Source of the DNA: Macrostomum lignano
Lineage: Eukaryota
Assembly: GCA_002269645.1 (NCBI GenBank)
Contig: NIVC01003500.1
Coordinates: 30,703 to 94,702 of the forward strand
Direction: 5' to 3'
Length of the DNA stretch: 64,000 bases
This document shows, in pieces, positions 1 through 64,000 of this stretch. The number at the start of each line of letters is the position of its first letter. Position 1 is the first letter of the stretch. The notes under the pieces were generated by a model, which saw only the letters and a program-made list of their open reading frames with translations, did no database searches and had not been told where the DNA came from. A program made the position numbers and the translations under genes.

Positions 1-42
1 TTAATAAGCTTATTATCTGCTATCTTTTCAGCTGTCATTTTA

Positions 43-2616
43 ATGGCTCGACTGAAGTTCCTGCTGCTTGAGGCTGCGGCGCTGCTGCTGCTGACTGCTT
101 GCTGCATCGCTCAGCAGCCTCCTCAGGCTGTGCCTCCATCTAGTGAGCAGGCTGCAGCGCAACAGCCCCCACCAACTCAGCATCACCAGCCTCCGCCCGA
201 GCATAATCAGCCTCCACCTGCCCATCAACAGCCCCCGCCTGACTACCAACAGCCACCGCCTGTCCACCAGCAGCAGCCGCCTGTCCACCAACAGCCACCG
301 CCTGTCCACCAGCAGCAGCCGCCTGTCCACCAACAGCCACCGCCTGTCCACCAGCAGCCGCCTGTCCACCAGCAGCAGCCGCCTGTCCACCAGCAGCCAC
401 CACCTGCCAACCAGCAGCAGCCGCCTGTCCAGCAGCAACCACCGCCTGCCCACCAGCAGCAGCCGCCTGTCCACCAGCAGCAGCAGCCACCACCTGTCCA
501 CCAACAGCTGCCGCCTGTCCAGCAGCAGCCACCACCCGTCCAGCAACAGCCACCGCCTGTCCACCAACAGCAGCCGCCTGTCCAGCAACAGCCACCGCCT
601 GTCCACCAACAGCCTCCAGAGCAGCAGCAGCAGCAGCAGTACCAGCCTCCACCCGAGCATCATCAGCCACCTCACCCGGAGACACAAGAATCCGTTTCTA
701 CCCATCATCGGCAGCCACCGCCGCCGCCGCCGCGGGATTCCCGCGACAGGCCGGACGATGGCCATCAAGGAGGCAAGCGGGTGCCCTCTGTGCTGCTGCC
801 ATCGGAGCCTAACGAATTCGACATGCGGTCCATCTCGTTTGTGTACCGCCTGCCCAGCCGGGGGAAGCAGTGCTTTTATCATAAGGCATCTAGCAACTTC
901 ACCTTTGAGTATCAGGTAAGAAGATTGGATTATATGTATTTGTGGCCTAAATTGTTTGTGTTTGTGTATTTTGCAGCTACGTTTTGGGTAGGTTTGTGTA
1001 CTAGCTCGAAGGGCTGTGCAGGTTTGCGTGGGCGTGTGTACTCTAAGGCCATGCAGGTTTGCGTGGGCGTGTGTACTCTAAGGCCGTGCAGGTTTGCGTG
1101 GGTGTGTGTACTCTAAGGCCGTGCAGGTTTGGGTGGGTGTGTGTACTCTAATGCCGTGTTGGTTGCGTGGGTGTGTGTATTTCAGTGCTACTTAAGCTTC
1201 CTGGACATGTGTAACTGTAAGGCCATGCATAATTGCCTAGCCGTGTGTGACTTTAAGTCCCTGCTGGCCTGTCTGATCGTGTGTACTCTAATATTATTCA
1301 AGTTTGCACGGGCGTTTCTTACTTTAAACCTGTTTGTTTGGGTTTGCACGGGTGTGTGCTTTATATATTTCTCGTAGATGTTGTGTAGACGTGCGCAATT
1401 TAAGGCCGTGTAGTTTTGCGTGGGCGTTTTAATGCATTATAACCGCTGTAAGCTGCAATAACCAAGCCGGCCCTGCCCTGTACATTCCAACACTCGCCCA
1501 GGTGACAAGCGGCGGCAGTTTGGACATTGACGTCTTCATCAATTCGCCAGGCGGCAAGCTGGCGTTCGATCGGCGCGGCAAAGCCTACGGCGAGGCGAGT
1601 TTTGCATTCGACCCGGCCAAATCGACTGCCGACATGCGCCTGCCGGCCTACATGATCTGCCTGGACAACCGGTACTCTTCCTGGCACGACAAGCTCGTGT
1701 ACTTTAACATCGATGTCGAACAGGGCCGCGAAGGCCTCCGGCCTGGCGCCGATCAGCTGTCCGAGGGACTGCGGACCAGTCTCCGCGAGATGGAGCTTTC
1801 CTGGGAGGAGTTTTACGTAAGTGGCTGCCAAATTGGTGTACATTGGTGTATGCACATTGGTGTGTGAACATTGGTGTATGTACATTTGTGTGTGTAAATT
1901 GTTGTATGTACATTGGTGTGTGTACATTTGTGTATGTATACTGGTGTGTGTATATTAGTGTACTTACACTGGTATGTGTGTACATTGGTGTGTGTACATT
2001 TGTGTATGTATACTGGTGTGTGTATATTAGTGTACTTACACTGGAATGTGTGTACATTGGTGTGTGTACATTGTTGTGTGTACATTGGTGTATGTACATT
2101 GATTTGCGTACATTGGTGAATGTACATTGGTGTATGTACACTGGTGTCTGTACATTGGTGTGTGTGTGCATTGGTGTATGTACATTGATTTGCGTATATT
2201 GTTGTATGTACACTGGTGTCTGTACATTGGTGTGTGTGTGTGCATTGGTGTATGTACATTGATGAATGTACATTGGTGTGTTTGTTTGTAAATTTCTGTA
2301 CATGTATTTACAGTAGCTGGATGTGAGTACTCCATCAGCTGTTTCGAATAACTATAACCCCCCCCCCCCGCCGCAGAAATCCACGGACAAGGTGGAGGAC
2401 CACCTGCTGCGCACCATCTACTTGCTGAGCAAGAGCCGCAACAACGAGGCCCGCGATCGCATGATGATGGACGCGAACAATGCCCGGGTGAGCACCTGGT
2501 CCATCTTCCAGCTGGTGGTGATGCTGTTCGTGTCCGGCATCCAGGTGATGATGATCCGCTCCCTGTTCGACGACAAGTCCCGCCTGCACCGGGTGTGGAA
2601 GGCGGGAAAGTCTTAG
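43..2616 (+). CDS. p24/emp24/gp25L (TMED, gamma-subfamily-like) cargo receptor with long N-terminal Pro/Gln/His-rich luminal insert; 3 exons, ~475 aa
   Basis: Exons 43-915, 1502-1816, 2377-2616, with GT-AG introns and phase 0/0. Signal peptide MARLKFLLLEAAALLLLTACCIA. GOLD domain (LPSRGKQCFYH..FTFEYQ|VTSGGSLDIDVFINSPGGK..YMICLDNRYSSWHDKLVYFNI), then coiled coil, TM (WSIFQLVVMLFVSGIQVMMIRSLF) and short tail with FD and basic residues. Specific paralog (TMED1/5-like) not resolved. Confidence 0.9.
1015..1175. repeat. 35-bp minisatellite in TMED intron 1
   Basis: Unit GGTTTGCGTGGGCGTGTGTACTCTAAGGCCGTGCA recurs at 1021, 1056, 1091, 1126. Confidence 0.85.
1830..2285. repeat. Degenerate TG-rich minisatellite (GTGTGTACATTG-type) in TMED intron 2
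   Basis: Repeated TGTACATTGGTGTG motifs. They produce the spurious HTPMY/VCTLV ORFs. Confidence 0.85.
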
Positions 2617-3564
2617 TGCCAGGATTGCTGTGTGTTCTAAGTTATGTTAGATATAAGAACTGTTGTGTTTTAATGTTCCAATTTAGTCAGTAATAATCAA
2701 TTCTAGACTAGTTAATTATGATCAACGTACGGGATTGGAAAAGGCTGCAGAGACTGCAAGCTGAATCTGGGTCAGCAGCTGAGTCTCCATCTCTATGATC
2801 AAACTAGATGCGGAATTGCCCAATTGAAATTTGCTCTGAGAATGTTTTTAGAAAATTACCGAATTACTTGGCGTGGCTGCTGCCCTGATGAGCTAATTAA
2901 TTATTCATCCTCTGCGTTTTATTTTCTCTCGCATTAAATTTGACAGAATGCTAAACTGTTTTGTCTGCTCGAACTCATTCGTAATCCTCTTCTCCGTTTA
3001 TCCCTGTTGTTTATCCGTGTGCTAATAATTGAATCATTAATCCCGCCTGTGCTTAAAATCTTCAATTGCTGTTTTATAGGGGAGTGGGAACTGGCAATTG
3101 GAAATGCATAAGAAAAGCTAAATTATAATCGAATCAAAACTTTTATCTCTTTAGTTTTCCCGTCTGTGAATCTTTGCTTTTTATTTAATTTTGGACTGTC
3201 CTTTTTATTGTCATTATTTTAACTGCTTTTTTATGCTCAGCTCTGTCTCTGCTAAGAGTGCCGGATGGCGCCAACTGATCAAATACCACCGAATCCAACG
3301 ACAGAACTTTTCTGGGCTTTTTGCTTTTTTCGACTGGTCTTTTCATTCTGTTTTTCCCTCCTTTGCTTATTAATAGTGCGACATTAGACGAGTCCGCGTA
3401 TTTTGTCTGTCGCCTGTTTGGGGCTTGAAATAAAAACATTAAACTGGAACAGAAGCTGTTTCGATAACTGCTGATAAATGCTCTTACTGTTGCTTGTTCT
3501 TTCATTTCACACAAGATAGTCAAAGCAGAGTTTCTAATTGGTTAGGGTAAAGCAGACCTAGGCG

Positions 3565-3805
3565 GTCGCTGATTGGCCAGAGTGGGGCAGGCCTAGTCGA
3601 TCTCTAATTGGCCAGAGTGAGGCAAGCCTAGTCGATCTCTAATTGGCCAGAGTGGGCAGGCCTAGTCGATCTCTAATTGGCCAGAGTGGGCAGGCCTAGT
3701 CTATCTCTAATTGGCCAGAGTGGGCAGGCCTAGTCGATCTCTAATTGGCCAGAGTGGGCAGGCCTAGTCGATCTCTAATTGGCCAGAGTGGGCAGGCCTA
3801 GTAGA
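3565..3805. repeat. 34-35-bp minisatellite upstream of the canopy gene, each unit with ATTGG (reverse CCAAT)
   Basis: CTCTAATTGGCCAGAGTGGGCAGGCCTAGTCGAT, about 7 copies. Confidence 0.85.
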
Positions 3806-3909
3806 TTGTTAATTAATCAGGGTGAGGCAGACCTAGGTGGTCTAAAACAGTCTTGACTAATTTTCAGTTTAAATTCTGTCCTTGATGCCAACTTTCTAAA
3901 AATTTTGGC

Positions 3910-4593
3910 ATGGCAACAACAATGAGGTTTCTCCATCTTGCTGCCTGTTGCCTGCTCGTTGCTAGGGCCGCAGATCTGGTAACCAAAGAAGACGAGCACG
4001 GAGTTCGGCAGCCCACACTGTGTGAGGTTTGCAAGTACTCAGTGATTGAGCTGGAGAAGCGCCTGGCTGAGACTGAGTCGCACTCGGTGGTCATGACCAA
4101 GGCCGCAGTGCCCTACAAGGACAGCGAGCTGCGCCTCATTGAAGTTCTGGAGAATCCGCCGCTGTGCGACCGCCTGCTGGCCTACCAACTGCACAAGGAG
4201 CACAAAAACAGCCTGCGGTTCAAGCCGGGAAAGTCTGTCACCTTCAAGACACTGGATAGCCTGGTTGCCAAGTGAGTTTGAGTAACTGGCTCCTTTGATC
4301 CCATTATGCAGCAAATACTTTGAATCTTGAATTATCACACCTGCAGAGGCGTAAAGGTGGACCTCGGCATTCCCAAGGAGCTGTGGGACTCCGCCCCAAC
4401 CGAGGTGCACTCGTTAAAGAAGGAATGCGAAGCTCTCATTGAGACCTGGGAGGACGACATCCGGGACTGGTTCTTCACTGGCCGGTCCGCTGGGGTTCGC
4501 CTGGCCGACTTCCTGTGCCGCCAGCGGGTGCTGAGAGGAAGGGAGGAGGCCTGTCTGGGCGAGAAGTACCCCGACGAGAAGGACGAACTCTGA
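3910..4593 (+). CDS. Canopy family ER protein (CNPY3/CNPY4-like, saposin-like DUF3456); 2 exons, ~202 aa
   Basis: Exons 3910-4271 and 4347-4593 (75-nt GT-AG intron, phase 2). Signal peptide, CEVCK motif, GVKVDLGIPKELWD, CEALIETWED, FLC..RVL, C-terminal KDEL. Confidence 0.92.
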
Positions 4594-4945
4594 TTGGTTA
4601 AGGAGAGAATAGTTGCTGTTCTGATTGGTTGGGGCGAAAAGACTTGCTGTTCACTGATTGGTTGAGGAGAAAAGACCTGCTGTTCTTTTATTGGTTGAGG
4701 ATGAAAGGCTTGCTGTCCTCTGATTGGTTGAGGAGAAAAGACTTGTTGTCTAATTGGTTGGGGAGAAAAGACTTTCTGTTCTCTGATTGGTTGAGAAGAA
4801 AAGACTTTCTGTTCTCTGATTGGTTGAGAAGAAAAGACTTGCTGTTTTCTAATTAGTTGAGGAGAGAATAATTGCTGTTCTCTGATTGGTTGAGGATTAA
4901 AGGCTGTTGTCCTCTGATTGGTTGAGAAGACTTGCGTTCTCTGAT
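4588..4945. repeat. ~32-bp degenerate minisatellite starting at the canopy stop codon, carrying CTGATTGGTT
   Basis: About 11-12 units of CTCTGATTGGTTGAGGAGAAAAGACTTGCTGTT-like sequence. The first unit includes the TGA stop (4591-4593). Confidence 0.85.
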
Positions 4946-5569
4946 TAATTGGGCAGCAAGAGGCCAGAAGACAGGCTAAATAACGCAAGTTTTGTGATCC
5001 TCATCGATTTGTCTTATTTTCTGTGCAGCTGGGATAGCAATAGTTTTTAGTCAAATTTTCTACTATCAGTAGTGCGCATGCGTTTAATTTTCATGTTAAC
5101 CCGTTAATAATATCTTGCAATCAAGAATCTGCTCTCTTTAGTCATAATCTTTTGCGATGCTTCAACCATTAATTGTACATGTTTTTGAGCGGAACTCGGT
5201 CAAGGCACAACTGCATGAATCCTGAGTCTTCTTGCATGCTTATTTAGCAACTAAAATGAACTTCTATTATGTGTGCACAATAAACGATTTGTACTCCCGA
5301 GCTTTCACTCATCTTTAATCTTATCGCGTGCGCTTGTACGATTATTTGAACGACGTACTTTCTTTAATGTTTTTTATTTTTTATAATCGCCTAGCTTAAG
5401 ACTGAAGGCTTTAGGCTGCTTATTCTCCCGATATGTAGAGTTTATAACTTTTTCCGCAAAATTTTCTAAGAATCTCTAAAAAAATGTTCCTCACCCAGAA
5501 AATGGGTGCGAAATTCAAATCAGGTTCTTGTTTACCCTGGATACCGCTAATATATTGTGCAAAGCGTCA

Positions 5570-6770
5570 TAGCTCCATAGCAACGGGGTAATTTGACTTG
5601 AACACTATCTTAAAGCTCCATAGCAACGGGGTAATTTAACACTATCTTAAAGCGCCATAGCAACGGGGTAATTTGACTTGAACACTATCTTAAAGCTCCA
5701 TAGCAACGGGGTAATTTGATTTAAACACTATCTTAAAGCTCCATAGCAACGGGGTAATTTGACTTGAACACTATCTTAAAGCTCCATAGCAACGGGGTAA
5801 TTTGATTTAAACACTATCTTAAAGCTCCATAGCAACGGGGTAATTTGATTTAAACACTATCTTAAAGCTCCATAGCAACGGGGTAATTTGACTTGAACAC
5901 TATCTTAAAGCTCCATAGCAACGGGGTAATTTAACACTATCTTAAAGCGCCATAGCAACGGGGTAATTTGACTTGAACACTATCTTAAAGCTCCATAGCA
6001 ACGGGGTAATTTGATTTAAACACTATCTTAAAGCTCCATAGCAACGGGGTAATTTGACACTATCTTAAAGCTCCATAGCAACGGGGTAATTTGACTTGAA
6101 CACTATCTTAAAGCTCCATAGCAACGGGGTAATTTGATTTAAACACTATCTTAAAGCTCCATAGCAACGGGGTAATTTGATTTAAACACTATCTTAAAGC
6201 TCCATAGCAACGGGGTAATTTGATTTGAACACTATCTTAAAGCTCCATAGCAACGGGGTAATTTGATTTAAACACTGTCTTAAAGCTCCATAGCAACGGG
6301 GTAATTTGATTTAAACACTATCTTAAAGCTCCATAGCAACGGGGTAATTTGACTTGAACAGTGTCTCAGAGCTCCATAGCAACGGGGTAATTTGATTTAA
6401 ACACTATCTTAAAGCTCCATAGCAACGGGGTAATTTGATTTAAACACTATCTTAAAGCTCCATAGCAACGGGGTAATTTGATTTGAACACTATCTTAAAG
6501 CTCCATAGCAACGGGGTAATTTGATTTAAACACTGTCTTAAAGCTCCATAGCAACGGGGTAATTTGATTTAAACACTATCTTAAAGCTCCATAGCAACGG
6601 GGTAATTTGACTTGAACAGTGTCTCAGAGCTCCATAGCAACGGGGTAATTTGATTTAAACACTATCTTAAAGCTCCATAGCAACGGGGTAATTTGATTTA
6701 AACAGTGTCTCAGAGCTCCATAGCAACGGGGTAATTTGACTTGAACAGTGTCTCAGAGCTCCATAGCAAC
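5570..6770. repeat. 43-bp minisatellite (with shorter variants) upstream of SPATA20
   Basis: GCTCCATAGCAACGGGGTAATTTGATTTAAACACTATCTTAAA, about 28 copies. Confidence 0.95.
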
Positions 6771-6887
6771 ATAAGGCTTGTGCTGGTGGATACCGTATTA
6801 CGCCTTCTTCATCAAAGCTCCAATCCCGCATTCCTGTTGAGTTTCGAGCTCTTCAGAGCAGCAGCAGCCACAACAGCAGCTCGCAGG

Positions 6888-9800
6888 ATGGCTCAGGCAG
6901 CGGCCCAGTCCTCTAGAAGCAGCAGCAGTCAGGCCAGCAACCGCCTGCACCTGTCCCGGTCGCCTTACCTGGCCCAGCACGCCAACGACCCGGTCCACTG
7001 GCAGCCCTGGGGGGACGAAGCGTTCGCGCTGGCCAAGGCCAGGGACCAGCTGGTGTTCCTGAGCATTGGCTACTCCACCTGCCACTGGTGCCACGTCATG
7101 CACAGGGAGTCCTTTCAGAATGCCGACATTGCCAAGCTGCTTAATGACAATTTTGTCAGCATCAAGGTGAGCTGCTGGGTTGGAGTATGCTGATCTACAT
7201 ATATCTAAATTCCCCATCCCTTGCATACCCCTAGCTTCTAAATTCCCCATCCTTTGCATACCCCTAGCTTCTAAATTCCCCATCCCTTGCATACCCCTAG
7301 CTTCTAAATTCCCCATCCTTTGCATACCCCTAGCTTCTAAATTCCCCATCCCTTGCATACCCCTAGCTTCTAAATTCCCCATCCCTTGCATACCCCTAGC
7401 TTCTAAATTCTCCATCCCTTGCATACCCCTAGCTTCTAAATTCCCCATCCCTTGCATACCCCTAGCTTCTAAATTCTCCATCCCTTGCATACCCCTAGCT
7501 TCTAAATTCCCCATCCCTTGCATACCCCTAGCTTCTAAATTCTCCATCCCTTGCATACCCCTAGCTTCTAAATTCCCCATCCCTTGCATACCCCTAGCTT
7601 CTAAATTCCCCATCCCTTGCATAACCACCAGTCTCTAAATTCCCCATCCTTTGCATACCCCTAGCTTCTAAATTCCCCATCCCTTGCATACCACTAGCTT
7701 CTAAATTCCCCATCCCTTGCATACCCCTAGCTTCTAAACTCCCCATCCCTTGCATACCCCTAGCTTCTAAATTCTCCACCCCTTGCATAACTACCAGCCT
7801 CTAAATTCCCCATCCTTTGCATAACCACCAGCCTCTAAATTCCCCATCCCTTGCATACCCCTAGCTTCTAAATTCCCCATCCTTTGGATAACCACTAGCC
7901 TCTAAATTCCCCATCCCATAAAAGCTTCAGATAAATCCTCCCTGTCCCTTCCCCGAACTCCCTAATCCCTGAATTCCTTATCTAAATTCTCCAGCCTCTA
8001 AATCCCGTCACGTCTGAAATACGCCATCAATAATGCTTATGCCCAACTAAAATCTGCGCCTCCATTCCCGCAGTTGGACCGCGAGGAGCGGCCGGACGTG
8101 GACCGGGTGTACATGAACTTCGTGCTGGCCCTGGGAGTCGGCGGTGGCTGGCCCCTGTCCGTCTGGCTGACCCCGGACAAGCGGCCTATCTTTGGCGGCA
8201 CCTACTTTCCGCCTGAGAACAGGTACTTCGGCCGGCCCGGGTTCGCGTCTGTCCTGCAGTCTCTGTCCGACAGCTGGAGGAACAAAAGGGACCAGGTGCG
8301 ATGCGTGTGCTCAGTGCTTATCGGGAGTGTTCAGTGTGCTCAGTGCTTATCGGGAGTGTTCAGTGTGCTCAGTGCTTATCGGGAGTGTTCAGTGTGCTCA
8401 GTGCTTATCGGGAGTGTTCAGTGTGCTCAGTGCTTATCGGGAGTATTCAGTGTGCTCAGTGCTTATCGAGAGTGATCGGTAGTGATCAGTGTGCTCATAC
8501 GCTTATTGGAAGAGATCAGTGTGCTCAGGCGCTTATTGGAAGAGATCAGTGTGCTCAGACGCTTATTGGAAGAGATCAGTGTGCTCAGGCGCTTATTGGA
8601 AGAGATCAGTGTGCTCAGACGCTTATTGGAAGAGATCAGTGTGCTCAGACGCTTATTGGAAGAGATCAGTGTGCTCAGACCCTTATTGAAAGAGATCAGT
8701 GTGCTCAGACCCTTATTGAAAGAGATCAGTGTGCTCAGACGCTTATTGGAAGAGATCAGTGTGCTCAGGCGCTTATTGGAAGAGATCAGTGTGCTCTGGC
8801 GCTTATTGGCAGAGATCAGTGTGCTCTGGCGCTTATTGGAAGAGATCAGTGTGCTCAGACGCTTTCAAAGTGTTCAAACCGCTGTCTCCTCTAACCCACC
8901 CTAGGTGGAGACGCAGGGCACGGAGATTCTGGCCGCCCTCCGCAAACACGCGGTGCCGCCAGCGCCGCCGTCCGCGGCCGCCTTCGACCCGAGCCGGCCG
9001 GCCGCCCTCTGCCTCCGCCAGCTGCGCGACCGGTTCGACTCGGAGCTGGGCGGCTTCGGCCGGGCCCCCAAATTCCCGCAGCCGTCGCTGCTGGCCTTCC
9101 TGCTGCGCCTGGCCGGCCTGCGGTCCGCCGCCGACCCGGCCGAGTCCGCCGAGGCCCTGGCGATGTGCCGCCTCACGCTAGACTGCATGGCCCGCGGCGG
9201 CATCCACGACCACGTCAACGGCGGCTTCCACCGCTACTCCACGGACGCCAAGTGGCACGTGCCGCACTTTGAGAAGATGCTGTACGACCAGGCCCAGCTG
9301 TGCTCCACCTTCGCTGTCACCTCGCGTCTCTGCGCCAAGGAGGACGCCGGGACGGCCAAGGAGCTCGCAGACACGGCCGTGGGCATTGTGGAGTACGTCT
9401 GTCGGGAGCTGTCACACCCGGCCGGCGGCTTCTACAGCGCCCAGGACGCTGACTCGCTGCCGGAGGGCTCGGCTGAGGATGCCGCTGGCGGCCACGGGCA
9501 CGGCAAGAAGGAGGGCGCCTTCTGCGTGTGGACCTGGGGACAGCTGGCCGCCGCGCTGGAGGGCGGCTCAATTGGCGACGTGCCCTATTTGAAGGTGAGC
9601 GGGAAGATCCAGATCCTCAGTTGCTAAGCCAGCCTCCCAGATTCTCAGTTGCTAAGCCAGCCTCCCAGATCCTCAGTTGCTAAGCCAGCCTCCCAGATCC
9701 TCAGTTGCTGGGCCAGCCTTTCAGACCCTCAGTTGCTGGACCAGTCTTTCAGATCCACAGTTGCTAGTAGGCCAGCCTCCCAGATCCTCAGTTGCTGAGC

Positions 9801-11711
9801 CAGCCTTCCAGATCATCAGTTGCTGGGCCAGCCTCCCAGATCCTCAGTTGCTGGGCCAGCCTCCCAGATCCTCAGTTGCTGGGCCAGCCTCCCAGATCCT
9901 CAGTTGCTGGGCCAGCCTCCCAGATCCCAGCTTCTGCCCGTCACTCCGGCCCGCAGGCATTTGCCGCGGTGTACTCTTGCGCCGAGGCGGGCAACGTGGA
10001 CCCATACCAGGACCCGCACGACGAGCTGCGCGGCCAGAACGTGCTGATCCGGCGCAAGGCCTGGCGGGAGCTGGCCCAGCAGCTCGGCCTGTCAGAGCAG
10101 CAGCTGCGGGCAGGCATCACCGACTGCCTGCTCCGGCTGCGCGAGGTTCGAGCGAAGCGACCGCCGCCGCATCTGGACGACAAGGTGGGGGGTTTAGAGC
10201 TGTTGGTCAACAGGGGAGCCTCTTCACATCATATTGTCGACAGCAGCGTATAGTGTTAGCAACGCTTAGGTGTTCATTAGCAACGTATAGGTGTGCCTTA
10301 GCAACGTATAGGTGTCCCTTAGCAACGTATAGGTGTCCTTTAGCTACGTATAGCGTCCCTTAGCAACGTATACGTGTCCTTTAGCAACGTATAGATATCC
10401 CTAGCAACGTATAGGTGTCCCTAGCAACGTACAGGCGTCCCTTAGCAACGTACAGGCGTCCCTTAACAACGTGCATGCGTCCCTTAGCAACGAGTCGATA
10501 TCCCCTAGCAACAACATAGCAACGGACTAGCTCGTTTTACCGAAGATAATCCCACCTGCTCCAGCTGCTCACCTGCTGGAACTCCATGATGATCTCGGCG
10601 CTGGCCCAGGCCGGCCGTCTGTTGAACCGTCCCGACTGGCTCGAGCGCGCCCGTCGCGGAGCAGAGTTCATTCGGTGCCATCTGTGGCGCGAGGACACGC
10701 GCACCCTGTACCGGGTGGCCTATCCGGACGGCCAGGACGGCGTCACCCTGGGCCCGGCGCCCGTGAAGGCATTCCTTGACGATCACGCCCAGCTCATCGG
10801 CGCCCTGCTGCAGCTGTACCGGGCGACCCTGCACCAGCCTTACCTGGCTTGGGCGCGCCAGCTGCAGGCTGAACAGGATGCGGCTTTCTGGTGCTCGGAG
10901 GCCAAGGCCTACTTTGACACCAGGTGACACCTTAGAGATGTCAGCTTCACGTTCCAAATAAGACTCAAACAGCCTCCCCAAGAACCAAGACTCAGCAGCC
11001 TCCCCAAGAACCAAGACTCATCAGCCTCCCCAAGAACCAAGACTCAGCAGCCTCCCCAAGAACCAAGACTCAGCAGCCTCCCCAAGAACCAAGACTCAGC
11101 AGCCTCCCCAAGAACCAAGACTCAGCAGCCTCCCCAAGAACGAAGACTCAGCAGCCTCCCCAAGAACCAAGAGTCAAGACTCGAACCGCCCCCGCAGGCG
11201 CCAGTCAGCTGATGCGGGCGACGCCGCCAACGCCGCTGCCCCCGAGCTGCCGCTGCGCCTCCTCGACGATCACGACGGCGCCGAGCCGTGCGGCAACTCC
11301 GTGTCGGCCGTCAACCTGGCCAGTCTGCGCGCCTTCGACGACAACAGCGGCAGCTACAGCAGCCGCAGCGGCGAGCTGTTGAACAGGTTCAGCCAGACCC
11401 TGGGCCGGCAGCCCATGGCCCTGACCGAGATGGCCTCCGCCTGCCTGCTGACCGCGGCCGGGCCACCGGCCACCCTGGTGCTGGCCGCCCCGGCCGAGGA
11501 CCAGCTGGAGCCGCTGATGCAGGCCGCCTGGTCCTCGGACAGTCCCGTGCGCCGGCCGGACCTGACGCTGATGAGGCCGCAGGATGCTGGATGGTGCAGC
11601 GGCTACGGCCCGATTGATGGCCGGGCAGCCGCCTACCTGTGCCGGGATTTCACCTGCCAGCTGCCCGTGACCGAGCCTGCCGAGCTGGCTGACCTGCTGG
11701 CCGGCATCTGA
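6888..11711 (+). CDS. SPATA20: Spermatogenesis-associated protein 20 (thioredoxin-like DUF255 plus six-hairpin glycosidase-like domain); 6 exons, ~763 aa
   Basis: Exons 6888-7166, 8074-8295, 8905-9594, 9957-10184, 10565-10923, 11198-11711; phases consistent, total 2292 nt. Motifs [30 protein letters not shown]|[66 protein letters not shown]|[40 protein letters not shown]. Confidence 0.95.
7205..7915. repeat. 33-bp minisatellite in SPATA20 intron 1
   Basis: CTAGCTTCTAAATTCCCCATCCCTTGCATACCC, about 21 copies. Confidence 0.95.
8305..8865. repeat. 29/30-bp minisatellite in SPATA20 intron 2
   Basis: CAGTGTGCTCAGTGCTTATCGGGAGTGTT (29 bp) grading into CAGTGTGCTCAGACGCTTATTGGAAGAGAT (30 bp). Confidence 0.93.
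9606..9930. repeat. 28-bp minisatellite in SPATA20 intron 3
   Basis: TCCTCAGTTGCTGGGCCAGCCTCCCAGA; period 28 (9841, 9869, 9897). Confidence 0.92.
10245..10520. repeat. ~20-21-bp minisatellite in SPATA20 intron 4
   Basis: CCTTAGCAACGTATAGGTGT-type units. Confidence 0.88.
10960..11180. repeat. 26-bp minisatellite in SPATA20 intron 5
   Basis: AAGAACCAAGACTCAGCAGCCTCCCC; period 26 (10981, 11007, 11033). Confidence 0.92.
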
Positions 11712-11858
11712 TGGCTCCGGAGGATTCTGTGTCATCGGCTTCTGGGATTCATTGATTAGTTCTAGCACTCACTGATGCTGCGCCTTCATCTGCGTGGCCA
11801 GCTCGTGCACCCATTCGTGTGAATTGACCCCTCACGCTAGAGAATTCTAGTTGTTGCC

Positions 11859-12365
11859 CAGGTGAGAATTGCCCTAGCAACCCAGGTGAGAATTGCCGTA
11901 ACAGCCCAGGTGAGAGTTGCTCTAACAGCCCAGGTGAGAATCGCCCTAGCAACCCAGGTGAGAATTGCCGTAACAGCCCAGGTGAGAATCGCCCTAACAG
12001 CCCAGGTGAGAATCGCCCTAACAGCCCAGGTGAGAATCGCCCTAACAGCCCAGGTAAGAATCGCCCTAACAGCCCAGGTGAGAATCGCCCTAACAGCCCA
12101 GGTGAGAATCGCCCTAACAGCCCAGGTGAGAGTTGCTCTAACAGCCCAGGTGAGAATCGCCCTAGCAACCCAGGTGAGAATTGCCGTAACAGCCCAGGTA
12201 AGAATCGCCCTAACAGCCCAGGTGAGAATCGCCCTAACAGCCCAGGTGAGAATCGCGCTAACAACCCAGGTGAGAATCGCCCTAACAACCCAGGTGAGAA
12301 TCGCCCTAACAACCCAGGTGAGAATCGCCCTAACAACCCAGGTGAGAATCGCCCTAACAACTAAG
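11859..12365. repeat. 24-bp minisatellite downstream of SPATA20, each unit containing CAG|GTGAG
   Basis: CCCAGGTGAGAATCGCCCTAACAG, 21 copies. Confidence 0.95.
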
Positions 12366-13129
12366 CAAAAATTTGCCCTCTCGCAAAAAATCACATTTTC
12401 AAGCATCGCCCCATTAAGTAGTTTAGGGCGTCCATGATCTTTTTTAATGGTTTTGATTTCATTTTTATAATCCAATTGAAATTTTTTTCATTTTTTATTT
12501 AACCCCTTCCCACGTCATTATAATCATATTTATTCATTTTTTGTTGTTTTCTCTCTTTTTTTAGTTTAATGCATCGTGTTTCCATCTTTCTGTGACTGTA
12601 TATAGAAACTAAGACCGATAAAAATTCATAATTACATTGAGCTCTGCCACTCGGATCATCTTCTCAAGTTAAATTACTTTCGCGTTCATTTTCTCAACTT
12701 CTTTAAAATATGTTTTGCGTTTCGGTGACTTATGTACAATTTATTTAACAGCTACTTTAAGTAGGCAGGCACTGTAGTCAGTACTTAACTGCAATAGTAG
12801 TGGCTCTGGTTTATCAGTGATTAGAACAAGTTAGTGAACCCTAAATGAATTTCTATCAGCACTAGTGAATTATTCTTAAGGAGTGATTAGTGAAGTGAGT
12901 GATTACGTAACTTTTCTGTAAAAAAATATTGCATAGTTTAGACACAATTGGCCACAAAGCAAAACAGCTGTTGAAAAAGTTAGTGAACCCATTTGAAATT
13001 CCAGCAACTAATGCTCTGTACTCGTAATTCCATCCATAGCAGCAATAACAGCCTGCAATACATTTTTGTGACTGTTAATCAATTTACAGCACTGCTCTCC
13101 AGGAATCTTTCCCATTCTACAGTGCAAAA

Positions 13130-14128
13130 CCTCTCCAACTCATTCAGAATCTCTCCAACTCATCCAGAACCTCTCCAACTCATTCAGAATCTCTCCAACT
13201 CACCCAGAACCTCTCCAACTCATTCAGAACCTCTCCAACTCACCCAGAATCTCTCCAACTCATTCAGAATCTCTCCAACTCACCCAGAATCTCTCCAGCT
13301 CATTCAGAATCTCTCCAACTCACCCAGAACCTCTCCAACTCATTCAGAACCTCTCCAACTCACCCAGAACCTCTCCAACTCATCCAGAACCTCTCCAACT
13401 CACCCAGAACCTCTCCAACTCATTCAGAACCTCTCCAACTCATCCATGACCTCTCCAACTCACCCAGAACCTCTCCAACTCATCCATGACCTCTCCAACT
13501 CATTCAGAACCTCTCCAACTCACCCAGAACCTCTCCAACTCACCCAGAACCTCTCCAACTCATTCAGAACCTCTCCAACTCATTCAGAACCTCTCCAACT
13601 CACCCAGAACCTCTCCAACTCATTCAGAATCTCTCCAACTCATCCATGACCTCTCCAACTCATTCAGAATCTCTCCAACTCACCCAGAATCTCTCCAACT
13701 CATTCAGAATCTCTCCAACTCATCCAGAACCTCTCCAACTCATTCAGAACCTCTCCAACTCATTCATGACCTCTCCAACTCATTCAGAACCTCTCCAACT
13801 CATTCAGAACCTCTCCAACTCATTCAGAACCTCTCCAACTCACCCAGAACCTCTCCAACTCATTCAGAATCTCTCCAACTCACCCAGAACCTCTCCAACT
13901 CATTCAGAACCTCTCCAACTCATTCAGAATCTCTCCAACTCATTCAGAACCTCTCCAACTCATTCAGAACCTCTCCAACTCATTCAGAACCTCTCCAACT
14001 CACCCAGAACCTCTCCAACTCATTCAGAACCTCTCCAACTCATTCAGAACCTCTCCAACTCATTCAGAACCTCTCCAACTCATTCAGAACCTCTCCAACT
14101 CACCCAGAACCTCTCCAACTCATTCAGT
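13130..14128. repeat. 20-bp minisatellite
   Basis: CTCTCCAACTCATTCAGAAC/T, about 50 copies, with CACC/CATT/CATCCATGAC variants. Confidence 0.95.
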
Positions 14129-14299
14129 TCTAACACATGACCGAGTTCATAATTTCATGAAGTTGGACATTATTTCCAGTTCCACTTGCAGCACTTACAG
14201 CCCTACAGCATGATTCTGCTACCTCTATACTTTGCAGTAGGCAATGCATTATTTTGTTTTAATGCCAGCCGTCTCTGCGAAATGTACCCACCCAAACAA

Positions 14300-14640
14300 C
14301 TCTAAATTTTTGTCTCTTGTGAGCAACTCGTCTGTGAAGTCCTTGACGGTTCAAAGACTCCTGCACCGTTGACTTGTGCACCTCTATTCCGCATTGATCA
14401 GCTGATGCTGCAATTGACTTGCAGTCACGGTTGGATCACTGTCGACAGGCTGAGCTCTCCTTGCTGTGCGCTCAGAAACTTTGGCAGGTCGTCCGTCCAC
14501 TTCCGAGGCAGTGGAGTCACAGTGTTGCGCTTCTGCCATTTGTGAATGACAGCTCTAGCAGTGGAAGCACTGAGCCGAAGTTGGTTGGCAATTCTTCTTG
14601 TATCCGAGGCCAGTGTTGTGAGATGATACAACAAGTGCAG
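14300..14640 (-). pseudogene. Degenerate Tc1-like transposase fragment (N-terminal paired-like DNA-binding region)
   Basis: Across frameshifts the minus strand reads RRIANQLRLSASTARAVIHKWQKRNTVTPLPR / GRPAKVSERTARR..DPTVTASQLQHQL / GIEVHKSTVQESLNRQGLHRRVAHK. This follows the Tc1 consensus pattern (HTH, GRP(R)K AT-hook, second HTH). No DDE domain or TIRs seen. Confidence 0.75.
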
Positions 14641-14944
14641 CAAGCCTCTGAGGCTTACAGCTTTGGGCAAATGCATTTAAATTGCAGTTGGTGCAACAGT
14701 TTTCGCGTGAAAGGTTTCGAAAAAGCATCATGCATTGTGGTTTGACCAATCCAAACTTTGCGGTTCACTATCTTTTTCGAAATTGGTTTTTCGTTTCGGT
14801 TAGTTTGCGCTCAAACTACGCAATAGTTTTTGCTGAACATGAGCAGAACTAGTTGCTAAAACTTTTGTTTCTTTGAATAAACGCCGGTAAAAATTCACTT
14901 GCGATTGTTGTGAAAGTTCAGTCAAGGTTCACTAACTTTTCTCG

Positions 14945-16375
14945 CAACTGTGAGCTGCAGTCAGGGTGTCTCTGGTTTATCAGTGAGCTGCAGTCAGGGT
15001 GTCTCTGGTTTATCAGTGAGCTGCAGTCAGGGTGTCTCTGGTTTATCAGTGAGCTGCAGTCAGGGTGTCTCTGGTTTATCAGTGAGCTGCAGTCAGGGTG
15101 TCTCTGGTTTATCAGTGAGCTGCAGTCAGGGTGTCTCTGGTTTATCAGTGAGCTGCAGTCTGAGTGTCTCTGGTTTATCAGTGAGCTGCAGTCAGGGTGT
15201 CTCTGGTTTATCAGTGAGCTGCAGTCAGGGTGTCTCTGGTTTATCAGTGAGCTGCAGTCTGAGTGTCTCTGGTTTATCAGTGAGCTGCAGTCAGGGTGTC
15301 TCTGGTTTATCAGTGAGCTGCAGTCAGGGTGTCTCTGGTTTATCAGTGAGCTGCAGTCAGGGTGTCTCTGGTTTATCAGTGAGCTGCAGTCTGAGTGTCT
15401 CTGGTTTATCAGTGAGCTGCAGTCAGGGTGTCTCTGGTTTATCAGTGAGCTGCAGTCTGAGTGTCTCTGGTTTATCAGTGAGCTGCAGTCTGAGTGTCTC
15501 TGGTTTATCAGTGAGCTGCAGTCAGGGTGTCTCTGGTTTATCAGTGAGCTGCAGTCTGAGTGTCTCTGGTTTATCAGTGAGCTGCAGTCAGGGTGTCTCT
15601 GGTTTATCAGTGAGCTGCAGTCTGAGTGTCTCTGGTTTATCAGTGAGCTGCAGTCAGGGTGTCTCTGGTTTATCAGTGAGCTGCAGTCAGGGTGTCTCTG
15701 GTTTATCAGTGAGCTGCAGTCTGAGTGTCTCTGGTTTATCAGTGAGCTGCAGTCAGGGTGTCTCTGGTTTATCAGTGAGCTGCAGTCAGGGTGTCTCTGG
15801 TTTATCGGTGAGCTGCAGTCAGGGTGTCTCTGGTTTATCAGTGAGCTGCAGTCAGGGTGTCTCTGGTTTATCGGTGAGCTGCAGTCAGGGTGTCTCTGGT
15901 TTATCAGTGAGCTGCAGTCTGAGTGTCTCTGGTTTATCAGTGAGCTGCAGTCTTAAGAGTCTCTGGTTTATCAGTGAGCTGCAGTCTTAAGAGTCTCTGG
16001 TTTATCAGTGAGCTGCAGTCTTAAGAGTCTCTGGTTTATCAGTGAGCTGCAGTCAGGGTGTCTCTGGTTTATCAGTGAGCTGCAGTCTTAAGAGTCTCTG
16101 GTTTATCAGTGAGCTGCAGTCTTAAGAGTCTCTGGTTTATCAGTGAGCTGCAGTCTTAAGAGTCTCTGGTTTATCAGTGAGCTGCAGTCTTAAGAGTCTC
16201 TGGTTTATCAGTGAGCTGCAGTCTTAAGAGTCTCTGGTTTATCAGTGAGCTGCAGTCTTAAGAGTCTCTGGTTTATCAGTGAGCTGCAGTCTTAAGAGTC
16301 TCTGGTTTATCAGTGAGCTGCAGTCAGGGTGTCTCTGGTTTATCAGTGAGCTGCAGTCTTAAGAGTCTCTGGTTT
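14945..16375. repeat. 33-bp minisatellite directly abutting the GatC reading frame
   Basis: CAGTGAGCTGCAGTCAGGGTGTCTCTGGTTTAT, about 43 copies. Variants CAGGGTG, CTGAGTG and, only after ~15950, CTTAAGAG. Confidence 0.96.
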
Positions 16376-16380
16376 ATCTC

Positions 16381-16953
16381 CTTCTGCTGCGTGCACTGCC
16401 ACGTGCACTGTTGTTGCTAGGGCCGCAGCGGCCCTGGCAACGGCTTCCCCGGCATCTCTGCAGCAGCTCGAGCAGCTCATGCGGCGCCGCTGACTCCCCG
16501 CCCGCCGGCCGCCGCTGCCGCCACCGTCTGGTGCCCGACGCTCCTACGTGGCGCAACGTTGCGGACTCCGAGCTTCCCCCGCCCACCGCCATCGACTCGG
16601 ACACGATCGCCCTGCTCGAGCGGCTGTCCCTCGTCCAGTTTGACACCGCGGACACTGTCCGAGTGGTGGCTGAGGCTGTCCGGTTCGCTGACGAGCTTCG
16701 CCTGGTGCACGCTGGTCCTGAGGTCGAACCGATGACCTCTCTGCCGGAGGCCTGGGGCTGGCGGTGCCCGTTGCGCGCGGACACCCCGGCGGAGCAGCCC
16801 AGAACGGCCGTGCTGAGCAACGCGGCCCAGACCGAGGAGCACTACTTTGTGGCTCCGCCAGGCAACATCGCCGCCAAGGACTCCGGCAGGGAGCGCCTGG
16901 ACCGGCTGGCCGAGGGCGCCAAGTCGAAGGCGTCCCGGTCGTCAAGAAGCTGA
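16381..16953 (+). CDS. GATC: Mitochondrial glutamyl-tRNA(Gln) amidotransferase subunit C; 5' end unresolved (no in-frame ATG)
   Basis: Arg/Leu/Ser-rich presequence-like N-terminus followed by IDSDTIALLERLSLVQF..VAEAVRFADELRLV...VEPM...LRAD....TAVLSNAAQTEEHYFVAPPGNI, the eukaryotic GatC pattern. In-frame TAA at 16360-16362 and no ATG before the conserved region. Confidence 0.85.
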   Translation, partial: LLLRALPRALLLLGPQRPWQRLPRHLCSSSSSSCGAADSPPAGRRCRHRLVPDAPTWRNVADSELPPPTAIDSDTIALLERLSLVQFDTADTVRVVAEAVRFADELRLVHAGPEVEPMTSLPEAWGWRCPLRADTPAEQPRTAVLSNAAQTEEHYFVAPPGNIAAKDSGRERLDRLAEGAKSKASRSSRS

Positions 16954-17457
16954 ACAGCTGGGATTAGAAAATCCAAACTCTTGTAGTTGCTATGCAAATG
17001 TTCCAATCTGACCAAAATACACCGCATGCCGTTTGTAATCATTGCCACTCTGCTACAGATCAGCCGATGATTGAAGAAACAAAAAAGGCCTCAAGCCGTG
17101 CTTTTCGTGTTTCACGTGAAAACTGCCTGTTCTCAAAGCCTGCTGGCGGGGGTCATTATGAGCTGAAGCCACGCTGCTGCTGGAGTTGTTGGATCATTCT
17201 GGAAAATTCCACCTTTTTTACCGGAGGTAATGATCTTAGGGCCGGTTTTTTATCCTTCAGTTGGCAGCGGGAGGGCACGCTCTTGGGGTGGAAAAGAGCA
17301 GCACTGCCGGGTCGGGATTCGAGCTGCGACCCCACCTGCTTTGCGTCATCATTAAAGATTTCCTGTTGCGCGTGCTGGCTGCCCCCGCTTCCCGTCCCCA
17401 TCCTGCAGCGCCTCTCGCTCGCTTCCTGCAATTAGATTTGCTAATTGTCGACTTTAG

Positions 17458-17540
17458 CGACAGGGCAAATACCCGCACGAGTACTTGCTGAACCAGCCCT
17501 CGCTCGCTGCGGTCAGCCGCGAATGGGGAGCCAGACTGGC

Positions 17541-17611
<71 letters not shown>

Positions 17612-18502
17612 TAGACAGACAGACAGACAGACAGAAAGACACTAACACAGACAGACTGACAGACAGACAGAAAGACGGAAAGACAGACAGACAGACAGAC
17701 AGCCTTGCTTCTATTCGTCACGATTCTGATTCCCACAGCCGCCAGTCCCCATCAGTGCCCACCGGCCCCTAGCCGGGATTCGAGTCCTGGACCTCACCCG
17801 GGTGCTTGCCGGGCCCTACTGCTCAATGATCCTGGGCGATATGGGCGCAGATGTTATCAAGGTGGAGCGGCCGGGCGGCGGGGACGAGACCCGGCAGTGG
17901 GGGCCGCCGTTCGCGGCCGAGGACTCCGTGTACTTCCTGAGTGTCAACCGCAACAAGCGCAGCGTCTGCCTGGACTTCGGCCAACCGGCCGGGGCCGACC
18001 TGGTCCGCCGGCTGTCCCGGCGCTGCGACGTCCTGCTGGAGAACTTCGTGCCCGGCAAGCTGGCGAAGCGCGGGCTGGACTTTGCCTCGCTGAGCGCCCA
18101 GAATCCCGGCCTCATCTACTGCAGCATCTCCGGCTTCGGCCAGTCCGGGCCGTGGCGCCGGCGGGCCGGCTACGACGTCGCCGCGGCTGCCATCGGCGGC
18201 TTCCTCGGCATCACCGGCGAGCCCGACGGTCCGCCCGTCCGGGCCGGGGTGGCCGTCACGGACCTGTCCACCGGCCTGTATGCCCTGTCCGCCATCCTGG
18301 CCGCCCTGTACCGGCGGCGGACGGCCGAGAGTCTGGGGGAGGTCGGCCGGGGCTGCTGGATCGACGCCAACCTGCTGGACACCCAGGTGGCCACAATGTC
18401 GCATGTGGCTGCCAGCTTCCTGCACACCGGTTAGGGGCTCAGAGTCTGTCTGTCTGTCTGTCCGTCTGTCTGCCTGTCTGTCTGTCTGTCTGTCTGTCGG
18501 CC

Positions 18503-18542
<40 letters not shown>

Positions 18543-18629
18543 AGCCTGTCAGTCAGCCTGTCTTAGTGTCTGTCTGTCTGCCCTGCCCTGTCTGTCTGTC
18601 TGTCTTGTCTGTCTGTCTGTCTGTCTTAG

Positions 18630-18664
<35 letters not shown>

Positions 18665-19342
18665 GTCTGTCTGTCAGCCTGTCTGTCTGTCTGTCTTAGT
18701 GTCTGTCTGTCTGCCTGTCTGCCTGTCTGTCTGTCTGTCTTAGTGTCTGTCTGTCTGCCTGTCTGTCCATCACAGAACCCACTGACCCTCGCAGGCCAGG
18801 AGCCGAGCCGCTGGGGCACAGGGCACGCCAACCTCGCGCCCTACCAGGCCTTCGATACCAGCGACCGCCGCCAACTCATCCTGGGCGCCGGCAACGACCG
18901 CCAATTCGGCGTCCTCTGCCGCCGGCTCGGCGCTCCCCACCTAGCAACGGATCCTCGCTTCCTTAGCAACCGGCTGCGGGTTGCTAACCGGACGAGCCTG
19001 ATCCCGCTGATTCAGGCCCTGGTGCGCGCCCGGCCGCTGGCGGATTGGCTGGCGACGCTGGAGGGCTCCGACCTGCCGTACGGCCCGGTGAACACTGTGG
19101 CGGAGGCCCTGGCCAGCCCGCCGGTGGCAGATCCGGCCAGTGGCCTGCTGGTCACCTGCGAACACCCGGCGGCCGGCCGGGTCACCGCTCCGGGTCCCGC
19201 TGTCCGTTTTGACGGCCGGCGCGGTGAAGTGACGCGGCCGCCGCCCAGGCTGGGTGAGCACACTGACGAGGTGCTCGGCGAGCTGCTGGACTGCGGCTGC
19301 GAGGAGCTGCTGGAGCTGCGGCGGGGGAAAGTGATCGCCTGA
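17458..19342 (+). CDS. SUGCT: CoA-transferase family III (CaiB/BaiF), succinyl-CoA:glutarate CoA-transferase-like; first exon uncertain
   Basis: Firm exons 17739-18429 and 18795-19342 (phase 1 intron). Motifs PLAGIRVLDLTRVLAGPYCSMILGDMGADVIKVERPG.GDETR.WGPPF, NRNKRSV, DVLLENF, LIYCSISGFGQSGP, GYD..A, G|QEPSRWGTGHANLAPYQAF, PPRLGEHT. Candidate upstream exon 17458-17511 (TTTAG acceptor, G|GTCAGC donor, phase 0) has no ATG. Confidence 0.9.
17538..17702. repeat. (GACA)n microsatellite upstream of SUGCT exon 17739-18429
   Basis: Direct reading of CAGACAGACAGA... Confidence 0.95.
18443..18768. repeat. (TCTG)n microsatellite in the SUGCT intron
   Basis: Direct reading of TCTGTCTGTCTG...; reverse complement of the upstream (GACA)n tract. 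Confidence 0.95.
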
Positions 19343-19577
19343 CTGCAGACTTCATTTGAGCTCTCCGATTTGCACTTTAACCTTTAATTTTCTAGTTCTG
19401 CTGCGGCAGAAGTCAAATAGCGATGGTAATAAAATTATCTAGGATAAGATGTTTCATTCTAAACATATTTAATGCCTACAGAATACGTTTTTACGCTTTT
19501 ATGTTTCAATAATAGTATACTTTTTCGCTCATTTTGATCGACAAAAGCAATATAGTTATACAGTAGTCCTATGTTTA

Positions 19578-20292
19578 AGATTGGCTAGATTAGCAATCCA
19601 TTCTATTCCAATTAATTACTATAGTGTTGGCTAGATTAGCAATCCATTCTATTCCAATTCATTACTATAGTGTTGGCTAGATTAGCAATCCATTCTATTC
19701 CAATTCATTACTATAGTGTTGGCTAGATTAGCAATCCATTCTATTCCAATTCATTATTATAGTGTTGGCTAGATTAGCAATCCATTCTATTCCAATTAAT
19801 TACTATAGTGTTGGCTAGATTAGCAATCCATTCTATTCCAATTCATTACTATAGTGTTGGCTAGATTAGCAATCCATTCTATTCCAGTTCATTACTATAG
19901 TGTTGGCTAGATTAGCAATCCATTCTATTCCAATGCATTACTATAGTGTTGGCTAGATTAGCAATCCATTATATTCCAATTCATTACTATAGTGTTGGCT
20001 AGATTAGCAATCCATTCTATTCCAATTCATTACTATAGTGTTGGCTAGATTAGCAATCCATTCTATTCCAATTCATTACTATAGTGTTGGCTAGATTAGC
20101 AATCCATTCTATTCCAATGCATTACTATAGTGTTGGCTAGATTAGCAATCCATTCTATTCCAATGCATTACTATAGTGTTGGCTAGATTAGCAATCCATT
20201 CTATTCCAATTCATTACTATAGTGTTGGCTAGATTAGCAATCCATTCTATTCCAATTCATTGCTATATTGTTGGCTAGATTAGCAATCCATC
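19578..20292. repeat. 46-bp minisatellite
   Basis: TTGGCTAGATTAGCAATCCATTCTATTCCAATTCATTACTATAGTG, about 15-16 copies. Confidence 0.95.
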
Positions 20293-21369
20293 ACAGCTTG
20301 CATTAATCTGTAGTCAGACCAGTGCAACTCGTGACCTTAGCTTTATCGGTCTCTGCAAAGCGAGTTTTTTATTGGAGTCCCTCACGAAATTCTGTGGCGA
20401 TCACTTTGCGGATGAAGTTCGTCTGGGCCGGCGCACGCAGCCTCTGCGCTGCATCTTCTTAACCGCTTTTATCCCGCCGCAGTTGCCGCCACTGCGCCAG
20501 CGGCCGATTCTTTGCGACAGACTTTTTCCACTTTCCCTTCTGCGGCCAGCCTGGCCCGTGACTGCCGGCCATCAATCCGCTGCCTCACAGGGGGCCGGAG
20601 CGGAAACCGCGGATCCGGGATGCGGGGCTGCCAGCGGAGGGCTGCGTCTGTTTATTTCTTCTGATTTTCTTCGCTGCTCTCGGGATTTTTTATGCGCCGC
20701 GCAAGTTCCTAGCGGCTGCAGGCTGGCTCGAGAAATAATCTGCTATAATTATTGTACTCATACTTTTGAGCAGAGCTCGCTTGAGCGAGGTCACTCAGGT
20801 TGCTACAGTGGTTGACAAAATTATCACCGCTTTAATGAGTTCAATGGGGACGGAAATCTGGTCTGCTTAAACCCCATCCCTCGGGGCACAGGGTTATCAA
20901 TGTACAGTGAGTCCGTGCTCATGCATACCCGAGTGCTCAGAGTCGACCCGCAGCTTGACAAGCTGGTTGAGGCCGGGATTTCCAATCAGAACTTTGATTG
21001 ACGCGTTGAAATATCTGGTGGTGTACTTGTTGCCGGGCGGACTTATTGCGATTGTGAAGCAAAATGAACTACATTTATTGCTCACAAGTGGAACTGCTGG
21101 CTTTATGACATGTTTATGCAAGAAGGTATTAAGCTAAGTGCAACATGCTGCCTCTATACTTTGCTTTTATTGCTTTCATTCTCGTCTGTTTCCTCCGTTT
21201 TTTGCTTTGGAACCCAGCGAGACTTTGCGATGTCTGGCGTCACTAGGGTCTTCTGGTTCTCTGAGAATTATTGATTCTGGTAGAATTTATAGAAACTATT
21301 CATAACATTCATTTGATCCTTAAAACTCGTTTGGTGCTCTGGTTTCACCCATTCTCCGCCTCTACTGTC

Positions 21370-21855
21370 TTTATCTCTCACACTCTACTCTCCCTTATCT
21401 CACTCCCTCTACTATTCCTTATGTCACTCCCTCTGCTCTCCCTTATGTCACTCCCTCTGCTCTCCCTTATGTCACTCCCTCTCCTCTCCCTTCCCTTATG
21501 TCACTCCCTCTGCTCTCCCTTATGTCACTCCCTCTGCTCTCCCTTATGTCACTCCCTCTGCTCTCCCTTATGTCACTCCCTCTGCTCTCCCTTATGTCAC
21601 TCCCTCTGCTCTCCCTTATGCCACTCCCTCTGCTCTCCCTTATGTCACTCCCTCTGCTCTCCCTTATGTCACTCCCTCTGCTCTCCCTTATGTCACTCCC
21701 TCTCCTCTCCCTTCCCTTATGTCACTCCCTCTGCTCTCCCTTATGTCACTCCCTCTGCTCTCCCTTATGTCACTCCCTCTGCTCTCCCTTATGCCACTCC
21801 CTCTAATATTCCTTATCTCACTCCCTCTATTATTCCTTATCTCACCCCCTCTACT
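21370..21855. repeat. 24-bp pyrimidine-rich minisatellite
   Basis: TATGTCACTCCCTCTGCTCTCCCT, about 19 copies, degenerate at both ends. Confidence 0.93.
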
Positions 21856-23230
21856 ATCTTATGTTACCGTGGCGCTGGAGACCCCATTGGGCGGCGTCAA
21901 CCCTCCGTCTATAGCGACGCGTCGGCCGTTTAGGGATAAGCGGATCGGGGCGCCCACGCCTTCCTGCCATGCAGCTTGAAGTCAAAGTAAGTCAAGCATG
22001 GTATACCGTGGCCTTAGCGCCAGTTTCAGCCTGTATTTTGTGTTGACTTTGTCCGTGCGTGGGGGAATTGCGATATTGAACTTATTGCCGCTGACGCTGA
22101 GTTTATAGCAGAGCTCTCCCTTTCAATCCTAAACTCTCAATTATCTTTATTTCTCCCACTCTATATCTTTCTCATCACTGCGCTTGTGTCTATCTATTGG
22201 TCTCTCATGCACACAAAAGTATCTTTAGACCTCGAGTTGGGAACTTCAGAAAAGCTCCGTGAAGTTGAGCAACTATTGAACCCTGCGATAGGCATAATCT
22301 GGGCCGCAGTCTGCCGGTGCACGCGAGCATACTGCTGCAAATTGTTGCGCTTTCCAGAGTGACAGCGGCTCACTGTATAATAGGCCAAAGGCAAGGCAAG
22401 TGGCTACATGCTTTCCCCGCCTGCAGGCTTCTCCTGGTCAAAGCCTGCGGGCTCGCGAGTCTGCCTTGGAAAAAAGAAAGGAACTGGGAGAAGCTTTGAA
22501 TTCTCTCTGCTTTTGTAACTGAAACTTTAGGACTGCAAAAGCTAAATTCAAGAGTCAGGTCGTCTCCTGGCAACACAGGTGAGCTACACCTTTATTCCCT
22601 TTGCCGAGTGGGAACTCCTCCCATGGTGCAAGCAGGTGTTCTTTGTTTTCAACTTCAAAGATAAGGGCCTAGCCCAAGATTCAGGACAGCAGCAGTAAGT
22701 CAGGCAGCCTGCTGCTTAGTGTTACAGTTTCTCATGTGCTAGTGCACAGTTCATGCATCCCAGTCTGTACGACATCTTCGTAATGCATTCGCGAACTTAT
22801 AAGCTTGCGAGTAGTTAGTCTCGCATCAAAACCGTACTTGTAGTGGCTTCAGTGTCACCTTTTTTCAATTCATACATGCAACCAAAACACACCGACAAAC
22901 TGAAGCCACTTCATATAATAAGGATTAAATATGCATTAGAGCATTAATCCGGTTATTAACCAAGCCAAGACATAGGCACAGCCTCTGAGCCCCATCAGCG
23001 CCGCGATTCGCCAGAACCGCGACCGCCAATGCCCAGTCACTTGGTCTCCAGGAGAGGCCTGCGCGCACCAACTACTGATGCTCTCCTGTCACAGATCCGT
23101 GCAGACAAAAAGCATCGGCTGCTATAGAAATTTTGCGCTTCTATCGCAATTTCTCAAAATCGATTTGAGCAGAGGCCAACCGACAACCATCAGCACTTCG
23201 TCCAATTTTCCACTGCGAAGTGAAGACCTG

Positions 23231-23728
23231 ATGCGGCTGTGCAGAGTGGTTTTCAGCAGCGAGTGCCTGCTGTGCGCGCTGCTCGTTGCTGCGCTCGCCT
23301 CGTGCGGCAGCTGCAGAGGTCAGCAAGAGGTCAAGGCCGCCGTAGACGGAGAGGCTTCGCACAGCCAAGAGCATGGTGGGCTCCAAGAGAAGCGGTTCAA
23401 CGGCGGAATGTTCGGCAAGCGGTTCAACGGCGGAATGTTCGGCAAGCGGTTCAACGGCGGAATGTTCGGCAAGCGGTTCAACGGCGGAATGTTCGGCAAG
23501 CGGTTCAACGGCGGAATGTTCGGCAAGCGGTTCAACGGCGGAATGTTCGGCAAGCGATTCAACGGCGGAATGTTCGGCAAGCGGTTCAACGGCGGAATGT
23601 TCGGCAAGCGGTTCAATGGAGGAATGTTCGGCAAGCGGTTCAACGGTGGAATGTTCGGCAAACGCTTTAATGGAGGAATGTTCGGCAAGCGGTTCAACGG
23701 CGAAATGTTCGGCAAGCGTTCAAGATAA
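23231..23728 (+). CDS. Prepro-neuropeptide encoding 11x FNGGMF-amide and 1x FNGEMF-amide; single exon, 165 aa
   Basis: ATG at 23231, hydrophobic signal peptide (CLLCALLVAALASCGSCRG), acidic spacer, then 12 x 27-nt units (23396-23719) of KR-FNGGMF-G-KR. Dibasic cleavage sites and amidation glycines are established neuropeptide hallmarks. Between-copy substitutions are almost all synonymous. Confidence 0.92.
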   Translation: MRLCRVVFSSECLLCALLVAALASCGSCRGQQEVKAAVDGEASHSQEHGGLQEKRFNGGMFGKRFNGGMFGKRFNGGMFGKRFNGGMFGKRFNGGMFGKRFNGGMFGKRFNGGMFGKRFNGGMFGKRFNGGMFGKRFNGGMFGKRFNGGMFGKRFNGEMFGKRSR

Positions 23729-25729
23729 AGAGTTTGCCGGACGCCTCCGACGGCTCCAGTCTGTCCGAGCTGGTTGCGCAGCACCGGTCGATGTAACTAA
23801 GAGCAAAGTACCGAAAGTTCAAGCAAAATTGGAAAAAAATGAAACTGTCTGTCACATTGCAACCTAAATAGCCCCCCCCCCCCAACTGCTAAGCCATGTG
23901 AAACAAGTTGCGCAGGTCAGTTTCGGCTCACCTTCACGCCTCGATGGTCAAAATTTTGCCAACCCGAGGCTCTGCGAATCCACACTATCGAACAGCTCGA
24001 GTTTGTCTTTAATTATTTTTTGAACTAAGTGAGCTCGTGGATGCAAAGCAATCAAGTTTAGGCATTTCCAATAACGTTCGATTACTTTCTCAAAGACCTT
24101 GCGTTCGGCACTGATTGCTGCAGACTACCAAAGTCAAACCTGCTCTTGTCTTTTAAACGTTATCAAAGGAATTATTTAGTAGCCCTGCTAATTGCTCCAA
24201 CTTCCACTGTCACTCATTAGCAGCCCGATGGACTCATGCAGGGATAAAAAGACAGAAAATGCCCGGATAACTGCGCGTCGAAAGCTCGCGAGACCATTGC
24301 CGCATCCATAGTTTTGGGGCTTCCTTAGCCGGTCGATGCGAGAGGAGCTCCGACCTCACAGCTTTTCTTTGAGTGCAGCTTTTCTCTCTCTAATCTACTT
24401 CGCCCTCACGTTTCAGAACGGCTGGTCCCATGGGGGTGGGGTTGGGCACTCAGATCTGATCATGGAGCGACTGCATACTCGCTTGGCCAAGGCCCAACCA
24501 ACCGTATTAGCCACATGCACATGCAGCATTGTTTTAGCTAACTTCTGCGTGATAAAATGGCGCTTGTTGGTTGATTAATAAGCATGAGAGATGTCAGAGC
24601 TCCAGACAGACGCGTAAGATCCATCCGGGATGAAATAGATTAGGACGCTAAAAATGTCTGCACTTTTTGCTGTGCCATGACAACTGGCGTTTCTTATGGA
24701 ACCATTCCAAGTGGCTAGGTGGCAGATTCCCCGAGGTAGATAAGTGCCAGATTCCCAAAGTAAATATAATCAGCAACAGTCAAAATTTCCACCCTCCAAG
24801 CGAGATGAAAACGAGATGAAAGAGTGCGCAGCTGTAGCTGTTCTTTCGGTTGACTAACAGCATCGGTTTGGTGTGGCGGCACGTTGTCATCCTGGACCAT
24901 TAAGCAGACCCAAACCACCTCCAAGCGGCAATAAGCTTTGCGCGTGCCGTAAGTTGCGTCACTCGCGATAAGTGAAAAAATCATCTCGCTTAGTGGGTGG
25001 AACCTTTTGACTGTTGCTGAGTATTAGTGGCAGATTCTCTATGCAGACAAGTGGCAGATTCACATTGCCACTAACAGGACAAGGCAGTGAGGCCACAATT
25101 CTGTCTGCAATTGGGACCAGGTGTCTCGGAAACAAACCGAAAGCCAAGGAGTTGCGACTCAAACTAATCTGATTAATCGATAAAAGCATCGAAGCAGAGC
25201 GATCCAAATCGGTTCTTGGCACCTCTTTCAGGCGTCTTTCATTATCTTTGAAAGCTCAGGAAACCGACAACCAGCTGAGACCGGGAGCGAAGGAAAGGCG
25301 CAGCACTCGAGCTTCTGTTGAATTAAGCAACAAAATCTCGAAAACACCGCAGGCTGTTTGATGAGGCAGTTACAACAGGTGCCGAGTGAAACTGTAATAG
25401 ACTTGAAAATGCAACGCGTTTATTATTAAATTGTATTTATAATGACAGCGCTGTCTGATTGAAAATCAATAACAAAAAACGAGACTCGCGAGAGCTGTTG
25501 ACAAGGTCAGTGAAACCGTTTAATCCATACTGATGAATCTGCTAAATATCAAGAGCGAAAAAACAGAAAACGCGCAATACTCTACTTATAGACAAAAAAT
25601 AGCTAGCTACATCTGTTTTACACTGTTAATCAAATAAACCAATTGGAATCGCGGACCTCTGGAGAGCTTCCCTGGACTGGACTGGGAAGGGAGCCGAAAT
25701 ACAAGCAAAGCGGAAGGGCAAGGAAACCA

Positions 25730-25880
25730 CGCCGAATTGAACCTGGGACGCACTCAAACAGGGTCCAAAAGCTAGTGGAATCGAACCTAGGACGCACTCA
25801 GACAGGGTCCAAAAGCTTGCAGAATCGAACCTAGGACGCACTCAGACAGGGTGCAAAAGCGAGCGGAATCGAACCCCGGA
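25730..25880 (-). repeat. 44-bp tandem repeat with tRNA B-box/T-loop-like GGTTCGATTC on the minus strand
   Basis: GAAT(C/T)GAACC at 25734, 25778, 25822, 25866. Unit CTGAGTGCGTCCTAGGTTCGATTC... on the minus strand. Confidence 0.7.
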
Positions 25881-25969
25881 ACCATGTCATGATATTTCTA
25901 AATTCATTACAGAAAGCCCCCAGTCCAGTCCAGGCAGATTCCAAGGGTCCATGATTCGAAGCCTCCTGC

Positions 25970-27458
25970 TCAGACCTGGGTGACCCGGCAGCCGCGCTGC
26001 GGTCCCTGCGAGATGCTCCTGGAATTCCTGGAATACTGAGCACGCATGCCGCGACCCACCGCCATCCTGACGCTGTCCGACTCGCCCAGCTGGTCGCCAT
26101 CGCCGGCGTCGAACGCCGGGTTGTCATGGCAACGGTTGCTAGCGTCCTGGGACTCCTGGTGCTCCAACGAGCAGGGATAATCTGAGGACTCGACAATGGC
26201 CATGCGGCCGAGGCTGATGGTGGCCACGGCGAGCTCGTAAGGCGGGGGCGGCGGCTGCTGTTGAAGCCAGGAGCGATGAAGCTGCTCGGCCGAGAGCCTG
26301 GAGCCCAGCTTCCACTGCTCTGGCTGGGCAGCGGCGGCGCTGGCCGTCACGCAGTCCGCGTAGCTTGGCGGCGGCTCCGAGCGATGGCGGCGCCGAATTT
26401 GGCGCCGTTTCAATCGGCGCCGCCTGGCGCAGACTCCGATGAAGACAACGGCCGTGGCAGTTGCCATGGCAACTAGGAGAGTGGGCAGGATGACGCCGAG
26501 CAGTACAGAGTTGCTGCTGGAGCCGGCGGTGTCGGTCGGGTTGCCAGAGTCTTTCTGGCTGTCCAGCTGCAGGTACAGCACGGTGCCGCCGGTGCCACAG
26601 TACAGCAGCTGCGGGTTCGGGTGGTGCGGGGGGGGCTTTGTGTCCACTAGGATGGACAAAATGTGTCTTAATTGGAAGCTTTGTATCCACTAGGATGGAC
26701 AAAATGTGTCTTAATTGGAAGCTTTGTGTCCACTAGGATGGACAAAATGAGTCTTAATTCAATTGGAAACTTGGAGACAAAGACAAAGACCCAATAACAA
26801 AGCGTTCCCTTACAACGCAGATTGGGTCTTATTAACTGTTTTCCACTCTCTCAAATCTCCCAGGGCACTAAAAACAGGGACACACAGCCAAGCCTGTCAC
26901 CACCTGCAGAAAGTCAGTCTCGCCCAGCGACAGGCCTGCTGGATTGCTGGCTGGCGGCGGCTCCAGCAGGGCGCCGCTCTCGTGCCTGCCGGTGGCCACC
27001 ACGAGGGTGTTGCAGTGCGGCTGCTTGGGCAGGCACAGCCACCGGTACAGGTCGATGTAGCAGGCGGAGGCGGGGCTGGGGTGGCCCAGGGTTCGCCGCC
27101 AGGCTAGCACGCGGCGGGCGGCTCCGGGCAGGACGGTGAGGCCGCACTGGCTGACCGGCGGCTCCCAGGTGACGCTGGCCCAGTCGAGGCCCTCTAGAGA
27201 CAGGGTCTGGCCGCAGGTGCGCAGCATGTAGTCCCGGCCGAGGCCGGAGGGAGCAGCCGAGGCGGCGGCCACCTGCTGGGACCAGCGGGACGCCAGGTCA
27301 GCTGCGAGCAGCAGCAGCAGCAACTGCAGGGCAGCCGCCGATGCGCGCATGCCGATTGCCATGGCAGCGGCCGCCGCCACCTCCGGGGACATTGGCAGGG
27401 AGGCCGCGGGCTGCGAGGTTGAGAAGAGCAGCGAAACACCAGATGGAGGTGAAGGCAT
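25970..27458 (-). CDS. Orphan type I single-pass membrane protein with Cys-containing (CUB-like?) ectodomain and cytoplasmic PPxY motifs; 2 exons
   Basis: Exons 27458-26904 and 26608-25970 (CAG|GTGGTG donor, C-rich CCGCAG acceptor, phase 0). Start could be Met at 27458, 27392, 27362 or 27350. Signal peptide ALQLLLLLLAADLA, several Cys, TM VLLGVILPTLLVAMATATAVVFIGVCA, basic stop-transfer RRRRLKRR, PPSY, PPPY, DNPAF, C-terminus TQV. Confidence 0.75.
26636..26762. repeat. 43-bp repeat, ~3 copies, in the intron of the membrane-protein gene
   Basis: CCACTAGGATGGACAAAATGTGTCTTAATTGGAAGCTTTGT repeated. Confidence 0.85.
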
Positions 27459-30300
27459 TTTGCCGACTGCCGTGGCTGCAGTTGAAGGTTGAAATAAGCT
27501 GCAGTGCTCTATTTAAAGTAGTCTACTAGTGCTGCACGAATGCTATGCTATTGCCAAATTGATGGCATTGCTATAGGGTGTCCATTAGCCCCTACACTTG
27601 CTGATCATTGCATGTAGACTCATCTAAATAGAGCATAAGCTCAGATTACTATGATCAGTGCCATGTCTATTCATTCTCTCCTTCAATTTTATATTTATAC
27701 TTGTTTTAAAACTGTTTTGACCTGTTTTTGGGCTATAAATAGGCCTAAAACTTGTTTTCTTAAATATACTGGTGTGTTAATATCATTTGGATTGAATTGA
27801 GACTGACAATGTCTATGATAAACAAAATGCATTGGCAACAAATAAAATTTTAATAGGGGGGCTATATATACTTCTACTGGTATTTCTTTTTTTTATTTGT
27901 TAGATGTAAGATAAGTTACATTCCCATTTTAACTAAATTATTATGTTTAGTAATAATGTCTATTTGTCTATGTCTAATGTCTATGCCATAATTTACCTAT
28001 GAGTATGAGGCTATGACTTTATGATAAAGATTGAAATGAATAATAAGGCAATATCTTTTTACAATAATAATTAGCTTTTTTATTATATTAATATAGTAGT
28101 AGACTTCATAAATATTTGTTTACTTCCATAGTCCAGATCATGGCAGGCATATACCAGAATGAAAACTCATGTGTTTTTAATTTTACACTAACACTAATGT
28201 TTGAAAAACATTAATTAAACACTAAACATTAAAAACATTAAACATTAAAACTTGCAAGCATTGATCTTGTTGGCTGCTGCATAGAATATCAGGCAATGTC
28301 TATCTAAAACATGTATTGGAAAACTTTGACCTCTGCCTCTCTTATGTTTCTTAGATCTTTCGAAACTTCTATCTTCTCTTCTGTTTCCTTTTTTTCTCTT
28401 ATCTTTTGTCTCTCCTATCATCTCTCTTCTCTTCTTTCTCCCCTTTTTTCTTCTCTTCCCAACCTCTCTTCTCTCTTGTCTTTGCTCTCTCATCTCTTTC
28501 AATGTAAAATTAAAAAAAATTACACTAAGCCCAGAGTTGCTTGTATACCATTTTTTTAAAGAACTGTAAGAGACACTATTTTGCCTATCATTTTTACGTA
28601 CACTAAATATGACTATTTTTCTAAATTGCTAAAAACATCTCTGTGCCTGCATAAATAAATATTTTATACCATTAATAGTAAATTTTAGTATTGATTAGCA
28701 GCCTACAATATAATCTAGCGTTTTTATTAGTTTAAATGCGTACGCCATATTGATTATGTTTTATATATAAGCGAGAGAATAAATTGCCTTCGCCAGCCTG
28801 GCTATAATTAAGGCTTTTCTTTGTGGTTGTACCCAAACATTGTTCTAAAAATAGACTTGTCTTAGTCATTTAAAGGCACTCCGCCTTCCCTCTCTTGTGA
28901 GGCTTGTATAGCTAGAAGTGTTCAACACTTCCTTTCCCCCCATTCCCCACTCCCTGGGATGTTCAGTCCTACCCCGAGTGATTGCCTCCCCCCTTTCCCA
29001 GCAGAACTGGTGCCCACCTCTTTTGCCCCTCCCCCCTTTTAGTGGACAGTCTGTCTGCTCAGGTGTACAGCCTTATTCCCTCAGATGTATAGTCTGCCCT
29101 AACATCCCCGCTCTTGACCCTTCCTAGTAGAAATCTCCCATATTCATTAGGTGGATTGCCTTCTTACCATATTCTATATTAGATGGTCAGTCTACTTGAG
29201 CCAGCATTCCCTATTAGTGTTTAGAAATTCCCCATTAGTGCACTTTCCTAGGCAACTCTGATCTACTGCAAAGCCTTTAATTCCCTTCTCCCATCTATAT
29301 TTCCCAGATTGAGAAGGAAATTGTGTCTTGCCACTTGAACACACCCATGCTCCAGGAATACTCCTTTCAATAGGCTATTCCAAACAATTCCTCCCAAATC
29401 CCCCAGTCCCGATTTAATTTTCCAACCCTTAGTATAGTTTTGGTGATTCCCAGTGAATAGTAAAAAACCCCTGTAACAGTTTTGGTGATTCCCAGTGAAC
29501 AGTAAAAGACCACTGTAACAGTTTTAGTTGCAGGGAAGACAAGTAGAAGGTGTTCTATGACAGAACATATACCATGGCAGTATTTTGCTAAAAACAGATA
29601 TTCTTTGTTTCAATTTTGTTTTTCTTATAAATTTTGTTAATATTTTTTATTATAGTTTCTAATTAGTTTTTAAAGAGCTTTTTTGGTTGAAATTTAATAA
29701 CACAATTACATTAGCCCTGACATTGCCATTTTTATATATGCTAACTATGTATACTTCATATTGAACCTGAAAATTCTATACGCCAAGTGTATACCAAGAT
29801 TGTCAGCAAGAGCAAAAATATGCCAGAATTTTTTTGTATAAAGCCCACCTTCTATATTATGGGTTAACTTCTTATAATAGGGCCTATTTCTTAGAAAAAC
29901 TTCATTTAGATTTATATAAAACATTTTTCTATTTTGGTTAGGCCTAGCTATAATAAATTGTAAAAATATTTAACAAATAATATTTGTTATTATCACATTT
30001 TAATAGTATAGATAGAAGGCTAAAAGGGCCAAGAAAATCAACTTGCCAACTCACTACTTGCTCAAGTAATCAAGAACAACAAAACAGCCTTTATACTCTA
30101 GAAACATGAAAAGCAAATGAGGCATGCAAAAATAAATAGAAAACAAGAATAGAATATCGGCTGGTTTTAATTTAACCAGCCAATAGGCCTACCCAAGACT
30201 GAGAGAAAGATTCCCTTAAAGGATAAAGGAGAAGGATAGAAAATGCCATCATTAGTTGGCATTACTTAGGCTAGAAATTAGGCCTAGGCTAGATATGCTG

Positions 30301-31164
30301 CAGTGTTGGGCACCAGTCCGTTAATAAGCGTTAATAAGCGTTAAGATTTTTCATTAACGTTAACGGACTGTCGTTAAGATTTTTTGAACTAACGGATTAA
30401 CGAATTTGCGTTAAAAATTTTGTGAATTAACGATAAATTCATCGTTAACGGTAGTGTCTATGTCAATGACCAAAGACGCAAAGAAGGAACGAAAAATAGA
30501 AGTCTTACAAGAAGTTTAAACATTACGAACGTATTTGAGCTACCTATATGCCTAAATATAATCTCTTTATTTATGACGATGATCATACAGACTTAAGTTG
30601 TAATTAACAACTTCTTACAAATAAACTTTAAAATAATGAATTAAAATAGTGTGAAACTTCATTTCTTGCGCGTGAGCATCGATCGCTTTGATTCACTTCT
30701 GTCCCTATCTTTCGAAACTTTCTGCTGCGCCTGCTAATGGTTACTGAAACAACCTTCCTATGCGTATTTAATTATGAATTTCTCGCTATTAGCTTTTAAG
30801 TTTCAAATAAAATAAGTTACTTTTTTTACCATATGCTTTACTTTTAGTAGTATTATGCATGCAAGTTTTTAAAATGATTATTTATTACTCTTTTAGCTTT
30901 CAAATTGCTTTGATGACCTCTGTGTTTCGCTAAAAAGATGGAATAGCAAAGACGTTCAATACGAAGTCTGTTTTGGAAAAAACGTGCAAGATTTCCGTAT
31001 TTTCTGTGTTAACTTTAACGGATTAACGCTTATTAACGATTATCAGTTAACTTTCAGTTAACTTAACGAAATTAGGAGTTAAAAAGTTAAGATTTTTTTG
31101 TTTTAACGCTAACGCTTTTGCTATTAACAGAAGTTAAGATTTTCATTAACGGTGCCCAACACTG
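30301..31164. mobile_element. Non-autonomous hAT-type DNA transposon (MITE), 864 bp
   Basis: 14-bp perfect TIRs CAGTGTTGGGCACC (30301-30314) / GGTGCCCAACACTG (31151-31164). Perfect 8-bp TSD ATATGCTG (30293-30300 and 31165-31172). Many subterminal CGTTAA/TTAACG motifs. An 8-bp TSD is diagnostic of hAT (or P) elements. Confidence 0.9.
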
Positions 31165-32469
31165 ATATGCTGCCACTACCAGTATAGAAGTAGATCATTT
31201 TAATAAATTAGCTACTAGGCCTAACTTAAATTAGCTATTAGGCCTATTGGCATGGCATTGGCATAGGCCATCTTATTTAAATTTAATTAAAAGAACTAAA
31301 ATTTAAATTTATTAAATATTGAACCTAAAATATTGTATTCTTTTAAAATAAATACAATTTATTATAAAATAAAATTCATATTAAAAAAAATATTTTACTA
31401 ATTAAATTTAATAATAGAAACTACGAAAGTAGTAAGTCATAAAAAGTAAAATTCAATTTAGAAATTCTGCAAAAATGCCAATAATGGCAATGCGCTTTTG
31501 ATAATTATGCCATAGATGTATAAAATAGTGAGTATGCGTAGGCCTAGCGCCGCCTAGGGCCAATAAATGATTTTGATTTTGATTTTGGCCTAGGGCCACT
31601 AGAATAAACAAGCGAATAATTTCGCGATACAAACTACGTAGTTTCAACTAGTTTGTAATCTTGGAGCGTTATATAAGGATCGACCGACCGTAATTTTTTT
31701 CGTGCGTGATTGGAACTACACCGTGCGTGAAACCGTGCGTGACCGTGAATTTTTTTATAACTTACATTTAATTTAAACATAGACCTATTATTATTAATAG
31801 AAACAAGTCTAGTCATCTTTATTGATTTTAAGCTTTGTTTTATCATGTTCATGGTTTAACCGTATTTTATTACGTGGCTTTGTTACATCTGCGTTGATTT
31901 GTTGCAATTTTGGTTTGCTTAGGGCCTTTGGTTGTGCTACACTCAGGGACTACTTAAACTAGGGACGGGAAACTGGCCATATCATGCAGAAAGTAGTTGG
32001 AGGCTTGGTGTTTTCTAGTGCTCCCTAGAATTTATAATTGAACGTAGAAAGCTGGTTTTTTTCTAGTTGCTCCCTAGAATTTATAATTTAACGTAGAAAT
32101 CTGGTTTCTTGGCCATCCTGTACAGAATTTACCCCTCTACAAGATGCACTACTTAGTTTTTTTTCGATCTTTATTTTGAGAGGAGCGTTGAGCTTTCTTG
32201 TACAGGACCCCCCTTTTTTCTAGAGAATTTAACATAGCAAACGCCTTATTGAAATGTCTAGGGTTTCTGCACAAGCATAATCGCTATATTCAGTTAAGCT
32301 TGTAGCCGCTTCTGCTGCGTCGTTTAAAAATTAGCCTCGAATAACTGAATAAAGAATAAAATTTTTCTTGTCATTATACTCTGAAAGCTGCTCTGTAATT
32401 ACTCTGAAACCGAGCCACACGAATTCGGGGGGGGGGGGGTAACAATGGAAAAAGAACAAAGGGAAAGCA

Positions 32470-32960
32470 CTAGGGATGCTGCGAATGACCTCAACCTTGC
32501 TGGGGTCCGGTGCAATACCCTGCTCGCTGATCAGGTGTCCCAGGTACAGCACCCGGCGATGGCCGAACACGCTCTTCGCATTGTGCAGTTTGCATGAGAC
32601 CCGCATCTTGCAGCCGTTAAAAAACGCGCTCAAGTCTCACCAGATGCTCGTCAGAGGTCCTGTTGAAGACAATGATGTCGTCGATGTAAGTCAGCGCGGA
32701 GTCCCAGGACAGACCGGGCATCACCAGCTCCATCAGCCGCTGGAACGTTGCTGGGCATTGAGAATTCCAAAGCCCGTCTTGCGGAACTGCGTCAGGCCGC
32801 AGGTCGAATAGAAGACAGTTTTAAACCGGTCCTCTTCCGCCAACTCCACCTGGTGGTAGCCCTGCCGACAGTCGATGGTGGAAAACCAGGAGCACCCGAC
32901 CAAAGCAATTCATGCTTGCTGCATGTGCGGCAGCGGGTACGCGTCTTTGACCGTGCAGGG
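32470..32960 (-). pseudogene. Ty3/Gypsy reverse transcriptase remnant
   Basis: Minus strand, with stops and a frameshift: TVKDAYPLPH..WFSTIDCRQGYHQVELAEEDRFKTVF...FG..NA/PATFQRLME......TYIDDIIVF...EHL..LERVF*RL..AGL...VLYLGHLISEQGIAPDPSKVEVI. Confidence 0.88.
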
Positions 32961-33155
32961 CACCGTGCCCTCAGCATTCGCGAGTTGTTAGGTTGAAATC
33001 CGAGTAACAGGCAGGTGCAGTTGGGAAAGCTCGATTCAGGATATGGGCCTCCCACAGTCACCTGCCCAGAGGGCTCAAAGCCTCCGTTGGAGAAAAATGT
33101 TGGAGAAAAAAAAATGGAGAAAAAAGAGATGCCGACTTCCACGAACAAATTCGGG

Positions 33156-33892
33156 TCAAACGAGCTCGTTTCCGGTGGGGTTTGGCTCGAAACGACTCTG
33201 TGAAAGTATGGCCACTTGAAGGTGGATGCTCCCAGAAGACGACTCCATTCTTCTCGGTGGTGCCGTCGTAGCTGCAAAGAATTGCTTCGTGCTTGATCTC
33301 CCGCTTGAGCCTGACGAGCCACAGAGTCCCTGCTGCAGGTTCGCGAGCTCCACGTTCTCCAGCCACATCTTGGACGACACTCCGTCGAGCTTGGCTCCCT
33401 CGCTGCTCCACTCCACATTCTCTGACATCCACTGCTGCGTCTGGCCGCACACCAAGTTGCTCCTGCTGGCGTCCACATCGTCGCTCATCATCCAGGCGGC
33501 CATCAGCTTCGAGCCCACACCCAGCATGAGCTTCCTGCTCAAGGTGGGGAACTTGGCGGCTCTGTCATTGGCGAATGCGGCACAGCGGCGGGGCTGCGAG
33601 CTCTCTGCAGCAGCGAGTCCTTCGATGAGGTGGCACACTGCGATGTACTGGAAGAGCGAGCACTGGCGAGTGTCCGAGTCGAACTGGGCCACCTGCAGGC
33701 CGCTCGAGCCAGCCTCCATGAGGCACTCGTGATGATCCTCTCGGAGTCTGGGCCGTCCGCACTGTCAGATTCTCAGCCAGGCACTGCGGGCTGCTCAGGC
33801 GGTGCCGACAGGCTCTCGCAGTGGACTAGCTGGGCCAGGCAGGCCGCTGCGAGCAGAACGGAGACTGGAGTAGCGATGAAGCTGGTTGCCAT
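33156..33892 (-). pseudogene. Probable disrupted gene for a secreted protein (signal peptide plus PAN/apple-like Cys motif)
   Basis: ATG at 33892 gives MATSFIATPVSVLLAAACLAQLVHC (signal peptide) but hits TGA at 33773-33775. A different frame continues CGRPRLREDHHECLMEAG..VAQFDSDTRQCSLF. GC-rich, coding-like sequence. Domain assignment is tentative. Confidence 0.35.
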
Positions 33893-35676
33893 GCTGGCTG
33901 CAGTGCGGTATTGCGGATGCGAGGGCTCGGGATGAGGCAGTCGGCAGAAATCCTGCATGCAGTAAAATTTATCACTGCTCCCGTTGTTGAGCTCAATCGC
34001 CCCTAGCAACCAGCTGTTGTCCAAGCCATCAGCTCAGACTGCAGCCACCTCAGCCTCTCCGACGCCCTGTGCTGCGGATGAGCAGCAAAATTTGCCAAGT
34101 GGGGAAGGCGGGCGCCGTTCCGCATGTTGGTGGCGCGGAGCTGCAAAGCTGTTAGAGTGCGGATGCACCCTAATTGCCTGCTCTCTCCATCGAGCAGCCC
34201 ACAGAACTGGAATGGTGAGGATTTTGATTCCAGCTCATTCGTGTCGAGCACATTATGTGCTTCATAATCCCATGTATCTATGGTACCTTTACTTTCAGGA
34301 CACAGAAATCTCATTAATTGAAGCTGTATTATCCGCAAAGAATCGCAAAAACTATGATATCATCTCAACAGGATCATCTCATCTCTTAATCTTCCAACAT
34401 TAGAAGACTAAGATCCAAATCTTCCAGTGATTTTTGCGCATCTATAGATACATTTTTATTACATTAATCTATTTTTTTGTTTTTACTGCACTGCATAACT
34501 GTACAATCGTTGCGCAACAAGAAACGAGATGAATGCTGAAGATCAGATTGCAGATCAGATCAGGCTGCATCTCTGCGGACAAGTGCACTGAGTGGTTCAA
34601 CCATGTGTTTACATACGTCTTTCGCTGCCTTGGTGGACAGGCAATTGATGGTTAGGTGTGGCCAACTGACAATGTCTTGTTCCTGTTTTTCATTTTACTC
34701 TTGTGTTAGTCCTTTTGTTGTGTTTTTATCTCGTGAGTCTCTGTCGAAATAGAATGTGACTTTGTTTCTTTTGAGTTTCAAGTTTGCGCATGCGCGTCAC
34801 TCGGGGACAGATTTGGCCACAGACAGTCGGAATTGAAGTTCTTCTGTTTCAATAGAAAGGCACTTTGTTTGAATTGAATTTCCGAAAGGGCTGTTATTTC
34901 TTAAAGTGTTTGAATTGAAGTTCTGCTTGTTTCTTTTGAATAAGACTGTTCAAAATAGGAGGTGAAATGGTGTAATATATGATGCATTTGAAGATTTGAA
35001 TATACAAGAACTTAAAGTAACGTGCCTTCAAAAAACGGTTAAACATTGATATTATATATTACAGACAAGTTATTTATTTTAATAGCATAGCTTACACTTT
35101 AGCAAAGATTCCGATACAGGCAGATGGACATGCAGACTCGCTCACAGCTGCTATACAAAGGTGCAGAGCATGCGAACTTAGACCGAATTATTATCAGCGA
35201 TTAAATGAAGACAGAAAGCGCTCGCATGCGCATCAGTACAGTAACGCAGTCCGCTCGGATTTGTTCTAACAAAACAGACACAAAAAGCAGCCGAGCAAAA
35301 CTGGCATCATGTGACTGTACGATCTGCTTTTGCGAGAGAAACTCAATTTGAAAAAAAAACTATGCAGTTGAAACCTCAGCAAAGGTCAAATAAGGTACAA
35401 ATGTGCAACAGGCGCAAGTTAATAATAGTGCAGTGATTTTCACAGTTCTGCATGTACTACAGTTTTTTGATTAATAATTGGGAGCGAACTCAGAGGGCTG
35501 ACCTCGAGTATCACAGCTGACAGCGCCACAGCAAACCCGTCAGTCCGTGTGCATTCAACCAGGAATTCTTCAGCTAATATTACATTTACGATTAACACTG
35601 AAGCGTCACAGAAGTGTCAAATTTGTAGTTAACCCTGAAACTGACGTCAAGTAGACACCGACTCGAACCCGCGACC

Positions 35677-36473
35677 TCAGGCCGAATCGCCCGACGAAGG
35701 CGACCCGATGCCGACTCGACTGGACGCCCGACTGTGGCTCTGACCGCCCACCGAGGCGCCGGCTGCGGCTCCGCTGGTTGACCCGGAGCGGGAAGCGCAG
35801 CCGGAAGCGGCTGCCGCGGCGGCAGTGGCGATGCGCAGCAGCTCGCGCAGGGTGGCGTTCTCCGTCCGCAGCCGGGTCAGGTCCTCCTCCAGCTGGGTGA
35901 CGTGATCGTCCTCGCGGCGCAGGGCCTCGCGCATCACGCAGGCCATCTCCTGCACCTTCTCCTGCGCGCGTGTCAAGTGGGATTGGCTTGGAGTAAAATT
36001 TATATTTAAATTCAATTCGAACTGGAACTCGAAATCCCAAACTCGCGAGCTCAAATCCCTACCTGCAGCGCCAGAGTCGCCGTGGACTCCCTGCTGGCCG
36101 CAAGCGCCGGCTGCTGCCTGGCCGCCAGGTCGACCTCCTCGCTGCGCCTCATCTGCTCCCTGTACTTGTTCATGAGCACCTCCATGAAGGTCTGATGCTC
36201 CTCAAGCGACAGCCGCAGTTCGGCATTCTCGGCCTCGAGCTCCTTCACCCGCTTGTTCTCGGCTGCGATGGACACCAGCAGGCGCGCGCGGGGCCGCTTG
36301 CAGGCCGCCAGCTCGGACAGCTGGCACACGTCCTCCTGGTACTGGCGCTGGCCCTCCATGCGCTTCTTCAGCGCCTCCGCCTTGCCGATCAGCGAGTCCG
36401 CGGCCTCCTCCCGGGACTGCAGCCGGCCGGCCAGCTGGCGGGCCTCCAGGAGCAGCGACTCCAGGCTGGACAT
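35677..36473 (-). CDS. FGFR1OP2: FGFR1 oncogene partner 2 / SIKE1 family coiled-coil protein (STRIPAK component); 2 exons, ~231 aa
   Basis: Exons 36473-36063 and 35961-35677, phase 0. MSSLESLLLEARQLAGRL...AADSLI.KAEALKKR.E..RQYQED...RPRARLL..I..EN.R.KELEAEN.ELR.SLEEHQ..ME..M.KYREQM, then EKVQEMACVMREAL...L..EN..LRELL, matching the recalled human FGFR1OP2 pattern. Confidence 0.9.
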
Positions 36474-36581
36474 GTCAGCTGGGCTGAGATTGACAGCAAA
36501 TGGGGAATTGGGAATTGCAGGGCGAACTGGCAGCGCTGGGGTGCAGCCTCTGCAATGCGGGGTGGCAGCTGGCAATGACTC

Positions 36582-39010
36582 TCAGCTAGATGTGCCTGAC
36601 TCTGCTAGATGTGCCTGACTCTCTGCTAGATGTGCCTGACTCTCTGCTTGATCTGTCTGACTCTCTGCTAGATGTGTCTGACTCTGCTAGATGTGCCTAA
36701 CTCTCTGCTAGATGTGTCTGACTCTCTGCTAGATGTGCCTGACTCTGCTAGATGTGCCTGACTCTGCTAGATGTGCCTGACTCTGCTAGATGTGCCTGAC
36801 TCTGCTAGATGTGCCTGACTCTGCTAGATGTGCCTGACTCTCTGCTTGATCTGTCTGACTCTCTGCTAGATGTGTCTGACTCTCTGCTAGATCTGTCTGA
36901 CTCTGCTAGATGTGCCTGACTCTCTGATAGATGTGCCTGACTCTGCTAGATGTGCCTGACTCTCTGATAGATGTGCCTGACTCTGATAGATGTGTCTGAC
37001 TCTCTGCTAGATCTGTCTGACTCTGCTAGATGTGCCTGACTCTGCTAGATGTGCCTGACTCTCTGCTAGATGTGCCTGACTCTCTGCTAGATGTGCCTGA
37101 CTCTGCTAGATGTGCCTGACTCTCTGCTAGATGTGCCTGACTCTGCTAGATGTGCCTGACTCTCTGCTAGATGTGCCTGACTCTCTGCTAGATGTGCCTG
37201 ACCCTCTACTAGATCTGTCTGACTCTCTGCTAGATGTGCCTGACCCTCTGCTAGATCTGTCTGACTCTCTGCTAGATCTGCCTGACTCTCTGCTAGATGT
37301 GCCTGACTCTCTGCTAGATGTGCCTGACTCTCTGCTAGATGTGCCTGACTCTGCTAGATGTGCCTGACTCTCTGATAGATGTGCCTGACTCTCTGCTAGA
37401 TGTGTCTGACTCTCTGCTAGATGTGCCTGATTCTGCTAGATGTGCCTGACTCGCTGCTTGATCTGTCTGACTCTCTGCTAGATGTGTATGACTCTCTGCA
37501 AGATCTGTCTGTCTCTGCTAGATGTGCCTGACTCTCTGATAGATGTGCCTGACTCTCTGCTTGATCTGTCTGACTCTCTGCTAGATGTGCCTGACTCTGC
37601 TAGATGTGCCTGACTCTGCTAGATGTGCCTGACTCTCTGCTAGATCTGTCTGACTCTCTGCTAGATCTGCCTGACTCTCTGCTAGATCCGCCTGACTCTC
37701 TGCTAGATGTGCCTGACTCTCTGCTAGATGTGCCTGACTCTCTGCTAGATGTGCCTGACTCTGCTAGATGTGCCTGACTCTGCTAGATGTGCCTGACTCT
37801 GCTAGATGTGCCTGACTCTGCTAGATGTGCCTGACTCTCTGCTTGATCTGTCTGACTCTCTGCTAGATGTGCCTGACTCTCTGCTAGATGTTCCTGACTC
37901 TGCTAGATGTGCCTGACTCTGCTAGATGTGCCTGACTCTGCTAGATGTGCCTGACTCTGCTAGATGTGCCTGACTCTCTGCTAGATGTGCCTGACTCTCT
38001 GCTAGATGTGCCTGACTCTGCTAGATGTGCCTGACTCTCTGCTAGATGTGCCTGACTCTCTGCTAGATGTGCCTGACTCTCTGCTAGACCTGCCTGACTC
38101 TGCTAGATCTGCCTGACTCTCTGCTAGACCTGCCTGACTCTGCTAGATCTGCTTGACTCTCTGCTAGATGCTAGATGTGCCTGACTCTGCTAGATCTATC
38201 TGACTCTGCTAGATCTGTCTGACTCTCTGCTAGATGTGCCTGACTCTCTGCTAGATGTTCCTGACTCTGCTAGATGTGCCTGACTCTGCTAGATGTGCCT
38301 GACTCTGCTAGATGTGCCTGACTCTGCTAGATGTGCCTGACTCTGCTAGATGTGCCTGACTCTCTGCTAGATGTGCCTGACTCTCTGCTAGATGTGCCTG
38401 ACTCTGCTAGATGTGCCTGACTCTCTGCTAGATGTGCCTGACTCTCTGCTAGATGTGCCTGACTCTCTGCTAGACCTGCCTGACTCTGCTAGATCTGCCT
38501 GACTCTCTGCTAGACCTGCCTGACTCTGCTAGATCTGCCTGACTCTCTGCTAGATGCTAGATGTGCCTGACTCTGCTAGATCTATCTGACTCTGCTAGAT
38601 CTGTCTGACTCTGCTAGATCTGCCTGAATCTCTGCTAGATCTGCCTGACTCTGCTAGATCTGCCTGAATCTCTACTAGATCTGCCTGACTCTGCTAGATG
38701 TGCCTGAATCTCTGCTAGATCTGTCTGACTCTGCTAGATCTGCCTGAATCTCTGCTAGATCTGCCTGAATCTCTGCTAGATCTGTCTGACTCTGCTAGAT
38801 GTGCCTGAATCTCTGCTAAATCTGTTTGACTCTGCCAGATCTGCCTGAATCTCTGCTAGATCTGCCTGACTCTGCTAGATCTGCCTGAATCTCTGCTAGA
38901 TCTGCCTGAATCTCTGCTAGATCTGCCTGACTCTGCCAGATCTGCCTGAATCTCTGCTAGATCTGCCTGAATCTCTGCTAGATCTGCCTGAATCTCTGCT
39001 AGATCTGCCT
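36582..39010. repeat. 19/21-bp mixed minisatellite, ~2.4 kb, between the AP1AR-like and FGFR1OP2 genes
   Basis: CTAGATGTGCCTGACTCTG (19) and CTAGATGTGCCTGACTCTCTG (21), grading to GATCTGCCTGAATCTCT at the right end. Confidence 0.96.
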
Positions 39011-39529
39011 GACAAAAATCTGACAAAAAAGCAAAATGAGAAGTCAATATCACATTACGCAATAAACATGATGTTTCAACTGGCCAGTCAGTCAGCACCC
39101 GTACTTTTTCAGTGGACTTTTTCAACCTCGAGCAGACCGGAACTGGACAGCTGCAGAAGACATCAGACTCGCATTAATAATTCATTAAATTCTCTCTGGA
39201 TGATAATTTAAAAAGGACAAAATTTTGACTAGACAGACAGGCAATGAGTTATGGCGCACAAGCTGCAGTGTTATGCATACATATATTATACTGTAGTAAT
39301 AATTAATACCACAGCTAAGCAACCGCATTGAGTTACAATAGAGTTAAATATTTCAAATACTGACAGAGCAGCAAAGGACGCACAATACTCGGAGTAAAGG
39401 TTTGAAAAAAGACAATTGCAGGCCAATTAATATTTGTATATTAATAATAGGTCTGCATAATGAACAAATAAAAATTAAACATTCTAGACTAGAAACTCAA
39501 GACTGCGTCCAGCTGTCACTCCACAGAGC

Positions 39530-42500
39530 TCACAGCTCCGCCGGCTCAAGCGGGAGCCGTATCGGCCGTCGGCCGCCGCCAAAACTTGCCGCCGCGTTAG
39601 CCGGCGCGGAAGCCGCCAAGGAGCCACCGCGGCCGCCGAAGCCGCCGGTATCGAACTCGTGGCTCCACTCCAGCTCGTCCGCCTCGGCCGGTAGCAGCAG
39701 CTGCTCGCCAGGGGCCTCCGCCAGCGAGCCGCTCAGGCCGGCCGCCTCCGCCGCCGTCTGGCCGGGGAACAGGTCGAAGTCCGCGGCCGCCTCCGCCGCC
39801 TCAGCGGCCTCCACCTCGGCCTCGGCCTCCCTGGCGAGGGCTCGGGCGGTCAGGTCCTCCTCGGTGGCCGAGCGGAGCATCAGGTTGGAGCGGCGCAGGC
39901 TGCTGAGCATCTCTGCGGGGATGAAGCAATGTGTCCGTGATTCTGGAGCGATAATCATCAGTGATTCTATGGCGATAATCATCAGTGATTCTATGGCGAT
40001 AATCATCAGTGATTCTAGGGCGATAATCATCAGTGATTCTAGGGCGATAATCATAACTGATTCTAAGGTGATAATCATCAGTGATTCTAGGGCGATAATC
40101 ATAACTGATTCTAGGGCGATAATCATCAGTGATTCTATGGCGATAATCATCACTGATTCTAAGGTGATAATCATCAGTGATTCTAGGGCGATAATCATAA
40201 CTGATTCTAGGGCGATAATCATCAGTGATTCTATGGCGATAATCATCACTGATTCTATGGTGATAATCATCAGTGATTCTAGGGCGATAATCATAACTGA
40301 TTCTATGGCGATAATCATCACTGATTCTATGGTGATAATCATCACTGATTCTATGGTGATAATCATCAGTGATTCTAGGGCGATAATCATAACTGATTCT
40401 ATGGCGATAATCATCACTGATTCTATGGTGATAATCATCACTGATTCTATGGCGATAATCATCACTGATTCTATGGTGATAATCATCAGTGATTCTAGGG
40501 CGATAATCATAACTGATTCTATGGCGATAATCATCACTGATTCTATGGTGATAATCATCACTGATTCTATGGTGATAATCATCACTGATTCTATGGTGAT
40601 AATCATCAGTGATTCTAGGGCGATAATCATAACTGATTCTATGGCGATAATCATCACTGATTCTATGGTGATAATCATCACTGATTCTATGGTGATAATC
40701 ATCAGTGATTCTAGGGCGATAATCATAACTGATTCTATGGCGATAATCATAACTGATTCTATGGCGATAATCATCACTGATTCTATGGTGATAATCATCA
40801 CTGATTCTATGGCGATAATCATCACTGATTCTATGGTGATAATCATCAGTGATTCTAGGGCGATAATCATAACTGATTCTATGGCGATAATCATCACTGA
40901 TTCTATGGTGATAATCATCACTGATTCTATGGTGATAATCATCAGTGATTCTAGGGCGATAATCATAACTGATTCTATGGCGATAATCATAACTGATTCT
41001 ATGGTGATAATCATCACTGATTCTATGGTGATAATCATCAGTGATTCTAGGGCGATAATCATAACTGATTCTATGGCGATAATCATCACTGATTCTATGG
41101 TGATAATCATCACTGATTCTATGGTGATAATCATCAGTGATTCTAGGGCGATAATCATAACTGATTCTATGGCGATAATCATAACTGATTCTATGGTGAT
41201 AATCATCACTGATTCTATGGTGATAATCATCAGTGATTCTATGGCGATAATCATCACTGATTCTATGGTGATAATCATTAGTGATTCTCTAGGGTTTCAA
41301 ATCGCGGAGGGATGAGGCGATAAGTAGAAGGCAAACTCACCAGGCTCGTGGTCCCAGTCCAGGTCCAGCGAGCGCCTCTCGTCGCTATCAGCTGAAGCGG
41401 GTTGAATTGAAATGCGCCAGTTTCATTTAATCAGCCACACAGCAGGTAGTTAAGGTAAACAGAGCAGTTGCTAAGCAGACCAGCTGAATGAGCTCACTGG
41501 GACTCAGCTGACCGGCAGCTGAACTGCCGCGCAGTCGGGCCTCGGATCCGACTCTCTGCTGCTGCTGCAGGCGCTGTTGCCATGGAAACCGCTGCTCATT
41601 GCCGCCGCCAATCAGTGGACGGACCGAGGCGGCCACTTCGTCTGTCGCGGAGACGGCCGGGTCGAAGCTGCCTTCGACTCTGAGGGCCTCCTCCTGGTCG
41701 GACAGCTGGCGGGTGGGTAAGCGATGACGGAAGTAGATTTGCAGGGAGGCTGGCTGCCCAGCAACGGAGGATCTGGAAGACTGGCCAAGCAACTGGGGAT
41801 CTGGGAGGCTGGTCCGGCAACTGGGGATCTGGGAGGCTAGAACCCAGCAACTGAGGATCTGGGAGGCTGGCCCAGCAACTGAGGATCAGGGAGGCTGGCC
41901 AAGCAACTGAAGATCTGGGAGGCTGGCACAGCAACTGGGGATTTGGGAGGCTGGCCCAGAAACTGAGAATTTAAAAGGCTGTCTGCCCAACAACCGAGGT
42001 TCTGAGAGGGTGGCCCAGGTTATTGGAGTGGCAGGCAAACAGTTAATCTGAATAAAGCAAAATCACAGCCAAAGATTTGATTAAAAGAAAACAAAATACA
42101 AAACGGCAACACTGATAACGAAAATTAAAAACAAATCAACACAGAAGATGAAAACCAGAGTTGCAAGCAAAACCAACTCAGCCTTCACTGACCGGTGAAA
42201 ATAAATCACAGAACCTCTACTGAAAACCCCGAATCCGCTAGCAAAGGAGGATGATTGGGGATGGCGAAATCGGTAGGGCAGGGGGAGAAGCAGGGCTCAG
42301 AAGCCGGAGCCACCTTGTAGAACTCGTGTACGAATCGGCGGCTGCCGCAGCGCCTTCCAGACCAGCCCTCAAAAGACTGGTCGTCGGAGTCGCAGTGGCT
42401 GCCAACACTACTGCAAGTAGCAGCAGCCGCAGCGGCGGCTGAGGAGCCCCCAGAGGCGGCCGCAACGCTGCTCGGCGGCAGCGCCGTGGAGCGAAGGTTA

Positions 42501-44802
42501 AACAGTAGGGCAGCGGACGAGGTGGAGGAGGCTGAGACAGTTGATGAAGGAGGCGGCGAGGTGCGAGGCGCCTCGAAGACGGCTGGCGTGGCGGGGTACA
42601 AGAGGATGACATCCTCGTCAGCGGTGTCGTCGGTGGCGAGCTCGTCGGAGCCGCAGTCGGACGCCGGGTGCAGCCGGTGGCAGCGGCGGCGGCGCCGTCG
42701 TGTCTTGGGGATCAGGCAGCGGATCTCCTCGCTGGCGGCGTAGCAGTCGCTGGGATATTTTTTGGGGATGGGGATGGCGATTTTCCATGGGTAAAGAGGG
42801 GCGATTTTCATGGGTAAAGAGGGGCGATTTTCCATGGGTAAAGAGGGGCGATTTTCCATGGGTAAAGAGGGCAATTTTCCATGGGTAAAGAGGGCGATTT
42901 TCCATTGGTAAAAAGGACGATTTTCCAACAGTAAAGAGAGCGGTTTTTCATGGGCAAAGAGGGTGATTTTTCATGGGCAAAGAGGGCGATTTTTTATGGG
43001 TAAAGAGGGTGTTTTCCATGGGCAAAGGGGCGATTTTCCATGGGTAAAGAGGGTGATTTTCTATGGGTAAAGAGGGCGATTTTCCATGGGTAAAGAGGGC
43101 GATTTTCCATGGGTGAAGAGGATGATTTTTCATGGCTGGAGAGGATGATTTTTCATGGCTGGAGAGGACGATTTTCTCTAAAAAGATTTGCTGTGTGCGG
43201 GACGATGTTTCTTTGATGACTAACGGACACTTTTCTTTCTCTATAATAAAAACTGCAATTTTCGATTGAATCTCAATTTCCAACTGTTTTTTAAGCAGAG
43301 ACTCTTTAGACGGGGGCATTAGGATTCAGCAAAGCATTGCATGCTAACGGAATACACAATTATCAGTTGGTAGCAAAATAACAAAGCCTCAGCTGCTAAT
43401 ATTCACACAGACAACACTGCTAGTAAATCAAAAGTACTACATGCACTTTGTTGATACTGACAGCAAGGATAATAACTAATCCCAGTGATGACGGATAAGC
43501 TACTGGACTCCCCAGCTGCTCAGAACCTTGCAGTATCTTGCATAATAAAAAGCACAAAACTAATGCTGTTAAATTGAAGGGCCACACGGCACAACAGCAA
43601 CAACACGGAACAAAGCAGCAAGCTGAACTGAAGGCGTCGCAGCTTTACCCATCGCATGTAATTCGTGACGCTGAACGGCACGGAGCTCCTGGGCTGATGC
43701 TGGGCGTCAACCACTGGGTCGCTGCTGCGATTGCAATGCGCAGGGCGGGAGGGGATTCGGTTTCAAAACAGAAGCCTGAGCGGCTAACCGCAAGGGCGGG
43801 AGGGGATTCGGTTTCAAAACAGAAGCCTGAGCGGCTAACCGCAAGGGCGGGAGGGGATTCGGTTTCAAAACAGAAGCCTGAGCGGCTAACCGCAAGGGCG
43901 GGAGGGGATTCGGTTTCAAAACAGAAGCCTGAGCGGCTAACCGCAAGGGCGGGAGGGGATTCGGTTTCAAAACAGAAGCCTGAGCGGCTAACCGCAAGGG
44001 CGGGAGGGGATTCGGTTTCAAAACAGAAGCCTGAGCGGCTAACCGCAAGGGCGGGAGGGATTCGGTTTCAAAACAGAAGCCTGAGCGGCTAACCGCAAGG
44101 GCGGGAGGGGATTCGGTTTCAAAACAGAAGCCTGAGCGGCTAACCGCAAGGGCGGGAGGGGATTCGGTTTCAATTCCAGTAATAATTCATGAACATACAG
44201 GTCGATTAGATAACCTGAGAGAGCGGATGAGATTTTTTTGGCATTTAATTTCGGCGACGAAGGTCCCACAACCCTTGCTTTCTAATCGTCAAGAATGTAC
44301 ACTCTGTGTTTTGGGGGTTGGCCCTCAGGGTCGTTCTGCCCCTCCCCCCTTCCTGAGGACTGAGGAGAGGAAGAGCAGAGGGAGAAGCTGCAGCGACCAG
44401 TTTGGAGTCTGTCGGCCAGCCAGACCCGAAAGCAACTCACGCAGCAAGCGCAAAGTCGTCCAGAACGCCCTGCAAATGCGATTGAGATGGGGCAGCCAAT
44501 GAGTGCCACTCAAATACAATGGCATGAGCAATGCAAAAACAGGTTACTCAGCAAATGCAGAGAGCAACTCACATCGTTGACATCAATGAGATCGTTGAAC
44601 TCGATGGAGTTGCCGCGGCCCCCAACTCGCCGGTTTTTGGATTTCAAAGCCCGCCTTAAAGGGAGCGCAGCAGGATTGCTCAAGAGAAGAATCAAAAAGC
44701 GATTTGTCGCCCAAATGAATAGTTTTTAAATTTGTTAACTTACCTGGCACGGATGTAATAAAAATATCGCTGGCATTTTCTGCATGACAGGCAGGAGCCC
44801 AT
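39530..44802 (-). CDS. AP1AR: AP-1 complex-associated regulatory protein (gadkin/gamma-BAR)-like; 7 exons, ~408 aa
   Basis: Exons 44802-44744, 44469-44441, 43724-43649, 42749-42314, 41705-41513, 41391-41341, 39912-39530; all GT-AG, phases consistent, total 1227 nt. N-terminus MGSCLSCRKC (cf. gadkin MGNCCWTQC). LSDQEEALRVE (cf. LALQEEKLRLEE), SLDLDWDHEPEM....RSATEEDL (cf. SLDLEWEDEEGM..RSKTEEDIL) and ELEWSHEF (cf. GLEWENDF). Human motifs are recalled, not aligned by software. Confidence 0.72.
39950..41288. repeat. 24-bp minisatellite filling the last AP1AR-like intron
   Basis: ATGGCGATAATCATCACTGATTCT, about 55 copies. Source of the spurious 637-aa and 582-aa ORFs. Confidence 0.96.
41750..41965. 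repeat. 28-bp minisatellite in an AP1AR-like intron; reverse complement of the SPATA20 intron-3 repeat
   Basis: CCCAGCAACTGAGGATCTGGGAGGCTGG is the reverse complement of CCAGCCTCCCAGATCCTCAGTTGCTGGG. Confidence 0.88.
42775..43170. repeat. 23/24-bp minisatellite in an AP1AR-like intron
   Basis: GGGCGATTTTCCATGGGTAAAGA units. Confidence 0.9.
43740..44172. repeat. 51-bp minisatellite in an AP1AR-like intron
   Basis: GCAAGGGCGGGAGGGGATTCGGTTTCAAAACAGAAGCCTGAGCGGCTAACC, about 8.5 near-identical copies. Confidence 0.95.
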
Positions 44803-46079
44803 TCGGCAGCCTGGAATGTTTTTTGTTTATCTGGTAACGTTTGTTTGAATGCATTGGCGGTGTGTACTTTATTAAGTTACTTGATTGGCTGGCCAGGGTG
44901 TTAGCAATTTTTTATTTTTATTGTTCCAAGTTCAGGTCATTTTTTCAGAAAACAGTTCATTAGTTAAATAAATAAATATTTCAGGTTTGTTCTTTATTTT
45001 ATTCTTCTACTGTTGGTTAAGCAAGTTACTCACAGGAAAACTATTTAGTTGAAGGTTCAATAATCATTGGGAAAATTCTTTGTAATGTTTGTATAAATTA
45101 AATGCAAAATAAGACACAAAGGTCTATCATACTACTTTGAATACTTTTGAATACATCCCATCTTGATATTATTTGAGCGGTCATGTAGGTTTTACAATTG
45201 TTTAAATAGCTATTTTATGCAAACTGGAGAAGTTTTGCAACAATGTTCTGTATGCCATGTTTCCCTATTAGTTTAAACAAAACTAAGCTTACACAGGTTG
45301 ATTGGGTTAGGAAATTCTAAAAATTGAACCTAGTGCAGCAAGGACCCTTTTATTACAGCAATCAAAACCTTAGATGAGAAAACCAAGGACTTGATTAGGA
45401 CTAGTTTAAAATATGAAAAAATGCTATAGCCATGGAATTATTAAAATAAGACTATAAATAGCAAAATGATTTTATAATAACTCCCAAATTGTCAAGCATA
45501 AGGCTATATGTTGCTGATTAGATTGACATATTCTATTTTGTCATGTGTAAGATAAATGCCTGCATAACTGAAAACATGACATCTACTTGTTTGAAAATGC
45601 AAAACTGATAGACCCTTCATAACCAAGAAAATATGATGCCTCAGTTCCCTTAATGCAGGTATAGTCTGATTCCTATTAACTTGAATTTGAAAATCCACAC
45701 ATTTTAACTGAGCCATCTATTATCTCTACAAACAACCATGAAATGTGGTTAAAAGGCACAGCAGCCTAAGGAAGCATAGATTGAGACCAAATATTTTATC
45801 TTTAAGGTTGGGTGATAGAGCCCCCTTATCAGTCATCATTCAATTTTACAGTGGAACCTACAAGTCTATTCCAACATCTCAATGATATATCAATTTCAAC
45901 ATAAGAAGTTATAGTAGGGCATAGTTTAGGAATGGGGCAGATATACTTTTACACTACTATTAGTAGTTTTAGCCAGGGGAATATTCTTGGGGTTAAGTTG
46001 CAAATTTGTGGCTTCCTTATAATTAGCAAGCAGTTGAGGCTCAGGGAAAGGCTCAAGAATCTAAGTTAGCACAATACCA

Positions 46080-46815
46080 AAGCCTATTGACAATAAAGTT
46101 AAAATTAGCCAATATGCAGATGATCTGTCAGTATGGGCATCTGCCAGGAAGTCTACTATGTCAGCCAAAAGGTTGAATGACTACTTCCTCCAACTAAAGA
46201 GGTGGCTAGATGCTGTTGGCATAACTATCAATACCTCCAAGAGCAAAACAATTTCCTTCTTTAAGGCCAGAGGTAACAAGACTGGTCCAGACAATCCCCC
46301 AGTGAAGCTTGGGCACAGCAGTATCAGATACTACAATTCTGTCACCTTCCTTGGGATGGTCCTTGACAAGCATCTTAATTTCAAGATTCATGTGGACAAG
46401 GTTGTTGGTGCCACTACCAACAAGGCTGCTGCCTTAGCCAGGATAACCAAGAACTCCAGGATTTCCCAGCATGGGTTACACCTGATATACAGGTTGTACA
46501 TCAAGAGTGCCATAACTTACGGTGTGCCAGCCCTGCTAAACCTGTCTGACTTCCAGGTCAACAGGATTCAACTGCTTCAAAAAAGAGATTTACATATCTT
46601 GCTTGATGCCTCACCTTACATTAAGATATCTTACATGTACCTAGTCACCAAGATGCCCATGATTAAAGATTGGCTACTTAGCTTAGAAAAGAAATAGTTT
46701 TAAAAAGCCCTAGACAGCAGAGTGCACAATTTCAAAGAAGACACAAAAGAATGGCTGAGACCTAGTCACCGGGTCCCAGTCATCACTACCTTGAGGAAAA
46801 GGATTAATGCTTAGA
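46080..46815 (+). pseudogene. Non-LTR retrotransposon (LINE) reverse transcriptase C-terminal remnant
   Basis: KISQYADDLSVW (YADD at ~46113-46124)...LKRWLDAVGITINTSKSKTI.F...IRYYNSVTFLGMVLDKHLNFKIHVDKV...LIYRLYIKSAITYGVP...IQLLQK; stops at 46695 onward. Confidence 0.85.
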
Positions 46816-48116
46816 TTAACTAATAGTCTGTTAGTTAAATGGCTTTGCTTTGGTTTGCTAAGCTTTGCTAGGGGGTTAAAATCCCAGCAAACAAAATAGC
46901 AAAAAATCTTGCCAAATCACAGATCGGCACCCAAGATTATTCCTAGCCTTCCTTGGGAACTTGATTGGCCTCACCAGGTTTATTTCATCTCAATCTGCAG
47001 TTCACTCAGGTGTGGGGACAATTTAAACCTGGAACCCATGGCAGGCCTGAAGACCCTAACCAGGTAGGCCAAAGCTTTTATCCTCACCTGACACCATTGA
47101 GTGATACAGCATTTGATGCCACTGTACAGGCTGGGATAGATATTTATACACTCAAATTTTGGCTGTGCCTACTATGGAAACTTCATTTTTGTAATAGTAG
47201 TATGCGACAGGTTTGTCAATTATTTTTTTAAATTAGGTAAAATTAGTTATAGGACTATAAATGAATTAGCTAGTAGGATTGACTTAGACTCAAGCCTAAA
47301 CCTCTCTCTGGAGAGAGACCTCCAACTTTTTATCCATTACCAGGTAACTCTAATGAGAATTTTGTATAAATTATTGTATTTATTTGTTTTTTAGATTTGT
47401 AGCTTTTTAATTATTCCACTATTTGCTATATTGCTCCAATTTGTTTAACACTTTTTAATGGTTTGTACTTCTACTTCTACACCCATATATTTGTTTAAAT
47501 TTGTTTTACTTTTAGTCTTCAATTAATTTATTTTAGTTTTAAATCCTTTTTAAGCTATCCCAATATTATTTGTTTTATGTATATTTTCCATATTTGTTTT
47601 ACTTTATTCTTTGCTCTTCTTGCTAATTGGACTAAATAATCATCAAATATTTGACTTAAAAAATAATAAGTTGCACAAGAGCCCTTCCAAGGGCTGAAGT
47701 ATCAGCATTTTCTAGGGTGTAGAAAAGAAAGAATGAATCAGGGAAATTCTCAATAAAAGTTTTAGTCTTGAAACTTGCCAAGCTAGTCTAAAAAAAATTA
47801 ATCTTTGCCTCGTTTGATAAGGGAGACACAAAAGCATATAGAAGAAAAGTGTAAAAGGTAAGATTGGGGATAATGTATAAAGAATATATATAAATTTGTT
47901 AAATGTAGTCAATGCAATAACAGTGCAATAAAAGGTAGTCAATGCCTAATTGTAGTTGGTATGTACCAACTAATGGCTAAATATTGTAAACCTATTGCAT
48001 GCTTAAATAACCTTTTTGTTTTTTACATCTTTAGAGCAAATATAAATATTTGGTTTCCTATTTTATTCTTTATAATTATCTAAATAAATAAAATAAAGGA
48101 TAAAGGATAAAAGATT

Positions 48117-49070
48117 TGTGCAGGGCGATCTATAATTTTACGAGTAATAATGTTTTCAAACTTGTGCCTAAACGCTAAGTAAATAATTTGTTATACTGTA
48201 CCATTTTCTCATAATATTTTACAAATATAATTTTTGTTTTAATCTACGAGTAAAATTAGTATAAAATAGAAGCATTTTCGGCGGAGGAAGAACCAACCTC
48301 GCGCATCGCGGTTCCATAATACAAGTTAATAGCAGTTCCGAGAAAATAAGAATTGAAGAAGTGTTTTCGGTATTCATTCCTTTAAGAAGTAAGAGTGAAG
48401 TAGAGGGAGGTGTGTACCGTATATACTACTAAGAAGGAAAGTGTTGAGTAGTGATAAGTTGCGAAGTAGATCTGCAGTAAGACGTGTAAGAATAACGGAG
48501 GCTGTGACCCTCTGATCTCGGTAACGCCCAAGGACTTGCAAAGTACATGAAATACATATACCAGTAAGCCAAAATACCGCTCAGGCCATTATTAAGTAGA
48601 ACGCTACCAGAATAATAGAACGCTACCAGAATAATCAGAAGTGTAAAATCTTTCAGGGCTAACAGTTTTTCTAAGAATAATACTCAGACTAAATACTCAG
48701 ACTAAATACTCAGACTAAGTACTCAGACCTATTCTAAGAAACATTTCTCGGATTATTCTAAGATTGATAAACTCATAATTTATTAATAGGATAATCCTGG
48801 TGGCAGCTACCAACCTAAGAAGAACACTTAAGAGAATAGTAAATTAGCCCTGTGATAGCTTTTGGTAACAGTGTGAAATTATTATTAAGAAGAAATAATC
48901 ACCCCTGGTACAACTTGGTGGCATAATGGTGGAATTCTTATAGAGAGCCAGAAGGCCTGTAACAACTTAGTGTCTCAGCGGTGGGATTCTCAGTGTATAG
49001 GAATCACCACTGTAACAACTTTGGTACCAGCAGTGGGATAACTAAAGAGGGAAGCAAACGCCCTGTAGCA
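48117..49070 (+). mobile_element. Possible LTR-like segment ending in a ~53-bp periodic array of LTR-end/PBS-like motifs
   Basis: Starts TGTGCAGGGCG (48117), with imperfect inverted partner CGCCCTGTAGCA (49059-49070). Repeated CCCTGT(A/G)ACA-AC-T-TGG motifs, with TGG at 48798, 48863, 48916, 48968 (TAG) and 49022. No gag/pol seen downstream. Confidence 0.35.
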
Positions 49071-52054
49071 GATTAAAAAAAATCAGGAATCTGATGGCAG
49101 CAACTTACCAAACTCAAACTAGTAAAATCTATGTAAAATAACTTACTAAACTAGTAGCCTGAAACTACAAGGACACCTTTTTATTAATTCTGAAAGGAAT
49201 ATTATCATATTATTGTGGCAGTCGAGTGCCACTGATGAAAATTTAATGAAACCATTACGCTAAGTTGCATGCGCAAGAAACATTAATTTTGACTTTTCGT
49301 ATCCATCCAGTGAATTTTGGCGTATCATTTTCTGTCAAGTGGCCATCCAGCCACTGTTTTTAGTTTTCCACTTGTTGCTAAAACGCGCTCCCTTGCGATG
49401 GATTTTTGTTAAAGTTTTCTTCTTTTTCTTTAGTGGCAAGCCGTCCACCCAAAGTTTCCATGCATTGAAACTTTGCTCCATCGGCCTGTCCAGTTTATTT
49501 TCCAAACGATGTGCATGTAATTCGCTCTTTATTTATAATCTGCGCACGATGAGTTGTTTTCTAACTCTTTTGGCCTCCCCCCCTGTTTCCTTGATCTACC
49601 TTTTGGTTCACTAAGTTTAATTTTTGTTATTTTCTAAGTTTATTTAGCACACCGGCGCCCGTGAACATCTCCGTCGTCTGAAATATTAACGTTACTAAAC
49701 ATAAGCCTGCATTATTATTAATAAACCAAGCCTATAAACCTTTGTCCCAAATCATATTTAATCTGTTGACATAAGCCATAGCATTTATTGAGTCATTTGC
49801 CCATGGGGCATAAAATAACCAAGTTCTCATCTCAAAGAAAGCTCTGAGACTTTTCCGTTCCGTAATATGTAAATTACGGTGGTGGCAGCAACTACCCTAC
49901 TGAAAGTAACCAGTTCAACACATTGGCACATTAATTTACGGAGCCAGAAATCTCTGGTGTTTCATCACTTTGAACGACCCGAGCCGCTAAACGACCGCTC
50001 TGCTACGATTACGACTACCCTCCCCCCGGACTTGAGAACCTGGCAGTTGGAGAAAAGGAGAAGAAATTCCGTTGTGATTCATCTGCGCGATTTTCCGGTT
50101 TTATTTGTGCAAACGCAATGCCACCGGTTTCAAAGAATTTCAGCCGACCTTCAACCCAAGAGTTTAAATCCTCTCCACCCTTACCTCATTATTTTACTAG
50201 ATAATTTATAGTACTAAAAATATTAAAAGGAGGCCAAACCATTAATTGGTATAAAGGCATCAATTCCTGCCTAGAGTTTATTTTATTCAACAAAAAGCAA
50301 CTTGGTCTGCTGCATAAATTAAAAAAGATGATCAACAAATCAGCAGAGTAACAAGACAAGGATTATAGATGCCATTTGAACAAGTGCCATTTGATAAAGA
50401 AATCTAGATTTATAGAACATTATAAACTTTGTAGAACATACTAATGAGCTCAGATTTGAGGGCTTTAAGAGTCTGATTGAAAAAAGCAAGAGATTTAGGC
50501 CTAGGCCTACTTTAGTTTCTTGCAGCCAAAGAAATTCAAAGTTCTAGGCCTACTACCAAGATCCCAAAAGACATCCCAAAGGAATTTATAAAATGTAGGA
50601 AACACTTAATATCAAATATCAATATTGGAAGTTGAAGATAAAGATAAATAACTAAAACCATACTTTTCTCTCTTGAAAGAATTGATTATTGTTTGTCTAT
50701 ACTATGACATTCTAGTGACTAATGTTTTAAACTGCTTAAAAAACTGGCAAAAAATAAGCTTTAAAGAATCAAAGAAGTATATCATAAAAGTTAAAGAGGA
50801 AATATTTTCTTTATATGTTTCAAGTAGCTAGATAGCAAAATCTACCAAACTAGGACTAGTTTATCTAATAAAGCTAAAGAAAAAAATGTTCTGAACCAAC
50901 TTCAGAAAGTTTTATAGGCCTAACCATTTAAGGTTGCTTGGTGGCAGAAAATTTGCCAATTCAACTGCTAAGCTATCATTATATAGTCTTTAGATAAAAT
51001 TGTCAGTTCTTGGAGTTTCTTAATCATAAAAATAATTAGAATCTAGAGAAAAGAATTAATCTTTGATAACCATCTTTTAAATTGACAAGTCCAATTCCTA
51101 CTTTGACAGCACAAAGTTGTATATAGTTGACCATAAAAATAACCATTTTGACATTTATATTATATGGTCATAGTAACCATGTTTATAACAATACTAACTC
51201 ACTCAGTTAGGCCCTAGTAACTGCATAAAATTAGGCTTATATTATAAAGTATGAATATTTTATTTACAGATTATTTTAATTTCCAGCAGTTATAAAAGCC
51301 AAGGTCTAGCTAGTTCTAGGTTATGAATATAATATAGACCTACCTTTACCTAGCCTAGTACTAGTAGGCCTTTGTGTATATCAAGAGTGCAAAAAAGATA
51401 TATAAATTTGATTTTATTTTAGTTAGTCATTGCATCTTTTCAAAGTAAATAAACAACTCACTGCCTACACGAATTTACATTATCTCAAACATCAAGTGGT
51501 TAGTTAGTTTGTTCTTTCATTTTTGTGTTACTATGCATGCACCCATTTCGCTTCGCTGAATAATCTCGCTTCTAAGAAAGCTGTGCGCCGAGAAAAGAAT
51601 TTGTTTTAAGGCTGTTGACCCCTTCTGCATGTTAACAAACTCCGAAAACATTATTCGTTTCTTCAAATTCTTTAATGCGCTAAAATTATAATAAGTCCAT
51701 AATATTTATACATTTGCCTATAATAATAGTTTACTATACTTCGAAACTTTAATTCGATTTGAGTTTTACTTGAAAGATGGCCGGATTGCAGATTCTATCT
51801 TATCTGAAGCTGAGCGGACTGGCCAGTCAGCCGGATTCAAATTTCAGGATCAGGATCGGATTTAAAACTTTCACTGGAGACTCTAAACTGTGTTCTATTG
51901 ATGCAAACCGGTCGTTCACCTTTATGGAACACTCCCTCATCAGCTGTTGATAGTGGGCAGCTTGTGGTGTAACCGATCAGGGGCCAAGTTCCCTCGAACT
52001 AAACAAGCGGGATCCGTGGTTTTCTATAGGTACACAACAAAGGCGTGGCTGCCA

Positions 52055-52375
52055 CCAGGCCCTCTGCGTAAACAGGCGGGACAGGGTGGGACAGGGGGGA
52101 CATGTCCCCCTCCCTGTAAAAGCTATGGGAACACATGTCAATGCTTTGTCCCCCCCACCCCAACTTCTGACCCGTTGTGGCAATCAATAATCTGTCTTCA
52201 GGGCGTAAAATATAGCGCCCTCGGCTCCAAAATGAGTACCTGCGGCGCCAAAATGGGCGCTTACAACACCGATTCTCAATATAATGGACATGTAGGAATT
52301 TAGTCATGTACATGTGTATGTTGAATTCTTGGCATTGTCCTCCCCCACCATAAAATCCCCTGAGTTAGCCCCTAG
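52055..52375 (+). mobile_element. MITE family copy 1 (hAT-like, related to 57041-57327)
   Basis: Shares GGACATGTCCCCC..TAAAAGCTATGGG..TTGTCCCCCC..GTTGTGG.AATCAATAAT..CTTCAGGGCGT.AAA..AAAATGAGT.CCTG.GGCGCCA..GATTCTCAA..ACATGTAGGAATTTAGTC..CACCATAAAATCC with the 57041 copy. Confidence 0.7.
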
Positions 52376-52799
52376 GTTTAACTCTCTGCCAAGTTTAAGT
52401 TTAGGGCAATATAATCTATCAAATAAAAAATTTCCTGCCACGAATACATGCGACAATTGGGAATTAAGCAATTTTAAGTCAAGTAGTTTTGTGTTCTGTA
52501 TGCAGAAATATGGGGATCCTTTTTATTATATCTTATTCTGTGGTGTACAAGATTGATGTTAAAGACTTCGTTTTATTTCTAACAAGCTTGCAGTTGAGTC
52601 CAGTGTACATGTACTTGTACTGTACATGTACTAAAGTACATAGTACAAAATTTGTAGGCTGTATTGTATTTTGAGCATGCTCATCGCTCGCAAAATTAGT
52701 AAAAAAAACATGCGACTGAGAAGACTGCACCGTTCCAGAAGTCTATAAAAGTGCAAAGAGCTACAATCTTTTTATTGGGCTGGGTTGCTACGGGGAGAT

Positions 52800-53850
52800 T
52801 AATACACTTTGGGGAGACTAATACACTTTGGGGAGACGAATACACTTTGGGGAGACAAATAAACTTTCGAGAGACTAATACACTTTAGGGAGACTAATAC
52901 ACTTTGGGGAGAATAATACACTTTGGGGAGACGAATACACTTTGGGGAGACAAATAAACTTTCGAGAGACTAATACACTTTAGGGAGACTAATACACTTT
53001 GGGGAGAATAATACACTTTCGAGAGACAAATATACTTGAGGGAGACTAATACACTTTAGGGAGACTAATACACTTTGGGGAGACTAATACACCTTGGGGA
53101 GACTAATACACTTTGGGGAGACTAATACACTTTCGAGAGACAAATACACTTTAGGGAGACTAATACACTTTGGGGAGACTAATACACCTTGGGGAGACTA
53201 ATACACTTTGGGGAGACTAATACACTTTGGGGAGACTAATACACTTTGGAAAGACTAATACACTTTGGGGAGAATAATACACTTTCGAGAGACAAATATA
53301 CTTGAGGGAGACTAATACACTTTAGGGAGACTAATACACTTTGGGGAGACTAATACACCTTGGGGAGACTAATACACTTTGGGGAGACTAATACACCTTG
53401 GGGAGACTAATACACTTTGGGGAGACTAATACACCTTGGGGAGACTAATACACTTTGGGGAGACTAATACACTTTGGGGAGACTAATACACTTTGGGGAG
53501 ACTAATACACCTTGGGGAGACTAATACACTTTGGGGAGACTAATACACTTTGGGGAGACTAATACACTTTGGGGAGACTAATACACTTTGGGGAGAATAA
53601 TACACTTTCGAGAGACAAATATACTTGAGGGAGACTAATACACTTTAGGGAGACTAATACACTTTGGGGAGACTAATACACCTTGGGGAGACTAATACAC
53701 TTTGGGGAGACTAATACACCTTGGGGAGACTAATACACTTTGGGGAGACTAATACACTTTCGAGAGACAAATACACTTTAGGGAGACTAATACACTTTGG
53801 GGAGACAAATACACTTTAGGGAGACTAATACACTTTGGGGAGACTAATAC
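52800..53850. repeat. 19-bp minisatellite with higher-order variants
   Basis: ACTAATACACTTTGGGGAG, about 55 copies. A variant block TTCGAGAGACAAATATACTTGAGGG recurs at ~53018, ~53286 and ~53606. Confidence 0.95.
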
Positions 53851-54994
53851 TACGTTAGCAGTAGCAGTACGTGCACATGTATGTATACCAAAATTTACTT
53901 TGCCGGTAAAAAAATATCTCCCTTTTTAGATTAACGGAGCATCAACTCGTGCATTCAGCAGTATTGTACCCATAAACCGTTTTTGAATATAGACACGAGC
54001 GTACATACATTCAGATAAACATGTATGCACATGTGACCCATATAAAGTAGCATTTTGATATTATCTATTCCAAGTACGGAGTTAATTATAAACGCTGATG
54101 AAGAGTCATTGATATTCTTAGTGCAAAGCTTCACCAAAGCATGTTTGTCATGACTACATGTAAGCTTATACATTGCATTACTGTATGCCCGTGGAACAAA
54201 ATGCAAACAGCCATTTAAAATGCGAAGCTTGTCAACCCGTTTATCTAATCGGAGTCGTTTAAAATTGCACTCTGATTCTCGAACGTTGCTGTGACGCACG
54301 AAATTATTTTTTTGATAGAGAATATACCTTTTCCACTCCAAGTCTGTCACAAGTAACTTCAAATCTGCCGTAGATAGCAGAAAGGCATACATTCAGCTCG
54401 CAAGCCGAGCGCCAACTTAATAGTCTATGGTTAGTCTATGGTTAAAGCTCAGATCAATTCTGTCAAAAGTAACTTCAAATCTGTCCACTGAACAGATAAC
54501 GAAACAAAGGTTTATTTTGAACAGTGCTCTCAAATTAAAGCAACAAATTCTGTAATTCACTATGCTAACATGTCTGCTACAGTCAATCAGTTGCATAGAT
54601 ATTTCAAACAAAAATATCGCGACGATCCAAGCAGGCCTGTCCGTAACTCAACGTGTGCAGGTGCCATCGTAGGCAGTGGTCATGTGTCAGATGAGGCATG
54701 CTGGCATGCAATTCGCGAATCAGAATGCTCAGTCTGAATGCTTTAGGATCAAGTTTGCGGTGGTCCTTTTGATTCCGAGGTCAATGGCCAGTCTCCTCCA
54801 GTCCCGTCCAGTGTTGTAGCTGTTAACCAGGCGCTGCCTGTCTATTAAGCATATTCTTGCATAGGGCATGGTGGGTAAGGCAAGAAAAAATTGTTGTGAA
54901 CTCGCGTTGCTGTCAACATATATATCTCTGACAGATTTGAACTTACTTGTGACAGAATTTATATATAAGATTGAACTTGAACTTAGCAGAGAGT

Positions 54995-55200
54995 TAAACC
55001 CACGGGGTACTCATTTTGGCGCCGGAGGCGCTATAGTTTGGCGCCTTGACATAGCGCGCCTGGAAGAAAAAATATTGATTACCACAACGAGTCATAAGGT
55101 GTGGTGGGGGACAAAGAATATGCATGTCCCCTCCCATAGCTTTTACTGGGTGGGACATGCCCTCCCCTTGTCCCCCCGGTGGCGACGCGCTCGAGGTTGG
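54995..55200 (-). mobile_element. MITE family copy 2 (partial, inverted)
   Basis: Reverse complement of the same family: GTACTCATTTTGGCGCC..ATTGATTACCACAACG..GGGGGACAAAG..CCCATAGCTTTTACTGGG.GGGACATG..CCCCGGTGGCGACGC. Confidence 0.7.
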
Positions 55201-56061
55201 TTTATAAAACAAAGTGGAGTTGCAGGTAGTGCGCATGTACATCCATTTCAACATAATGTACAAGTCATGAAAGTACAGAATGATGACAATGCCTGTTACA
55301 TGTTTTGTATTTGCTTTATGGTGTCAAAAGTTGCCATTGGAACTCGCAAATGAACTCATTAAAGTCAACTTTGCGACTGGAAATAAAAATCGTGGAACAC
55401 CGACCCTGTTGGTCCAACTGCACAAAGCCCGAGCTGCGACCTTTGCTGTAAGAACATTAGGCTTTGGCAAAAAGATATTTCATCAAAGGACGTTTCGATC
55501 GTGGAATATTTTTGCCCTTTTGACGACCCGCGTGTGCAGGAATCGCTTATCTGGCTGGCATGCAGCTTTCACATAGCTGCCTCAGGTGACTCACTTTCCC
55601 ATTGAATTCGAAAGCAAGTTAGAAAAATGTCTGTCCTTGGACCACGAGAGAAAGTTTTAAGCATAAAAAATCAAATCGAAAGCCGTAGCTTTTTGGCCTT
55701 TGTGGCTGCGAGTTTATTACTCGTAATTAACACCAAAGGAAACCCACATGCAGCAATCAAAAATAGAAAGCAATCGATTTGGCAGAAAAAATAACAAAGA
55801 CATCGAATGAAAAGAGTGAGCGAGAAGATTTCCATAAATTGTCTACAAATTTTACCTCTTTCAACTTGTGGAGCGGGAAAAACAGGATTGCAGGGAATCA
55901 ATCAATGCACATACAGCATCATGAATAGCTACATGTATTGTATATGAGCCGTGAAGATGCATGCATCGGTTGCTTGATCTGGATATTCGAGCCGAAGAAT
56001 TATCATCAGAAATGATTATTTCGAATTGTTAATCGTCACTGGAGAGGCCGATTGTTCTCCA

Positions 56062-59000
56062 TCATAGCCGGAAATTATCGCCGCAGATCTCGCGCACCGC
56101 GGCCACAATTCTGTCGGTTGGCACGCGGGACTCGCACAGGTTGACCACCTTGTAGACGTGGCGCAGCGCCTCCTCGGTCTGAAACAGAAGGGTTCATTCG
56201 GGTTTGGGCAGCTATTCGATCTAAGGGTTTTCAGGTGCTGTTGCATGCTCAGCGAGGATCGAAGCAGGTGGTACTCAGTACTCCAGGTTGCAAGCATCAG
56301 TACTCCAGGTTGCAAACCTCAGTACTCCAGGTTGCAAACCTCAGTACTCCTAATTACTCCAGGTTGCAAACCTCAGTACTCCAGGTTGCAAACCTCAGTA
56401 CTCCTAATTACTCCAGGTTGCAAGCCTCAGTACTCCAGGTTGCAAGCCTCATTACTCCAGGTTGCAAACCTCAGTACTCCAGGTTGCAAACACTCGTCTT
56501 TCGGGTGTTGTACCTACTCTGTGTCTTTGGGATCATTGGCCCTCATCGACTTAAAGGAATCAAAAGTCGAATCCAGAGCCATTAGATGTCCCTAACATGA
56601 AATACCGTTCTTACCTGTCCAAGATTGAAGCATCGTTCGTTAATCTCGTCAACCACGCTGTGGTGGCAGTCGAAGTTGTTCAGCCTGAAGCGGATCATCC
56701 TCAAATAGCGCGCCAGCCTGGGATCCGTCAGCGACTTTCTCACGATGTCATCGAACACTTGAGCGATCTTGGCGTTTTTCTGAATTGTTCGAATCAACGA
56801 AAGTCGCATTGACGCCTAAGGAAATTTGACGTTACAAAATTAGTATTTTTATACATTCTCCAAACTCACAGTCTCAAGCTCCCGAATGAGGAAGCTGAGG
56901 ATGACGCGATCCTGTTCGGTCTTGGCGCTGGCCAGCCGCTTCTGCAGCACCGTCAGCTTCACGTCTCGCTGAGATACGGCGTCGCTGTTCTGTCGGGGAG
57001 GAGATTTGCAGTGCGGCAGGTACTCAGACATGGACAAGAACAGGGCGTCGCCACCGGGGGGGGGGAGACGGAGGACATGCCCCCCCGCCCCAGTAAAAGC
57101 TATGGGGGCCAAGACACGCCAATCATTTGTCCCCCCACCCGACCTTGTGAGCCGTTGTGGAAATCAATAATTTTGCTTCAGGGCGTCAAAATGAGTGCCT
57201 GTGGCGCCATAATGAGTGCTTAACAACGCCGATTCTCAAAATAATTTACATGTAGGAATTTAGTCCTGTGCATCTAGAACTCTTGGTTTTGTCCCCCCGC
57301 ACCATAAAATCCATGGCGATGCCCCTGGACAAAAGAAATTTTTACGCTCGTATTCTGCAAATGGAACCGTCACAATTAAATTTAAAAGCAGGTTCGACCG
57401 GCCAGTGCGCTCACCGGTGAAGTCTCAGATTGGACAGCCCGGACGCCAGCCAGGCTGCCCTGGAATTCTCCGACCTTATCGCTGCCGAGGGACTAGAATC
57501 GGAAAAGTGTGATGAGAATGGCTCGGAGTTAGTATAGCTGGATCAAGCTTCGAACTCTTCGAAAACCTCAGATTTGGTTGCTCACCGTGTCCCCGTACTT
57601 CATCACGTGACTAGTGTTGGTCTTCGATTTCACCACGGCAAACTGCAGATCCAGCGACTCCTGATTGATGTCGTTGGCGTCGGTGTCCTCCATCCAGTTG
57701 ACGCTGTAGACGTCGCCCAGGTAAGTTTCTCGTTTCTTGTCATAGTAGCAGGCGTAGCTGGATTCGTCCGGGTTGGCTGCTGTGGTGGCGTAGACTGCGG
57801 TGGGATGATGGGAGAGATGGTTTGGCGGAGTAGAAACTCCTGGATCAATGCTAAGCGAGATTTTTAAGGGATCCATTGCTGAGCATGTTAAGAAGCTACA
57901 CATTCCTGGATCAATGTTAAGCGAGCTTGTTAAGAAGCTACGCACTCCTGGATCAATGTTAAGCGAGCTTGTTAAGAAGCTACGCACTCCTGGATCAATG
58001 TTAAGCGAGCTTGTTAAGAAGCTACGCACTCCTGGATCAATGTTAAGCGAGCTTGTTAAGAAGCTACGCACTCCTGGATCAATGTTAAGCGAGCTTGTTA
58101 AGAAGCTACGCACTCCTGGATCAATGTTAAGCGAGCTTGTTAAGAAGCTACGCACTCCTGGATCAATGTTAAGCGAGCTTGTTAAGAAGCTACGCACTCC
58201 TGGATCAATGTTAAGCGAGCTTGTTAAGAAGCTACGCACTCCTGGATCAATGTTAAGCGAGCTTGTAAAGAAGCTACGCACTCCTGGATCAATGTTAAGC
58301 GAGCTTGTTAAGAAGCTACACACTCCTGGCTCAAAAACTGAGCATGTTAAAGCGTGTGGTGCAATAGTGACTTAGCGACTGTTTCAGTATTGGCGGCTGC
58401 AGGCCTTAATAAAGGTTGGTTTTTTTCATTTGTGACGTATTCACGGGATTCCATAGTCGCGTCATGGTCCGTCCAAGCTACCTTCTTCCGTGGTATTTCG
58501 GTCATTCGGTCATTCATTCATTCGCAGCATATAGTCATGCAGCCTCATGGGCTGGCCTCTAGATGGTACGCACCAATTTAAGCGACAAGAGATTTCCTAC
58601 ACACGTAACTCCTTTAGACTCATGGACATTCCTTGTCAACCCAATCTTTAAAAAACAAAGCACACGCATGCACGTACTACTGATGCCTGGCGGCAGTAGT
58701 TTTTCAAACATGGAGCCGGACTCGCAGGCCTCAAGGTAGAAGACGAGCTTCCTGTACATCTTGTTCTGGTGCATGTACTGCAGAGCGTCGATCAGCGGCT
58801 TCGCTTTCAGCTGAAAAAGTTGTGGGATCGTGAGACAAGATGCAACAGCGACAAAAACAAGTAAAGCATCGATTCTCTGATCTGTTACGAACCACGCCGT
58901 GCGGGAAGGCGATGAGACCAGGAGCCCCGTGATCAACAAAGTTGATGAACACGATGTCGTCCGGTCCGCTCTTCAGCACCTTGCCGCTGCCTTTGCCCTG

Positions 59001-60586
59001 CAGCACGTTCAGAAAGTTCTCTGGAGTCACTTTCTGCAAGGATGGTTTGGGGCGACTCGTCGACACCTAAGCGGTCAGATCAGGTGCAGTCATTGTGGAC
59101 TTTTTGAAGACATGCGCGAGATTTCACCTTTCCTTTGTAGTCAATCTTGACGCCTCCGTAAACATCGGAACCGCCCGGTTTGTTGATCACGATTCCCTTG
59201 GTGGGGTTCCTGATTGAAATTTCGTTGTGCATGTCTTAAAGCAGCAAAGTTAATTTGATTAGGGTGCATTGGTCGGAGGTTTAAAATATGAGCACTTACT
59301 CAACATTGTGCGCAATGTCGTCATACATCATGGTGATGATCTGATTTTCAGGAACTCCGTGCTTCTTCACGATCTGGTAGGCGTGACACACGTCAGCCTG
59401 CGGTTGGTTGAAAAGGAGTTTAGGGATAGGGGTAAAAGGGGATGAGATGAACAGGGGAAGTTCGGAGAGGGAGGCCGGAAAGGGAGGGGAAAAGGAAGTG
59501 GCCATTGGAGAGGATAGGGGAAATCTGCATTCTGATAAAGGTTTTATTGATTTTATTTCAACCATGCCATTTCCACCAAGGAGTAAAAAATCGTCTTATT
59601 TCTAATTGGACTTGCGACTAGCAGTCAGAACTGTTTATAGGAAAAACGACATGGCTCTTCCGGTTCCTGTGAACAGCAGAGCAACATTTTCGAGAGAAAC
59701 AACGGTGCTCAGATAAATCATGATAATTTGAATTAGTATTGCAGCCAGGGGCGTGGCCACGCTTTTCTAGCACCAGGGGCGCCAGCACCAGGGGCGCCAG
59801 CACCAGGAGCGCCAGCACCAGGGGCGCCAGCACCAGGGGCGCCAGCACCAGGGGCGCCAGCACCAGGGGCGCCAGCACCAGGGGCGCCAGCACCAGGGGC
59901 GCCAGCACCAGGGGCGCCAGCACCAGGGGCGCCAGCACCAGGGGCGCCAGCACCAGGGGCGCCAGCACCAGGGGCGCCAGCACCAGGGCGCCAGCACCAG
60001 GGGCGCCAGCACCAGGGGCGCCAGCACCAGGGGCGCCAGCACCAGGGGCGCCAGCACCAGGGGCGCCAGCACCAGGGGCGCCAGCACCAGGGGCGCCAGC
60101 ACCAGGGGCGCCAGCACCAGGGGCGCCAGCACCAGGGGCGCCAGCACCAGGGGCGCCAGCACCAGGGGCGCCAGCACCAGGGGCGCCAGCACCAGGGGCG
60201 CCAGCACCAGGGGCGCCAGCACCAGGGGCGCCAGCACCAGGGGCGCCAGCACCAGGGGCGCCAGCACCAGGGGCGCCAGCACCAGGGGCGCCAGCAGCAG
60301 GGGCGCCAGCACCAGGGTCAGCACTGCCCCTTCACCCTTGATTCTGTTTCTGTATCCCCTCCCCAGTTATTTCGAAAGCCGACCAGCCTCTCACCTGATG
60401 CCGATAATTGGACCAGGTGTTGCTGCCGGCCACCAGCACCACCCAGTGCTTGGCCGCATCCGGTGATCCGGGCTCCGGCAGCAGCGGCCGGCTCGGCATG
60501 ATGGGCACCCATTTCAAATCCTCAGCAGACGAGCTGGCCGCGGCAGCCAAGCAGATCAGCAGGACGGCTGCCAGAGAGCGGTGCAT
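56062..60586 (-). CDS. LGMN: Legumain / asparaginyl endopeptidase (peptidase C13); 10 exons, ~444 aa
   Basis: Exons 60586-60395, 59397-59300, 59209-59128, 59033-58893, 58810-58678, 57794-57586, 57492-57415, 56989-56870, 56779-56615, 56178-56062; phases consistent, total 1335 nt. Signal peptide, [16 protein letters not shown]|[15 protein letters not shown], catalytic VDHG and [39 protein letters not shown]-terminal [13 protein letters not shown]. Confidence 0.96.
56270..56490. repeat. 22-bp minisatellite in the last legumain intron
   Basis: CAGTACTCCAGGTTGCAAACCT units. Confidence 0.9.
57041..57327 (+). mobile_element. MITE family copy 3 (full-length, ~287 bp) inside a legumain intron
   Basis: Imperfect TIRs CAGGGCGTCGCCA / TGGCGATGCCCCTG. 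Flanks GACAAGAA and GACAAAAG(AA) resemble a degenerate 8-bp TSD. Confidence 0.72.
57835..58330. repeat. 42-bp minisatellite in a legumain intron
   Basis: CTCCTGGATCAATGTTAAGCGAGCTTGTTAAGAAGCTACGCA, about 11-12 copies. Confidence 0.95.
59768..60318. repeat. 15-bp GC-rich minisatellite in legumain intron 1
   Basis: CCAGCACCAGGGGCG, about 36 copies, with one 1-bp deletion near 59988. Confidence 0.95.
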
Positions 60587-62194
60587 TGTTGCTGCTCAGG
60601 TGTCGCTAAGAAGGAACTTCTAGTCTTCTAGTGAAATAATCTGAGCCTTTGCTTTTCGCAACTGGCCGCAGCGCTGATAAATCCGCTTCTGTTGGGCAGT
60701 CAAGCAGCAGGCGGCAGCCACCCCGGCCTCAGAAAGTACTTCAGCCTGTCCTGTCTAACCCTGTGCATTGCACGGCTCTACCAAATCCTGTCAGCCCGCC
60801 TGTGCAAAGGTACAAAAGGCGGGCTCGGGTCAGGACTGCAGTGCACAGTCAGCTGTGGGCAGCTTGTGGAGCAGAGCAAAATGGAAGCGCCGGGAGTGCG
60901 CATGGATGGACGAGCAGATATTATAGTGACGATTCTGCCTAAAAATAGAACAGTGGACAATAAAGTTCTTTTCGGCTACTGCCAGTAGTAGACATGCCAG
61001 TATGTAATTTGCAATGAAGTTGCGTAAAATCATGCGTTTCATCATTTTTTCTTGAATTGCATCATGCGTCACTCAACGCTATGCAACAACTGTGACAATT
61101 GCATCCCATTTTGAAGATTTATTCTCTTTGCATCGACTACCAACCAGTAAAGGCTGCATATAAGCGGCAAGACCAACCTTCCTCAACCTTGAAGACTGCA
61201 GCTGATTCACAGACTGAAGCTCGTTGTTTATCAATTCAAATGTTTAGCAAGCCGAAGTTGACAGGCTTAAATGCTGCACATATGCCTTTATTTATAAGCA
61301 TACAATTGGATCAAGTTTCTAATAAAATCGAGCTACTTGAAAGCGAAGCAGAGTTTGGAGTGACCTAAGACTGCAACTTACTCAAGATCCCTAAGAAAGT
61401 GCTTGAACGAAGCAGAACTTCTATTGTAAGTGTGAACTACGCACATACGAGCGCTTTGACTCCATGGCTGAATTACTTGTCCATATACTCGTACCTAGCC
61501 GAAGTAAGCAAAAATCTATCTAAATCAGCCAAACAATAGAAAACTAACTACGATTTAAAATTAGCTAATTTGTTAGTTTATCGCTGTTTTGGGTCAGCAT
61601 TTCAGCAAATGGATTTAAGTTGTCACTAAATCTTCGGCCATAACAAGACAAGCAAGGCTCGAAAGATGTCCCACATTACTGGCAAAAACTAGGATATGGT
61701 TTGATAATATTATATTATTATAATTTGATATAATAATATTATATTATATTATACTATATTATAATATTATATTTGAGATAATATCATATTATCAAACATG
61801 ATGCAAACTTTAAAAATTTTCTAGTCAACTGGTTGGCTTAAAAGCGAGCTTTTTACCATGCTCAGCAATATCGAAAAGTCCCTATCACGCAAGATTCCGT
61901 CTGTGGTCGCCACTTTTGAGAATGCAGGTAAAGTCTCTCAATCTTGCGAGGGACGCAACTTAAGCTACGCCACGTGGCAGACGGGTTGAGGTCTGGAGGA
62001 TTACAGTGGGGGAGCGGTGTGCGAGGTTTTTACGGATTTAAGCTAACCCTCTCAGTTTTCTCGTATCTTTTATTTCAAAATAGTCCGAGAGAAACTGCTC
62101 ACTGGCGCATGGAGTAGCGACTTTCAATGTTGCTGAGTATATATGTAAGAAGTGAGGTTTAGTATAGGTGAACTGACAACTATGGTAATTTCCG

Positions 62195-62712
62195 TACGCC
62201 CACTAATGCGCACTGAACGACTGAGGAATGCGCCCACTAATGCGCACTGAACGACTGAGGAATACGCCCACTAATGCGCACTGAGGAATACGCCCACTAA
62301 TGCGCACTGAACGACTGAGGAATACGCCCACTAATGCGCACTGAACGACTGAGGAATACGCCCACTAATGCGCACTGAGGAATACGCCCACTAATGCGCA
62401 CTGAACGACTGAGGAATGCGCCCACTAATGCGCACTGAACGACTGAGGAATACGCCCACTAATGCGCACTGAGGAATACGCCCACTAATGCGCACTGAAC
62501 GACTGAGGAATACGCCCACTAATGCGCACTGAACGACTGAGGAATACGCCCACTAATGCGCACTGAGGAATACGCCCACTAATGCGCACTGAACGACTGA
62601 GGAATGCGCCCACTAATGCGCACTGAACGACTGAGGAATACGCCCACTAATGCGCACTGAACGACTGAGGAATGCGCCCACTAATACGCACTGAACGACT
62701 GAGGAATGCAAT
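62195..62712. repeat. 34/26-bp minisatellite
   Basis: GCCCACTAATGCGCACTGAACGACTGAGGAATAC and a variant lacking 8 bp. Confidence 0.93.
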
Positions 62713-63017
62713 AAACAGTAATAAAGGGTTTGAAAAATAATAGACTGAGTCAACGTGCTGAGTCAATGACAACAACATCTGTCATTCAGTATTCTAATTT
62801 CCGTGTCATTCTAATGAGCATGCGAGTACATGTGTGCAAATACTGCCCTCAGCTGTCTTTAAGTATACTGCTTTTTATAGCAATGTTCTTCCACCCACTT
62901 TACTTTTGAACAATTCTGTACAGTCTAGCACGCCCACGTGTGTACATTTATTTTACGACTATTTATAGCTCAGCTAGCATTAGATATTCACCCAACGCGG
63001 CACACGCCTATTTTCAG

Positions 63018-64000
63018 AGCTCTCCCAGTCCATGTCGACAGCGGCCGCCATATCGGACCAGCTCCAGCCGGTATTCGGCGATGCGAGGTCTCATCGACTG
63101 GCTGACGGCATTCTGCAGCTTCAACAGGCGAGTCAGAGCGCTGCAGGAGCTCTCGTTTACGTAATTGGTAACTGAGAACTGTCACTCATTGTTGTGACTG
63201 TGTGTGTGTTGCCCTAATCTGACTTTTTGTCTCTGCATAATTCTTCTTTAACATGCAGTTTCTCAGCTGCCGCGCTGCACTTTTTCAAGCTACAGACCGA
63301 TATTACGAGCGTAGTCGCTAAAAACGCAGTGAACGCAATTAAAAAATTTCAGTTGCACTTCTTTGAAAAATGATTGTCCACTGCATAAGAAATCTGAAAC
63401 TCTGCACCGTTTTGCAAGCTCGTACGCTCGTAGTTTCATTTTCAGTTTTTAGAACTCGAAAAAACCACCAAGGAGAGTACGCTCGTATTTAAATGATGCA
63501 TTTGCAGTGCAAAATAACTAGGCCTGCATGGGACTTGGCTCATTACATGATTAGCGGGTGTGTCTGGCAACAACAATGACAAGCTTTGTCAGAACCATGG
63601 CAACGCTGCACGCTCCGACCATAAAATTCAATCACCCGATTTTATTGCTTATTGCTTGCATTTCATCTTGAATTTCAGGCGCCCTCCTGCTGATCGTGAC
63701 GGCATCGCGGACGGCCCGCCGAGACTCTGTTCGACCTGCGCCTCGCGCAGAACCTCCGAGCTGGAAGGCGACCGAGGCTGCGGAGGCGGCAGCAGCGGCC
63801 GGCCTCTCGGCGGACGGCGGCGGCGGCCTCCGCTGCTTCACTGCAGCGCGGAGGTCCCGCGGACGCGGCGTCGCCCGAGGCGGCTCACGCGGCGGCGAGT
63901 CGCCCGAGGCGGCTCACGCGGCGGCGAGTCCCGCACTGCAGCGTCGGCCGGCTTGACGTCGCGTTGGGAGCCGTCGGCGCGCCGCGGATGCGACTCGCCT
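63018..64000 (+). other. Possible first exons of a GC-rich gene running off the window end
   Basis: TATTTTCAG acceptor at ~63017, candidate donor TTAC|GTAATT at ~63160, acceptor TTTCAG at ~63679, then a GC-rich frame open to position 64000. No recognisable domain. Confidence 0.3.

What the first reader, a model, noticed from the sequence alone, without database searches (positions are those of the whole stretch)
23231..23728. Apparently undescribed amidated neuropeptide: 11x FNGGMFamide plus 1x FNGEMFamide
Seen: signal peptide, acidic spacer, then 12 units KR-FNGGMF-G-KR. Unlike the window's intronic minisatellites, differences between copies are nearly all silent (CGG/CGA/CGC, AAC/AAT, GGC/GGA/GGT, AAG/AAA, TTC/TTT), with one replacement (G to E in the last copy). 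This points to selection on the peptide. Established: dibasic sites plus Gly give prohormone-convertase cleavage and C-terminal amidation. I do not recognise FNGGMFamide as a named family; resemblance to fulicin-type FN…amide or other -MFamide/-Famide peptides is speculative.
Basis: partly seen in the sequence, partly recalled or inferred. Interest (0 to 1): 0.8.

Follow-up and report, generated by a model that had tools for sequence, protein, structure and literature searches.

The report
Flatworm SIFamide/NLP-10-like multi-copy neuropeptide gene
A single-exon gene in a Macrostomum flatworm genome encodes twelve tandem copies of the amidated hexapeptide FNGGMFamide, which is most likely the flatworm version of the known SIFamide/NLP-10 neuropeptides of arthropods and nematodes rather than a new peptide family.

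Summary
Window 23231-23728 (+) is a 165-aa ORF with a signal-peptide-like N-terminus, an acidic spacer, 11x KR-FNGGMF-G and 1x KR-FNGEMF-G, then KRSR-stop. Nine of ten nucleotide differences between units are silent third-position changes (P about 6e-6 to 5e-4). No other minisatellite in the window behaves this way. The window comes from a Macrostomum flatworm: a neighbouring CoA-transferase exon is 92% identical to M. lignano. M. lignano has the same peptide array (29-32 units in the genome), annotated only as 'hypothetical protein', with an unrelated-looking signal peptide and spacer. The 'unrecognised family' reading does not hold. FNGGMF-amide is identical to the C-terminus of the peptides in the Diploscapter pachys NLP-10 orthologue. 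It matches 5/6 with C. elegans NLP-10 (AIPFNGGMYamide) and 4/6 with arthropod SIFamide (…PFNGSIFamide). NLP-10 is the established NPFF/SIFamide-type ligand of NPR-35. The multi-copy precursor without a Cys tail resembles nematode NLP-10, not the arthropod or trochozoan SIFamide precursor. A cestode SIFamide homologue ('Attachin', Preza 2022) exists, but I could not read that paper. Verdict: a real neuropeptide gene and a new member of a known kind. Expression, processing and receptor remain untested.

The parts
23231..23728 (+). Complete single-exon coding sequence of the FNGGMFamide precursor (165 aa plus stop)
   Evidence: ORF and translation. The same uninterrupted ATG-to-array layout is found in M. 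lignano loci L001/L002.
23231..23320 (+). Signal-peptide-like N-terminus MRLCRVVFSSECLLCALLVAALASCGSCRG (the exact cleavage site is not determined)
   Evidence: Hydropathy profile and -3/-1 small-residue candidates. No dedicated signal-peptide predictor was available. The M. lignano orthologue also starts directly with a signal-peptide-like segment, which favours ATG 23231 over the upstream in-frame ATG at 23078.
23321..23389 (+). Acidic spacer QQEVKAAVDGEASHSQEHGGLQE
   Evidence: Composition is 5 D/E and 1 K/R. It is not conserved with M. lignano.
23390..23713 (+). Twelve 27-bp units, each encoding KR-FNGGMF-G (dibasic site, hexapeptide, amide-donor Gly)
   Evidence: TRF, unit table, 9 silent to 1 replacement differences, and about 94% DNA identity to the M. 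lignano array.
23687..23713 (+). Variant last unit encoding KR-FNGEMF-G (GGA>GAA at peptide position 4)
   Evidence: Position 4 is also the variable one in M. lignano (FNGVMF) and across the family (G in nematodes, S in SIFamide, I in IMFamide).
23714..23728 (+). Final dibasic site and short tail KRSR, then stop codon TAA (23726-23728)
23122..23128 (+). Tentative TATA-like element (CTATAGA) about 100 bp upstream of the ATG. It would place the transcription start downstream of the in-frame ATG at 23078.
   Evidence: Pattern match only. This is an inference, not tested. No canonical AATAAA lies within about 1 kb downstream.

Best explanation
This is a functional neuropeptide precursor gene of a Macrostomum flatworm. 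The pre-propeptide enters the secretory pathway through its N-terminal signal peptide. Prohormone convertases cut at each KR. A carboxypeptidase removes the basic residues, and peptidylglycine alpha-amidating enzymes convert the C-terminal Gly into an amide. One precursor yields 11 copies of FNGGMF-NH2 ([M+H]+ 671.297) and one FNGEMF-NH2 (743.318). The peptide is the flatworm representative of the SIFamide / NLP-10 (SIFP-1) branch of the bilaterian NPFF/SIFamide-type system. It is therefore predicted to act on a SIFamide-receptor/NPR-35-type GPCR as a neuromodulator. In other animals this system affects feeding, locomotion and arousal, and Attachin is reported to stimulate motility and attachment in tapeworms. 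Shown here: the gene structure, selection on the peptide, conservation in M. lignano, and motif identity with NLP-10 and SIFamide. Inferred: signal-peptide cleavage, processing, amidation, neuronal expression and receptor type.
For: (1) The precursor anatomy and the silent-substitution excess are confirmed. (2) The same peptide array is present in M. lignano, with 29-32 units per locus and at least 3 gene copies, while signal peptide, spacer and flanks are not alignable. This pattern of a conserved mature peptide and free pro-region is typical of neuropeptide precursors. (3) The window is from Macrostomum: its CoA-transferase exon is 92% identical to M. lignano A0A1I8HNM0. (4) An unbiased HMMER scan of 1.84 billion proteins found a Caenorhabditis NLP-10 orthologue using the window protein alone (P0269, E=1.3e-4). 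A profile search then retrieved the whole nematode NLP-10 family, including C. elegans F37A8.4 and 'CBR-NLP-10'. (5) Diploscapter pachys PAV77688.1 and PAV84654.1 encode ...PFNGGMF-GKR three times, a 6/6 match. They align colinearly with C. elegans NLP-10 at E=3e-19. C. elegans AIPFNGGMY-GKR matches 5/6 and arthropod FNGSIF-GKR 4/6, with conservative differences. I/M and F/Y swaps are described as common within the SIFamide/SMYamide/IMFamide group (bioRxiv 10.1101/2020.09.17.302331). (6) NLP-10 activates the NPFF/SIFamide-type receptor NPR-35 (PMC7615250; PMC11004728 section 3.11). (7) The multi-copy precursor without a Cys tail matches nematode NLP-10, which has 4-8 copies. (8) SIFamide-type receptors are reported as generally present in lophotrochozoans (PMC8557429), and a SIFamide homologue has been reported in cestodes (Preza et al. 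2022, cited in PMC11196405).
Against: The similarity rests on a six-residue core plus processing sites. Outside the repeat units nothing aligns with NLP-10 or SIFamide precursors. E-values for repeat proteins are inflated: unrelated Wamide and FVamide precursors scored better than NLP-10. Trochozoan SIFamide/FFamide peptides, from the phylogenetically nearer relatives, match only 1-2/6 and have a different precursor of 2 peptides plus a C-x6-C tail. The Pro that precedes the core in SIFamide and NLP-10 is absent here. No conserved gene order with the M. lignano loci was found. No transcription, peptide or receptor data were available. I could not see the sequence of cestode Attachin, so I cannot say whether it is the same gene family or whether Macrostomum has a separate canonical SIFamide gene.
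Confidence: 0.66

Rival explanations
1. It is a macrostomid-specific neuropeptide family that converged on the same hexapeptide core as NLP-10/SIFamide. It is processed in the same way but is not homologous and acts through a different, possibly flatworm-specific, receptor.
For: Only the 6-residue core is shared and no pro-region homology exists. The nearer trochozoan SIFamide/FFamide peptides are dissimilar. Two very large protein searches found no other flatworm carrier. The same string even occurs in bacterial-looking repeat proteins, which shows it can arise independently.
Against: A 6/6 and 5/6 ungapped match, including the amidated aromatic C-terminus, to a family with the same multi-copy design is unlikely by chance. 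The variable position within Macrostomum (position 4) is the same one that varies across the SIFamide/NLP-10 family.
Confidence: 0.2
2. It is a derived allatostatin-A/buccalin-type peptide. The spiralian form is F-x-G-G-L-amide in multi-copy precursors, and this one would have gained an extra C-terminal Phe.
For: The nemertean AST-A precursor carries ...RFNGGL-GKR in many copies (PMC8557429 supplement). FNGGL against FNGGM is 4/5 with a conservative L/M change. UniRef even names one NLP-10 orthologue 'Allatostatin' (P0285).
Against: The match requires a one-residue offset that changes the C-terminal amidated residue, which is the key determinant in this family (G-L/I-amide). That motif test fails. 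The ungapped match to NLP-10/SIFamide is better.
Confidence: 0.05
3. It is a secreted, processed peptide that is not neuronal, for example a gland product, antimicrobial peptide or pheromone that uses the same convertase and amidation machinery.
For: No expression data were obtainable. The very high copy number (12-32) suggests bulk production. Macrostomum has many secretory gland types.
Against: A hexapeptide with no charge or amphipathicity is an unlikely antimicrobial. The design and motif match a known neuropeptide family.
Confidence: 0.06
4. It is a member of the fulicin or SALMFamide families.
For: It shares the N-terminal F-N with fulicin (FNEFVamide, from my own knowledge) and FN...(M/T)Famide with starfish S1/S2.
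Against: The SALMFamide pattern S?[LF]?FG quoted in PMC5947262 is not met. An S2 antibody did not stain M. lignano (PMC5947262). Fulicin is a pentapeptide ending in Val-amide.
Confidence: 0.02
5. It is a non-coding minisatellite that happens to be open in frame.
For: The window is full of minisatellites, and all + frames are open across the array.
Against: There are 9 silent to 1 replacement differences. A signal peptide lies in frame. The peptide is conserved in another species while flanks diverge. Other minisatellites lack this pattern.
Confidence: 0.01

Closest known systems
Nematode NLP-10 (SIFP-1) precursors, e.g. C. elegans F37A8.4 (NP_497795.1) and Diploscapter pachys PAV84654.1
   Same: The C-terminal core is identical or nearly identical: FNGGMF-amide in Diploscapter, FNGGMY- and FSGGMY-amide in C. 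elegans. Each unit is Gly plus dibasic. The design is multi-copy with a signal peptide and an acidic pro-region, and there is no Cys-containing tail.
   Different: Nematode peptides are 9-11 residues with an x-x-Pro extension before the core, are separated by variable spacers, and number 4-8 per precursor. Here bare hexapeptides are packed back-to-back, 12 per precursor (29-32 units in M. lignano). There is no pro-region similarity. The phylum is different.
Arthropod SIFamide (AYRKPPFNGSIFamide) and its paralogues SMYamide and IMFamide
   Same: The core is F-N-G-x-(I/M)-F-amide, a 4/6 identity with conservative changes elsewhere, and the G-KR processing site is the same.
   Different: The arthropod precursor has one 12-residue peptide immediately after the signal peptide, then a conserved tail with C-x6-C. 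None of that is present here.
Trochozoan SIFamide/FFamide (Platynereis, Lineus, Lottia and others)
   Same: It is an amidated ...(L/F)F C-terminus assigned to the same bilaterian NPFF/SIFamide system (PMC8557429).
   Different: It matches only 1-2/6 and has two different peptides plus a C-x6-C tail. The Macrostomum peptide looks more ecdysozoan than trochozoan.
Cestode 'Attachin', reported as a SIFamide homologue (Preza et al. 2022, J Neurochem 162:467)
   Same: It is a flatworm peptide assigned to the SIFamide family, so it is the most likely in-phylum relative.
   Different: Unknown. The paper is not held in the library and I could not see the sequence or whether Macrostomum was included.
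Allatostatin-A/buccalin-type peptides (e.g. nemertean ...RFNGGLamide)
   Same: It shares the F-N-G-G-(L/M) string and has multi-copy precursors.
   Different: It ends in Gly-Leu-amide. The Macrostomum peptide has an additional C-terminal Phe, so the amidated residue differs.

Membership tests
SIFamide / NLP-10 (NPFF/SIFamide-type) peptides | C-terminal core [F/L/M]-[N/S]-G-[G/S/I]-[I/M/L/V/F]-[F/Y]-amide | tested here: met
   FNGGMF fits without gaps: 6/6 to Diploscapter NLP-10, 5/6 to C. elegans NLP-10-1 and 4/6 to arthropod SIFamide. The FNGEMF variant departs at the family's variable position 4.
SIFamide / NLP-10 (NPFF/SIFamide-type) peptides | Gly amide donor followed by a dibasic cleavage site, on a precursor with an N-terminal signal peptide | tested here: met
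   G-KR follows every unit. The signal-peptide-like N-terminus was judged by hydropathy and the -3/-1 rule only.
SIFamide / NLP-10 (NPFF/SIFamide-type) peptides | N-terminal extension with Pro immediately before the core (…PPFNGSIF, …IPFNGGMY) | tested here: not met
   KR directly precedes Phe1 in all 12 units.
SIFamide / NLP-10 (NPFF/SIFamide-type) peptides | Ligand of a SIFamide-receptor/NPR-35/NPFFR-type GPCR | not testable with these tools
   NLP-10 to NPR-35 was shown in C. elegans (PMC7615250). No receptor assay or Macrostomum receptor search was possible here.
SIFamide / NLP-10 (NPFF/SIFamide-type) peptides | Precursor homology outside the mature peptide | tested here: not met
   Only the repeat units align with NLP-10. 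This is usual for short-peptide precursors across phyla, so it weakens proof of orthology without excluding it.
Canonical SIFamide precursor (arthropod/trochozoan type) | One or two peptides directly after the signal peptide, plus a C-terminal associated peptide with a C-x6-C pair | tested here: not met
   There are 12 copies, a 5-residue tail (G-KRSR) and no Cys after the signal peptide.
NLP-10-type precursor (nematode) | Several copies of the core peptide, with no Cys-containing tail and the last unit at or near the C-terminus | tested here: met
   nematodes have 4-8 units and the window has 12. In both, the array runs to within a few residues of the stop.
Orthology with M. lignano Mlig004279 | Same peptide, same precursor layout and conserved neighbouring genes | tested here: inconclusive
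   The peptide and layout are the same. The neighbours (Usp, ATP-synthase D) are not found in the window.
Allatostatin-A / buccalin | C-terminus (Y/F)-x-F-G-(L/I)-amide or F-x-G-G-(L/I)-amide | tested here: not met
   The peptide ends in M-F-amide. It matches only with a one-residue offset.
SALMFamide | Pattern S-x-[L/F]-x-F-amide (as quoted in PMC5947262) and S2-antibody reactivity | tested here: not met
   The regex test was negative. M. lignano is not stained by the S2 antibody (PMC5947262).
Fulicin | Pentapeptide F-(D-Asn)-E-F-V-amide type with D-Asn at position 2 | tested here: not met
   The length (6 residues) and C-terminus (MF-amide) differ. D-amino-acid content is not testable from sequence. 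The fulicin sequence is from my own knowledge.
FMRFamide-like / RFamide peptides | C-terminal Arg-Phe-amide | tested here: not met
   The C-terminus is Met-Phe-amide.

The most novel reading that the evidence does not exclude
FNGGMFamide is not homologous to SIFamide/NLP-10 but is a macrostomid invention that converged on the same six residues. It would signal through a different, possibly flatworm-specific, orphan GPCR, which would make it a new peptide-receptor system in a regeneration model organism.
Probability: 0.18. Interest if true: 0.55.

Novelty: new member of a known kind. Interest (0 to 1): 0.35.

Why it matters
Macrostomum lignano is a genetic model for regeneration, stem cells and reproduction, yet this gene sits in its annotation as a truncated 'hypothetical protein'. 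Recognising it as a probable SIFamide/NLP-10-type precursor gives an immediately testable ligand for deorphanising the flatworm SIFamide/NPFF-type receptor. The related cestode peptide is reported to drive motility and attachment. It also bears on neuropeptide evolution. A spiralian peptide that is nearly identical to the ecdysozoan forms, and unlike the trochozoan FFamides, suggests that the ancestral protostome peptide had the FNG(G/S)(M/I)(F/Y)amide core and that the trochozoan form is derived. The 12 to about 30-fold tandem amplification, with perfect peptide conservation, is also a clean example of copy-number turnover under purifying selection.

Tried and rejected
- **Literature searches for the peptide:** FNGGMF, NGGMF, GGMFamide and Mlig004279 gave no relevant hit.
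- **Papers not held:** McVeigh 2009 (PMC2749192), McVeigh 2012 and Preza 2022. Their catalogues could not be checked.
- **Planarian prohormone catalogue** (Collins 2010, text and supplements): no similar peptide.
- **T. crassiceps npp supplements:** no text match.
- **Exact look-up of the window protein in public assemblies:** not on record.
- **Pfam:** no family for the precursor or for NLP-10.
- **Synteny with the M. lignano loci:** none.
- **DNA alignment of flanks with M. lignano:** only the repeat aligns.
- **Bacterial promoter/terminator scan**: irrelevant for a eukaryote and ignored.
- **High-scoring deep-search hits rejected as relatives:** Wamide (NPGIWGKR), FVamide (YQPMFVGKR), mollusc FMHGL repeats and others. 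They share only the G-K-R periodicity.
- **Metagenomic PRFNGGMF(T/E/D) repeat proteins rejected:** they lack Gly-dibasic sites and look bacterial.
- **SALMFamide, fulicin, RFamide and AST-A memberships:** considered and not met.
- **Upstream in-frame ATG at 23078:** rejected as the start because it would bury the signal peptide, and the M. lignano protein starts at the signal peptide.

Full report
**1. The observation**

Window 23231-23728 (+) is an uninterrupted 165-codon ORF. It reads MRLCRVVFSSECLLCALLVAALASCGSCRG (signal-peptide-like), then QQEVKAAVDGEASHSQEHGGLQE (acidic spacer), then twelve 27-bp units starting at 23390. Units 1-11 encode KR-FNGGMF-G and unit 12 encodes KR-FNGEMF-G, followed by KRSR and a stop. 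Tandem Repeats Finder reports the array at 23390-23723 with period 27, 12.4 copies and 94% matches.

Against the unit consensus there are ten nucleotide differences. Nine are silent third-position changes spread over five different codons, and one is a replacement (GGA>GAA, Gly to Glu, last unit). Only 17 of the 81 possible single substitutions in the unit are silent. The probability of at least 9 silent out of 10 is therefore 6e-6, or 1.3e-4 under a transition-only model, and 1.2e-4 if shared variants are collapsed to 8 alleles.

As a control I treated the window's other minisatellites with periods divisible by three in the same way. The ones that stay in register have silent:replacement ratios of 5:8, 10:16, 15:57 and 1:3 in their best open frame. 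None resembles this array. One caveat applies: all three forward frames are open across the array, so the ORF by itself proves nothing.

**2. Organism and context**

A neighbouring exon (17802-18434, Pfam CoA_transf_3) is 92% identical to a Macrostomum lignano CoA-transferase. The next best hits, from many phyla, are below 70%. The window therefore comes from a Macrostomum flatworm that is close to, but not identical with, the M. lignano reference. I could not tell which species.

The CoA-transferase ORF ends at 19342 and the next ORFs downstream lie on the minus strand from about 25970. The peptide gene therefore looks like a stand-alone, single-exon gene in an intergenic stretch. Other genes in the window are SPATA20-like/DUF255 and SIKE-family. 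Their introns are packed with minisatellites.

**3. The same gene in M. lignano**

The best database hit of the precursor is M. lignano 'hypothetical protein BOX15_Mlig004279g2' (P0001, 114 aa). It has a signal peptide, a spacer, 5x FNGGMF-GKR and a non-amidated tail FDGNMHPSFLDYITQNPTQD. There are at least three near-identical gene copies.

The genomic loci (L001, L002) tell a different story from the annotation. They carry 32 and 29 units respectively. The annotated 'intron' simply skips most of the array together with one or two single-base deletions in a run of five G (AACGGGGGAATG to AACGGGGAATG). This looks like a combination of a repeat-collapsed transcript model and long-read homopolymer errors, although a real truncating mutation is not excluded.

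Within the M. lignano arrays the peptide is again FNGGMF, with two FNGVMF units per locus. That is variation at the same position 4 that carries the Glu in the window.

Between species the unit consensus differs at one nucleotide only (GGC against GGT). The signal peptide, spacer and flanks cannot be aligned at the DNA level and barely at the protein level. A mature peptide held constant while everything else drifts is the classic signature of a neuropeptide precursor. Gene order is not conserved: the M. lignano neighbours (Usp, ATP synthase subunit d) are absent from the window.

**4. What family it belongs to**

An index-free HMMER scan of 1.84 billion representative proteins with the window protein returned mostly unrelated repeat proteins and other multi-copy precursors. 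These included Wamide, FVamide and mollusc FMHGL repeats, and they share only the G-K-R periodicity.

One hit was different. P0269 from Caenorhabditis auriculariae carries five ...PFSGG(M/I)Y-GKR units. A profile built from the window protein, P0001 and P0269 then retrieved about 40 nematode proteins with the same design. Among them were C. elegans F37A8.4 'Neuropeptide-Like Protein' (P0279: AIPFNGGMY-GKR, STMPFSGGMY-GKR, AAIPFSGGMY-GKR, GAMPFSGGMY-GR) and 'CBR-NLP-10'. This is the NLP-10 family.

One member, from Diploscapter pachys (PAV77688.1 and PAV84654.1), encodes ...LPFNGGMF-GKR...IPFNGGMF-GKR and ...MPFNGGMF-G. It aligns colinearly with C. elegans NLP-10 at E=3e-19. So the exact FNGGMF-amide C-terminus already exists inside the NLP-10 family.

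NLP-10 has been renamed SIFP-1. It is regarded as the nematode orthologue of protostome SIFamide and vertebrate NPFF, and it activates the NPFF/SIFamide-type receptor NPR-35/SIFR-1 (PMC7615250; PMC11004728, section 3.11 and its table).

Curated precursor sequences in the supplement of PMC8557429 show arthropod SIFamide as ...(R/K)KPPFNGSIF-GKR and Bombyx IMFamide as ...APMNGIMF-GKR. Ungapped identity of the last six residues to FNGGMF is as follows:

| Comparison peptide | Identity to FNGGMF |
|---|---|
| Diploscapter NLP-10 | 6/6 |
| C. elegans NLP-10-1 | 5/6 |
| Arthropod SIFamide | 4/6 |
| Bombyx IMFamide | 4/6 |
| Trochozoan SIFamide/FFamide (Platynereis, Lineus, Lottia) | 1-2/6 |

Veenstra notes that I/M and F/Y exchanges are ordinary within the SIFamide/SMYamide group (bioRxiv 10.1101/2020.09.17.302331).

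Precursor architecture also differs between groups:

| Group | Peptide copies | C-x6-C tail |
|---|---|---|
| Arthropods | 1 | yes |
| Trochozoans | 2 | yes |
| Nematodes | 4-8 | no |
| Macrostomum | 12 (window), about 30 (M. lignano) | no |

The gene thus works like, and most resembles, nematode NLP-10. It fails the precursor-architecture criteria of canonical SIFamide.

**5. Rivals**

- **Convergence.** The shared element is six residues. Nothing else aligns, the nearer trochozoan peptides differ, and the same string occurs in bacterial-looking repeat proteins. I give this about 0.2.
- **Allatostatin-A/buccalin.** A nemertean AST-A precursor carries ...RFNGGL-GKR. Aligning it needs a one-residue shift that changes the amidated residue, and the family motif is not met.
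- **SALMFamide.** The motif is not met, and an S2 antibody does not stain M. lignano (PMC5947262).
- **Fulicin and RFamide.** Not met.
- **A non-neuronal secreted peptide.** This cannot be excluded without expression data.
- **A chance ORF in a minisatellite.** This is effectively excluded.

**6. Mechanism**

Shown here are the reading frame, the processing-site grammar, purifying selection on the hexapeptide, conservation across two Macrostomum genomes, and motif identity with NLP-10 and SIFamide.

The following steps are inferred from established prohormone biology:
- co-translational signal-peptide removal;
- cleavage at KR by PC2/PC1-type convertases;
- trimming by a carboxypeptidase E-type enzyme;
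- amidation by PHM/PAL.

The predicted products are 11 FNGGMF-NH2 and 1 FNGEMF-NH2 per precursor, with masses given. Inferred from family membership: action on a SIFaR/NPR-35-type GPCR.

The identical DNA of units 1-6 and 8, the more diverged 3' units, and the 12 versus about 30 copy-number difference between species all indicate ongoing unequal exchange within the array.

**7. Novelty and limits**

The peptide string is absent from the 8.3 million searchable papers, and the M. lignano gene is unnamed. However, the family is known, and a SIFamide homologue ('Attachin') has been published for cestodes (Preza et al. 2022, cited in PMC11196405 and PMC10614006). I could not read that paper, nor McVeigh 2009, which mined M. 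lignano ESTs. Prior description of this very precursor therefore cannot be excluded.

I rate it a new member of a known kind, with modest interest (0.35). It is a useful annotation and a ready ligand for receptor deorphanisation in a model flatworm. It also carries a mildly interesting evolutionary message: the flatworm peptide looks ecdysozoan rather than trochozoan.

Noticed in passing
L001:10001-11045 and L002:10001-10965 (M. lignano GCA_002269645.1, NIVC01001722.1 / NIVC01000162.1): The annotated gene models (BOX15_Mlig004279g1/g2/g4, 5 peptide copies) under-represent the locus. The genome holds 32 and 29 repeat units. The 'intron' skips repeat units together with one or two 1-bp deletions in a GGGGG run. 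This is probably a collapsed-transcript model plus homopolymer assembly error, but a real truncation is possible.
   Followed up: partly
Proteins P0002-P0005, P0140, P0207, P0267, P0295 (metagenome contigs): These are small proteins with a signal-peptide-like start and repeats of (P/S)RFNGGMF(T/E/D). They carry the same hexapeptide string but have no Gly-dibasic sites. They look bacterial and are presumably a convergent low-complexity repeat of unknown function.
   Followed up: no
window 17532-17702 and 18444-18767: A (CAGA)n and a (GTCT)n microsatellite are reverse complements of each other. They bracket the CoA-transferase exon at 17802-18434 and could pair in the pre-mRNA.
   Followed up: no
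window 43-1116 (+): This ORF has a signal-peptide-like start followed by a long (QQPPPVH)n Pro/Gln-rich repeat over the minisatellite at 181-617. It has no Pfam match. It may be a secreted repeat protein or an exon merged with repeat read-through.
   Followed up: partly
window, whole (e.g. 5571-6770, 13128-14127, 14950-16378, 36576-39013, 39948-41288, 52792-53850): Minisatellite density is exceptional (67 TRF rows), with arrays of 20-120 copies of 19-51-bp units, mostly in the introns and intergenic DNA of ordinary housekeeping genes (SPATA20-like/DUF255, CoA_transf_3, SIKE).
   Followed up: partly
window 23390-23713 versus L001/L002 arrays: The consensus repeat unit differs between the two Macrostomum genomes at a single synonymous site (GGC against GGT), although the signal peptide, spacer and flanks are unalignable. 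Eight of nine codons use the same synonymous codon. This may reflect codon bias or constraint at the nucleotide level, and remains unexplained.
   Followed up: no
P0285 (Heligmosomoides polygyrus) and P0294 (Globodera pallida): UniRef names for clear NLP-10 orthologues are 'Allatostatin' and 'Cholecystokinin'. These look like automatic misnomers for this family.
   Followed up: no
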